DNA of 64,000 nt from Azolla caroliniana. Lineage: Eukaryota > Plantae > Polypodiophyta. This document shows positions 1 to 64,000 of this stretch, piece by piece. The notes beneath the pieces are model-generated. The model had not been told where the DNA came from. It did no database searches and saw nothing but the letters and a program-made list of their open reading frames with translations. Within the stretch, counting starts at the first letter, position 1; the number at the start of each line of letters is the position of its first letter. The stretch is taken from assembly GCA_043228905.1 (NCBI GenBank), contig JBHGNT010000006.1, positions 19,468,001 through 19,532,000 of the forward strand, read 5' to 3'. A program made the translations under genes and the position numbers.

Positions 1-2540
1 TGGGTGTCATGTTTTGCTTCCTCAAAGCTCTCCGGCTCCCCCTCGTCGGTTAGCAGCACGTGCTCTGGTTCCGGAAATCTCCGGGGGGCCCTTCTCTCTC
101 TTAGAGGATATCTCCGTTCCGGAGCTTCGGTAACCGGTTCTTCCGATTCTTCTTCATCCGAATCCATTTCGGGATCGGGGCCGGTTCCGGTATCATTTTC
201 ATCTTCTTCGGCCGGTTCTGTTTCTTCACCGTCTTCGGCCGGATCCTCGAGTGCTAATCGGTCCCTTGCCGGTCGGGACTGCTCCTCGTAGAGTTGATCC
301 TCACCGGTCGACTTGGAGCTCTTCATCTTCTTCTCCGACTCCCAGTCGGCGAGTGTCTTGTCCTCCATGAAGATGATGTCTCGACTCCTGAATATCTTCT
401 TGTCGACCGGGTCCCATACTCGGTAGCCGAACTCGTCGTCGCCGTAACCGAGGAATATGCATGGCCGGGTCTTTGGATCTAGCTTTCCTCTCCGGTCCTT
501 TGCCACATGCACGTATGCGAGACACCCGAACACCTTCAGATGCCGGTAGGACACTTCCTTACCGGTCCACACTTTCTGCGGCGTGTCTCCGTCCAAAGGT
601 ACTGAGGGTGATCTGTTTATCACGTATGTCGCCGTCGACATTGCCTCAGCCCAAAACCCCTTGGGTAATTTCGCATGCGCCAGCATACTCCAGACCCTCT
701 CCATTATGGTCCGGTTCATCCTCTCGGCCAGCCCATTTAGTTCCGGCGTCTTCGGCACAGTAAACTCGAGCCGGATTCCCTTCGAGCGACAGTACTCCTG
801 GAACTGCCCCCGGTATTCCCCTCCGTTATCCGCTCGTATCGCTTTCAGCTTCTTGCCGGATTCCCTTTCCACTCTCGCGTGGAGTTCTTTGAAGACGCAC
901 AACACTTGGTCCTTTGTCTTCAGCGGTGCCGTCCACAGCTTCCGGCTATGATCATCAATGAATGTTACGAAGTACTGGGCTCCGCCATGTGACTTCGTTT
1001 CTACCTGACACACATCAGTGTGCACCAACTCCAATGGTGCGCTACGTCTCGTCGGTGGCCTTGAGTGGAAGGAGGTTCGGTTCTGCTTACCGGCCAGGCA
1101 ATCGGTGCACTTCTCCAGGTGCACATGCTTCACTGGAATAAGGTTGTCATCTGCAAGCCTCTTCATCCCCTTCTCACTCATGTGGCACAGTCTTTTGTGC
1201 CACAGCTCACCGGCAGTGTCGGCTGCCACATTCAGCTCTTCCGGACATAACCGGGCATTCATCAGGTACAGTGTGTTGTCTTTCCGGGCCCGAGCCACTA
1301 TCAGGCTCCCCTTGCTGAACTTCATTACGCCGTTCCGGATGCTACCTGTGTAGCCTTCATCGTCTAGCCTCCCGGCCGAAATCAGGTTCAATCGAACCTC
1401 CGGAACGTGTCGGACATCCTTCAGCAGCATTTTGCATCCGGTCGGGGTTGTCAACCACACGTCTCCTATGCCGGAAATCCGGCACGTACCTTCATTCCCC
1501 ATCCGAACACAGCCATGCTCACCGGCTGTGTAGGATGAGAAGTATCTTCTCTCCGGGGTCAGGTGGAACGATGCTCCGGAATCGACCACCCAGGTCGTCT
1601 CATCGCCGGCAATGTTTAGTTCACCTTCTTCGGTGATGAGCATGATTTCTTCCTCACTTGGCGCGAGTGCCGTTGTTCCTTTCCGGTCCTGCCCTCGCCG
1701 ATCCGAACCTCTCCGGTCCGTGGCTCCCCGGTATGCACTGTTTCTCTCCGGTGACTTCTTCGAATCGGTGTCGTCGGCTCCGTTGTCTTTTCGGTAATGC
1801 CGACAATTCTTTCGGAAGTGCCCCGGCTTCCCATAGTGGAAGCATGTGGGCCTTCCTCTTGACTGCGACCGGGTCCCCGACTTCTCCCGTCTTTGCGGAC
1901 TCCGGTTCCATTGTCTTCCCCGATCCGATTCGGTAAGCAGCGCTTTCGAGTCGGAGGCCGGTTCTTTATCTCTTCGACGCGCTTCTTCGTTCAAAATACT
2001 TGTCTTTACCGTTTGTAAGGACAAGTTATCTTCGGTGCAGGAGGTGCTGAGAGTCACCACCAAGTTCTCCCAGCTTTCCGGCAATGTACACATCAGGATG
2101 ATGGCTTGCATTGCATCCTCCAACGGGAACTTAATCGCCGCAAGCTGGTTCACGAATCCCATGAACGTGCTTACGTGTTCAACCATACTCTCGCCGTCCC
2201 GGTACTTGAGGTTCACTATCTTCCTCATCAGGGAGGTCCGGTTCAACGCATTCTTCCTCTCGTAGAGGCCCGACAGCTTCTTCCACATCTCATATGCGTT
2301 GGTGTCGTTCGCCACATGTTGTAGGACGCTTACATCGACATATTGTCGGATCGTCGCTACGGCTTTCCGGTTCAGGAGCTTCCACTCCGACTCAAGTACC
2401 CCCTTCGGTATTTCCGACCTGTCAATCGGTTCGTACAGGTCCCGAACAATCAGAAGATCCTCCATCTTGATCTTCCAGTCGGCGTAATTCTTCGCATTCA
2501 GCACCATCATCCCCGGCTGCCCGCTGCCGCCGCCTTCCAT
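1..2540 (-). CDS. gag-pol: Copia gag-pol polyprotein, partial (gag, Zn knuckle, protease, GAG-pre-integrase, integrase)
   Basis: Manual translation from ATG at 2540: MEGGGSGQPGMMVLNAKNYADWKIKMEDLL...CFHYGKPGHFRKNC...WVVDSGASFH...LWHKRLCH...FIDDHSR...NGLAERMNRT; no stop seen; absent from the ORF track, probably because it runs off the window edge. Confidence 0.88.
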   Translation of the reverse strand, partial: MEGGGSGQPGMMVLNAKNYADWKIKMEDLLIVRDLYEPIDRSEIPKGVLESEWKLLNRKAVATIRQYVDVSVLQHVANDTNAYEMWKKLSGLYERKNALNRTSLMRKIVNLKYRDGESMVEHVSTFMGFVNQLAAIKFPLEDAMQAIILMCTLPESWENLVVTLSTSCTEDNLSLQTVKTSILNEEARRRDKEPASDSKALLTESDRGRQWNRSPQRREKSGTRSQSRGRPTCFHYGKPGHFRKNCRHYRKDNGADDTDSKKSPERNSAYRGATDRRGSDRRGQDRKGTTALAPSEEEIMLITEEGELNIAGDETTWVVDSGASFHLTPERRYFSSYTAGEHGCVRMGNEGTCRISGIGDVWLTTPTGCKMLLKDVRHVPEVRLNLISAGRLDDEGYTGSIRNGVMKFSKGSLIVARARKDNTLYLMNARLCPEELNVAADTAGELWHKRLCHMSEKGMKRLADDNLIPVKHVHLEKCTDCLAGKQNRTSFHSRPPTRRSAPLELVHTDVCQVETKSHGGAQYFVTFIDDHSRKLWTAPLKTKDQVLCVFKELHARVERESGKKLKAIRADNGGEYRGQFQEYCRSKGIRLEFTVPKTPELNGLAERMNRTIMERVWSMLAHAKLPKGFWAEAMSTATYVINRSPSVPLDGDTPQKVWTGKEVSYRHLKVFGCLAYVHVAKDRRGKLDPKTRPCIFLGYGDDEFGYRVWDPVDKKIFRSRDIIFMEDKTLADWESEKKMKSSKSTGEDQLYEEQSRPARDRLALEDPAEDGEETEPAEEDENDTGTGPDPEMDSDEEESEEPVTEAPERRYPLRERRAPRRFPEPEHVLLTDEGEPESFEEAKHDT

Positions 2541-2570
2541 TTTCTGCAACAGCTCGCTCTGATACCAGAT

Positions 2571-3184
2571 TGTTGGGAATCGTTGCTTCGATTCACCTTC
2601 ACCGCTCGGCCACAACCGAGTAATCGCGAATCAATGCAGCAGAAAATAGGAACCAAAGAGAGAAACACACGAATACACAGGGATTAACGTGGAAAACCCT
2701 AGATGGGAAAAACCACGGGAGTACAAGACTCCAAACCAACACTATACAAAGAGAAGTATACAATGGCGAGCTGCAAGGCGACGACCTTGAGCTCGCTGTC
2801 CTCGCCACAGGCGGCGGAAATACACAGAGGCGTCGTCCTCTTCCTCTCTCGCGCTCTATCTCTCTCTCTCTCTCTCTCACGGCTGCTCCCTCGTCACTCC
2901 TCTTGAGTGGAAAAACAGAAAAATGATCAGCAGCACTAAAACAGTTTGCCCTAAGTCATATTTATACATATATGACTTTGGGGCTATTTACAACTATAGC
3001 CTCAGGGGCCCATAGCAGACATATTCACGGATATGTCCCTGCATTCGGATCGCTCTCCGGGTACATTCGTCATCCGGCTCCGAAGTCGGGGTCTTCATCA
3101 TCCGGTTCCGAAACCGAAACCGGGCTTGTCGGCATTCATCTCCGACATCCGACCATCCCATCCGAAGGGACCGTAATCCCAACA
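2571..3184 (-). repeat. 5' LTR of Tork-like copia
   Basis: TG..CA inverted termini, adjacent PBS, (CT)n tract, minus-strand TATA near 2960-2968; U5 motifs shared with LTRs at 57607 and 62391. Confidence 0.9.
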
Positions 3185-3699
3185 AAAAGGGATCTCACAA
3201 TTCGGAACGGGGGTTAATCCAACTAGCAACTGTTGTCCTAAAATTGGGAATAAATGCTTTTCTCAGGCTATTGGGAAGCCCTTTGCTCACGACAACCCGA
3301 ATCGAACCGAATTGGTTCAAGGACATGGTGACCTTTCGATGAGGTCGAAAAAAGGCCTTAACATGGTCAACGAAATTGATGACGACGACATTGACAACTT
3401 AATCGCTAGGGAATCTTTTGCCTCGATATGTGAGATCGATGTACTAAAGGTAGCAAAGGAATATCGAGTTCCCAAGACACAAGAGCGCGAAGTAGTCACT
3501 GACTAAAACAAAAACAAAAAGGCCATATGCATGAAAACACTCTTGAGGAGCAGGAATGTATCCACACTATCCTACAAGAAAATTATGTGTGGGAGCATGA
3601 GATGAAGGAAAGTCAGAGGGTGAAGGAGGAAACGTTGTATTTAGGGGTTCAGAATGGGCCAACTACTTAGCCTACTACTGGCTACTCAGGGATATGAAT

Positions 3700-6006
3700 C
3701 AACTGACAAAGCCAACAAAACATAAATGTAAAATACAACACAGAGGCACTCGATATTTTACGTGGAAAGCCCTAAAACGGGAAAAACTACCAGAGCCCTC
3801 TGACTCCAAATATTTCACTATGTAGGAAGTAGTGTATAGAGACAATTCACTATATCCCTAGATCACTAGGAGAACACCAAGACTCAAGGCCACAACCTTG
3901 GTAATATTTTCGTCTCTCACAATAGACCGAAAACCACAAAAAGCAGTAAGTAGACACCAAACAATAGCATACATTAGGCTCCCAACAACTGAGGCATACA
4001 ACACCTTTTCCATCTCAGCTTTATCCTTTTTATTTTTCAGACATTAACTAGATTTCAGCTTACAGTTTACTACTTGTATCGATCCAACATGTTTTGCATA
4101 ATTTATACATATTAAATCTTTGCAAGATCTTTTTCACATATTATTTCTCTTGTGACAACCAATTTGAAAGCATATTTTTAGTCTTGTCCCGGACAATATG
4201 CATTCCCAATATTTGTCTTGTCAGACCTAAATCCTTCATAACAAAGGATTTTCTTAGAGCTTTCTTCAAGCTCACAATCTTCTTAGCATCCTGTTCGACA
4301 ACCAACATGTCATCTACATAAAGTAGGAGAATCAAGAAATCAGCTTCATCATACCTCTTCACAAATACACCATGATCGGCTTGTGTTTTGTGGAATCCGT
4401 GTTTTAGCATGAAGGATTCAAATTTCTTATAACATTGACGAGGTTCTTGCTTTAGACCTCCTCAGTCGACATACCAGATTTTCTTTTCCTTTCGCCATAA
4501 AGCCCTCAAGCTGTTGCATGTCGATTTCCTCTCCATGCAAAAATATTGTTTTTACATCCAACTGTTCAAACTCCAGATTCATACTAGCAGCTATGCTCAA
4601 AACAATTCAGATGGATGCCATCTTTACTACTGGAGCAAATACTTCATCAATATCAACACCCTTTTTCTACTGGAAACTCATTACCACTATTCAAGCTTTA
4701 TATCTGGGTGGGCTGCCATCTTCTCTAGTTTTCAACTTGTAAACCCATTTGTTTCTGAGTGCCCTCTTTCCCTCAAGCAGCTCCATCAACTTATAGGTGT
4801 GGTTCTCATGTAAGGAATCCATCTCATCTAGCATGACACTACACCACTCCTTGCTATGTACGTCTCACGTGGCTTCTTCAAAGCATTCTAGCTAACCTTC
4901 ATAAGTTAGTAGGACATATTCATTGGCTGGATACCGAGAAGAGGTCGTCCTTTGCCTAAGCGGGTATCTTCTTCCTTCAACAATCAGCTCAAGTTCAACT
5001 ACTTCTCCCAACTCATCATCCATTTTGGATTTGGTTGCACAAGTCTGCTACTATGTGGCAACCGGCTCAGATTCAGTCGCTTTGGTCGACTGTTGTCTTC
5101 CGAACGGCTGTGTGGGACTGGTGTCATCAAATGCCGAATCCATACATGTAGCTAGCTTGGAAGACGACACTGGTAGTTGTTGTTTCCAATCTTCATTCGT
5201 TTTTTCCTCCATTAATACAACATCCCGGCTTCTTACCACTTTCTTGTCTACCAGATCCCATAATCTGTAGTTGAATTCATCTTCAGAGTATCCCAGAAAG
5301 ATACATGGCTTTGACTTGTTGTCCAACTTTGACGTTTGATCCTTTGCAACAGGCACATAAGCCAAGAATCTGAACACCCTCAATTGTTGGTAAGAGACAC
5401 TTCTTCCTGTCCACACCCTCTCTGGGACATCACCTTTTAGAGGCACTGAGGGAGACATGTTTATAAGGTAGACAATTGTCAACATTTCCTTAGCCCAAGA
5501 TGACTTTGACAATTTTGCATGAAACAACATGCTTCTTACCCTTTTCATTATGGTGCGGTTCATCCTCTCAGTCAGACCATTTTGCTCAGATGTCTTCGGC
5601 ATTGTATACTCAAGTTTGATACCTTGAGTCTTACAATACAACTCAAATTGGCCTTTGTACTCACCACCGTTACCAGTCCAGACAACCTTCAACTTCTGTA
5701 TGGATTCTCTTTTAGCCTTGGCCAACTACACCTATCTTTGCTCTTCAACACGAAAGCCCACAACTTTCTGCTGTAATCATCAATGAACATCACAAAGTAC
5801 TGTGCACCACGGTATGCCACTACATCCAGGCATGTTCTCTTCTCATCAGAGGCCTAGAGTGGAAGGCAATCTCATTTTGCTTATCGGCGAGGCAATCAAC
5901 ACATTTTTCCAAATGTGTTCTTTCACTTCTAGGAGGAGATCCTTTTCAACAAGTATGTGCATTCCCCTTTCGCTCATGTGGCCAAGCCTCTTATGACACA
6001 ACTCAC
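3700..6006 (-). pseudogene. Decayed Tork-like copia fragment (integrase, RT) plus LTR-like remnant at about 3700-3990
   Basis: ORFs 5051-5725 (NGLTERMNRT, integrase) and 4141-4410 (LLLYVDDML, RT) broken by stops and deletions; ACGTGGAAAGCCCTA motif resembles the family LTR; boundaries approximate. Confidence 0.8.
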
Positions 6007-6400
6007 TGTTAGGAATATGTCCCTCCTATGGGAGAAGTCAATAGTTGGAAACAAGGAATAGTCGACTAGTCGGGCCAAGGAAGAGCCAATAGTCGAAGAC
6101 AAGAAAGAGTCAATATGGACCGTCGACTAGGAAAATCAACATGGAGGGTCGATTGGGAGAGTCGACGCGGAGAGTCGATAGTATTGGATAGATGATCCAA
6201 GTAGAAGACAAGATTGACTAGTCGGGTCAACCGGATAACTGACATGGTTGTCAGCTAGTCGGGCCGATCAATTGACTAATTAAGGACTATTATTATTATT
6301 GTCTAATAATAATAATAATAATAACAACAACCATATCTGTAAATAGCCGATATTTTTTACGAGTATAAATACACCTAGGGCAAACCTCATGGTATGTATG

Positions 6401-7875
6401 TGTGAAAGTGTTTTTAGAATTCAAGGTATTAAACACTACAAGAATATAAGGTATGGTGCATTCACATCTGGAGGTCAAGAACACGAACCAAGGTCTTGAG
6501 GATAAGTCAAACTAAAAGCAAGAAACATGGAGAAAAGTAAAAGAAGAAAAACGCAGGCCACGAAAATACAGTTTGAAACAAACCATCATAACGCTTTCGT
6601 TTGAAACCCAACTATAATGTGCAAATATGGGATAGAAAGCTCGTGAAGTCAGCTATCTAGAACTTTAGATCTCTAAATTTGGATCTCGGATGAGGGAGAT
6701 ATGACGATTAGAAGATTGTTGTGTCATAGCTAAGAATAGAAGATGGAAAACTTCTAAAAAAAGCGTAAAAATGAAAGCTAGGGAAAGTTATCTAGTAGAG
6801 GAGACCAAGGTTGTTAGGTACGGCACGGATACCATACGTATTTAACGTATTAATACCCGTATAGTACCTCCCAATTTAAAAATACGTTAAATACGTTTTC
6901 TTAATATGTTAAATACTTATAAAATACGTAAAGTACGTAAAATACGTATTTTACGTATAGTACATTAAATACTTCTAGAATTTGAAAATTATTTACTTTT
7001 CTAAAAAATATCTATAATATTGTAAAAAACATCTATGTTTACACAATTTTGTGATGTACAATATAGTTCTACATCCTAAAATGCATATAAGACATTTGAA
7101 GATTTTACATCCTAAAATACTTGTAGTAATATGGATGTCGACATTCCCTTATTCTATAAATCAGTGTAAGTGTGTATCACGATGTTCTACTTCAAATTGT
7201 AATTATTTACAATTATGCCTTCATAGATTGAGGAATCGTCTACGATTATCACACTCATGATAGGTTTCTCTTTTCTTCATTTTGTTGTTGTTCTTCTTCT
7301 ATCTTCTGCGATTATCACACTCAGGATAGGTTTGTCTTCTTTTCGCTCTTCTTCTTCTTCATCTTCTTCATTGTCGTCTCTTCTATTCTTCTTTCTTACT
7401 TCCTTTGGCTTCTTTTTCACTAAAATCTTTTTTTTCTTTTGCTTTTTGTTAGGGTTTTACTTACATTTTCTTTATAAATACGTATTATACCTGTTTTTGT
7501 ATAAATAGGTTAAATACCGTATTGGACAAATGTACATGATATTTGACAGAACAACATTGAGGTATAGTACGTAGTATACAAATGATGAGGTACTATATGT
7601 ATTTAAACGTTAAATACGGGTACGTAAACAACCATGGAGGAGACCTTCATATAAAGCAAGAAGAGTAAGGTGGTGGAGAGAGAGACTATTTCATTTTGTG
7701 TTTTCTTGCCCATTTATGTAGTGTGGTTTAGTTGTTATCAATATAGCTTTCTATATTTGGATTTATGTATCTTCTTTCTCTCTTCCTTCTATCATGATCA
7801 TTCATTATCAATGGATCTTTGTAGTTCTAGATTTATATATCTTCTTTATCTTTTCTTTCTATCATCATCCTTTCA
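6401..7875. mobile_element. Probable solo LTR
   Basis: TG(TGAAAG)...(CTTT)CA termini flanked by 5-bp direct repeat GTATG (6396-6400, 7876-7880); non-coding. Confidence 0.65.
6806..7636. mobile_element. Non-autonomous hAT-type DNA transposon (MITE)
   Basis: TIRs CAAGGTTGTT / AACAACCATG; 8-bp TSD GAGGAGAC (6798-6805, 7637-7644); subterminal AAATACG/TACGTA repeats; AT-rich, no ORF. Confidence 0.8.
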
Positions 7876-8299
7876 GTATGCAAGTTAGAGCTTTTGGATA
7901 TGTGTGAAGAAGCGTGAAAGTAACAGAACAGAGAGGAAGAGAGACGCAAGAGCATGAGCGGTGCCATAGTTGTATAATACTAGATGTTGTCATGATATGG
8001 CTCCAAAAGGATTTGAACCCATGACCTTGTATTACATGGGTTGAACCCTTACCATCAAAGCATGCATTGTAATACAAACAATATTATTTTCATTTATTAT
8101 TTTACCATAGGAAATTCATGTATATTCAAGATTACTCTAGAACATTCTAGAAACCTCAGGAGTACTCTTGAGAGTACTATAAATAGAGGCACATGGCATT
8201 GTTCAGAACCAATTCGGTTCAACGCCAGTCTTAAGCCTCCTAGCTACTCTTGTATCTTATCTTCATATAATATACCACTTGTTATCATCATTCTCTTCT

Positions 8300-8354
<55 letters not shown>

Positions 8355-9303
8355 CGCGTGCCCGTGAGTCTCCACACGCTTTTCCCCTTCTTAGTACTAA
8401 TCCTCATTCTTCCTCTCTATCTTTAGTACTAATTCTCCCTGTCTCTAGTACTATCTCTGACAGTTTGAATTGAATCTCTTATCCTTCCTTCCCTTCATAC
8501 GAATCCTCTTATCCTTCCTACTAAATGGCAATTGTTAGCGCTCAAGAATACCAATCCGTTTTCTCGGAGCTCCAGTGCTTAAAAGAGAATTTTGTAGCAC
8601 TAAAACAAGAAAATTAACGTCTATTGGGGGATCTTCAACAAATAGCTCTAGAAAAACAACACGGGGAGCTGACGTTACATGTGCAACAACTTGAAGAAAA
8701 TATTGTGTCACTACAACAATAGGGATCAAGCACTCAAGGAACTCCCAAAGAACCCAAGATCGGTCTTCCTATGAAGTTTGATGGAACACGATCACAATTT
8801 AGAGGATTTCTTACTCATGTACATTTGGTGATTCAAATGCATCCTTCTCGATATCCCATTGATGCATCACGAGTGGGACCAGTAGGCACACTACTTAATG
8901 GCACAACTCTGGCATGGCTCACCCCTTTATTAGAAAAAGGCTCTCCGTTGTTAAATAATTTTGAAGAGTTTATTAGCGAGTTTAAAGCATGTTTTGGAGA
9001 TACTAATAGCGTTAGGATGGCAATCAACAAAATCCGAAGACTGCGTCAAGGTGATCGGCCAGCCTCCGCTTATGCCGCGGATTTCCGTCTTCTCACCACC
9101 GATATTCCCTGGGATGACCAAGCGTTGATAGAGCAATTTCGTTATGGCCTACATAATGATGTCAAGGATTGACTCTTGACTTTCCCCGAAAAACCAAAGT
9201 CGCTCACAGAAACAATCAGTTGAGCGATACGATGCGATAACCTCCTTTTCGAACGACGTTCAGAACGTCAGTTCCAGATGCCAAGGACAAGAATAGAGCC
9301 CAC

Positions 9304-12300
9304 TGTTAGATATAATCAATGATCAGCCCCAAGTTGTAAATCTATCCCCATATGTGCTCTTAGAGTGCACATTTTGTGATAGCGCCCCAAATGAGGAGCG
9401 GCTAGTGTGCAACTCGACCATATGGGTCGATAAGGTGTTAATCTAGGAAACCGTAGATGCGTAGGACACAATATATTTAGGAAAGAGAGAAATAGATAAA
9501 AGGATTGGCTAATCAAGTCAGCTAGAATATTTTGTGGGCAAGTTACGATGTACTTAGTCTTGAAGTATGCGTCATTGACTTCAAGATAAGTATTATCTAG
9601 CACTAGCCTGTACCTAGGGAGTTGGGTCATATTAAATGACAAGTCAGTTGACAGAAAAGGAATATCTCCACTACTGTCAACTGACTTGCACATTTATACT
9701 AAGACCAAACATAGATTATAAGTCACTTTTCTCACACAGTGGTCAGATTGATCATTAGTCCCCACTAATTTTGTAGTGAGCCGGTCCATATCCTATCTAA
9801 GCTCTAAGGTGTGAGCGCATGGGAAAACTACCATTTTGAACTACTCTCATATGTAATAGAAATTCTGTTTTTCATATATCCATCTCTGCAGTTGTAACTC
9901 TATATACCTATCTACTCGATTCTCAATATTTCTAATATGGTATCAGAGCGAAGAGGTTGATCTAGATTAGGTATATACGGGTAGTTGCTGTCTAGCAACA
10001 GAGAGAAATAGAGAGACAGAGAGAGAGAGACAGAGTATCAATGGCCTTGTCCACGAATGTTGCAGCTGCTCCATTGCGCATTCGCCCACCTCCATTGTCT
10101 GATGGAAAGCTAGATGGAACCAACTACACTCTATGGAAGTTCAAAATGTCTGCCATTTTGGATTCCTACGAGTTGTTGGAAACAATCATGGGACCCACAG
10201 GGGGAGACCCTGAGCCCATGGCAACCTTTGACCCTGCACACCCTACCACATCAATTCCTCCAAATGCTGATCTACTTCGAGCCTGGAAGAGAAGGAATGC
10301 TGATGCGCTATGTACCATAGTCACTGGTGTATGTGACTCCGTACTAACACTAGTGCAACATACAACTAGGGCACATGAAGCTTGGAGCATATTGGCCAGC
10401 CAGTATGAGACCAGAAACTATACAAGGATACAAAACCTCGAAAATCAGCTTGCTGCAGAGAAGCTCGCTGATGGAGAGAAAGTAGAATCCTTTGTAAAAA
10501 GGATTAAGGATCTTCAAGATCAGCTGGCGGCTGTTGGAGTAGTCGTCTCTCAAGAGGATATGGCTCGTCGGTGCATTCGAGTACTTCCTTTCAAGTATGA
10601 TGGCATTGTGACAGCATTGAACACTCAGGTTCGACCCACTCCTTTAAAATTTGATGAACTAAGTGCAATGCTGCTTGAAGAGGAGCTTCGGCTGAAGACA
10701 AGAGAAGAAAGGGAAGATTCAGCATTTGTCTCTAGGACTAAGGGTGAAGGGGCATCCAATTCAAACAATGCGAATAGGATACCGAAGAAGAAGAAGTTCA
10801 ATGGATCGTGTTTCTACTGTGACAAGAAGGGTCACACAATCAAGGATTGTCGAAAGAAGATGGCGGATGAGAAGAATGGTTCTAATAAGACTTCTTGGAG
10901 AGAGCCCGAGTCCGCTAACAATGTCGTAGATGAACTAGAGTTATGGGTCGCAACTGAAGAAGTGTGTTCTTCAGTTGACACTCAAGTTGTTGATGAGTCT
11001 TGGATTCTCGATAGTGGAGCATCCCGACATATGACCAGTAATCGTGACTGGTACAGTTCTTGGACACCTCTACAAGAGCCCATCAATGTTGTGGTCGGGA
11101 ACAATGCTCGATGTCCGGCCAAAGGAACCGGAACCGTCTCCCTCAAAGCAACGACCGGTGGGACAAAGCATCTCTCTCAAGTGTTGTACGTGCCAGATCT
11201 GAAGAAGAATCTACTGTCCATTTTTGCACTGACTGACAAGGGTCTTGATGTTCGATTCAAGAAGTCGGGTGCAGAAATAACAGATTCTGCTGGCAAGGTT
11301 GTAGGAATAGGGGTGAGGCGCAACAATCTCTATGAGCTGAGCGCGTTTACCATTTCTACTGACCACAGCACAAGTACCAACACAAAGCAATGGCATGAGA
11401 GATTTGGGCATCTCAACGTTGCTGTGTTGAAGGAGATGAAGAAGTCGAATATGGTAGTTGGGTTGCCAACCCTATCTGACTTAAGTCATGTTTGTGATGC
11501 TTGTATGATGGGCAAGCATCAAAGATCAGCCATTCCAAAAGAGAGTCAAAATCGGGCAAAGACTCCTCTACAGCTAATACACATTGACCTCTCTGGAAAA
11601 ATGGTGACTCCTGCAATGGGTGGATCTCTCTACTATATGCTAATAGTCGACGACTTCAGCAGAAAGATGTGGGTTTACTTCCTTCGGGAGAAGGCTGAAG
11701 CTTTTAAAATCTTCAAAAGATGGCATAAGTTTGTCGAGCGAGAGTCTGGAAAGTTAGTGAAGGAGCTACGCTCTGATCGAGGTGGAGAATTCTTATCAAT
11801 AGAATTCTGTGAGTATTGCAAAGAGCATGGAATTAAGCGCCAACTTACAACTGCCTACACCCCACAACAAAATGGCGTTGTCGAACGTCGAAATCGAACA
11901 GTTGTCGAGATGGCTAGGTGTATGTTGAAGGCACAAGCGCTGCCCGACCCATTCTGGGCTGAAGCAGTGAACACAGCAGTTTACATCCTCAATCGGAGCT
12001 ACACGAAGGCACTTCAAGGGAAAACACCCCAAGAAGCTTATTCAGGCAAGAAACCTTAAGTGCTGCACTTCAGAACCTTTGGGTGTATGTGCTACGCACA
12101 TATTCCAGATGTGAGCAGAAAGAAGTTGGATGCTAAAAGCAAAAAGTGTATCTTTCTCGGATATAGTGAAGAGTCAAAGGCCTATCGACTCTAGGATCCA
12201 GAGGCAAGAAAGATATTGACAAGCCGCGATGTGGTGTTCGATGAGGAACAACCACAGCTAGCTGAGAACAACGATTCTCAAGTTATCTCATCAACTGAAG

Positions 12301-14764
12301 AAGTATTTTACCCAATCCCGACCCATTATCCAAAAAAGGAAGCTGAACCATCTGATGGTAATGGTTCACTAGTTCAGCCTATGCCAGTCCCACATGTAAA
12401 GAAAATACCTAAGTGGGCTCAACAACTCTTCAATGATCATACTCCTAAAGTTGAGTTTCCTGAAACTTCAACTGATGGATTACGAAGATCAAGAAGAATA
12501 CAGGAGCAAGGAAGAACCTCTGACCACATTGTCAACATGGCTCTGATGGTGGACATCATAGGCTCAGTGAGTGAGCCGACCTCGGTGGAGGAAGCTATGG
12601 CCGACCCGAAGTGGAAAGAGGCGATGATATCAGAATATGATAGCATCATGAAAAATGACACATGGGAGTTGGTAGAGAGGCCAACAAAGAAGAAGGTGAT
12701 AGGCACGAAGTGGGTATGGAAAGTAAAGTATAAAGTTGATGGCTCTTTGGAGAAATTCAAGGCCAGGCTAGTAGCGCAAGGATACTCCCAAATTGAAGGG
12801 TTCGATGTACAAGAAACATTTGCCCCGACAGCTCGCATGACAACAATTCGAATGGTCATAGCGTTGGCTACTTCAAGAGGATGGCTGATTTATCAAATGG
12901 ATGTCAAATCAGCATTTCTGAATGGGCATCTCAAGGAGGAGGTATATGTGACACAACCACCGGGGTTTGAGATACCGGATTCAGAAAACAAAGTTTGCAA
13001 GCTGAAGAAGGCACTATATGGTCTAAAGCAAGCACCAAGAGCTTGGAACAAGAGGATAGACAGCTTCTTACGATCAATCGACTTTAAGCAATGTGCTTCG
13101 GATGCAAGTATGTATGTCAAAATGAAGGACGGGAAACAAGTCATCATTATCATTTACGTGGATGATCTAGTACTTACTGGTGACCATGAAGAGTGCATTG
13201 GCCAAACACAAGAGTGTTTGAAAACTGAGTTCGAAATGACAGACTTGGGGATTCTACACTACTTCCTTGGAATTGAGGTTTGGCAAACCTTGGTCGGCAT
13301 CTTCATGTCACAAAGAAAGTATGCAACAGAGATCTTGAAGACCTTCGGGATGATGGACAGCAAGTCGAAGTCGACTCCAATGGAGTCAAACTGCAAGCTA
13401 TCCCAAGAAGACTCATCACCAATGGTTGACATAAGGAAGTATAGACAACTAGTAGGAAGTCTAATTTTCCTATGCAACACTAGGCCGGATATTTGTTTTG
13501 CAGTCAATGTGGTGAGTCGATTCAGCAACAAGCCGAAGGAGACTCATTGGAACGCTGCTCTACGTGTATTAAAGTACATTGTGGGTACTTTAAATTATGG
13601 AATCTTCTACAAGCCAACAATTGACCAACTTAGTGGATATTGCGACTCCGATTGGGCTGGAGATAGTGATTCCAGAAAATCAGTTTCTGGATATTGTTTT
13701 TCAATAGGATCTGGAGCTGTTTCATGGAGTAGTAAAAAACAACCAACAGTGGCACTATCTTCAACGGAGGCAGAATACAAAGCAGCATGCATAGCGGCAT
13801 GCGAGGTAGTTTGGCTAAGAAGAATCCTTATGGATGTGGCAGTCCCAATAAGGACGGCAACGGTATTGAGGTGTGACAATCAGAGTTGCATGGCCATTGC
13901 CAAGAACCCCGTATTTCATGCACGTACTAAACACATAGAGATTCAGTATCACTATGTGCGGGAGCTAATAAATGATGAGATTGTGGAGCTTGAGTATTGT
14001 CCAACATCAGAAAATGCTGCAGATATCTTCACAAAGGCGCTTGGAGCAGAACAGTTGCAACAACACCTTCGACGACTAGGTGTTGGCCCAATTCCAAGTG
14101 AACTCAATGGGTTGATCATTGAGGGGGCATGTTAGATATAATCAATGATCAGCCCCAAGTTGTAAATCTATCCCCATATGTGCTCTTAAGAGTGCACATT
14201 TTGTGATAGCGCCCCAAATGAGGAGCGGCTAGTGTGCAACTCGACCATATGGGTCGATAAGGTGTTAATCTAGGAAACTGTAGATGCGTAGGACACAATA
14301 TATTTAGGAAAGAGAGAAATAGATAAAAGGATTGGCTAATCAAGTCAGCTAGAATATTTTGTGGGCAAGTTACGATGTACTTAGTCTTGAAGTATGCGTC
14401 ATTGACTTCAAGATAAGTATTATCTAGCACTAGCCTGTACCTAGGGAGTTGGGTCATATTAAATGACAAGTCAGTTGACAGAAAAGGAATATCTCCACTA
14501 CTGTCAACTGACTTGCACATTTATACTAAGACCAAACATAGATTATAAGTCACTTTTCTCACACAGTGGTCAGATTGATCATTAGTCCCCACTAATTTTG
14601 TAGTGAGCCGGTCCATATCCTATCTAAGCTCTAAGGTGTGAGCGCATGGGAAAACTACCATTTTGAACTACTCTCATATGTAATAGAAATTCTGTTTTTC
14701 ATATATCCATCTCTGCAGTTGTAACTCTATATACCTATCTACTCGATTCTCAATATTTCTAATA
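9304..14764 (+). mobile_element. Full-length young Ty1/copia element (Ale/Retrofit-like)
   Basis: LTRs 9304-9937 and 14130-14764 (1 substitution and 1 indel seen); TSD CCCAC; Met-i PBS 9938-9949; PPT GAGGGGGCA 14121-14129. Confidence 0.96.
10041..14135 (+). pseudogene. gag-pol: Copia gag-pol (gag, PR, INT, RT, RNase H) with two in-frame stops
   Basis: ORFs 10041-12059 and 12216-14135 share a frame; stops TAA 12057 and TAG 12192 in otherwise conserved sequence; CFYCDKKGHTIKDC, WILDSGAS, YVDDL, CDSDWAG motifs. Confidence 0.93.
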
Positions 14765-16898
14765 CCCACCTATGCCTTAGTTGTAGCAAAACCTTTACCA
14801 AGAGAGTCATATAATGTGTCTCCATCAAATACTTCAACTCCAATGGAAATCGACACCACATGTCGTTGCAGACCATTATCAGAAGAGGAAAAGCAGTGAC
14901 AACAAGAAAATCGACTATGTCTTTATTGTTGTGGACCGGGGCATATTGCAGTGAACTGTCCTCATAGGCCAAGAAGACGGGTAAATCAAATAGTCGCTAG
15001 TACTAATAGTATTAAACCTAAGTCTATTTCATTAGGAGTGCCGGATAGTCCTAATAGCCTAAGCCTATAAAACAAATTTGAAGTTCTTAGTCAATTAGAA
15101 GAAGAATTAAACAACTAAGTCCAGCCAAAATAGCAGTTGTTTGGTTGGATAGTCCTAGATTTGTGCAGCCCATTAATGGTTCCATTCCCTCTACGCAAGT
15201 TAGCAATGTCTTCCTAGCTCAAGTAACAATTAGTACTAAAAGTAATCCTCCAATACATATCTTAGCAGTCCTAGATTCCGGAGCCAAGTCTTGCTTCATG
15301 GATAAGAATTTTGCCCAAGCTCATCAGATATCCCTAAAAAAACTCCCTTGCCCAGCTTCTGTAGTAGTCATTGATGGTCGCCCCATTGCTTCTGGAAATA
15401 TCGTAGAAGAGTCAGGGCCGATTAATGTTGTCCTAAATAACTTGGCATGTTTAATATCATTTAATATAATTAGTAGTCCAGAGCATCCAATTGTTTTGGG
15501 GTTACCATGGTTCGAAATACACAATCCGGACGTAGATTTGATAACAAGATAAATCGGGTATCGACAACCTCGAGGATCTACTCATAAGATTTCAATGATT
15601 TCACTACATCAATTGTGTGAGGAAGGACGCAAGGAAGAAATGTTTGTATTCACAGTATAAGTGAAACCTTCCAACACCGCTGAGGAGTCAACAATTCAAC
15701 TTCCAAAGAAGTATCATCATTACGACGACATTTTTGGTAAGGTAAAAGTTAGTACTCTTCCTCACCATCGATCGTAAGATTGTCCAATTGATTTACAACG
15801 AGGAAAAGAGCCACCGTGGGGACTGATCTACAACTTGTCACCAACCGAGCTTGAAGTTCTTTGAGACTACATAGAGGAAAATTTGGCAAACGGGTTCATT
15901 CGACATTCGAAATCTCCAATCAGAGCACCTATTTTATTTGTTAAGAAAAACGATGGATCACTTCTTCTAGTCGTGAATTGACGTGGCTTGAATAAGGTCA
16001 CCATCACGAATAGGTATGCACTTCCCATGATCTCGAGTCTCTTAGAAAGAATTAATGGCGCAAAGTTTTTTAAAAATCAACTTATGAGGAGCATATAACC
16101 TCGTATGGATTCGACTGGGAGAAGAATGTAAGACAACTTTCTACACCCAATATGGGCATTTCGAGTATATGGTTATGCCATTCGGCCTCACCAATGTGGC
16201 AACGGTTTCCAGCACATGGCAAACGATATATTCCGAGATATTTTGGACATCTGTTTGATCATCTACTTGGATGATCAACAAGTTTATTCAAAGACACAAG
16301 AGGAGCAGACGACTACGAGAACATGGTCTTTCTACAAAGTTGGAAAAGTGTAGCTTTGACTGTAATTAGGTGGAATTTCTAGGCTATGTCATCTCATCGG
16401 AAGGCATCTCTATGGATCTAGCTAAATTTCAAACTATGTTTGAGTGGTAGAGTCCACGCTCATTGCGAGATGTGCAATGCTTTTTAGGATTCTCAAACTT
16501 TTATCGCAAGTTTATACAGGACTACTCAAAGCTTATTGTGCCGCTCACACAACTTACAAAGAAGGGGCAATCATTTGTTTAGACTAAGGATGCAGATACG
16601 GCTTTTGAGTGTTAGATAGATCTAAAGTAAGCATATGATAAGGATAAAAGATAGATAAATAAGAAAGGAGAGAGAGAGAAAGAAGGGTGCTGATCCACCC
16701 AACCACCCCCGAGCGAAGGGATCGAAACAGACTCGAGCCTCGATCATCGTCCCATACCACCGTCGTGGCGTCGAGTCGTACCTGGTGATGGCGTGCTCGC
16801 TACAAGAGTTGACCCACCACAAGAATAGAGTCTCAACGTAGTCAAGAGATTCTCAAATGAGGGTAGCTAAGCCTCATATTTATAGCCAGACCCAAGGT

Positions 16899-19366
16899 TG
16901 TCACATTCTAGACTCAAACATCTAATTTTTAACACACGATACACTGTGTTGTGTTAACCATATGGAAACTCTTGTGAATTGTCCACATTCGATTGTGAAC
17001 TTGTATATATTGTAGATTCTAATGTATAGTACATTTGCGAATATTCTAATCGTTAGTATATTCTAGAATTATTCTGTGGTATATTCTAAACGGGTATATT
17101 CTCGAGATATTTCTTGAGTATATTCTAGAGATATTCAATCTCGGAAATTGTATAAATACTTGTAACATCCTTGGTCCCTTTCAAGGAATTCAACACCAGT
17201 CATTGACACATCAATCTAGTATTCTCGTTTTGCCTCATCTTTGTCTCCTTGATCTTTATTTATATCTTCATGCTCTCATGTCGCTCACGACGTCTAGAAT
17301 TCCTAGGCTTGCCACATCTAGCTCCAAGTTCATCCATCGCTCATAGCCCCATCATCTGTGGTCCGTCCTAGTCTACCACTTGGTGTGTCCGTGACAGTTT
17401 GAATCCCTTCCAACTGGGAGCACCACCCGTCTTCGTCATCGCCTTTGCTTTTCGAGTTACCATCATCACCGTCCTTGCTTCCGGAGTTACCATCATCAAC
17501 AACCTTATCTTTGATGTCATCATTTTCAGCACCTCTTCGCCCAACCATCATCGTCATCAACACTACTTTTCATCATTTTTAGGTATCATTTTGTATCACG
17601 ATTTTGGTGAGGAGTGCTTTCGATCACTCACCTTCCCATTTCCGGTAGGGGTCACAACTACTCACTTTCCTGGTGGGGATCGGATCATTGCTCACTTGCA
17701 CTGCATTTTCGTTATAGTTCAAGACTCGTGTCACTTTCTGTTGGCGAGGACCAATTTCGATCGCTCACCTTCTAGTTTCAGTGGGGGTCACAACCGCTCA
17801 CTTTCCTGGTGGGGATTGTGTGGGTTTCTCGCTAGTGCTACCGTTTGTTCCGTGTCTTGGGTCAACCTCGACTATTGACCCTCTCATAATAGAAGAAGTC
17901 GAGTCGACCTCTTCACTTGCACTCCTTCGCTCGTTGTTGTTCCAGTTCTTGGTAAGGGCCGCGTGGTCGCTCACGCCCGTTCGTGTTTTCGATGAGGACC
18001 AGACATGGTCGCTCACGTTTCCAATTCCCGATGAGGGCCACACATGGTCGCTCACATCCATTCGTGTTCCAGTTCTCGGTGAGGGCCGCTTGGTCGCTCA
18101 CGCCCGTTCGTGTTTTTGATGAGGACTGCACATGGTCACTCATGTTCCAGTTCCCGATGAGGGCCACCCATGGTCGCTCACGTTCGTTCGTGTTCCAATT
18201 CTCGGTGAGGGTCGCATGGTCGCTCACGTCCATTCATTTTCCAGTTCTTGGTGAGGGCCACATGGTCACTCACGTCCGTTCGTGTTCCAGTTCTCGGTGA
18301 GGACCGCATGGTCGCTCACGCCCGTTGGTGTTCGTGTTCCAACTCTCGGCGAGGACCGACATGGTCTCTCATGCCTGTTGGTGTTCGTGTTCCTTGTGAG
18401 GACCACACATGGTCGCTCACTCCAACTATTGTTCGTGTTCCAGATCCCGATGAGGATCGACATGGTCACTCGTGCCTGTTGTTGTTCATGTTTCAATTCC
18501 CGGTGAGGACCACACATGGTCGCTCATGCCCGTTGGTGGTTGTGTTCCAACTCTCGGTGAGGACTGACATGGTCTCTCATGCCCATTGGTGTTCGTGTTC
18601 CCCATGAGGACCACACATGATCACTCATGCCTGTTGGTATTCGTGTTCAAGTTCCCGACGAGGACCGCACATGGTCGCTCATGCCTGTTGGTGTTCGTGC
18701 TCCCTATGAGGACCGTACATGGTCGCCCATGCCTATTGGTGTTCAATACCTTGTCTTCTGGAAGGGTTACTCCTTGTCTAGGATTTACAAAATACTTTGG
18801 AGGTGGTTTAAGCTTTTCATCAACAGTATCCCCTTAAGCCAAAGACCAGTTTGGGAAGGCGGCGTAAGAGGGGGGATAATGTCACATTCTAGACTTGAAC
18901 CTCTGACTTTTAACACACACAATACATTGTGTTATGTTAACCATATGGAAACTCTTGTGAACTGTCCACATTCGATTGTGAACTTGTATATATTGTAGAG
19001 TCTAGTGTATAGTACATTCTAGAATATTCTAATCATTAGTATATTCTAGAATTATTCTGTGGTATATTCTAAATGGGTATATTCTCGAGTATATTCTAGA
19101 GATATTCAATCTCGGAAATTGTATAAATGCTTGTAACATCCTTGGTTCCTTTCAAGGGATTCAACACCAATCATTAACACATTAATCTAGTATTCTCGTT
19201 TCGCCTCATCTTTTTCTCCTTGATCTTTATTTTTGTCTTCATTCTCTCATGTCACTCACAAAATCTAGACTTCCCAGGCTTGCCACATCTAGCTTCAAGT
19301 TCATCCGTCGCTCATAGCCCCATCATCTGTGGTCAGTCCTAGTCTGCGCTTGGTGTTTCCGTGATA
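16899..19366 (+). mobile_element. Non-autonomous, non-coding LTR element with internal tandem array
   Basis: Direct repeats 16899-17396 and 18880-19366 (TGTCAC..GTGACA/GTGATA); purine tract ending GGGGGATAA before the 3' LTR; no retro-domain ORF; no clear TSD. Confidence 0.85.
17930..18745 (+). repeat. Degenerate tandem array of about 35-50 bp units (core CATGGTCGCTCA...TTCGTGTTCC...GTGAGG)
   Basis: Recurrent unit visible in the DNA and as TWSLT repeats in the overlapping ORF translations. Confidence 0.9.
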
Positions 19367-22300
19367 GTGGCCCCCAGGCAAGTTCACACTTGGCCTAATG
19401 GGATGTCTCAATCTCGAGGATTAAAAGTAATCATCCCCTTCTTTACACTCTCGTTTAACCCTCACACTTTATCCACGTGTGTAGAATACTGCGGTACATT
19501 CTCACCATGGGATATTATATGGTTATGCCCGTAACATACTCCCCCTTCTTTAAAACATTGCACTCTTGCAATGGAAAGTTAGGGAAGTTAGTTCTAAGAG
19601 TATTTTCGCGTTCTCCTGTGGCATCTTTGATAGATTTATCCATCCATTTAATTTTAAATTCTCGGATTATTTTAGAATTCTTTCTGGTCCATGTGGTTTA
19701 GAAGATAATTCTTCGGAAGTAACCAGAGTTTCAATTCTCACTATATTGTCGTCAGAACCAAGAAGTTCTTTTAGACGACTTACATGAAAAACTAGATGGA
19801 TTTCAACGCCATCAAGAAGAGCAAGACAATAGGCAGATGACCCAATGCGTTTGAGGACAGTAAAAGGTCCACAAAACCGTGGGGCTGACTTAGCGCACTT
19901 ACCAGTAGACAATGTGTTAGAATTGTGAGGTACATGTAAAAATACCTTCTGTCCAGGGTTGAATAGACAAGGTTGCCTATTATGATCGGCATAAAAACGC
20001 GTTCTATCTTGAGATGTTTTTATATTATCTCATGCAATATGCCACATATCTTGCATATCCCGAAGAAAGTTTTGCGTACTTCGCAACTCATCATGATATA
20101 TATTAACATCAATAGGGGCTCGTGGCTGGAAACCATACATCAACATAAAAGGACTATATCTCGTCGATGTATGTTTGGAGTTGTTATAAGCCAACTTCAA
20201 AATTGGGAGATAACGTTCCCATTTTGTTGGTTTTGTACCAACATCTGCACAGAGCATGTCCTCAATCATTTGATTTACTCGTTTTGTCTGTCCATCGGAT
20301 TGAGGATGATCCATGGAGCTCATGCTCAATGTAGTTTCTAACTTCTTAAAGACTTGCGTCCAAAAGTCGCTAGTAAACTTTGGATCTCGATCACTCACGA
20401 TATCCATCGGTAACTCATAAAAACGAAATAACTCTTCAACAAATTGGTAAGCCAATTTAGAAACTGTTACTGTGGTTTTAGTAGCAATAAATCTAGCCAT
20501 TTTAGTTAGTCGATCAACCAAAACCCAGATGGCATCATGGCCTTTTTGGGTGTGAGGAAGGCAACAATAAAATCCATGGATATACTGTCCCACTTATTGG
20601 CCTTTTTGGGTGTGAGGAAGGCAACAATAAAATCCATGGATATACTGTCCCACTTATTATTGGGAATGTCCAAGGGATGTAAACGTTCAACGGCTTCAAG
20701 TCGCTCGGCTTTGTTAACCTGACACTGGTGACATTTAGCCACATAGCTATGTATGTCAGGACACATCTTAGGCCAAAAAAATTGAGTAGATATGAGAATG
20801 AGTGTGTGATGTATTCTAGGGTGCCCTACTGATGGTGCATCATGGCATTCAAAAAGAATTCTCTTTTTGACCACAGGAATATTTGGAACACAAACCTTCC
20901 CATTATGGTTAGATTAGTCCGTTAGCAATGTGGAAGGATTCCTTCGAGGATGTGGTGGTATTTGTTCTAGACTCAACGCTTGCCCAGTATTTTGCAAAAT
21001 AATTGTCATCAGGATACTTTCCTCGAAGGTGATCATAAAGATCTGATGTTATTTTAGTGAAGCTAAGCATGTTAACTTCACAGATGCGACTTAGTGCATC
21101 AACGACAATGTTCATGGAACCTTTACGATATCTTATGGAAAAATCAAAGTCCTAGATGAGATTTGCCCATCATGCCTTACGACCTTTCAGGTTTTGTTGA
21201 TCACAAAAATATTTCAAGGACTCGTGGTCTGTAGTTACCACAAAATGATTTCCATAAAGATAATAGTGCCATGTCTTGAGCGCATGAATAATTGCAAATA
21301 ATTCCTTTTCTTGCATGGTATACCGACACTGAGCAGAATCAAGTTTCTTACTCTCAAATGTTGTTGGTTTTCCATCTTGATATAGGACGGCTCCTATAGC
21401 ATAATCACTTGTGTCGGTTTTAACCTAAAAAGGTTTTGAAGGATCTCGTAAAAGAAGCGAAGGAGCCTTGCACACCAAGTCCTTGAGTTCCTTAAAGGCG
21501 AGGTCTAGTGTAGCATTCCACACAATAGGTTTTGTAGATTTATGCGTTTGCCCTTTGAGCAGATTAGCAAACGATGTCGTCAATTGGGAGTAATTATGAA
21601 GAGATTTTCGCAGAAACCCGACAAAACCAAGGAATGATCGAACTTCTCAAATATTCCGAAGAGTGGGCCAAGGTTTGACTTTCTCTATGCGAGAAGGATC
21701 AATTTCAACTCCTTGTTCGGTTATCAAATGTCCAAGATAAGTAATTGATTTCTTGAAGAACACACATTTTGAGATCTTCGTGTAAAACTATTTGTCGCGC
21801 AATGTTTGTAAAACAAATCGGACATGTTTAGCATGTGCTTCTAATGTACGACTATAAACTAGAATGTCATCCAAGAAAATAACAACAAAATTTCCAAGTT
21901 GTTCTCGAAAAATGTCGTTCATTTCCCATTGAAATGTGGTTGGAGCATTGGTCAAACCGAAAGGCATAACCAAAAACTCATAATGGTCATAGTGCGTATG
22001 AAATGTCGTTTTAGGAACATCTTCCTCACTTATACGAATTTGATGGTAGCCCGTACGAAGATCAAGTTTCGTAAAATACCGAGCTCCCTAGAGACAGTCA
22101 ATTAGATCGTCAGCCCGGGGCAATAGATATGAATTCTTGATCATTATTTTATTTAAGTGTCAGTAAGTAATACACATACGCCATGTGCCCTCTTTCTTTT
22201 TTACCAAGAGAATAGGTGCACCCCATCGAGATGTACTATGACGTATATAACCCATTCGTAAATATTCCTTGAGTTTCTTAGATACCTCATCCTTTTCGGA

Positions 22301-24009
22301 TCGACTTAATCGATAAGGAGGTATACTTATTGGTGCAACACTAGGTACAATATCTATATGATGGTCTATATTAGGTTTAGGAGGTAACCCATGTGGTAGT
22401 TCACTCGGAAAAACATCACGAAAATCATTAAAGATTTCATCGAGTTGTTGTTGTTCAAAATATGATAAATGACCTGAGACACTATAGATATTATAAATGT
22501 GAATGTTTGGATCAAGTACACAATAAAATAGAGAAGAACAAGACAACTCGGATATTGATGGAGAGGAAACAATCGAAAGAGATTGTTTATTTACACATTG
22601 AATAAAATGAATACAATCAATGAGTACAAAGGAAATGGAATGGTGAACCCAATAAATAGATAAAGAAGAGTTTTTATTAAAAAACCAGGGATAACCCAAT
22701 ATAACATCAATGGTACAAAGATTTATTACATGGAAGTCTACTTCCTCTATACAAATATCAATAGAAATTCCTAATGAATGAATCCCCCATTGATGTATTG
22801 TACTCTTCCATCAGAACAAGTGCACCTTATAGGTGTGATCACTTACGGTGGGTTGAATTCCCCATATCTGAACCAAACGAACATTCATAAAGTTATTATG
22901 AGCCATCTAGTCGTTATTATGAGCCATTGAATGATAATTTCTGCCAAAGAAATAGGATAAGGTCAAACAAATAGTCATAACATCATGTCGTGATGCAAAC
23001 ATATCATGGGCCAACATTAATCGATATCAAGATCTCATGTCAATATCCCTCTAGACGTATGAGATGAGGTTCAAGATCAGATTACTATGGTAACACAAAG
23101 GTGTTTTAAAAACCATGGGGGTGACAAATGAATGTCTTTCCCTAATCTCTAGATCGATTTTTTCATGGCTACTCCCCGAGGCTCAACCATATATGTTTGT
23201 GTCACGAATAGTTTAAACACGAAAAAATGTTAACAATAAACTATGTTTTTGTGCCCACGTATGTGGTTTCGGCTCGTTAAGTCCTATTACGAGGACCCCA
23301 AAGTGCACTTAGGCCTAAAGTCTAAACATGTGTTATAGTCATACATGTATCAACAATGTTGTATGGTCTTGGTCATTTTTGAACTCGAGAACAAATGCAT
23401 TAAACACTTGAGCTAACCAATCGGTTTGCTCATTGTGAATGTTTAATGTTTTATGCGTATAAGGGATATGCGAAGGAATTTGCCCATATATGTTTTTTAA
23501 AAGAAAACATATATGTCGAGAGTCCTTATTCCCCCCTCGTTTACAACAAAACTATGTCGGTACGTTACCTAACCTCAAGTCTCACAATTATGCTAGCATA
23601 CGCCAAAGTGTAACCTAATGGTCAAGCCAAATGAGCTCTCTTTTCATAGTAGGCCCACGTGGCCCATCAAATGATTACGTCATTACGAATGCATTCCGTA
23701 ATGATGATCTCATGGTGGCAACATATCCATGTAATGAGGGAGAGATGTTGGATACGTGTGTCATAGGAGCGACCTCACATGAAGTGGGTCATGCCCTATG
23801 CTCTCAACAACATTGTGGCTATGATCGTTTCGTTATAACGCGTAGCGAAATTGAAGTGACCAACGGGGATGTCACCAAAAAAATTGTTGAAAAAAGGATG
23901 GTGACGACGCCATTCTCACAAAAATGTGACGATGGCTACCACGATCCTTTCCCCAAAAAGGACAATGTTCGATATACAAAATCACGTAATAACTAATATA
24001 CACAGTACT

Positions 24010-26252
24010 CGTTCAACATTTCGGCTGACAACACCTTAGTTGGCATGTCTGACCTGTTCTCCGTTGTATCTACCTTTACTAGAGCAAACTCCTTCTCTTC
24101 TACTTGCTCTCAGAGCGAATGATATCTCCTCTAGCTTGGTCTTCGCGTGGTAGGCAACATTTTTTGCAAGGTGGATGGCACTCTGGTTATCGCAATGGAG
24201 TCAGTATTGCTCTTGTCGAATTCCCAACTCTCCGATAAATTCCTTCCTCCAAATTATTTCCTTACCGGCTTCCGATGCGGTCATGTACTCAGCTTCCGTG
24301 GTCGACAACACCACGGTCTTCTACAGCCTCGACTACCACAAAAAGACTCCCCCTGCATAAGTCATCACATACCTAGACGTGGATCAACTGGTATTCGCAT
24401 GAGCTGACATGTCTAAATCCGTGTAACCTTCCAATGTCCTGAGCCAAATCGTAGACACACGCTCGAGGTGCCTCATAGGTACCACAATATCCACTTGACC
24501 GCTGCCCAATGCTCTCTTCCAGGATTGCTCATATATCAGCTTATGACTCCAACTGCATAACCAATGTCTGGCCTAGTGCAAACCATTGCATACATTAGGC
24601 TTCCAACTGATGAGGTATAAGGGACCTTTGACATCTCGGCCTTCTCATCTTTCAATTTTGAACATTGGCCTTTACATAGCATACATTTTGTCGGCAGTGT
24701 CGAGCCGACCGGTTTCGCGCTTTCCATGCCGAATCTCTAGAGCACTTTTGTCACGTACTTCTCCTGTGACAACCACAACAATCTCTTTGTTTGATCCCGA
24801 ACAATGTGCAATCCCAAGATTTATTTTGCCAAACCCATATCTTTTATCGAGAACGACCTACTCAAGGCCTTCTTCAAGTTACCAATTTTCCTCGGGTCTT
24901 GTCCGACAATCAGCATGTCGTCCACATGCAACAAGAGTATGAGGAAGTCTCCTCCATCAAACTTCTTCACAAACACGCAGTGATCAGTTTGCGTTTTGTG
25001 GTACCCGTTGTCGGTCATGAAGGGTTCGAATTTTCAGTACCATTGCCAAGGTACCTGCTTTAGCCCATACAAGCTCTTCCTCAATCGGCATACCAGGTTT
25101 TCATTACCTTCCTCAATCCTTCCAGTTGGTGCATGTAAATCTCTTCCTCCAAATCTCCATGAAGGACGGTAGTCTTGACATCTAACTGCTCTACTTCAAG
25201 ATCCATGCTGGTCGCGATGCTCAACACTGTTTGGATTGATGTCATCTTCACGACTGGTGCAAACATTTCATCAAAATCGACACCCTGCTTCTATTGAAAG
25301 CCTTTCACCATGATTCAGGCTTTATACCTAGGCGGATTCCCGCCGTCTCCAGGTTTCAACTTGTATAGCCACTTATTCGTATGTGTGGTTCTCATGCAAG
25401 GAATCCATCTCCTCTTGCATGACACTTAACCACTTTCGGTTGTGGGAATCACTCTTAGCTTCTTTGAAGCTTTTCGGATCCTCCTCACCGGTTAGCAGTA
25501 CATACTCTATCTCTGAAAATATCCAGGGGGGCCTTCTCTCTCTCAATGGATATCTTCGGCCTCCATTCGGCACAATCGGTTTTTCTTTGATTTCTTCGGT
25601 CGGTTCCCCTTGGTCTTTAGTCGGTTCTTGATTTTGCTGAGTATTAAATTGGCCAACTAGGTCGTATTCGATTTCGATCGAATCGACTTCTACTCGATTC
25701 GACTGAGCATCGACTCGGCCCAATTCAGTAGTTTGAGACTTATTCTCAATCTCCCAATTGACAATCGTCTTCTCTTCCATGAAGACGATGTCTCAGCTCC
25801 TAATCAACTTCTTCTCGACAAAGTCCCATAGCCGATAGCCGAATTCATCATCGTCGTAGCCGAGAAATATACATGGCTGAGATTTCGGGTTCAGCTTACC
25901 CCTCTGGTCCTTTGCAACGTGCACATAGGCAAGACATCTGAACACCCTCAAGTATTAGTATGAAACGTATTTGCCGCTCCACACCCTAAGTTGTGGAATA
26001 TCACCATCCAAAGGTACTGAGGATGATTGGTTTATCACATGTGCTACCGTCATCGGCGCCTCAGCCTAGAACGTCTTTGGTAACTTTACATGTGCAAGCA
26101 TACTTCCGACCCTCTCCATTACGGTCTGGTTCATCCTCTCGGCCAGCCCATTAAGCGTTGGCGTCTTCGGCACAGTATACTCGAGCCAGATTCCCTACGC
26201 TCAACAATATTCTTCGAACGGTCTGCGGTATTCTCCGCCATTGTCTGCCCGT
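24010..26252 (-). pseudogene. Decayed Tork-like copia fragment (INT, RT, RNase H)
   Basis: ORF pieces 24536-25780 (FAPVVKMTSI, LLLHVDDML, TRPDIGYAVG) homologous to 55503-57596; cut at 26252 by the next LTR. Confidence 0.85.
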
Positions 26253-26870
26253 TGTCGTGAAGATTTTTGGAAATAGTGTAAAAATCGTGTGGAACAAACA
26301 AAATCGAGAAAGTGTAATGAGCTCTCAAACATTTGTAAATAAAATAAGACTAAAGCCTAGTAACCTTTGAGTCTATACAAAGGGGTGCAAGCAAGGCTTG
26401 AACCTTGCACCTCCATGATAAGAGACAAATTAACTTACCACTAAAGCCAGTACTAAGTGCTTTAGATTTTGTATATTCTCTTTTCATATTCAATATTTCG
26501 TAGGAAGCAAACATATAAAAACCATGAGCACAAAACCATAGTTTTAACCCATGGTTTTAGCCCATAGTTTCTGCATGGAGAGACCTATAAACGCCTATAA
26601 TGGGGCTTGTGTAAGGAGGCAACTGATGTAAGTAGAAAAAAAACTTGTAATCAAAGATCCGAGTTATCCTAATGGTGATGTATCTTGTCTCATAAAACTA
26701 AAGTCAAGGGTTCAATCTCTATCTCAATCTCTCTCTATCTCTTCATCCATCTATCTATCTTCAATACTTTCTTGCTTACGTTTTTAAAAACATCGAATCC
26801 TTCCGGTCTAGGACCCCAGTGGTCCCACTTCATTTCACGAACACACGAGGATTTCCTCGACATCTCCGAC

Positions 26871-29800
26871 ATGAAAGAGGCGGTAGGGAGGATCTCAAGT
26901 ACAACGATGGCTTCGACAGGCGGAACTCAAGGAGAGGAATTAACGAAAGGTATGGTGTCCATAGTGGAATACATGCTGAAGGTAAGAGATCGAGAAGCTT
27001 TAATCAACAAAGTTGTTGATCGTATGGTCGAGATAGCTGGACGATTTGGTGGCAAGAACATCACAAATTTCCTTGCTACCTATCGGAACGAGATGCAGCA
27101 GAGGGATGTCAACGATCTCAAACAAATTTCTAGCTTCAAACGTGTGGTGGAACCAGGGATCCGCGAGCGTGTCATCGAGATCCAAAATGAGCACACAACT
27201 TGGGTGGAGTTTGAAAAGGCGCTTCTCGCTGAATACATGCTTGAAGACGTGTCACGGATGACTCGACATACGCTAATGATGTGGATCGAGAAGAAAGGGA
27301 AGAATATGTGTGCGTCTAGAGTATATGCCGAGTTTGACCAGAAGTTCAACCGACTTCCGAGTGTTGATCAACGAGTTCTTGATGGAGATAAAGTCCTACT
27401 ATTCCTAAAGGCAGTGGATGCGAAAGATCGACATGAATTGGGCAACCTTTTGGAGGACAAAACACAACCAAATGGTTTGGTAACGAACTGGGCGGTGGTG
27501 AAGAAGGCTTGTAGCCATCTTGATAAGCATCGACAATGGCAAGAACAAACTGATATGGAGAATCCACAATCGTGGAGGAGGAAGGCGTCTATGACAATCG
27601 AGCCTAGAAGGCCGATCGAAAATTTCGACAAGAAAGCGTTGGAAGAATCCATAATCGAAGAGCTCTCTAAGACGTTTGAAGCGGTACCGTTGGCCAACTT
27701 AGGTCAATGCGAGCCCAAGGCAAAAGAAGCGTATAGATGTGTGTGGTGCGACAACTTCGAGCACTCGCAAAGGGAGTGCACTGACTTGCAAGACGCAATT
27801 CGCAAGAACGTTGTCTATTTGGACGGCAACATGATTCATTCGAGCAAGACCCGGAAGCCACTATGAGTGAACTTCGGAAGAGGCGGGCTGAAAAAGATCG
27901 TGGAAGAGGAAGATGCAAGGCATGTAGAAGCCATGCACTATGCCGCATCGGCTGGGATACAAGTTGGAAGACAGAATGTGCGACGAGTTACCGGATTGTC
28001 GGATCCAGTCGACGATAACACGAGCTTTGCGGAGGTTATGTGTGACAACTATGAAGCTCTTGTCGAAGAGAAGAGGAAAAGAACCGGTGAAGAAGATGGC
28101 ACATCAAAGCATCACAATACAAGGAATGCAGGGAAAGAAGGACAAGCCCAACCTACGCCATGAAAAGAGATAGGAGAAACAAGCATGAAGCCCGGTGGAT
28201 CAAGCCAACCTTCTCGGATAGAAGTAAGTCGATGAATCTGTGAAGAAAGAAAAAGAACGAGCGGTGCCAACTTACAAGCTAAGGTCGGACATAGAAAAAA
28301 CAACCGACTTGCGGAAGGTCCTTGAGGAGAGGGTTTTAGACAGTCATGTCGACCTTACTTTGAGAGAGCTACTTGGGATCGCTAAGAAGGAGTTCCATGA
28401 TACTATCATGGACTTGATTAAGCGGAAGAGGCAACAAGCGGATGAAGAGGAGGTGAAAACAAGTGCCATAACTATGGCAAGATCGGAAGAGGAGAAAGAA
28501 GAAGAAGTGATGGCGGACAACCATTACTCTCGGCCTCATTGGGCAAGAGCGACAACGGAGACGCCAATGAAGATCGGGGAGAAGAAAGAGACCGTGGTAG
28601 CTTTGATTGACCATGGTTCGGAGATTAACCTCATGTCGACTGAAGTCTACAAAAAGGGAATATGGCCGATTAATACAAACCACAGATGGAAGATTCGAGC
28701 GGCAACAAAGGCCACGCAGGACTTGTACGGAGCTTGTCCCAATGTTAAAGTCACGATTGGGGATGTGGAGATGGATCAACACATCTTCGTGCAAGAATCG
28801 GCTTCGCATCCTGTCATCCTGGGTCAACTATATATCACATCATCCCGGATGGAGACCAAGGTGTTCGATAATGGAGCAACCTTCGCGCGAATCAAGAGTC
28901 TTGATAATCAAAGATCTATTCAATTCCTAACGGTGCGAGCTAATCATGAAAGAAATCGAGATAGTCTTGGAGGCGAATCCCCGGATTTTTAGAGTGGACT
29001 ATTGAAGCATGGGGCACAAATAGTTCGAGCGATTGCAAGTCCCCACAAGGGAGTAGAGCGCGTGGATTGTGAGGAGAAGCAACATGTGTCACACCTAGTG
29101 GCACATGTAAACTAGTACTACCCGACAAGAAGGACAAGCTTCAGATACAAGACTTCGAGAAGATGCTAAAAGAAGAAAACATAATAGAAAAAGAAGAGTT
29201 CGTGACTCATATTATGGAAGAAACCTCATTTAACGATACCATCGACGAAATCGAGGATGTTGTGGACTTGAGCTATCTACACGATCGTCGTGTGATTTCA
29301 GTTAGCTCCATCAACATGTATGCTATCATCGATGAATATCATCAAAACATCTTGATGAAAAAAGTTGACATCAACACAAAATATAAAACGGTGGATAGGA
29401 AGATCAAGCCAATTGTGGTTCTGCTACCGGAAGATAGTTGGCAAAAGATGAAGGAAGTCACTAACAATCCAAGCTTAAGCGATCCAAAGACAATAGGTCA
29501 TGTCTTCACCAAAGAGACGAAGGGGAAGTTACGAGTTGGAAGGGAGGATTTCCTCCTCCCTGAAGAGGAGAGAATGTTTCGCAGCATGCTTGAGAGACAT
29601 GGGAAGGCTTTCTCATTTTTCCCACAAGAAATCGGATGTGTTGATCCAAGGACAATAGAGCCGATGGTAATCTTCATGGTGCCTCACGTGCCTTGGAATT
29701 TGAAACCAATACCGGTTCCGAGAGCACACCTACTGAAGCTGATCGAGCTCTTAAAGGAGAAGGTGGATATGGGAATTTTGGAACTGTCGAATGCTCCCTA

Positions 29801-30618
29801 TTCTAATAGGTGGTTCACGGTGCCGAAGAAGAATGGATCATTGTGATTCATCCAAGATCTTCAACCCATCAACAAGGTGACAATTCGAAATGCTGGAATT
29901 GGTCCGAGCATGGACGAATTAGCAGAGGCATTTGCGGGCCGGTCCATCTACTCCATTGGCGATCTCTACTCCGGATATGACCAATTCCAGTTGGCAATCG
30001 ATAGTCGTGATAGTACGACCATGAGGACTCCGATCGGGCTTGTGCGGATGTGTACCTTACCTCAAGGTGCAACGAACTCGGTGGCTCATATGGTGAATGC
30101 CATGAACAAGGTCTTGAAGGATTGCATCACAGACATGACAATGCCATTCTTGGATGACATTTTGATAAAAGGATGTTTGGATGAGAAGAAACATGAATTA
30201 AAAGATAAGGAAGGGTGTAGGAAGTTCTTCGCAGATCATATGAAAGATTGTGAGAAGGTGCTTCAAAGGCTCGAATATGCGAATTTGACATTTTCGGGAG
30301 AAAAATCCGCATTCGGGCAACCGGACAACTTGGTGGTAGGTCACTTGTGTGGAGCATACGGCCGGAAGCCTTCGCCATCCAAGGTGAACACAATCCAGGA
30401 CATGAAAGAAGAATGCGTAAACCAAACGGAGGTTCGAAGGTTCCTTGGAGCATGCACGTTTTATCATATCTGGATTCCGCACTACACTCATGTCGTCGAG
30501 CCATTATATGGACTACTAAAGAAAAGAATGAAGTTCGAATGGCGAAGCAAGCATACAAACGTGATGCGAAGATTGAAGAAACTACTTCTTGAAGCTCCAG
30601 CACTAAGGAAGGCCGACT
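26871..30618 (+). pseudogene. gag-pol: gag-PR-RT region of the Phygy-like gypsy, with stops and frameshifts
   Basis: CVWCDNFEHSQREC knuckle; DLYSGYDQ and LPQGATNS RT motifs; ORF split at 27866, about 28163, 28992 and 29846. Confidence 0.85.
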
Positions 30619-33600
30619 TGCTGAGAATCAAGCTCAACTTGGTCTAGTGTGTGAACTCACCTTGAGAGTGAAGAGACACTCCAACGGTCAAGAGTCACCA
30701 TTATGTAGCCACTTTGTATTCTAGCATTTAGTATGAGTCATAGAATCATATTCTATGACACATAACTTATGAGCTTTCACATTCCCCATGCTCCATGAGT
30801 CTTGTAGTTAATGAAGAGAGAGGGAGACTACATAAAGCACCCTCCTCCCACCTTGTATAATGTTGTGTCTTTCTCCTTTGTCAATATACTTTTACCTTGC
30901 GTATTCCTTGTCTCTCTCTCACTCTCTCTCTTTCTCTCATACACACACATAACTCATATCTCTTCCGCTTCACAAGAATCCATCTCTTGATTCTTTACAT
31001 GGTATCAGAGCAATTTGGTAGCTCAATCTAGCCCATTCACCTCATTGTGATTGTGTGTTGTGCTCCACGTCGACGACCAAGAACCGGCTCATCACTATCG
31101 TAGCTTCGCTACATAGCACGCATTCGAAGAGAGAAGAAGATGAAGAAGAATCAACACAATTAATACTAAAATGGGGAGCGCTCTCCCTACCGAGAAGTTG
31201 GATCGAAACAACTTCGCATCTTGGGAGTACAAGATGCACCAATACCTTGTCAGACAAGGCTATTGGAGCTACATCAAAGGAGCGCATGAAGATTCCGACG
31301 TTCCTTATGCGCAACGCTCGGCCATGTGATGTACACAACATGGGAGCAACCGCAAGCCGCGTGATGTATTGTTTGGCGACATGTGTTCACGACCACATGC
31401 TCGGTTACATTCGAGAAGCCAAGACACCGAAGGAAGCGTGGGAAAATCTACGAAAGATTTTTGCCGCCAACACGACCGCGAGGAAGCTTCAACTCCACGA
31501 AGACATGAACAACATTCAACAAAGGGACATGTCCATCAAGACATACACCTTGAAGATCAAGGAGCTTTGCGACTCGCTCGGCTCAATAAGTGTAAGTATA
31601 GATGATAATGAGATGGTGCAAATATGCCTCGTCGGCCTCGCACCACGGTTCAGCGCGATGCGAACCGCTGTTCTAGCACGGGAGAAATCTCCCTCCTTCT
31701 TCGAGCTCCAATCAATGCTATTGGTCGAAGAAAACCACGTGTGTACAAGGAGCAATGAGTCGGAAGGCCACATGCTCTACACGTACTCTAATGGAGGAAG
31801 AGGACCAGACGAGCGAGAGGCCGATTCGGCCAAGGACAAGGCGGACGAGGTCCGACCTACGACAACAACTCCCAATTTCGGCCGCAAAACGGAGGCCAAC
31901 GAGGAACCTTCGCAAGAAGGGGGAGCTTCCACTTCGGCCCGAGCCGTCAAAACGCAACCGAATGCGGATATTGCCGAAAGCTCGGCCACCACGAAGAAGA
32001 GTGCCGAAAGAAGATGCGTGAATCGGCTTCCCCCAGCCGACAACTCACGAATTACGCACACAACTCCGACTACGAAGATCGTGGCGAAATGTATGTGCAC
32101 AACTCCGACCGTGGCGAAATGTACGGGCACAACTCCGACTACAAAGATCGTGGCGGAATGTATGCACACAACTCCGACCGTGGCGGAATGTTCATGATGA
32201 AACATAGAGCAAACTCTATGTCGGCCGCCACCTCAACTAGTGCCTCCGGTCCGGAAGACGTATGGTTCGTCGATTCCGGTGCCTCGAACCATATGACATC
32301 GCATCAAGAATGGTTCCGAGAACTTTGAGAGCCGGACCGACCCGGCTATGTCGAAACCGGAGACGACACTACGCACCCGATTCGGCACATTGGCAATGTT
32401 CCGTTCGGAAAAGAAGGTAAGCAAAATTACATTAAAAATGTCTTGCATGTACCTACCATTACGAAGAATTTGGTCTCCGTCGGCCAAATTGTAGAGCAAG
32501 GGATGCAAGTTCGATTTAATCAAGGCGGTTGCTTCACCGAAAAAGAGGGCCGACTCATCGCACGCGGACAAAGAGAGGGCCGGATGTTCATTCTCGATTC
32601 ACGCGAGATGAAATCTGCCATGTTCGCGAAAAACATGAAAGCCGACTCCGACATAGAGCTATGGCACAAACGAATCGGCTACATCAATCTCCACAAACTC
32701 AAAGCAATGAAATCCAAAGGAGTCGTCATCGGACTCCCGACATTCAAAGAGAAGGAGATTGAAGGTGTATGCAAAGTGTGCCAATTCGGCAAGCAACACC
32801 GACATCCATTCCCGAAAGAGCGGAACGTGAGCAAAGGTCTACTTGATGTAGTCCATTCCGACGTATGGGGACCGGTGCAGACGGCTACATTCGGCAGATG
32901 TCGATATTATGTGCTCTTCATCGACGACTTCTCTAGGCACACTTGGATCTACCCGATGCGGCAAAAGAGCGAAGTGTTCGGACACTTCCAAAATTTCAAG
33001 AATGAAGTCGAGAAAGCCACATGCCGACATGTACGATGCCTTCGATCGGATGGCGGCAAGGACTACTTCTCGGACGATTTCACAGCGTACCTCCGAAAGG
33101 AAGGAATTCGGCGAGAATTCACTTGCAGACACACTCCGCAACAAAACGGAGTAGCCGAGCGCAAAAATCGGCACATCCTCGAAGTAGCGCGGGCCATGAT
33201 GAACGAGAAGCATATGCCCAAGTCATATTGGGCTGAAGCTGCAAATACGACCGTCTACCTAATGAACCGGTGCACAACATCCAGTGTGCACGAGGTCACT
33301 CCGCACGAAAAATACTTCGGAAGGAAGCCGTATTTATCGCACATCCGGATATTCGGCGCGATAGCGTACGTGCACATCCCCGACGAGAAGTGTCAAAAGC
33401 TTGACCCGAAGTCGGAGAAATGTATCCTCGTAGGATACTCATTGGAGCAAAAGGGGTACAAGTGCTACAACCCCTCAACTCGAAAGTCTCGAGTAAGTCG
33501 AGACGTCATTTTTGACGAGTCTGCATCCTGGTACGCACCAGAGACAACCTCGCCTCCGACTCCGCTCAACCCAGAATCTGCCGAACAAGAGATCGAGGAT

Positions 33601-35608
33601 GAAGATCGCCCTACACACATGATCGAAGAAAGTCCGATCACGACCCGACTGAGCGGACCACAAGAGCCTTTGAGCGATCAAAGCACATCACGGCCTAGCC
33701 CGAAGATGCACAAAGGCAAGGCGAAAATGGCGGAATATGAAGACGATCGCTTCGACGACGATGAATCGACTCACTCACTCGACAATGAGTTCGGCGGTTT
33801 CGAGGTACCAATCGGAGCCAAGAAAGCCCTCATCTCTTCAAATGAAAAGCTTTGCCGATCCACTCGTGAAAAGAACCCCATAAGCCGATTCGGCTACAAC
33901 GATTATATGGCGTACCATTAAGCCTTTATGATGAAGGTAGCGACAGTACGGGAGCCGAAAACCTTTTCGGAAGCCGCAAAGGACCCGTGAAGGATCGAAG
34001 CAATGAACGAGGAGATGTAGGCACTACGGAAGAACGAGACGTGGGATCTCGTTCCCACCTCACCACACAAAAAGGAGATTTGATGCAGATGGATCTACAA
34101 GGTGAAGTATAACACCGATGGCTCCGTAAACCGCTACAAAGCTCGACTCGTAGCGAAAGGATACATTCAGACGCATGGCGTCGACTACGAAGAGACCTTT
34201 GCCCCAGTGGCAAAGATGATGACGGTACGGACCGTAATTATGATTGCCGCGGCGAAAGGGTGGCACCTCCATCAAATGGACGTCACGAATGCCTTTCTAC
34301 AAGGAGAATTAGAAGAGGAGGTGTACATGATCCAACCACCCGGCTTCAGCTCGAGCACACGTCCGAAAGCGGTTTGCCGACTCAAGAAGCCACTCTACGG
34401 CCTCAAGCAAGCACTGTGTGCTTGGCATTCGAAGATAACGCAATATCTTCATCAAATCGGCTTCTGTATGTCAAAATCGGACAACTCCCTCTACATATGA
34501 AGCGATTCCGCAAGTCTGATTGTCATCATCTTATATGTGGATGACCTAGTCATTGGAGGTGAGCATCTTGTCGAAATCACTAAGGTCAAATCCCTCCTTT
34601 CCGACAAGTTCGAGATGACGGACATGAAGGAGCTCCACTATTTCCTCGGCATCGTGGTAATTCAAACTCCGGCGGGAATCATGATCTCTCAATGGCACTA
34701 CATCCCCAACTTGTTATACAAGTTCGGGATGGCTAAGTGCAAATCTACGGCAACCCCGCTCGATCGCAATCTCAAACTAGATGCGAACTCCGGCACCAAA
34801 GCGTGTGAGCCGATTCAGTATCGGCAACTCATTGGGAGTCTCATCTACCTCACGATCACACGGCCCGATCTCAGTTATCCGGTCGGTCTCCTTATCCAAG
34901 TCATGCAAACATCGCGTGATACTCACTTGGATTGCGCTAAGCGAGTTCTACGCTACGTGAGCGGCACAATGGATTGCGGCATCCTCTACAAGACTGCGAT
35001 GCCAATACAACTCGAGGGGTACACAGACGACACGACCCGATCTCAGTTATCCGGTCGGTCTCCTTAGCCAAGTCATGCAAACATCGCGTGATACTCACTT
35101 GGATTGCGCTAAGCGAGTTCTACGCTACGTGAGCGGCACAATGGATTGCGGCATCCTCTACAAGACTGCGATGCCAATACAACTCGAGGGGTACACAGAC
35201 GCCGATTGGGCCGGCTACAAAGCTGATAGAAGATCAACCTCCGGATTTGTTTTCTCCCTCGGCAGCGGAGCAATATCCTGGAGTAGCAAGAAGCAGCCTA
35301 TCGTCGCTCTTTCGAGTACGGAGGCGGAATACAGGGGTGCAGCCGTAGCTACGTGTGAAGCCGTATGGCTCAAGAGTATTTTGAAGGATCTAGGTGTACC
35401 CATCAAAGATCCGACTTCCCTTTACTCCGACAACATGAGCAGTATCTATCTGGCTCGGAACGCGGTGTTCCACGCGCGGACAAAGCACATCGAAGTGCAC
35501 TATCACTTCATCCGAGAGCGCGTTCTGGTTGGCAATGTCGACCTACAACACATTAGCACCAATCTTCGAACAGCCGACATCTTCACCAAGCCTTAGGAGC
35601 CGACAAGC
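30619..35608 (+). mobile_element. Decayed Ty1/copia element ('copia A'): 5' LTR and internal region
   Basis: LTR 30619-30999 (TGCTGAGAATCAAG..CTTGATTCTTTACA); Met-i PBS 31000-31011; gag 31055+, WFVDSGAS, INT 32443-33921, RT/RH 34102-35596; TSD CGACT/CAACT with the 3' LTR end at 63585. Confidence 0.9.
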
Positions 35609-36197
35609 CGGGACACGTCCAAAAGAACTGTCGGCATTTCCGTAAAGACAAGGAAACCGACGGTACCAATTCGAAGCAAACCTGTTACCCGGACCCGGAC
35701 AGTCAGTTTTACCGAACAAGTGGGAAAGCGTCGAAAACGGAGTCGGTTCAGATCGACTGTTCAGACCGATGATTCAGCAGTGAACGAAGAGAACTAAGTT
35801 AGTTAGATAATTTTGTAATTCTTGATAGTAAGTAGGAATAGTTCTTGATGAGAAAAGACCTTCGGTATACCTATAAAAGGGAACCGAAGGCATTGTAAGA
35901 AAGGTCGTTTATTTAGTAATATAAGTTTAAGTTAGGAATATCATGTACGGATTCTGTGTTCTTTCTATTGTCTATTTTGTTAAGTGCAATCTTCCTAATC
36001 TATAACTAAGTAATGATCACGGTAATTACCGATTAATATAGTATATTTCTGTTCGTAAAACACAATTCCTTGTTAGAACGTTGAGTAGCGACGTTCACTC
36101 TTCTGTATCGGTAGTAGTTAGTAATTAGCCGATTAACACAGAAGAAATTTGGCACGCCCGGTTACATCTGCAATTAAGCAGAGAACAAATCGAATGG

Positions 36198-39100
36198 ATG
36201 TCGTCTGAAGAGGAGACACCGGTCAGTTGTAAGCGCCCTCGTACAAGGTCAGTTACGAAGGCAGTACAGGAAGCGTTCATTGCGCAAGAACAGCCGGAAT
36301 CAAGCACACAGTGGTCGAAACTTCCTGACTTATCCGATCAATTACCTTCAGATGAAAAACAGACGGAAGAGGTATCGTTTTACGACATTTGGGACGATAT
36401 GTCTTATACTTATTCTAAGTTCCGAGAAGGAACAGATGCCGAAGCACATGTTAGGGATTTCTTAACGACATGGGAGATTAACCATGGAGCTCAGCGATTG
36501 TCGGCAGATGCTGAAGATAAGTCAAAAATCGCTGAGTTCGTCTTATCATTAGACGGATATTCCGCCAATTGGTTTGCGCAGAACGGTCTTCAAGGATTTC
36601 CATCCTTTGAAGTGTTAACTAGTAAATTTTTACAATTATTTCATCGACAAATTCCGCAGAAGGATTTGATTGCGCAATTTTATGCGTTATATCAAGAAAA
36701 AAATGAAACAGTATCTCAGTTTGTGATACGATTTCAAAACTTACAGCTTCAGATTTCAAGGCCGATTCCGGATAATGAATTAAAAGAAGTCTTTCTAGAA
36801 GCTGTAAAAGAACCATTAAGGACGACATTGAAAGTGTTCGATTTTCGAAATCAGACTGTCGAACAAGTAATTGATAAAGCAATAGAAATGGGTCGACCAT
36901 CGGTCAATGTTCAGAGTATGGACATGTCGGTATTACAACGTACATTACCAACAATGGAGGAGTTACAATTTCGTCAAGCAGTTCAATGCACCACTTGTTT
37001 AAATACGGGGCATTCGGCAATTGAATGTACGTTAAGAACACATTGTACAATATGTCATTCAAAATTACATTCAGTAGAACAATGTGAATATAATCTGCTT
37101 AATAAAACTACGGCGTCAGTACGACAAATTTTTACTGACAATGGTTACCAAAATAACACTAATCTGTTCAATGGTTATCAAAATAATAATTTTTCACAAA
37201 ATCAGCAAAATGTACAACAAAATCCAACTTTTCAACAAAATCCGGTTCTACAGCCAAATCAGATCTTTTCACAACAAAATAGCCAACCCACTCAAGTGAC
37301 TCAAGCATTTCAACCAGGTTTTGCTCAATCCAACCCACCATTCGTACAGAATCCGAATCAATATTTTCAACAAAATAATCAAAGTTTCCAACAAGGTAAC
37401 CCACCATTTCAAGGGTTTCAACAGAACTGTCCGAATGTGCAACCGAATTCTGCATTTCAACCGAATCCGGCATTTCAACCGGGTAATATGACCTTTCAAC
37501 ATAATACTCAAACCTTTCCACAAAATAATCAAATGTTTCAACAGAATAATTTTCCGCCAAATCAGGAGTTCGGGATAACACAAAATGTAGCACAACCAAA
37601 TGATAATACCGAACAATTTAGGCAGAATCGGTATAAAAATAAGAAATTTTACAAACCAAAAGCTACACGTCAATTCCAACAAAACCCGAGTGGTAATGAA
37701 GAGCAGCAATTTAATAACGGCCAATTTGCACATGGAGAGACCGGTGGAACATTTGTACCCACTTGTTATATTTGTCGACAACTAGGCCATTATGCTAATC
37801 AATGTCCGGCTAAAGGAAAGGGTCCAACAGTTAATATGGTAATACCGGAAGTTCAGCAAGTAACGACACGCAACAAAAGCAAACATTCAGAATGGGAAAT
37901 TCAGGAAGCAGTTCGGAAGGCGGCAAAAGAATGGGTTGACGAAGCAAATCAAAGTAATGTGAATCGAATGTTACAAGACAATAACATTGACCAGAACATC
38001 ACTGTACAACAGTTATTGGGGGATAAGGAACAGGAAGAAACTTGGAAACTGTTCGCTGATTGCCAAGTGTCATTGCCACTTACGGGCTTACTTAAGTTAG
38101 TACCAAGGTTTACAGAAAAAGTGGCAGCATTAATTGCATATAAAGGTTCCGAACAAATAGCAGTACACTACAATCAGCCAAGTAATAACCCTTCGATCAT
38201 GGATGAACAGAATCCGTCGATTAAGGTAATACTTTACGGGCAAGAAATCGGAAATGTGATTATAGATGGAGGCTCGGGAGTTAATGTGATTAACAAAGCT
38301 ACATGTGAAAAACTAGGAATCACGGAATGGGAAGCATGTCCGTTTTGGTTACGAATGGCAGATACAAGTACGGTACGACCGATTGGTTTGCTTCGACAAC
38401 TGGATGTAATAATCGGGGGACACAGTTTTCAGATTTCGGTAGTAATTTTGCAGTTAGAAGCACAGGGAGCATACCCCTTGTTATTGGGGAGACCATGGTT
38501 AAAAACAGCTAATATCAAACAAAATTGGAAACAAAATGTGCTAACATTTAGGAAAGGAAAAACTAAGGTCAGGATTCCGACGCACAACAAAGTGACAACA
38601 AGCAAACAGAGTTTACCTGTACATGCAGAAGCAGTTAATATGATGGAAGGATTGGACGAGGAAGAAGAAAGTCAGTATTTTAATGATAATCAAAAAATCA
38701 TCCCTCTATTTGAGGTAGATATTTTGCAAGCATTAACACCATATGTAGACTCACACGAAGAAGTGCCAATAGATGAGCAAACAATGAAAGAAATACGAAT
38801 GCAACAAGAAGCTAGAGATAAGGAAATGAAGGTATCTCAGAGAGTGCAAGCCTCAGCATTAGAGGAGATCGATTTGGCAGGAGTAGAGGATGGTGAAAGA
38901 AAAACAGTCTTGATTGCTAGAGATTTGGCGGAAAATGACAAACGGACATTAACAACATTACTATTACAATATAAAGATGTTTTTGCATGGTCGTTTGACG
39001 ATATGAAAGGTCTGGATCCCGCTTTTTGTCAACATCAAATCAATTTGCATAAAGATGCAAAGCCAGTACAACAACGCAGGTACAGGTTGAATCCGAATTA

Positions 39101-41705
39101 TGCTATCAAAGTAAAAGAAGAAATCGATAAACTCTTAAAAGTAGGATTTATTCGACCCGTCAAAAAATCAACATGGTTGAGTCCGATAGTAGTAGTTCCG
39201 AAAAAGAATGGGAAAATTCGCGTATGTGTGGATTACAGAAAATTGAATGCAGCGACAATTACGGATGTGTTTCCGTTACCATTCACAGATGGGATATTAG
39301 ATGCAGTAGCTGGACATGAAATTTATAGTTTCTTGGATGGGTTCAGTGGGTACAACTAAGTACGGATGAATCCGGAAGATCAGGAAAAGACAGCTTTTGT
39401 CACAGAATGGGGTGTCTTTGTGGCAGTAGTAATGATGTTCGGTTTAAAAACAGCTCCAGCTACATTTCAGCGGGTAATACAGGAAATATTCGGGGAATAT
39501 ATTCCAGCTTTCATGCAGGTGTTTTTAGATGATTTTGCGGTATATAGTCGGAAAGCTGATCATTTTGAGCATTTACGGCTATGTTTAGAAAAATGTCGAC
39601 AAGGGCGTCTTAGCTTAAATCCAGCCAAATGCGCATTCGGAGTAATGAGTGGTACGTTACTTGGGCATATTGTTAGTCAAGAAGGGATTGCAGTGGACCC
39701 AGACAAAGTTAAAGCAATTATTGAGGCAACACCACCGACAAATGCTAAAGCTCTAAGTAGATTTTTGGGTCAAATTCGGTGGCACAGTAGAATGATTAGA
39801 TATCTAGCAGACATTGCTATTCCGTTACACACAGCAGTACACAGAGTTCCTTTTATATGGACAAGTATAGAACAAGATGCATATGAATGTCTCAAGAAGA
39901 TGCTGACAAAGGTTCCGGTAGTCCAACCACCGGTCTGGAACAAACCATTTCATGTTTTCGTCGATGCGTCGGACATTGCCATAGGCAGTGCTTTAATGCA
40001 ACTATCCGAACCAAACTGGTATAGGCCGGTATACTATGCCAGTAGGAAACTTTCGTCGGCCGAAAGGAACTATTCAACAACTGAAAGAGAAGCTTTGGGA
40101 ATGATATATAGTGTGAACAAATTTCGACATTACCTTTTGGGTAAGAAATTTACATTTCATGTGGATCATTCGGCTCTACTGTATCTAGTTTCCAAACAAG
40201 AATTGACAGGCAAGTTAGCCAGATGGACGTTATTGCTTCAAGAGTTTGAATTCGACATTATACATCGACCAGGAGCACAGCACGCGATTGCTGACTATCT
40301 CAGTCGGCTTGAATCTGGAGAAGAAGCGGTGGGTGTTAAAGATGATTTTCCAGATACTCAATTATTTCGGGTTGAGGCAGTAAAAGCACAAGAAATGAAT
40401 GAGGAAAAAGAGGATGAATGGATTTCCGAAATGACGATATTTCTATCAACAGGAATTCCGGCCGAACACATGTCGACAGATGAAAGAAAAAGAATTGCAG
40501 TACGAAGTCGAAATTTTTGTTTATTTAATGACATGTTGTATCATAAAGGAGCGGATGGAATATGGCGAAGGGCAGTACGGAAATTTGAAAAATTAGCCAT
40601 ATTAACAGAGTCACATTGTGGAATTGTTGGCGGTCATTACGCAGGAGAAGCAACAGCCAGAAAAATATGGAATAGCGGGTTATGGTGGCCAACGGTGATG
40701 AAAGATGCTAACGAATACTGTAAGAAATGCGATTTGTGTCAAAGAATGGGGCAACCGACCGAAAAGGATCGAATGCCTTTTCAACCGGTTTTACCTCTTG
40801 AGCCATTTCAGAAATGGGGCTTAGATTTTGTTGGCCCATTCAAACCAGCAGCTGCAAGAACCGGTAATCGATATATCATAATTGCGACTGACTATTGCAC
40901 AAAATGGGTTGAAGCAAAAGCTCTCAGAGACAATACAGCAGCATCCACAACAAAATTCCTTTATGGAAATATATGGTGTCGATTCGGTTGCCCAATAGAA
41001 TTGGTAAGCGATCAAGGCACTCATTTTATTAACAAGTTAATTCACGAATTAACCAATTATTATGCCGTAGTTCATAAGAAAAGTACGCCTTACTATCCTC
41101 AAGCTAATGGATTGGCAGAATCGACAAATAAAACAATTCAAACAATTTTAAAGAAGATAGTGAATGAAAATCGTACTGATTGGGATCAAAAGTTAAATAG
41201 TGCATTATGGGCATATCGTACTTCGTACAAAACATCCATTAAATCAACACCTTTCCGAATGGCATTCGGACTTGAAGTTGTTATGCCGATCGAATTTCAA
41301 ATTCCGACACTTCGTATCCAAGCGACGAATAAGTTAAATGAAATAGAATCGGAGCAGATACGCAAAGAGGCTTTATTAGTATTAGAAGAAGAACGGATTC
41401 AATCAATGTCAGCACTAGAACACAAGCAGAGACAAATCAAGGCATTCGTAAATCGACATCGAAGGAAATCGGAAGAGAAATTCGAAATTGGGAAACCGGT
41501 ATTGGTATTCCAGACGAAAATGGGACTGATGCCTGGGAAACTCCGGTATAGATGGACAGGTCCAGTATGGATAATTAATAGTAAAAATGGTACGTATCAG
41601 CTGGGATCATTAACCGGAGAGGTTTTACCGAAATGGGTAAATGGATTCCGGCTTAAACCGTATTTGGGAGATATGTCGGTAAACCCGTTTATTCAAACGG
41701 AATAA
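36198..41705 (+). pseudogene. gag-pol: Single-frame gag-pol (gag, Zn knuckles, PR, RT, RH, INT) with one in-frame TAA at 39357
   Basis: ORFs 36198-39359 and 39366-41705 share a frame; CYICRQLGHYANQC, IIDGGSG, FSGYN*VRM (normally Q), FLDDF, DASD, NGLAESTNK motifs. Confidence 0.93.
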
Positions 41706-44076
41706 ATAAATAAATAAATAAATAAATAAAACTAACTAACTAACTCACTCAATAGTTCTTGTCAATGCAGAAATAGAATCTTGCCATAACATTCTAAATC
41801 GACTATAAATAGGAAGAGGAATTGCATGATTATTAGTAAGTGGTACAACCACTACACGTAGAGTTAATACTAATTAATTCCTACATTAATAGCAATTACT
41901 ATTCTTTAGTCATAATGCATAAGTTAATATCTTTAAAGCATATTTCTGTATCTTCTGTGTCGCCAAAGCAACAGAAACGAGTGCAGATCTGAAACATTCT
42001 GAGCCTTCGTGCCCTAGCTCGCCCAAACTCTGTTTTTCTGATTTTCATCGCTATAGAAGCTGTGCAGATCTCCAACCGTCATCGACAAGTGATTCAGAAC
42101 AAGCAAACACAGAAGTCATGCCGATTCCTGTGTCTGAAGAACTGCGACTGTGGCTTCATGAGAGAAACTTACAAGGTTTCATCAAAGTAGCAGAAGCGGA
42201 ACCTCATCCGCACGCGGAAGAATTGGTACAACAATTAGACATCACCAAGGTCACCACAAAGAAAATACGAAATGCATTACAGATGCCAAGAGGAGGCTTT
42301 GATACAGTTAAAAAACCTTCATCAGAAGCACTTCAATCGTATTTCGGAGAATACTCACCCTCGGCAAAAGCATATCAGACTTATGGAGGTCGGGAGGAGT
42401 TTTTCCATGAAGTGGCTAGATTTTTACTAGAGGTGGGATTTGTCAGTCCCTGTTTTTATTGTATGCCGAAAAAAAGGGTTGGGTTTATCATAGCCGCATA
42501 CGAAAAAGAGGATTTCAACTGGCCACTATTGTCGGGGGAAGCTCTGAGAAAGCAGCTACAAGGGGTAAAAACAGGAAAACCAATGAAGCAAATTTTTGGT
42601 CGTTGGCTATCGGTATTGTTTCCGATTCAAGAATCGGAAACTCCTGTTCAGTCAAGAAGACCACCGATAGTACAAGCACCTCGAAGACACCGTCAGGTAG
42701 CACATGAAGAATGGATAGAGGAAGAATCGGCACATGCCGATAATATACAAACGGAAATGCCTCAGTCGGAACCACCAAGACCAGAGAATTCCGAAAACAG
42801 GCAACCAGCAGCCAAACAAGAAACCGTTGACCAGTTGATAAACAAGCAGCAGCCGACAGAAAATCGACAACAAGCAGAGAAGATGCGACAAAGGACAAGG
42901 GTTAAACAAAAGGCTAATCGGCAATTCCAACCAGAAAACAGTGATGAGTCAGCACCGAAAAGGCAACGCACAAAGGAAAATTCGAATACACCTGTAGTAA
43001 CAGAAGTAATAAAACCAGGGAATGAGAGCATTTCGACACAACTTCAACAAGGACAATCTTCAAAAGTAGCAATTTGGGAAGCACATGGGTGCTTGGATAT
43101 TCCACCAGCAGCACATGAGTTAGCTGCCATTTTACAGTTCGGAACTTCATACGAACTGGTTGAATGGTTGGCTAGAAGATTGACAGAAGTATCAGAACGG
43201 CTGGCTCAAGAACATCATGACCGAATAATGATACAGAAGTCCTTACGAGGAGTGTTGGAACCTCAAGAAAAAGCAGAGATAGAGAAAATCGGCCGGAAAA
43301 GAAATGCACAGAATAGAGGGGAGGCTATTGAAATGCCACCATTACATGAAGCACTGGTCGAAATTTATAGAGAATATGAAAAGGCACGCAAAGCAGCCAG
43401 TGATATGGCTGAAAGATACAAAAGTGTATCAGCATCGGCGGAGGTGCTGAAACGTCAGTTTTGTAACATACAAACAGAAAATAAAGAACTAAAAGAAAGT
43501 CTAAACAAATGGGAAACACAGGCACGACCTATGGCGTCGGAGTCAGAATGGCAGCAGAAATTGGAGGACGCCGAGAAAGCACGTCAAGTAGAAACAACAA
43601 GGGCCAACAATGCTGTATTTCGAACTATAGAATTAGAAAAATAAATAGAAACCATTCAGAATGGCCAATACAAAGTTCTCGAAGAAAAAAATCAATTAAT
43701 AAACGAATTACAGAAAAATCTGGAAGAAGCTAAGACGGCCAATCATACATATACCGAACAAATTGAGGAATTCGAAAGGTATATAGTGTCATAACTAGAC
43801 TCGAACCCATAACCTTTTGTTACACGGGTCGAGACTTTACCATTAGGTTATGAATTGTAATTTGAAGGATATTATTTTCATTTAGGTTTTATTGGGAAAT
43901 TGATGTATATTCCAGATTTCTCTGGAACATTCTAGAAACTTCAGGAGTATTCCTGAAGACACTATAAAAGGAGGCGCAAGGCATTAGTTCGAACCAAATC
44001 GGTTCAACGCCAGTCTTAAGCCTTCTAACTACTGTTGTATATCTTCCTTCATATAATACATATATCTTTCGCATCA

Positions 44077-44118
<42 letters not shown>

Positions 44119-44311
44119 ATTCCTTCTCTGTCTTAGTACTATTCCCCAACAATAGTACTAATCCTTCTTTTAGTACTAATTCCTTCTCTGCCTTAATAGA
44201 GTTCCTGACAGTTTGAACCGATTTTTGGGTGCCTGTCTGGTCTTTTCTCTCCCTCTTCCTTCTGTCTCCCTCCTTTCCTACTAGTCTCTTATTTCCCTTT
44301 TCCTTCATCCC

Positions 44312-45481
44312 ATGGCCACCGTTAGCGCTGAAGAGTATCAATCCGTTTTCTCGGAATTTCAATGCTTGAAAGAGAAGTTTCATGCTTTGGAACAAGAAAA
44401 TCAACGCTTGTTGGGGGATCTTCAGCAAATTTCCTTAGAAAAGCAGCAAACGCAACAACAGCATGGGGAACTTGCGTTACGCGTGCAACAACTCGAAGCA
44501 ACCATCGTAGCAATGCAACAACAAGGGCACGGAGCACAAGGGATTCATAAAGAACCCAAGATTGGCCTTCCCACGAAGTTCGATGGAACGCGATCGCAGT
44601 TTAGAGGGTTTCTTAACCAGGTACGGTTAGTTATTCAAATGCATCCGTCCCGATATCCCACCGATGCATCACGAGTGGGTTTAGTAGGCACGTTGTTAAA
44701 TGGCTCAGCATTAGCATGGTTCGCTCCGCTACTAGAAAAGGAATCTCCAGTACTAAATAATTTTGAAGAATTCATAAGTGAGTTTAAAGCATGTTTTGGA
44801 GATACTGACAGCATAAGGACTGCAATCAACAAAATCCGGCGATTACGCCAAGGTGACCGTCCAGCCTCCGCATATGCTGCAGATTTCCGCCTACTCGCCG
44901 CCGATATCCCCTGGGATGATCAAGCATTGATGGAACAGTTCCGCTATGGTCTACGCAACGATGTCAAGGATTTACTCTTGACTTTCCCTGAAGAGCCAAA
45001 ATCATTAACAGAAGCAATCAGTCGAGCGGTAAGATGTGACAACCGCCTCTTCGAGCGACGTTCGGAACGACAATTTCAGATGCCGAGGGCAAGATCCGAG
45101 CCTACCTATGCCTCAGTGGTAGCAAAACCTTTTCAAAGGGAGTCACATAATGCGCCTCCAGTAAGTACTCCAACTCCAATGGAAATTGACACTACACGTC
45201 GTCGTGGGCCGCTATCGGAGGAGGAAAAGCAACGACGCCGAACAAACCGATTATGCCTTTATTGCGGTGGACCAGGGCATATCGCGATAAACTGTCCCCA
45301 TAGACCAAGAAGGCAGGTAAACCAAGTCGTTGTTAGTTCTGACTATACTAAACCCGAGTCTATTTCAGTAGGAATCTCTGATAGTCCTCATAGTCATAAT
45401 AGTCCTAATAGTACTAATAGTCCGAATCTCACAAACAAATTTGATGTCCTTAGCCAATTAGAAGAAGAGTTAAACGACTAA
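44312..45481 (+). CDS. gag: Gag (coiled-coil N-terminus, retrotransposon gag domain, CCHC knuckle)
   Basis: 389 aa; PTKFDGTR, LRQG...YAADF, CLYCGGPGHIAINC. Confidence 0.95.
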   Translation: MATVSAEEYQSVFSEFQCLKEKFHALEQENQRLLGDLQQISLEKQQTQQQHGELALRVQQLEATIVAMQQQGHGAQGIHKEPKIGLPTKFDGTRSQFRGFLNQVRLVIQMHPSRYPTDASRVGLVGTLLNGSALAWFAPLLEKESPVLNNFEEFISEFKACFGDTDSIRTAINKIRRLRQGDRPASAYAADFRLLAADIPWDDQALMEQFRYGLRNDVKDLLLTFPEEPKSLTEAISRAVRCDNRLFERRSERQFQMPRARSEPTYASVVAKPFQRESHNAPPVSTPTPMEIDTTRRRGPLSEEEKQRRRTNRLCLYCGGPGHIAINCPHRPRRQVNQVVVSSDYTKPESISVGISDSPHSHNSPNSTNSPNLTNKFDVLSQLEEELND

Positions 45482-48400
45482 GTCCAGCCAAAATAGGAGC
45501 CGTTTGGTTGGACAGCCCTAGATCTGTGCAGCCCATTAGTGGTTCCATTCCCTCTAAGCAAGTTAGTGATGTGTTCGTAGCCCAAGTAGCAGTTAGTACT
45601 AAAAGTACCCCTCCAGTACATACCTTAGCCCTTCTAGATTCCGGAGCTAATTCTTGCTTCATGGATAGGAATTTTGCCCGAGCTCATCAGATATCTCTCA
45701 GAAAGCTCCCATGTCCAGCCTCAGTAGTAGTCATTGATGGTCGTCCCATTGCTTCTGGTAATATCATAGAAGAGTCGGAACCCGTTAATATTGTCCTAGA
45801 TAACTTAACATGTGTAGTATCATTTAATATTATTAGTATTCCAGAACATCCCATAGTTTTAGGATTACCATGGTTCGAGTTACATAACCCAAACATAGAT
45901 TGGAGGACAAGGGAAATCCGGTTGCGACAAACCCAAGGATCTACCCAGAAGGTTGCAACCATTTCGCTACATCAGTTGCGTGAGGAAGGGCGCAAGGAGG
46001 AAATGTTTCTCTTCGCAATATCAGTACAACCCTCCAGCACCACCAAAGAGGAGTCCACCGTTCAACTTCCCGAGAAGTATCGTCAGTATGCTGATGTGTT
46101 CGATAAAGTACAAGCCAACACACTTCCTCATCATCGGCCGTACGATTGCGCCATCGACTTACAACCGGGAAAAGAGCCGCCATGGGGGCCGATCTACAAT
46201 TTGTCACCAACCGAGCTAGAAGTCCTCCGAGCCTATATAGAGGAGAATTTGGAGAACGGTTTCATTCGGCATTCGAAATCTCCAGCCGGTGCACCCATTT
46301 TCTTCGTCAAGAAAAAAGATGGCTCGCTTCGACTCGTTGTAGATTACCGTGGCTTGAATAAGGTCACAGTAAGAAATAGGTATGCTCTTCCCCTTATCTC
46401 AAGTCTTTTAGAACGGATCAACGGTGCCAGGTTCTTCACGAAGATCGACTTACGAGGAGCCTATAACCTCGTACGGATCCGACCAGGAGATGAATGGAAG
46501 ACCGCGTTTCGCACCAGATATGGGCACTTCGAGTATACGGTCATGCCGTTCGGACTCACTAATGCGCCGGCAGTCTTCCAGCACATGGCGAATGATATAT
46601 TTCGAGATCTCTTGGATGATTTTTTGATCATCTATTTGGATGATCTACTGGTTTATTCAAAGACCCAAGAAGAACATGATTCTCATGTACTATTAGTACT
46701 AAAACGACTTCGAGAACATGGTCTGTATGCAAAGTTAGAGAAATGTAGTTTCGGGTGCAACCAAGTGGAATTTCTCGGCTATGTCATCTCCTCAGAAGGC
46801 ATATCTATGGACCCAGCCAAGGTGAAAACGGTGATAGAATGGCACACTCCGCGTTCGGTGCGGGATGTGCAATGCTTCCTAGGCTTTGCAAATTTTTACC
46901 GGAAGTTCATACAAAATTACTCAAAAATTGTGCTGCCTCTCACACAGCTCACCAGGAAGGGACAATCATTCATTTGGTCTAAAGAGACGGACATGGCTTT
47001 CGAGAGTCTTAAGAAGACGTTTACATCAGCTCCAATTTTAGGTCATGTGGATCCGGAAAAACCATTCATTATCGAAGCTGACGCATCGGATTTCGCATTG
47101 GGGAGCATTCTGTCACAACAGGGTAACGACGAGAAGCTACATCCTGTGGCTTTCCACTCCCGTAAGTTTGACGCCGCCGAAATCAACTACGAAATTCATG
47201 ATAAAGAGCTATTAGCAATAGTTGATTCTTTTATGCAATGGAGGCATTTCCTGGAGGGATCTCCTCATCAGGTCACTGTATTCAGTGACCACAAGAACCT
47301 TGCCTACTTTCAAGATGCTCGTGTACTGAATCGACGTCAAGCTCGGTGGGCCCACTTCCTCACACGCTTCGACTTCAAAATTACATATCGTCCGGGGAAG
47401 CACCAAGGGAAGGCAGATGCATTATCACGGCGTTCGTATCTAACACCACGTCCCGGTGAGCCAGCTTTCGATAACCAGAAGCAAGTAATCTTGGGTCCAG
47501 CACGACTGCAAGCAGCACAAGTCTTTGACATGCCCGTGGATTCCGACATTACCAATACTATACGTGAGGACTTGAAGACTGACGCTTTCGCCCAAGCTAT
47601 ACTAGCACAAATTGACCCCTCTCGAGCGTCATGTTCACAATCACAATCACCAGGTACGGATTATCGGCAATTCAAATACTGTGATGGATTACTCTTCTTT
47701 AAAGAACTTTTGTATGTTCCTAATGGTTCTTGCCGCCTTCGAGTAGTACAAAATTGCCATGACACATATACAGCAGGACATTTTGGTAGTACTAAAACAT
47801 TAGATTTAGTACAACGATCATTCTGGTGGCCCCGTATGCGACAATTTGTTGAAGATTTTGTTCGGACTTGCGATACATGCTGCAGAGCGAAAATGCCAAG
47901 ACATCATCCATATGGTTTATTAGAACCATTACCAATTCCAAGCAAGCCATGGCAATCCATTGCTCTTGACTTCATTACAGATCTTCCAGTCTCTAAGGGA
48001 TTCAGTGCGATTCTCACAGTGGTGGATCGATATACGAAGATGGCTCATTTCTTACCATGTACTAAAGAAATATCTAGTGAAGACACCGCCGAAATTGTCA
48101 TGCGGGAAGTATGTCGGCATCATGGACTCCCTGATAATATCATCAGCGATCGTGGACCCCAGTTTGTGTCAAAATTCTGGAAGCACCTTTTTAAAATGCT
48201 GAAGGTCACTTGTAACCTCTCCTCCGGCTACCACCCACAAACCGACGGTCAAGCCGAACGAACAAATCAAACACTGGAGCAGTATCTGCGGTGCTTTCTC
48301 AACTATCATCAGAATGACTGGGCAGATATTCTTCAGTTCGCCGAATTTGCCTATAATAACACTATCCACGCATCGACTAAAGTCACGCCATTCTACGCTT

Positions 48401-49065
48401 ATACGGGATATCATCCCCGGTGGTGTGTCCTTGAAACCCCAGAAGTGTCCACAAATCCTTGCGCGGAGGATCGTTTGGAGCGGTTACGCAAGATACAAGC
48501 GGATTTATCTACTCAACTCCAGCAAGCTCAACAATCACACAAGGACTACGCAGATCGTCATCGACTTCCATCCAGTTTTAACATTGGAGATCGGGTGTGG
48601 CTGCTACGACGACACATCAAGACTACTCGCCCATGTGAGAAGTTGGATTATCGGCGATTAGGTCCTTTCCGTATTATCGGGAAGATTAATGATGTCGCTT
48701 TTCGTCTCGAGCTACCTCCGCAACTTCGGATACATCCGGTGTTTCATAGTTCTCTCCTCGAACCCTATCACGAGAGCACTATCCCAGGACGTACTATACA
48801 ACCACCACCTCCTATCGAGCTCGAAGATGGACCTGAGTATGAGGTCGCTGCCATCCTCGATTCCAAGATTGTTCGCAACAAGCTCTACTATCTAGTCGAT
48901 TGGCTAGGATATAGTCCCAGCGAGCGTACTTGGGAACCGATCGAGAATGTGACCAATGCTCGTGCTCTTCTAGAAGACTTCCATCGACGATATCCCGAGA
49001 AACCGGGTCCTCAATCCAAAACGACTCGTGGAACTCGTCGTTTTAAAGGGGGGATAGTGTCATAA
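45469..49065 (+). CDS. pol: Pol (PR, RT, RNase H, integrase, chromodomain), probably expressed by -1 frameshift
   Basis: Frame open from 45454 (track ORF 45508-49065); LLDSGA, YLDDLL, DASDF, DGQAERTNQ, GPF, YEVAAILD...YLVDWLGY...TWEP chromodomain. Confidence 0.95.
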   Translation, partial: VKRLSPAKIGAVWLDSPRSVQPISGSIPSKQVSDVFVAQVAVSTKSTPPVHTLALLDSGANSCFMDRNFARAHQISLRKLPCPASVVVIDGRPIASGNIIEESEPVNIVLDNLTCVVSFNIISIPEHPIVLGLPWFELHNPNIDWRTREIRLRQTQGSTQKVATISLHQLREEGRKEEMFLFAISVQPSSTTKEESTVQLPEKYRQYADVFDKVQANTLPHHRPYDCAIDLQPGKEPPWGPIYNLSPTELEVLRAYIEENLENGFIRHSKSPAGAPIFFVKKKDGSLRLVVDYRGLNKVTVRNRYALPLISSLLERINGARFFTKIDLRGAYNLVRIRPGDEWKTAFRTRYGHFEYTVMPFGLTNAPAVFQHMANDIFRDLLDDFLIIYLDDLLVYSKTQEEHDSHVLLVLKRLREHGLYAKLEKCSFGCNQVEFLGYVISSEGISMDPAKVKTVIEWHTPRSVRDVQCFLGFANFYRKFIQNYSKIVLPLTQLTRKGQSFIWSKETDMAFESLKKTFTSAPILGHVDPEKPFIIEADASDFALGSILSQQGNDEKLHPVAFHSRKFDAAEINYEIHDKELLAIVDSFMQWRHFLEGSPHQVTVFSDHKNLAYFQDARVLNRRQARWAHFLTRFDFKITYRPGKHQGKADALSRRSYLTPRPGEPAFDNQKQVILGPARLQAAQVFDMPVDSDITNTIREDLKTDAFAQAILAQIDPSRASCSQSQSPGTDYRQFKYCDGLLFFKELLYVPNGSCRLRVVQNCHDTYTAGHFGSTKTLDLVQRSFWWPRMRQFVEDFVRTCDTCCRAKMPRHHPYGLLEPLPIPSKPWQSIALDFITDLPVSKGFSAILTVVDRYTKMAHFLPCTKEISSEDTAEIVMREVCRHHGLPDNIISDRGPQFVSKFWKHLFKMLKVTCNLSSGYHPQTDGQAERTNQTLEQYLRCFLNYHQNDWADILQFAEFAYNNTIHASTKVTPFYAYTGYHPRWCVLETPEVSTNPCAEDRLERLRKIQADLSTQLQQAQQSHKDYADRHRLPSSFNIGDRVWLLRRHIKTTRPCEKLDYRRLGPFRIIGKINDVAFRLELPPQLRIHPVFHSSLLEPYHESTIPGRTIQPPPPIELEDGPEYEVAAILDSKIVRNKLYYLVDWLGYSPSERTWEPIENVTNARALLEDFHRRYPEKPGPQSKTTRGTRRFKGGIVS

Positions 49066-49347
49066 CTAGACTCGAACCCATAACCTTTTGTTACACGGGT
49101 CGAGACTTTACCATTAGGTTATGAATTGTAATTTGAAGGATATTATTTTCATTTAGGTTTTATTGGGAAATTGATGTATATTCCAGATTTCTCTGGAACA
49201 TTCTAGAAACTTCAGGAGTATTCCTGAAGACACTATAAAAGGAGGCGCAAGGCATTAGTTCGAACCAAATCGGTTCAACGCCAGTCTTAAGCCTTCTAAC
49301 TACTGTTGTATATCTTCCTTCATATAATACATATATCTTTCGCATCA

Positions 49348-49389
<42 letters not shown>

Positions 49390-51257
49390 ATTCCTTCTCT
49401 GTCTTAGTACTATTCCCCAACAATAGTACTAATCCTTCTTTTAGTACTAATTCCTTCTCTGCCTTAATAGAGTTCCTGACATATAGTGTCACAGGAAAGT
49501 CAATTGACAGAGAAAGAGCGGAGTCTTGAAGAAGTCAACAGAAGAATTACGGAACAGCAGGAGGAATGGAGCAAAGAGAAATCGGCATTCGAACAACAAC
49601 TGAATGAAATCCGGAAGATATCGGAACAAAGGCGGCTGGACATATATATAGTCGAATCCAAACTAATGCAGGCTGAAAGTGAAAACCGAGCCACCATTAC
49701 GGATTTACGGAAAGAGTTGCAAGCCGCTCAATTCGACGCAAGCATCACTAAGGACAAAGTGCAGCACATCATAGGGAAACATCGAAACCTAGCAAAGAAA
49801 ATGATCGACGAATCCCTTGCGCAAGGATGGAAGTTATGGACGGCACAAGCGGCGGAATTACAGTTATTGCGTGCCGACAAAAATAACCGTCAGGTCCAAG
49901 GTGCAGGTTTTTTTTAAATGGCACAAAAGGATATTGACAATATCCAAGAGGATATCATGAAAGATATGGACGAAATTGCGGCATTTTACAGAGAAGAAAT
50001 TCAACGTATTATGCAAGAATTCGACAAAAATGATATAGGCACTTCCGTCCAGTTGGATAAAATCGAAGCCGAAAGAACCAGCAAGACTCCTGGTCTTCAA
50101 GCTCCCGAAAGAAGTGAACCAGAGCAGCCAACCGAATCACAACATTCAAAACCTGCTCCGAAGGACGACTGTGACACAGATGAAGATGAAGATGAAGAGG
50201 AAGATATAGATGGAATACATCCAAGGCCAGAAGAGCCTTCGATTTTTGATATTCTGAACGATTCGGATGAAGAGCTACAGGAATAGGCGTGGGTTCGCTG
50301 GACAAGGTCCTAGCCCACGGACGTGCCAAGTGTTACCCGGACCCGGACAGTCAGTTTTACCGAACAAGTGGGAAAGCGTCGAAAACGGAGTCGGTTCGGA
50401 TCGACTGTTCAGATCGATGACTCAGCAGTGAACGAAGAGAACTAAGTTAGTTAGATAATTTTGTAATTCTTGATAGTAAGTAGGAATAGTTCTTGATGAG
50501 AAAAGACCTTCGGTATACCTATAAAAGGGAACCGAAGGCATTGTAAGAAAGGTCGTTTATTTAGTAATATAAGTTTAAGTTAGGAATATCATGTACGGAT
50601 TCTGTGTTCTTTCTATTGTCTATTTTGTTAAGTGCAATCTTCCTAATCTATAACTAAGTAACGATCACGGTAATTACCGATTAATATAGTATATTTCTGT
50701 TCGTAAAACACAATTCCTTGTTAGAACGTTGAGTAGCGACGTTCACTCTTCTGTATCGGTAGTAGTTAGTAATTAGCCGATTAACAAAACCTCGGACCAG
50801 AACGGTAAAGACCAGAACGGTAATGACCGGAGGGGGCCGGACCAGAAGGGAACGACGGCAATCGCGGCAAGTGAAGAAGAGTTGATGCTCATCACCGAGG
50901 AGAGTGAGATAAACCTTGCCGGTGACGAGATGACCTGGGTGGTAGACTCCGGAGCATCGTTCCACCTTACCCCGGACCGGAAATGCTTCGCATCCTACTC
51001 AGCCGGTGACCACGGCTGTGTCCGGATGGGGAATGAAGGTACATGCCGAATTGTCGGCATAGGAGACGTGTGGCTGACAACACCAACCGGATGCAAGTTG
51101 CTGTTGAAGGATGTCCGACACGTTCCGGAAGTTCGTCTGAACCTGATCTCAGCCGGTCGGCAAGATGATGAAGGCTACACGGGTAGCATCCGGAACGATG
51201 TCATGAAGTTAAGCAAAGGGAGCCTGATTGTGGCTCGGGCCCGGAAGGGAAACACGT

Positions 51258-54200
51258 TGTCGCGAAGATTCGCGCGTGCGTGTGCTACTCGAGCGACCAC
51301 CGGGGTCTTGGACTGGGGAGGATGTTCGCGGAATTGTCGAAGAGATGACGATCAATGTAAGATTAGATGAAATTGGTTTACTTGAGAAGAAGAAAAACAT
51401 GAACACTTGAGAAGTAGGAAAACATGAACAAGATAAAGACAAATATTATATTGATGATAATGGTGTTGGTGATATCACATATTGAGCCCCCCTTACACAA
51501 GCCCAACTAGAGGCTTTTATAGGTCTTTCCATGCTCGTGACATGCACATAACCATGGGCTAAAACCATGGTTTTGTGCACACGGTTTTGCTTATGTCATG
51601 CACAAACCATGGGTTTAAAACCATGGTTTTGTGCACATGGTTTTCTATGGTTGTTTCGTCTATAATTTGTATATCAAAAGGAAATACATACAATCTACAC
51701 TATATGATAGTTGTCCTAGTGGTAAGGCAATTATCTTGTATGTTTGAGGTGCAAGGTTCAAACCTTGCTTGCACCCCTCTATATGAACTCAAGTGCCACT
51801 AGGCCTTAGGAGGCTTATTTGCTAAGTGTATGTGCACATCCTTGGTTTATTCGTCTCACTCGGTTTCACACCGTAGCCGAAAATCGTCACGACATCCACC
51901 CCCACCAAACCCGCACATCCTCCGGTATGTGCCGAGAAAGGTGAAGAGGTGAGATCTTTGGCAACGGTGATCAACCGAGTTCCTCTGCACGCTCGTCGAC
52001 TTCGTCTTCCACTTCGAGTATGCGCAATCTTTCCAACCGAACCACCGTAGCCACCCGATCCACCATATCCGGCGCTCACACCTTCTTCCCCGATCGGTTG
52101 TAGTAGATCTACCGAACGATGTCGTCGATACGACCGCTCTTCCTTCGTCCACCGCGCGTGTCCTTCGATTGGACTCCTGGCCACTCCTCACGCTCACCGT
52201 CTTCAACTTGGTATTGTAGATCGTTCGTGTCGATCTCCGATTAGGACGGGTTTGCCCTTGTCCGGATCGGTCTCCACCGATCGCTTCTTGGCTTGGTTGG
52301 CCTTCGTCTGCATTCACATTTCCCCGAGTCGGGCTCGACCGATTGATTCTGGCTGGGTCGGCCCCCTTCTGGATCGGAATCGTCCGATCGATTTTCGCCG
52401 AATCAGGTTTCGGCCGGGTTGGCCCCGGTCGATCGGCTCCCATGTGGATCTTCCTTCGTTCGGGTCGGAATCCCGGCCGGATCGTCTTCCGGTTCAACCG
52501 GTTCTCGACTCTTCCTTCCTTCCCGCATGCAACCTCTCCATCGAACTCAACCGCAGCTTCATCCTTGGCCTCCACGTCGGCCATATCCTTCCCTCCATGT
52601 ATGCTCGCCGCGAGCCATATTGTCTCCTCTTCACCACCTCCTTTATCTTCGGTCTTATGCCGACACACGGTCTCGACTGCCGAAGTCTCCGGAACCAGTG
52701 TGAAGGAATCCCTTCGTTCATTTACATTTACCTTGTCTTCTTCATCGCCCTTCCGGTCGTCCTCTTTTTTGTCCACACATTCTGTCTCTCCAGTCTCACG
52801 TTGGCGCACGTGCACAACCGTCGAAGTCTCTAGAATAGGTGTGGGGATATCCTTTCTTCCTCGATCTTCTTCCTCCTTGTGTTGGGCCTTCGTCTTCCCG
52901 TCACCACCTTCCGTCTCTCCGGTCTCACGTTGGCACATTGGCGCAACCGCCGAAGTCTCTGGAACAAGCGTGAAGAAAGTGTCGACATGGCTATCCGTCG
53001 TCGACTCATCCATAGCCACCTCCGACTCGATGTCGTTTGTCATGGCTACCTCCTCAATCTCTTCAGACTCAAACACTTTTTCTCCCTCGATCATGCAAGC
53101 TTTTCTCATGCTTGCGCCGTCATCACCCGATGTTTCGTACACAATGCGTGTTCCGAAACATTTATCCTCCCTCGAAGTGGCGTTCGCCGTCCTCGAGTCA
53201 TCGGCCTCCTCCTTCGCCGTCGTTTCTTTGTAAGACAAGAAGGTGACTTGTTTCACACCTTCTCTCTCGGTACCGTCATACCGAACTAGAGCCTTTGTAT
53301 CGGCCACTTCATTAACCCGCATTTGTTGGGAGGTCTCTTCTTCCTCGATCACCATTCGCCTCGGTTTTGTCTCCCTTCTAAGCTTCATTTCTTTTGTTGG
53401 TGATGCGTTGTTGCATCTCGTCCCTCTTCGATCGTCCCTCATGGGCCGTCTTGTTGTCATCGATATTCTCGCTTGCCCCTTATCGTGTAGTCGGCATACA
53501 CTTTCCACTTTGCTCCAATCCTCGATGAGGCCATTTGCACCATCATCTTCTTCGAGTTTGAGGCCGATCGCCATTCTTTCCATTCGATCGATTGACTTCA
53601 CGAACATAAGGACCTTATCGACCCCCACCAATCTTTGTTCCCGCTCCGACAATTGAGAAAAATGATGCTCGAAGTCTACGAATGCTTGTGTCGCACCTTG
53701 GTGGGTCTTCGCTGATGTCACCCATTGGTCGAAGTTGCGTCGATCTTGTCCCTTCTGCCTCTCATAGCCATATTCCTCCAATAGAGCCTTCTCGAAAGTC
53801 GTCCACGAATCATGAGCTTCTAGAAGCTCTTCTACATCTTTGAAGATCGGTTGAGACACCACCCGACAAAAGTACTCTAGCCTCATAGCTTTGTCCACAC
53901 CTCTTGAATCCATCTCCGCATTGTAGACTTTTAGGAAACTTTGGACATCGGCGCCGTTGAAATAGCTCATTCGTTCGACTACTTTGTCGACGGCTTGTTG
54001 GGCTTCATTTCTTCTTTTCTCTTCTCTCAGAAACTCCATCATCCTTCTTGCCATTGCCTCCATGAGATATTCGCCATCCATCTTCGTCCTCCCCTGCTGC
54101 TCTTCACGTCGGGTTCACCAAATGATGTCGCGAAGATTCGCGCGTGCGTGTGCTACTCGAGCGACCACCGGGGTCTTGGACTGGGGAGGATGTTCGCGGA

Positions 54201-54762
54201 ATTGTCGAAGAGATGACGATCAATGTAAGATTAGATGAAATTGGTTTACTTGAGAAGAAGAAAAACATGAACACTTGAGAAGTAGAAAAACATGAACAAG
54301 ATAAAGACAAATATTATATTGATGATAATGGTGTTGGTGATATCACATATTGAGCCCCCCTTACACAAGCCCAACTAGAGGCTTTTATAGGTCTTTCCAT
54401 GCTCGTGACATGCACATAACCATGGGCTAAAACCATGGTTTTGTGCACACGGTTTTGCTTATGTCATGCACAAACCATGGGTTTAAAACCATGGTTTTGT
54501 GCACATGGTTTTCTATGGTTGTTTCGTCTATAATTTGTATATCAAAAGGAAATACATACAATCTACACTATATGATAGTTGTCCTAGTGGTAAGGCAATT
54601 ATCTTGTATGTTTGAGGTGCAAGGTTCAAACCTTGCTTGCACCCCTCTATATGAACTCAAGTGCCACTAGGCCTTAGGAGGCTTATTTGCTAAGTGTATG
54701 TGCACATCCTTGGTTTATTCGTCTCACTCGGTTTCACACCGTAGCCGAAAATCGTCACGACA
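51258..54762 (-). mobile_element. Young non-autonomous gag-only gypsy element
   Basis: 637-bp LTRs 51258-51894 and 54126-54762 (1 mismatch seen); 4-bp TSD ACGT; minus-strand PBS TGGTGAACCCGACGTGA (tRNA-Trp-like) at about 54104-54120; no pol. Confidence 0.93.
51856..54081 (-). CDS. gag: Gag-like protein with long acidic/repetitive C-terminal extension
   Basis: 741-aa ORF; N-terminal ~200 aa resembles the gag ending at 27866 (DKVLMFVKSID vs DKVLLFLKAVD). Confidence 0.8.
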   Translation of the reverse strand: MDGEYLMEAMARRMMEFLREEKRRNEAQQAVDKVVERMSYFNGADVQSFLKVYNAEMDSRGVDKAMRLEYFCRVVSQPIFKDVEELLEAHDSWTTFEKALLEEYGYERQKGQDRRNFDQWVTSAKTHQGATQAFVDFEHHFSQLSEREQRLVGVDKVLMFVKSIDRMERMAIGLKLEEDDGANGLIEDWSKVESVCRLHDKGQARISMTTRRPMRDDRRGTRCNNASPTKEMKLRRETKPRRMVIEEEETSQQMRVNEVADTKALVRYDGTEREGVKQVTFLSYKETTAKEEADDSRTANATSREDKCFGTRIVYETSGDDGASMRKACMIEGEKVFESEEIEEVAMTNDIESEVAMDESTTDSHVDTFFTLVPETSAVAPMCQRETGETEGGDGKTKAQHKEEEDRGRKDIPTPILETSTVVHVRQRETGETECVDKKEDDRKGDEEDKVNVNERRDSFTLVPETSAVETVCRHKTEDKGGGEEETIWLAASIHGGKDMADVEAKDEAAVEFDGEVACGKEGRVENRLNRKTIRPGFRPERRKIHMGADRPGPTRPKPDSAKIDRTIPIQKGADPARINRSSPTRGNVNADEGQPSQEAIGGDRSGQGQTRPNRRSTRTIYNTKLKTVSVRSGQESNRRTRAVDEGRAVVSTTSFGRSTTTDRGRRCERRIWWIGWLRWFGWKDCAYSKWKTKSTSVQRNSVDHRCQRSHLFTFLGTYRRMCGFGGGGCRDDFRLRCETE

Positions 54763-54766
54763 ACGT

Positions 54767-57596
54767 TGTACCTGATGAATGCCCGGTTACGTCCGGAAGA
54801 AGTGAACGTGGCATCCGACACTGCCGGTGAGCTGTGGCACAAGAGACTGTGTCATATGAGCGAGAAGGGGATGAAGAGGCTTGCAGACGACAACCTCATT
54901 CCGGTGAAGAACGTGCACTTAGAGAAGTGTATTGATTGTCTGGCCGGTAAGAAGAACCGGACCTCCTTCCGACCAAAGCCACCGATGAGACGTAATGCAC
55001 CACTGGAGTTGGTGCATACGGATGTGTGTCAGGTAGACACGAATTCACATGCCGGAGCGCAGTACTTCGTGACGTTCATAGATGACCACAGCCGGAAGTT
55101 GTGGGCCACACCGCTGAAGACGAAGAATCAGGTGTTATCCGTCTTCAAAGAGCTCCACGCGAGAGTCGAAAGAAAAACCGGCCGGAAGCTGAAGGCGGTT
55201 CGAGCAGACAACGGAGGAGAATACCGGGGGCAGTTCGAGGAGTACTGCCGCTTGAAGGGAATCCGGCTCGAATTTACCGTGCCGAAGACGCCGGAACTAA
55301 ACGGACTGGCCGAGAGGATGAACCGGACCATAATGGAGAGGGTCCGGAGTATGCTAGCGCATGCAAAACTACCCAAGAACATGCAAAACTACCCAAGAAG
55401 TTTTGGGCTGAGGCACTGTCGACGGCGACATATGTGATAAACAAATCACCCTCAATACCCTTGGACGGAGACATGCCATAGAGAGTATGGACCGGTAAGG
55501 AAGTGTCCTACCGGCATCTGAGGGTGTTCGGGTGTCTCGCGTACGTGCATGTAGCTAAGGACCGGAGAGGAAAGCTAGATCCAAAGACCCGGCCATGCAT
55601 ATTCCTCGGTTACGGTGACGATGAGTTCGGCTACCGAGTGTGGGACCTGGTCGACAAGAAGGTATTCCGGAGTCGAGATATTATCTTCATGGAGGACAAG
55701 ACGCTCGCCGATTGGGAGTCGGAGAAGAAGATAATGAACTCTGAGTCGACTGGTAAGGATAGACTCTACGATGAGCAGACCCAACCGGCAAGAGACCGGT
55801 TAGCACTCGAGGGACCAGCCGGTTACGGTGAGGATACCGAACCGGCAGAAGAAGAAGTAGAGGAAGCTGAAATCGGAACCGGCCAAGACCCCGAATCAGA
55901 TTCGGATGAAGAGCAAATGGAGGAGCCGGCTACCGAAGCCCGAAGACGTAGATATCCTCTCAGAGAGAGAAGGGCCCCCCGGAGATTTCCGGATGTAGAG
56001 CATGTGCTGCTGACCGATGAGGGAGAGCCGGAAAGCTTCGAAGAAGCGAAGGATGACACCCACAACCAAAAATGGTTAAGTGCCATGCAGGATGAGATGG
56101 ATTCCCTGCATGAGAACCATACATACGAATTAGTTGAGCTGCCGAAAGGAAAGCGAGCACTCCGAAATAAGTGGGTGTACAAGTTGAAACCGGGAGATGC
56201 CGGAAACCCCCAGAGATACAAAGCTAGGATCGTGGTGAAGGGGTTCCAGCAGAAGAAGGGCGTGGACTTCGACGAGATATTTGCCCCGGTAGTAAAGATG
56301 ACCTCCATCCGGACGGTGCTGAGTATAGCAACAAGCATGGACCTCGAGGTAGAATAGCTAGACGTGAAGACGACATTCCTTCACGGTGACCTCGAAGAGG
56401 AGATCTACATGCAGCAACCGGAAGGATTTGTGGAGAAAGGGAAGGATCACCTGGTATGCCGGTTGAAGAAGAGCCTGTACGGACTGAAGCAGGCTCCCCG
56501 GCAATGGTACCGGAAGTTCGACTCCTTCATGACCGATCAAGGGTACCACAAGACACAGGCCGATCACTGTGTGTTTGTGAAGAATTTCGAAGGAGACGAC
56601 TTCTTAATACTCCTCCTATACGTGGATGACATGTTGATCGTCGGACGTGACCAAGTCAAAATACGGATGCTGAAGAAGGCTCTCAACCAGACCTTCTCAA
56701 TGAAAGACTTGGGTCCGGCAAGACAGATGTTGGGGATGCACATCATTCGGGACCGGTTAAAGAAGCAACTATGGCTGTCACAGGAGAAGTATGTGACAAA
56801 GGTGCTTCACCGGTTCAACATGTCAGAAGCGAAACCGGTCGGATCGACACTTCCGGCAAACTGCAAGCTATCCGGCAAGCAAAGCTCGAAGACGAAAGCA
56901 GAGAAGGCGGATATGATAAAGATTCCATATGCCTCTGCCGTCGGGAGCTTGATGTACGCTATGGTGTGTACCCGACCAGATATAGGATACGCAGTCGGAG
57001 TGGTGAGTCGGTTCATGAGTAATCCCGGCAAGGAGCATTGGAACGCGGTCAAATGGATACTCCGGTATTTGAAGGGCACTTCAAATATGTGTCTCCGACT
57101 CGGCTCCGGAAAACCTCAACTGGACGGTTTAACCGATTCGGACATGTCGGCTGATGTGGATACCAGCCGGTCTACATCCGGATATGTGATGACATATGCA
57201 GGGGGAGCTATTTCGTGGCAGTCGAGGCTGCAGAAGACGGTTTCATTGTCAACCACAGAGGCGGAGTACATGGCAGCTGTGGAAGCCGGCAAGGCAATAC
57301 TATGGATGAAGGACTTCATCGGAGAGCTCGGTATCCGGCAAGAGGAATACCGACTCTACTGCGACAGTCAAAGTGCCATCCACCTTGCTAAGAATGCGGC
57401 CTACCATTCCCGGACGAAGCATATCCAGCGGAGGTATCACTGGATCCGGGAAAGAGTAGATGACCAGGAGTTCGCACTGACGAAGATCCACACGGCCGAG
57501 AACGGGTCAGATATGCTGACCAAAGTGCTGACACCCGACAAGCTGGACGCATGCCGGAAGAGGATCGGACTGGTAAGTCACCCCATGCCGGAGTGA
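54767..57596 (+). pseudogene. pol: Tork copy A pol (INT, RT, RNase H), disrupted
   Basis: 20-bp duplication frameshift near 55361-55400; stops near 55478 and 56355; YVDDML and TDSD motifs. Confidence 0.9.
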
Positions 57597-57606
57597 AGGG
57601 GGAGTT

Positions 57607-58422
57607 TGTTGGGAGACAGGTCCCTCCGGATGGGAAGGAAGAAGATCAGTGACGATTAGTGATGGTCCCTCCGGATGGGAAGGAAACCGTATGAGGAGGA
57701 CCCCGGCTACAGAGAGCCAGATGGTGCAGGCCTGATATGAACCGGATGAGGAGTACCCGGCTACGGAGAGCCAGATGGTGCAAGCCCGGTATGAACCGGA
57801 TGAGGAGTACCCGGCTACGGAGAGCCGGATGGTGCAGACCCAGTATGAACCGAACGAGGAGTACCCGGCTACGGAGAGCCGGATGGTGCAGGCCCGGTAC
57901 GAACCGGATGAGGAGTACCCGGCTACGGAGAGCTGGATGGTGCAGACCCGGTATGAACCAGAGGAAGAGACATATTCGTAAATATGTTTCTGAGAGCCCA
58001 TCGTGGCTATATTTGTAAATAGCCGAAAATTCATATTAGTATAAATATGACTTAGGGCAAACTAATATGTAGGTTGTTGTCATTCTTCCTTGTTGGTGCA
58101 AGAAGAAGAGAGAGTGCATAATTGTACACAGAGAGAGAGAGAGAGACGAAGGTCGTTGCCTCTGTTGTAACCGCCGCCTGTGGCGAAGATCTGTGAGCAC
58201 GAGGTCGTTGCCTCAGTGAACTCACTGTTGTATATTCCTACATAGTGACAGTTTGCAGCCTGTGGGCTGCCGTGGTTTTTCCCCTAGTTTGGGGTTTTCC
58301 ACGTAAACCTCCTGTGTATTCTCTCCTTCTTTGTGTCGCGTTTTATTTCCCATTTTCCTGTGTATCATTCTAAGCTCGGTTGTGGCCGAGCGTTGCGCAT
58401 AAGGAACGTTGGGTTCCCGTCA
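57607..58422 (+). repeat. 3' LTR of Tork copy A with about 5 x 54-bp U3 repeats (57691-57960)
   Basis: TGTTGGGAG...CCCGTCA following the PPT; 18-codon periodicity visible in overlapping ORFs. Confidence 0.9.
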
Positions 58423-61400
58423 AAAGACCTCTGGCTGCCGGTTCAGTTCGGGGACAAGAGACCGGACAAAATCGACGCCGCGATATGGGAGGTGATGCAC
58501 ATGAAGACAACGGCGTACATACAGTGCTTCATCGACATGAGCCTGTACAACAACTTCAATGAAGAGAGCAAGGCTCATGAGCTCTGGGACAAGCTCGGCA
58601 TAATGTTTCAGAACAAAAATGTTGTTAATCAGGTTTCGGTATTCCGGAAGCTAGTAAGACTCCGGTACCAAGATGGCTCCAGCATGGCGGAGCACATGAA
58701 TGCCTTCCAGGGGCTGATCCACCAGGAAACTTCATTGGAAGTACCTCTCGCCGATGAGGTACTAGCGCTACTCCTGCTTGGTTCCCTCCCAGATAGCTGG
58801 GAGACGTTGGTTGTCACTTTGGGCAACGCCGGGCCGGAAGGAAAACGGTTATCCCTAGCAAGAGTAAAGTCGAGCTTGCTAGATGAGGAAGCGCGTCGGA
58901 AAGATAAAGATACGAGCTCCGACTCCAAAGCGCTCCTTACCGAATCGGAATGCGGAAGACATAGAAACCGTAGTCCCCAGAACCGGGAGAAGTCGGGGAC
59001 ACGGTCAAAGTCAAGGGGGAGGCCCACTTGCTTCTATTGCGGCAAGCCGGGACACTTCCAAAAGAACTGTCGGCATTTCCGAAAAGATAAGGAGACCGAC
59101 GGTACCGATTCGAAGCGGACCCCGGACCAGAACGGTAAAGACCGGAGGGGGCCAGACCGGAAGGGAACGACGGCAATCGTGGCAAGTGAAGAGGAGTTGA
59201 TGCTCATCAACGAGGAGAGTGAGATAAACCTTGCCGGCGACGAGATGACCTGGGTGGTAGACTCAGGAGCATCGTTCCACCTTACCCCGGACCGGAAATG
59301 CTTCTCATCCTACTCAGCCGGTGATCACGGCTGTGTCCGGATGGGGAATGAAGGTACATGCCGAATTGTCGGCATAGGAGACGTGTGGCTATCGACACCA
59401 ACCGGATGCAAGTTGCTGCTGAGGGATGTCCGACACGTTCCGGAGGTTCGACTGAACCTGATATCAGCCGGTCGGCTAGATGATGAGGGCTACACGGGTA
59501 GCATCCGGAACGGTGTCATGAAGTTCAGCAAAGGGAGCCTGATTGTGGCTCGGGCCCGGAAGGGAAACACGTTGTACCTGATGAATGCCCGGTTACATCC
59601 AGAAGAAGTGAACGTGGCATCCGACACTGCCGGTGAGTTGTGGCACAAGAGACTGTGTCATATGAGCGAGAAGGGGATGAAGAGGCTTGCAGACGACAAC
59701 CTCATTCCAGTGAAGAACGTGCACTTAGAGAAGTGCACTAATTGTCTGGCCGGTAAGAAGAACCGAACCTCCTTCCGACCAAGGCCACCGATGAGACGTA
59801 ATGCACCACTGGAGTTGGTGCATATGGATGTGTGTCAAGTAGACACGAAGTCACATGCCGGAGCGCAGTACTTGGTGACGTTCATAGATGACCACAGCCG
59901 GAAGATGTGGGCCACACCGTTGAAGACAAAGGATCAGGTGTTATCCGTCTTCAAAGAACTCCACGTAAGAGTGGAAAGAGAAACCGGCCGGAAGCTGAAG
60001 GCGGTTCGAGCAGACAACGGAGGAGAATACCGGGGCAGTTCGAGGAGTACTGCCGCTCGAAGGGAATCCGGCTCGAATTTACCGTGCCGAAGACGCCGGA
60101 ATTAAACGGACTGGCCGAGAGGATGAACCGAACCATAATGGAGAGGGTCTGGAGTATGCTAGCGCATGCAAAACTACCCAAGAAGTTTTGGGCTGAGGCA
60201 TTGTCGACGTCGACATATGTGATAAATAGATCACCCTCAGTACCCTTGGACGGAGACACACCACAGAGAGTGTGGACCGGTAAGGAAGTATCCTACCGGC
60301 ATCTGAAGGTGTTCGGGTGTCTCTCATACGTGCATGTAGCTAAGGACCGGAGAGGAAAGTTAGATCCAAAGACCCGGCCATGCATATTCCTCGGTTACGG
60401 TGACGATGAGTTCGGCTACCGAGTCTGGGACCTGGTCGACAAGAAGGTATTCCGGAGTCGAGATATTATCTTCATGGAGAACAAGATGCTCGCCGACTGG
60501 GAGTCGGAGCAGAAGATAATGAACTCCGAGTCGACCAGTAAGCATCAACTCTACGATGAGCAGACCCAACCGGCGAGAGACCGGTTAGCACTCGAGGGAC
60601 CAGCCGGTTACGGTGAGGATACAGAACAGGCTGAAGAAGAAGTAGAAGAAGCTGAAACCGGAACCGGCCAAGACCCCGAATCGGATTCGGATGAAGAGCA
60701 GATGGATGAGCCGGTCACTGAACCCCAGAGACGGAGATATCCTCTCAGAGAGAGAAGGGCCCCCCGGAGATTTCCGGATGTAGAGCATGTTTTGCTGACC
60801 GATGAGGGGGAGCCGGAAAGCTTCGAAGAAGCGAAGGAAGACACCCACAACCAAAAATGGTTAAGTGCCATGCAGGATGAGATGGATTCCCTGCATGAGA
60901 ACCATATGTACGAATTGGTGGAGTTGCCGAAAGGAAAGCGGGCACTCTGAAACAAGTGGGTGTACAAGTTGAAACCGGGAGATGCCGGCAACCCCCCGAG
61001 ATACAAAGCCAAGATCGTGGTGAAGGGGTTCCAGCAGAAGAAGGGCGTGGACTTCGACGAGATATTTGCCCCGGTAGTAAAGATGACCTCCATCCGGACG
61101 GTGCTGAGTATAGCGGCAAGCATGGACCTTGAGGTAGAGCAGCTCGACGTGAAGACGGCATTCCTTCACGGCGACCTCGAAGAGGAGATCTACATGCAGC
61201 AACCGGAGGGATTTGTGGAGAAAGGGAAGGAGCACCTGGTATGCCGGCTGAAGAAGAGCTTGTACGGACTAAAGCAGGCTCCTCGACAATGGTACCGGAA
61301 GTTCAATTCCTTCATGACCAATCAAGGGTACCACAAGACACAGGCCGATCACTGTGTGTTTGAGAAGAAGTTTGAAGGAGGCGACTTCCAGATACTCCTT

Positions 61401-63009
61401 CTGTACGTGGACGACATGTTAATCGTCGGACGGGACCAAGTCAAAATACGGATGCTGAAGAAGGCTCTCAACCAGACCTTCTCAATGAAAGACTTGGGTC
61501 CGGCAAGACAGATGCTGGGATGCACATCATTCGGGACCGGTCAGCGAAGCAATTATGGCTGTCACATGAGAAGTACGTGACAAAGGTGCTTCACCGGTTC
61601 AACATGTCAGATGCGAAACCGGTCGGATCGACACTTCCGGCAAACTGCAAGCTATCCGGTAAGCAAAGCCCGAAGACGAAAGCAGAGAAGGCGGATATGA
61701 TGAAGATTCCATATGCCTCTGCCGTCGAGAGCTTGATTTACGCAATGGTTTGTACCCGACCGGACATAAGATACGCAGTCGGAGTGGTGAGCCTGTTTAT
61801 GAGCAATCCCGGCAAGGAGCATTGGAACGCGGTCAAATGGATACTCCGGTATTTGAAGGGCACTTCAAATATGTGTCTCTGATTCGGCTCCGGAAAACCC
61901 CAACTGGAGGGTTTCACCGATTCGGACATGTCGGCTGATGTGGATACCAGCCGGTCTACATCCGGGTATGTAATGACATATGCAGGGGGAGTTGTTTCGT
62001 GGCAGTCGAGGCTGCAGAAGACGGTTGCGTTGTCAACCACAGAGGCGGAGTACATGGCGGTTGTGGAAGCCGGCAAGGAAATCTTATGGATGAAGGACTT
62101 CATCGGAGAGCTCGGTATCCGGCAAGATGAATATCGGCTCTATTACGACAGTCAAAGTGACATCCACCTTGCTAAGAATGCGGCCTACCATTCCCGGACG
62201 AAGCATATCCAGCGAAGATATCACTAGATCCGGGAAAGAGTAGATGACCAGGAGTTCGCACTGACGAAGATCCACACGGCCGAGAACGGGTCAGATATGC
62301 TGACCAAAGTGCTGATACCCGACAAGTTGGACGCATGCCGGAAGTGGATCGGTCTAGTAAGACACCCCATGCCGGAGTGAAGGGGGAGTTTATTGGGAGA
62401 CAGGTCCCTCCGGATGGGAAGGGAGAAAAACAATGCCAGTGAACAAACTCGGCCGAGGCCGAAGCCGTATGATGAGTACCCGGCTACGGAGAGCCGGATG
62501 GTGCAGACCCGGTGAGAACCGGATGAGGAGTACCCGGTTACGGAGAGCCGGATGGTGCAGACCCGGTGAGAACCGGATAAGGAGTACCCAGTTACGGAGA
62601 GCCGGATGGTGCGAACCCGGTGAGAACCTGATGAGGAGTACCCGGCTACGGAGAGCCGGATGGTGCAGACCCGGTGAGAACCGGATAAGGAGTACCCGGT
62701 TACGGAGAGCCGGATGGTGCAGACCCGGTGAGAACCGGATAAGGAGTACCCGGTTACGGAGAGCCGGATGGTGCGAACCCGGTGAGAACCGGATGAGGAG
62801 TACCCGGCTACGGAGAGCCGGATGGTGCAGACCCGGTGAGGAATGCTCACCGGATGAAGAGACATATTCGTAAATATTTTTCTGAGAGTCCATCAAGAAT
62901 ATATTTGTAAATAGCCGAAAAGTCATATTAGTATAAAAATGACTTAGGGCAAACCTTTTAAACTGTTGTTATTATTTCTTATTTGCGTGAGATCAGAGCG
63001 TGTAACAGT

Positions 63010-63053
<44 letters not shown>

Positions 63054-63321
63054 CGTTGCCTCTGTTGTAACCGCCACCTGTGGCGAAGATCGTGAGCACG
63101 AGGTCGTTGCCTCCGTGAACTCACTGTTGTACATACTAACCTAGTGATAGTTTGCAGCCTGTGGGCTGCCGTGGTTTTTCTCTAGTTTGGGGTTTTTCCA
63201 CGTTAAACATCCTGCATACTCTTCTCTTCCATTGTGTCGTTCTTCGTTTTCGTTTTCTGTGTATGATCCTAAGCTCGGTTGTGGCCGAGCATTGCGTATA
63301 AGGAGCGTTCAGTTCTCGTCA
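58423..63321 (+). mobile_element. Tork-like copia copy B (5'-truncated, disrupted gag-pol) with 3' LTR 62391-63321
   Basis: Begins mid-gag (KDLWLPVQF) with no PBS; gag-PR-INT-RT-RH with frameshifts and stops to 62380; PPT; LTR with about 7 x 54-bp repeats (62470-62840). Confidence 0.92.
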
Positions 63322-63585
63322 AGTCATAGAATCATATTCTATGACACATAACTTATGAGCTGTCACATTCCCCATGCTCCATGAGTCTTGCAGTTAATGA
63401 AGAGAGAGGGTGACTACATAAAGCACCCTCCTCCCACCTTGTATAATGTTGTGTCTTTCTCCTTTGTCAATATACTTTTACCTTGCGTATTCCTTGTCTC
63501 TCTCTCACTCTCTCTCTCTCTCTCATACACACACATAACTCATATCTCTTCCGCTTCACAAGAATCCATCTCTTGATTCTTTACA
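63322..63585 (+). repeat. 3' part of the 3' LTR of copia A
   Basis: Near-identical to 30736-30999; ends TTTACA followed by TSD copy CAACT. Confidence 0.93.
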
Positions 63586-63590
63586 CAACT

Positions 63591-64000
63591 ATACCGAAGG
63601 GAAGCCAATTTATGTGACTGTAGATACGAGCCCAACTAGAATCGGGTGGTTCATCAACCAAGAAGGAGAAGATAATGCACGGTATGCCATCCGGTTCAGG
63701 GCAAAGGTTCTCAACGAACGACAACAAAGATACGCCCAAGTCAAGCGGGAACTTTGGGGTATTGTGTCGGCAGTGAAGACGAACAAAGACTACCTGATCG
63801 GGTCGGAAGTAATAATTGAGACAGATTGTCTCCCAATCCTCTAGATGATCTCAGGATGTGAGACACCAAATCTAGCTATGCTAAGGTGGATGGCCTATAT
63901 CAAGTCTTTGAACCCAGAGATCTGCCATATTGCAGGGAAGAAGAACGCCATGGCTAACATGTTGTCGAGGGCAAGATTTGAGAATGAAGGTGACATGGTT
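63591..64000 (+). pseudogene. pol: RNase H region of the Phygy-like gypsy pol (continuation from 30618)
   Basis: VTVDTSP...YAQVKRELWG...IETDCLP...HIAGKKNAMANMLSR. Confidence 0.85.

What the first reader, a model, noticed from the sequence alone, without database searches (positions are those of the whole stretch)
43791..43855. Antisense tRNA-like Pol III promoter (A and B box) at the 5' tip of chromovirus LTRs
Seen, minus strand: TAACCTAATGGTAAAG...GGTTATGGGTTCGAGTCTAG; A-box-like 43850-43840, B-box GGTTCGAGTC 43807-43798, starts 43 nt apart as in a tRNA; repeated in the 3' LTR. The diverged relative LTR keeps both boxes and the spacing despite different intervening sequence (TGCTTTGATGG 8062-8052; GGTTCAAATCC 8019-8009). 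The non-coding element's LTR has a weaker version (GGTTCAAGTC 18901-18892). Knowledge: Cassandra TRIMs carry 5S-derived Pol III promoters in their LTRs, and TFIIIC-bound B boxes act as chromatin barriers in yeasts. Inference: a tRNA-derived module kept as an insulator or antisense promoter.
Basis: partly seen in the sequence, partly recalled or inferred. Interest (0 to 1): 0.72.

Follow-up and report, generated by a model that had tools for sequence, protein, structure and literature searches.

The report
Backward tRNA promoter in retrotransposon ends
Two unrelated groups of jumping genes in this genome, which is probably a moss, carry a worn, backward-facing piece of a tRNA gene at the front of their end repeats; its conserved core likely binds the tRNA-gene factor TFIIIC, which would help keep the element's own promoter open, but binding and function are untested.

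Summary
All cited coordinates check out. The element is an intact, recent, self-priming chromovirus of Tcn1 type. The module is tRNA-like beyond chance: a profile built from unrelated prokaryotic tRNAs ranks these LTR tips top in the window. Variable loop, T-loop and, in two relatives, the 3' acceptor strand sit in exact tRNA register. The extended B box (GTCnnnnGTTCRAnYC) is kept in six LTR types, down to 55% Pol identity, where the rest of U3 aligns barely better than shuffled. The A box is lost in two of them. There is no cloverleaf and no conserved Pol III terminator. New here: an unrelated gypsy lineage in the window (RT 27% identical) also carries an antisense A/B module in U3. Best reading: a captured tRNA/SINE head, likely kept as a TFIIIC site upstream of the Pol II promoter (about 0.45). 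A relic, an antisense promoter and tRNA pairing remain rivals. Closest known: Helenus TRIMs (sense, non-coding). The scan has not noted this sequence before; it noted antisense tRNA-like units inside fungal gypsy elements.

The parts
43787..49481 (+). Element A: intact Ty3/gypsy chromovirus of Tcn1 type, 5-bp TSD TATAG
43787..44210 (+). A 5' LTR (424 bp, TG...CA), identical to the 3' LTR
43840..43850 (-). A-box-like sequence (tRNA positions 8-19; A instead of G at 10)
43798..43815 (-). Variable loop (44-48) plus extended B box; 1 mismatch to GTCnnnnGTTCRAnYC (T at 48)
43793..43852 (.). Imperfect inverted repeat overlapping the module (fold z about -2.7 on both strands); not shared by all relatives
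43963..43968 (+). TATAAA of the LTR Pol II promoter, 113 bp from the A-box start across AT-rich U3 (30% GC)
43996..44007 (+). 12 nt complementary to the PBS: predicted self-primer and inferred transcript start
44213..44224 (+). Self-priming PBS, 12/12 complementary to the LTR
44285..45481 (+). gag (Retrotrans_gag, zf-CCHC)
45454..49065 (+). pol: PR-RT-RH-INT-SH3-chromodomain; chromodomain keeps the Y/W/Y aromatic cage
49045..49054 (+). Polypurine tract (present)
49069..49121 (-). Copy of the module in the A 3' LTR (49058-49481)
7998..8062 (-). Element B module in LTR 7988-8462: A box 8062-8052, exact extended B box 8025-8010, tRNA register unbroken to nt 73
18892..18909 (-). Non-coding element C, 3' LTR (18880-19368): exact extended B box, no A box in register; decayed in the 5' LTR (16899-17396)
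51712..51764 (+). Element D (51258-54762, minus strand, one gag-like ORF, tRNA-type PBS), 3' LTR: A box 51712-51722 and B box 51749-51764, antisense to the element, in U3
54580..54632 (+). Same module in the D 5' LTR (54126-54762)
26395..26449 (-). Element E (LTR 26253-26863, plus strand; gag-PR-RT remnant related to D): antisense A/B module in U3
26665..26718 (+). Second, sense-strand tRNA-like A/B match in the R/U5 of E; borderline (18.9 bits), absent from D

Best explanation
The U3 tip of these retrotransposon LTRs holds a degenerate, backward-facing copy of a tRNA gene or tRNA-derived SINE head, likely captured once in each of two lineages and likely kept because its extended B box binds TFIIIC, which would act as a boundary or open-chromatin anchor 110-190 bp upstream of the element's own Pol II promoter. 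[quoted passage not shown] Inferred: capture by insertion into one LTR followed by copying to both LTRs during reverse transcription; purifying selection on the master elements; TFIIIC occupancy; protection of the promoter in a nest of silenced elements. In this model, facing away would place any TFIIIB footprint toward the TATA box and keep Pol III from running through the Pol II promoter. Occasional antisense Pol III transcription from copies with a good A box would be a by-product.
For: tRNA likeness against independent references. Exact register to nt 73 in B and L015; T stem 4/5 pairs in A, B, L015 and L016; A-to-B spacing 43-46 nt while the distance from B box to LTR end varies from 11 to 36 nt. 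Across six LTR types (A, B, L015, L016, L017, C3), 63 of 66 cells match the published extended B box. 6 of 9 fixed columns are invariant against 0 of 33 free columns, including the five free positions inside the box (consensus from PMC3159450). The rest of U3 aligns at 0.58-0.71 against 0.53-0.66 for shuffles in the 9 of 10 pairs other than A-B. At the CpG of positions 56-57, the tolerated change (CA) is found in 5 of 8 types and the damaging one (TG) in 1 of 8. In four DNA runs, the A-box variants of the L016 subfamily fall at positions 9 (A/G), 11 (C/T) and 12, and the two L016 departures in the B box revert to consensus in 74-84% and 97-98% of depth (all 23 rows shown). A second lineage, with RT 27% identical and gag D-E 32% identical, has the same orientation; between D and E the extended B region is 17/18 and the next 12 nt are 12/12 identical, against 91/130 in the 5' flank and 16/24 in the spacer. 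The B box is the high-affinity TFIIIC anchor, and ETC sites act as insulators without Pol III (PMC11811891 passages; PMC3159450 passages).
Against: There are no binding, chromatin or expression data. A versus B shows no box-specific conservation. Within the L016 subfamily the terminal 16 nt and 15 nt of spacer are as invariant as the boxes, and 16-26% of depth lacks C56. A itself departs from consensus at positions 10 and 48. The column test was anchored on the box and the six types are related, so its p value is descriptive only. The module is dispensable in the clade: not seen in L018 (54% identity over the integrase end) or L094 (44% Pol), nor by eye in the Selaginella SM-Tcn1 LTR (PMC2864245 supplement). 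A score of 14 bits or more on the minus strand behind pol was found in 2 of 99 loci, and in 0 of the 97 loci at 54% identity or below. Only two independent lineages are known, so the shared antisense orientation is not significant. Barrier activity of TFIIIC comes from yeasts and animals; I found nothing on it in plants.
Confidence: 0.45

Rival explanations
1. Neutral relic: a SINE or tRNA piece inserted into ancestral LTRs and was carried along; it only looks conserved because it is non-repetitive and alignable, while the rest of U3 turns over by repeat expansion.
For: A-B pair shows no box-specific conservation. A box lost in L017 and C; B box decayed in the C 5' LTR and the L016 copy. Absent from other clade members. 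Kojima notes that 'not a few' Repbase LTRs hold tRNA-like parts.
Against: Fixed box columns are kept while free columns inside and beside them vary. The pattern lasts to 55% Pol identity and recurs in a second lineage.
Confidence: 0.2
2. Working antisense Pol III promoter: it makes a short RNA that runs out of the LTR; from the 3' LTR it would cross the PPT and the end of pol, tuning the element or seeding siRNA.
For: A and B boxes at tRNA spacing in A, B, L015, L016, D and E. No T4 lies between the boxes on the template-sense strand; A's 3' LTR would give about 100 nt. Foamy-virus U3 regions hold working A/B-box Pol III units (PMC3993851 passages).
Against: No conserved terminator or product length (+54 to +1079). 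A box lost in two types. No shared RNA fold (z from -2.9 to +0.9 on the tRNA-sense strand of the eight antisense modules).
Confidence: 0.15
3. RNA-level role in reverse transcription: on the genomic RNA the module is complementary to tRNA T- and D-loops just behind the PPT, as in the U3 half of the Ty3 bipartite PBS, or it folds into a hairpin that helps PPT priming or strand transfer.
For: The orientation and position fit Ty3 (PMC5371799 passages). A tRNA-like sequence in HIV-1 U3-R is reported (title seen only as a reference in PMC6468702). An inverted repeat overlaps the module in A, B and L016.
Against: A and L015 are predicted self-primers (12/12) and need no tRNA primer. D's module matches the primer implied by its own PBS at only 4 of 15 positions. 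Positions 49-52, which pairing would need, vary freely. The long hairpin is not the predicted fold in L015, C, D or E, and in D and E the module lies about 130-195 nt from the LTR end.
Confidence: 0.13
4. Self-made landing pad: TFIIIC/TFIIIB on the module attracts new insertions, as tRNA genes and isolated B boxes do for Ty3 and TRE5-A.
For: Isolated B boxes are TRE5-A targets (PMC3159450 passages).
Against: No nested insertion in this window lies just upstream of a module: the copia in B sits about 1.2 kb away, A lies inside an ORF of another gypsy, and D lies inside a copia pol.
Confidence: 0.04

Closest known systems
Helenus TRIMs / TRIMp3 (Kojima 2024, PMC10886601; parts 1-4 of 6 of the text, find passages and supplement hits read)
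   Same: A tRNA-derived sequence inside the LTRs, conserved around boxes A and B, without a functional cloverleaf; SINE insertion proposed as origin; one family known in a non-seed plant (Selaginella).
   Different: Helenus is short and non-coding, and its tRNA part is in sense (seen in Helenus-1_SMo), proposed to transcribe the element. Here it is antisense, at the U3 tip of a 5.7-kb autonomous element with its own TATA promoter, so it cannot make the genomic RNA.
Cassandra TRIMs (as described in PMC10886601)
   Same: A Pol III promoter module in LTRs of land-plant elements.
   Different: 5S-derived, with conserved terminators, non-autonomous and shown to be transcribed. Here tRNA-type, with no conserved terminator.
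Foamy virus U3 Pol III miRNA cassettes (PMC3993851, passages)
   Same: A/B-box Pol III elements in U3 of an autonomous LTR retroelement.
   Different: These have defined hairpins, terminators and detected small RNAs. Here no terminator or shared fold, and tRNA register is kept.
Ty3 bipartite PBS (PMC5371799, passages) and the tRNA-Lys3-like sequence in HIV-1 U3-R (reference title only)
   Same: Sequence complementary to tRNA arms in U3 near the PPT.
   Different: Those pair with the element's own primer tRNA. A is a predicted self-primer, and D's module does not match its primer.
ETC/COC sites and isolated B boxes (PMC3159450 and PMC11811891, passages)
   Same: The extended B box is kept with a weak or lost A box; proposed barrier role.
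   Different: Those are chromosomal sites in yeasts, amoeba and animals, not parts of a replicating LTR; occupancy is not shown here.
Tcn1 chromoviruses, e.g. SM-Tcn1 (PMC2864245 passages and supplement S3; PMC6317226 passages)
   Same: Canonical chromodomain, predicted self-priming, 5-bp TSD, LTR of about 430 bp, same R-region motif.
   Different: By eye the SM-Tcn1 LTR lacks the module; neither paper's passages mention one.

Membership tests
Tcn1 chromovirus (host element) | Gypsy order PR-RT-RH-INT with C-terminal chromodomain | tested here: met
Tcn1 chromovirus (host element) | Chromodomain keeps the aromatic cage | tested here: met
   Y, W and Y align with CDY/CDYL cage positions; naming them as the cage residues rests on established knowledge
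Tcn1 chromovirus (host element) | Self-priming PBS complementary to the LTR | tested here: met
   12/12 in A and L015; 10/11 in C; lost in B
Tcn1 chromovirus (host element) | Groups with reference Tcn1 RT in a tree | not tested
   No named reference was available as a locus; SM-Tcn1 was compared by eye only
Helenus / TRIMp3 | tRNA-derived sequence with conserved boxes in the LTRs | tested here: met
Helenus / TRIMp3 | Non-autonomous TRIM of about 0.3-1.3 kb | tested here: not met
   A is 5,695 bp with gag and pol; C is 2.5 kb; D is 3.5 kb
Helenus / TRIMp3 | Promoter in sense, able to make the template RNA | tested here: not met
   Antisense in A, B, C, D, E, L015, L016 and L017; sense in Helenus-1_SMo
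Cassandra | 5S rRNA-derived LTR segment | tested here: not met
   No 5S match in Rfam scans
Functional tRNA gene | Cloverleaf with acceptor and anticodon stems | tested here: not met
   Acceptor 0-4 of 7 pairs and anticodon stem 1-3 of 5 pairs; no ARAGORN or Rfam call
Pol III type-2 promoter | A and B boxes at tRNA spacing | tested here: met
   43-46 nt in A, B, L015, L016, D and E; no good A box in L017 or C
Pol III type-2 promoter | Defined T4+ terminator giving a discrete RNA | tested here: not met
   First T4 at +54 to +1079
Pol III type-2 promoter | TFIIIC, TFIIIB and Pol III occupancy and a transcript | not testable with these tools
   Only contigs were available
ETC-type TFIIIC site | Extended B box GTCnnnnGTTCRAnYC | tested here: met
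   Exact in B, C3, L015 and L017; 1 mismatch in A, D and E; 2 in the L016 copy
ETC-type TFIIIC site | TFIIIC bound without Pol III; barrier activity | not testable with these tools
   needs ChIP and reporters
Free-standing SINE | Dispersed copies with their own tail and TSD | tested here: inconclusive
   All 7 window hits above 18 bits lie in LTRs, which make up at least 11% of the window; no genome was held to search
Ty3-type bipartite PBS | U3 segment complementary to the element's own primer tRNA | tested here: not met
   A is a predicted self-primer; D matches at 4 of 15 positions

The most novel reading that the evidence does not exclude
Unrelated, autonomous gypsy lineages of a bryophyte have independently captured tRNA-gene promoters and keep them facing outward in U3 as a portable TFIIIC boundary that shields their Pol II promoter inside heterochromatic nests. 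This would be a selfish-element insulator built from the host's tRNA machinery, and the first handle on TFIIIC barrier function in plants.
Probability: 0.3. Interest if true: 0.8.

Novelty: new variant of a known kind. Interest (0 to 1): 0.58.

Why it matters
Pol III promoter pieces in plant LTRs have been described for tiny non-coding elements, where they drive the element's own RNA. Here they sit backward in full coding elements of two lineages, where they cannot do that job, yet the B box looks conserved. If TFIIIC binds, these high-copy LTRs would scatter many TFIIIC sites through the genome, and they would offer a simple test of whether TFIIIC barriers exist in plants and of how elements nested in silent chromatin stay active. 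If the module is a relic, it is still a lineage marker and a source of false tRNA calls.

Tried and rejected
No genome is held, so copy-wide tests were limited. Functional tRNA rejected: ARAGORN gave 0 in the window and in 60 loci; Rfam gave no tRNA hit at E<10. ARAGORN at lowered thresholds is unspecific (20 calls in 7 LTRs at ps70) and was not used as evidence. No RNA holder listed among public runs; both read-laying runs used DNA contigs only. The IMG/VR protein scans gave only distant gypsy elements. A DNA-pattern scan of IMG/VR gave 73 loci, none with retroelement proteins, and 56 of the 73 matches lay inside real tRNAs. L016 (149 bp) and L094 (296 bp) had too little sequence behind pol for the 99-locus count and were scored separately. 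Three of the 99 loci scored 14-18 bits on the plus strand behind pol (L032, L058, L114); not followed up. Chance-level or unrelated hits of 22 bits or more occurred 3 times in 744 kb. Three other LTR families of the window (9304, 35683, 30736) lack the module (p 0.17-0.66). A single conserved hairpin was rejected. A common origin of the A-type and D-type modules was not supported: spacer 8-11 of 24 at the best of three shifts. The parent tRNA could not be assigned: D has a C-T-TGT-A loop in register, while A, B and L015 have TGT shifted by one. One search showed 40 of 79 variant rows, none in the B box or variable loop; the hidden rows are unknown. Ten literature searches found no description of this module in Tcn1 or moss LTRs. 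Subscription papers, Repbase entries, Neumann 2019 files 1 and 3 (too large) and the Novikova 2010 DOC files could not be seen and may bear on novelty. PMC2593192 and PMC2802660 are not held.

Full report
Setting. The window is a nest of LTR retrotransposons. The finding lies at the start of element A (43787-49481): identical 424-bp LTRs, TSD TATAG, gag, pol with RT-RH-INT-SH3-chromodomain, and a PPT. The chromodomain keeps the aromatic cage. The 12 nt after the 5' LTR are complementary to LTR positions 210-221, 33 nt behind TATAAA, so A is a predicted self-primer and the module lies in U3. These are the features that Neumann 2019 gives for Tcn1 chromoviruses of mosses and clubmosses (PMC6317226 passages). 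Public holders include leaf and plant metagenomes. A bryophyte host is therefore an inference.

The observation. All coordinates are right. It is not a tRNA gene: ARAGORN and Rfam find none. To test tRNA likeness without circularity I took prokaryotic tRNAs from two genomes. An HMM of 54 of them ranked B, A (twice) and the C 3' LTR first in the window; B alone is significant (E=2.4e-4). A two-box score from 44 unique tRNAs gave A 25.9 and B 26.4 bits, above all 1000 shuffles of each LTR and above the maxima of 30 shuffled windows. The published extended B box, GTCnnnnGTTCRAnYC (PMC3159450), matches exactly twice against 0.14 expected.

Relatives. Fetching by protein rather than by motif gave three close elements: L016 (80% Pol identity), L015 (73%) and L017 (55%). 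All have the module antisense within the first 90 nt of the LTR. In tRNA register, A, B, L015 and L016 keep 4 of 5 T-stem pairs and 3-4 of 4 D-stem pairs, and B and L015 run unbroken to position 73, but the acceptor and anticodon stems fail. Across six types, 63 of 66 cells fit the extended B box; 6 of 9 fixed columns and 0 of 33 free columns are invariant. This count is anchored on the box and the types are related, so it describes a pattern rather than proving selection. The rest of U3 aligns only 0.04-0.08 above shuffles in 9 of 10 pairs. The A box is out of register in L017 and C. The module is missing from L018 and L094, from all 97 scored loci at 54% identity or below, and by eye from SM-Tcn1. 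It is thus a feature of one sub-lineage.

Variation among copies. Contigs of four DNA runs (three coded organisms besides the first) were laid on the module. On L016, A-box variants fall at positions 9, 11 and 12, and the two B-box departures of that copy revert to consensus in most depth. However, 16-26% of depth lacks C56, and the LTR tip and part of the spacer are just as invariant. On A, position 10 is the consensus G in 23-86% of depth (40 of 79 rows shown).

A second lineage. The scan of the window also picked out elements D (51258-54762, minus strand) and E (LTR 26253-26863). E's RT is 27% identical to A's. D has a tRNA-type PBS (its identity as tRNA-Trp is recalled) and a 4-bp duplication. 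D and E share 32% gag identity. Both carry an A/B module antisense in U3, about 140-190 bp upstream of TATA. Between them the B region is 17/18 and the next 12 nt are 12/12 identical, against 70% in the 5' flank and 16/24 in the spacer. Outside the boxes the two lineages share little, so separate captures are the simpler reading.

How it likely works. The antisense module cannot make the genomic RNA, unlike in Helenus. A discrete antisense RNA is unlikely because the first T4 lies anywhere from +54 to +1079 and no fold is shared. Pairing with a primer tRNA, as in Ty3, fails for a self-primer and for D (4/15). What is kept throughout is the extended B box, the high-affinity anchor of TFIIIC, which also marks insulator sites that lack Pol III. 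I therefore favour a TFIIIC site that bounds or opens the LTR promoter (0.45), then a neutral relic (0.2), an antisense promoter (0.15), an RNA-level role (0.13) and a landing pad (0.04). Occupancy and function are inferred, not shown.

Known and new. Helenus is the closest family but fails on size, autonomy and orientation. Kojima remarks that 'not a few' Repbase LTRs have tRNA-like parts and analysed only short ones, so the bare phenomenon has been glimpsed. Foamy viruses show working Pol III units in U3. Ten searches found no account of an antisense, B-box-conserved module in autonomous plant gypsy LTRs. The scan's own notes hold no look-alike sequence, only analogous units inside fungal elements and a different tRNA-Arg feature that replaces the PPT in another lineage of this genome (unchecked). 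Verdict: real, tRNA-derived, probably selected, function open; a new variant of a known kind; interest 0.58.

Noticed in passing
window 26665-26718 (+): Element E has a second, sense-strand tRNA-like A/B match in R/U5 (18.9 bits, within the range of shuffled-window maxima), absent from D.
   Followed up: partly
window 51258-54762 (-): Element D is a recent non-autonomous gypsy (LTRs 99.8% identical) with one 752-aa gag-like ORF without a Pfam hit, a 4-bp target duplication and a tRNA-type PBS; its U3 is about 75% identical to E's over 209 bp while gag is only 32% identical.
   Followed up: partly
window 16899-19368: Non-coding element C shares LTR motifs and a self-priming PBS (10/11) with the Tcn1-type family and has an internal array of diverged tandem repeats of about 46-127 bp; no matching TSD was seen.
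   Followed up: partly
PMC2864245 supplement S3 (SM-Tcn1): By eye, the 12 nt after the SM-Tcn1 5' LTR are complementary to its R region, so it looks self-priming although the paper found no such evidence (Neumann 2019 later predicted this for the clade).
   Followed up: no
window 41923-43644 and onward past 49482: A inserted into a long extra ORF without a Pfam hit behind pol of another gypsy (LTRs 35683-36138 and 50331-50786).
   Followed up: no
window 43980-43995 (+): A sense B-box-like match (1 mismatch) at A's inferred transcript start; not kept in B or L015.
   Followed up: partly
L083:594 (-), L032:9466 (-), L068:4567 (-): tRNA- or SINE-like A/B matches (16-26 bits) in distant metagenome loci, away from the LTR start.
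   Followed up: no
L094:4473-4510: The LTR of this distant relative (44% Pol identity) starts with a perfect 9-bp inverted repeat whose arm resembles the A-type tip, without a tRNA module.
   Followed up: no
L094-L173: Many GTDB prokaryote genomes hold contigs with eukaryotic gypsy integrases, most likely contamination.
   Followed up: no
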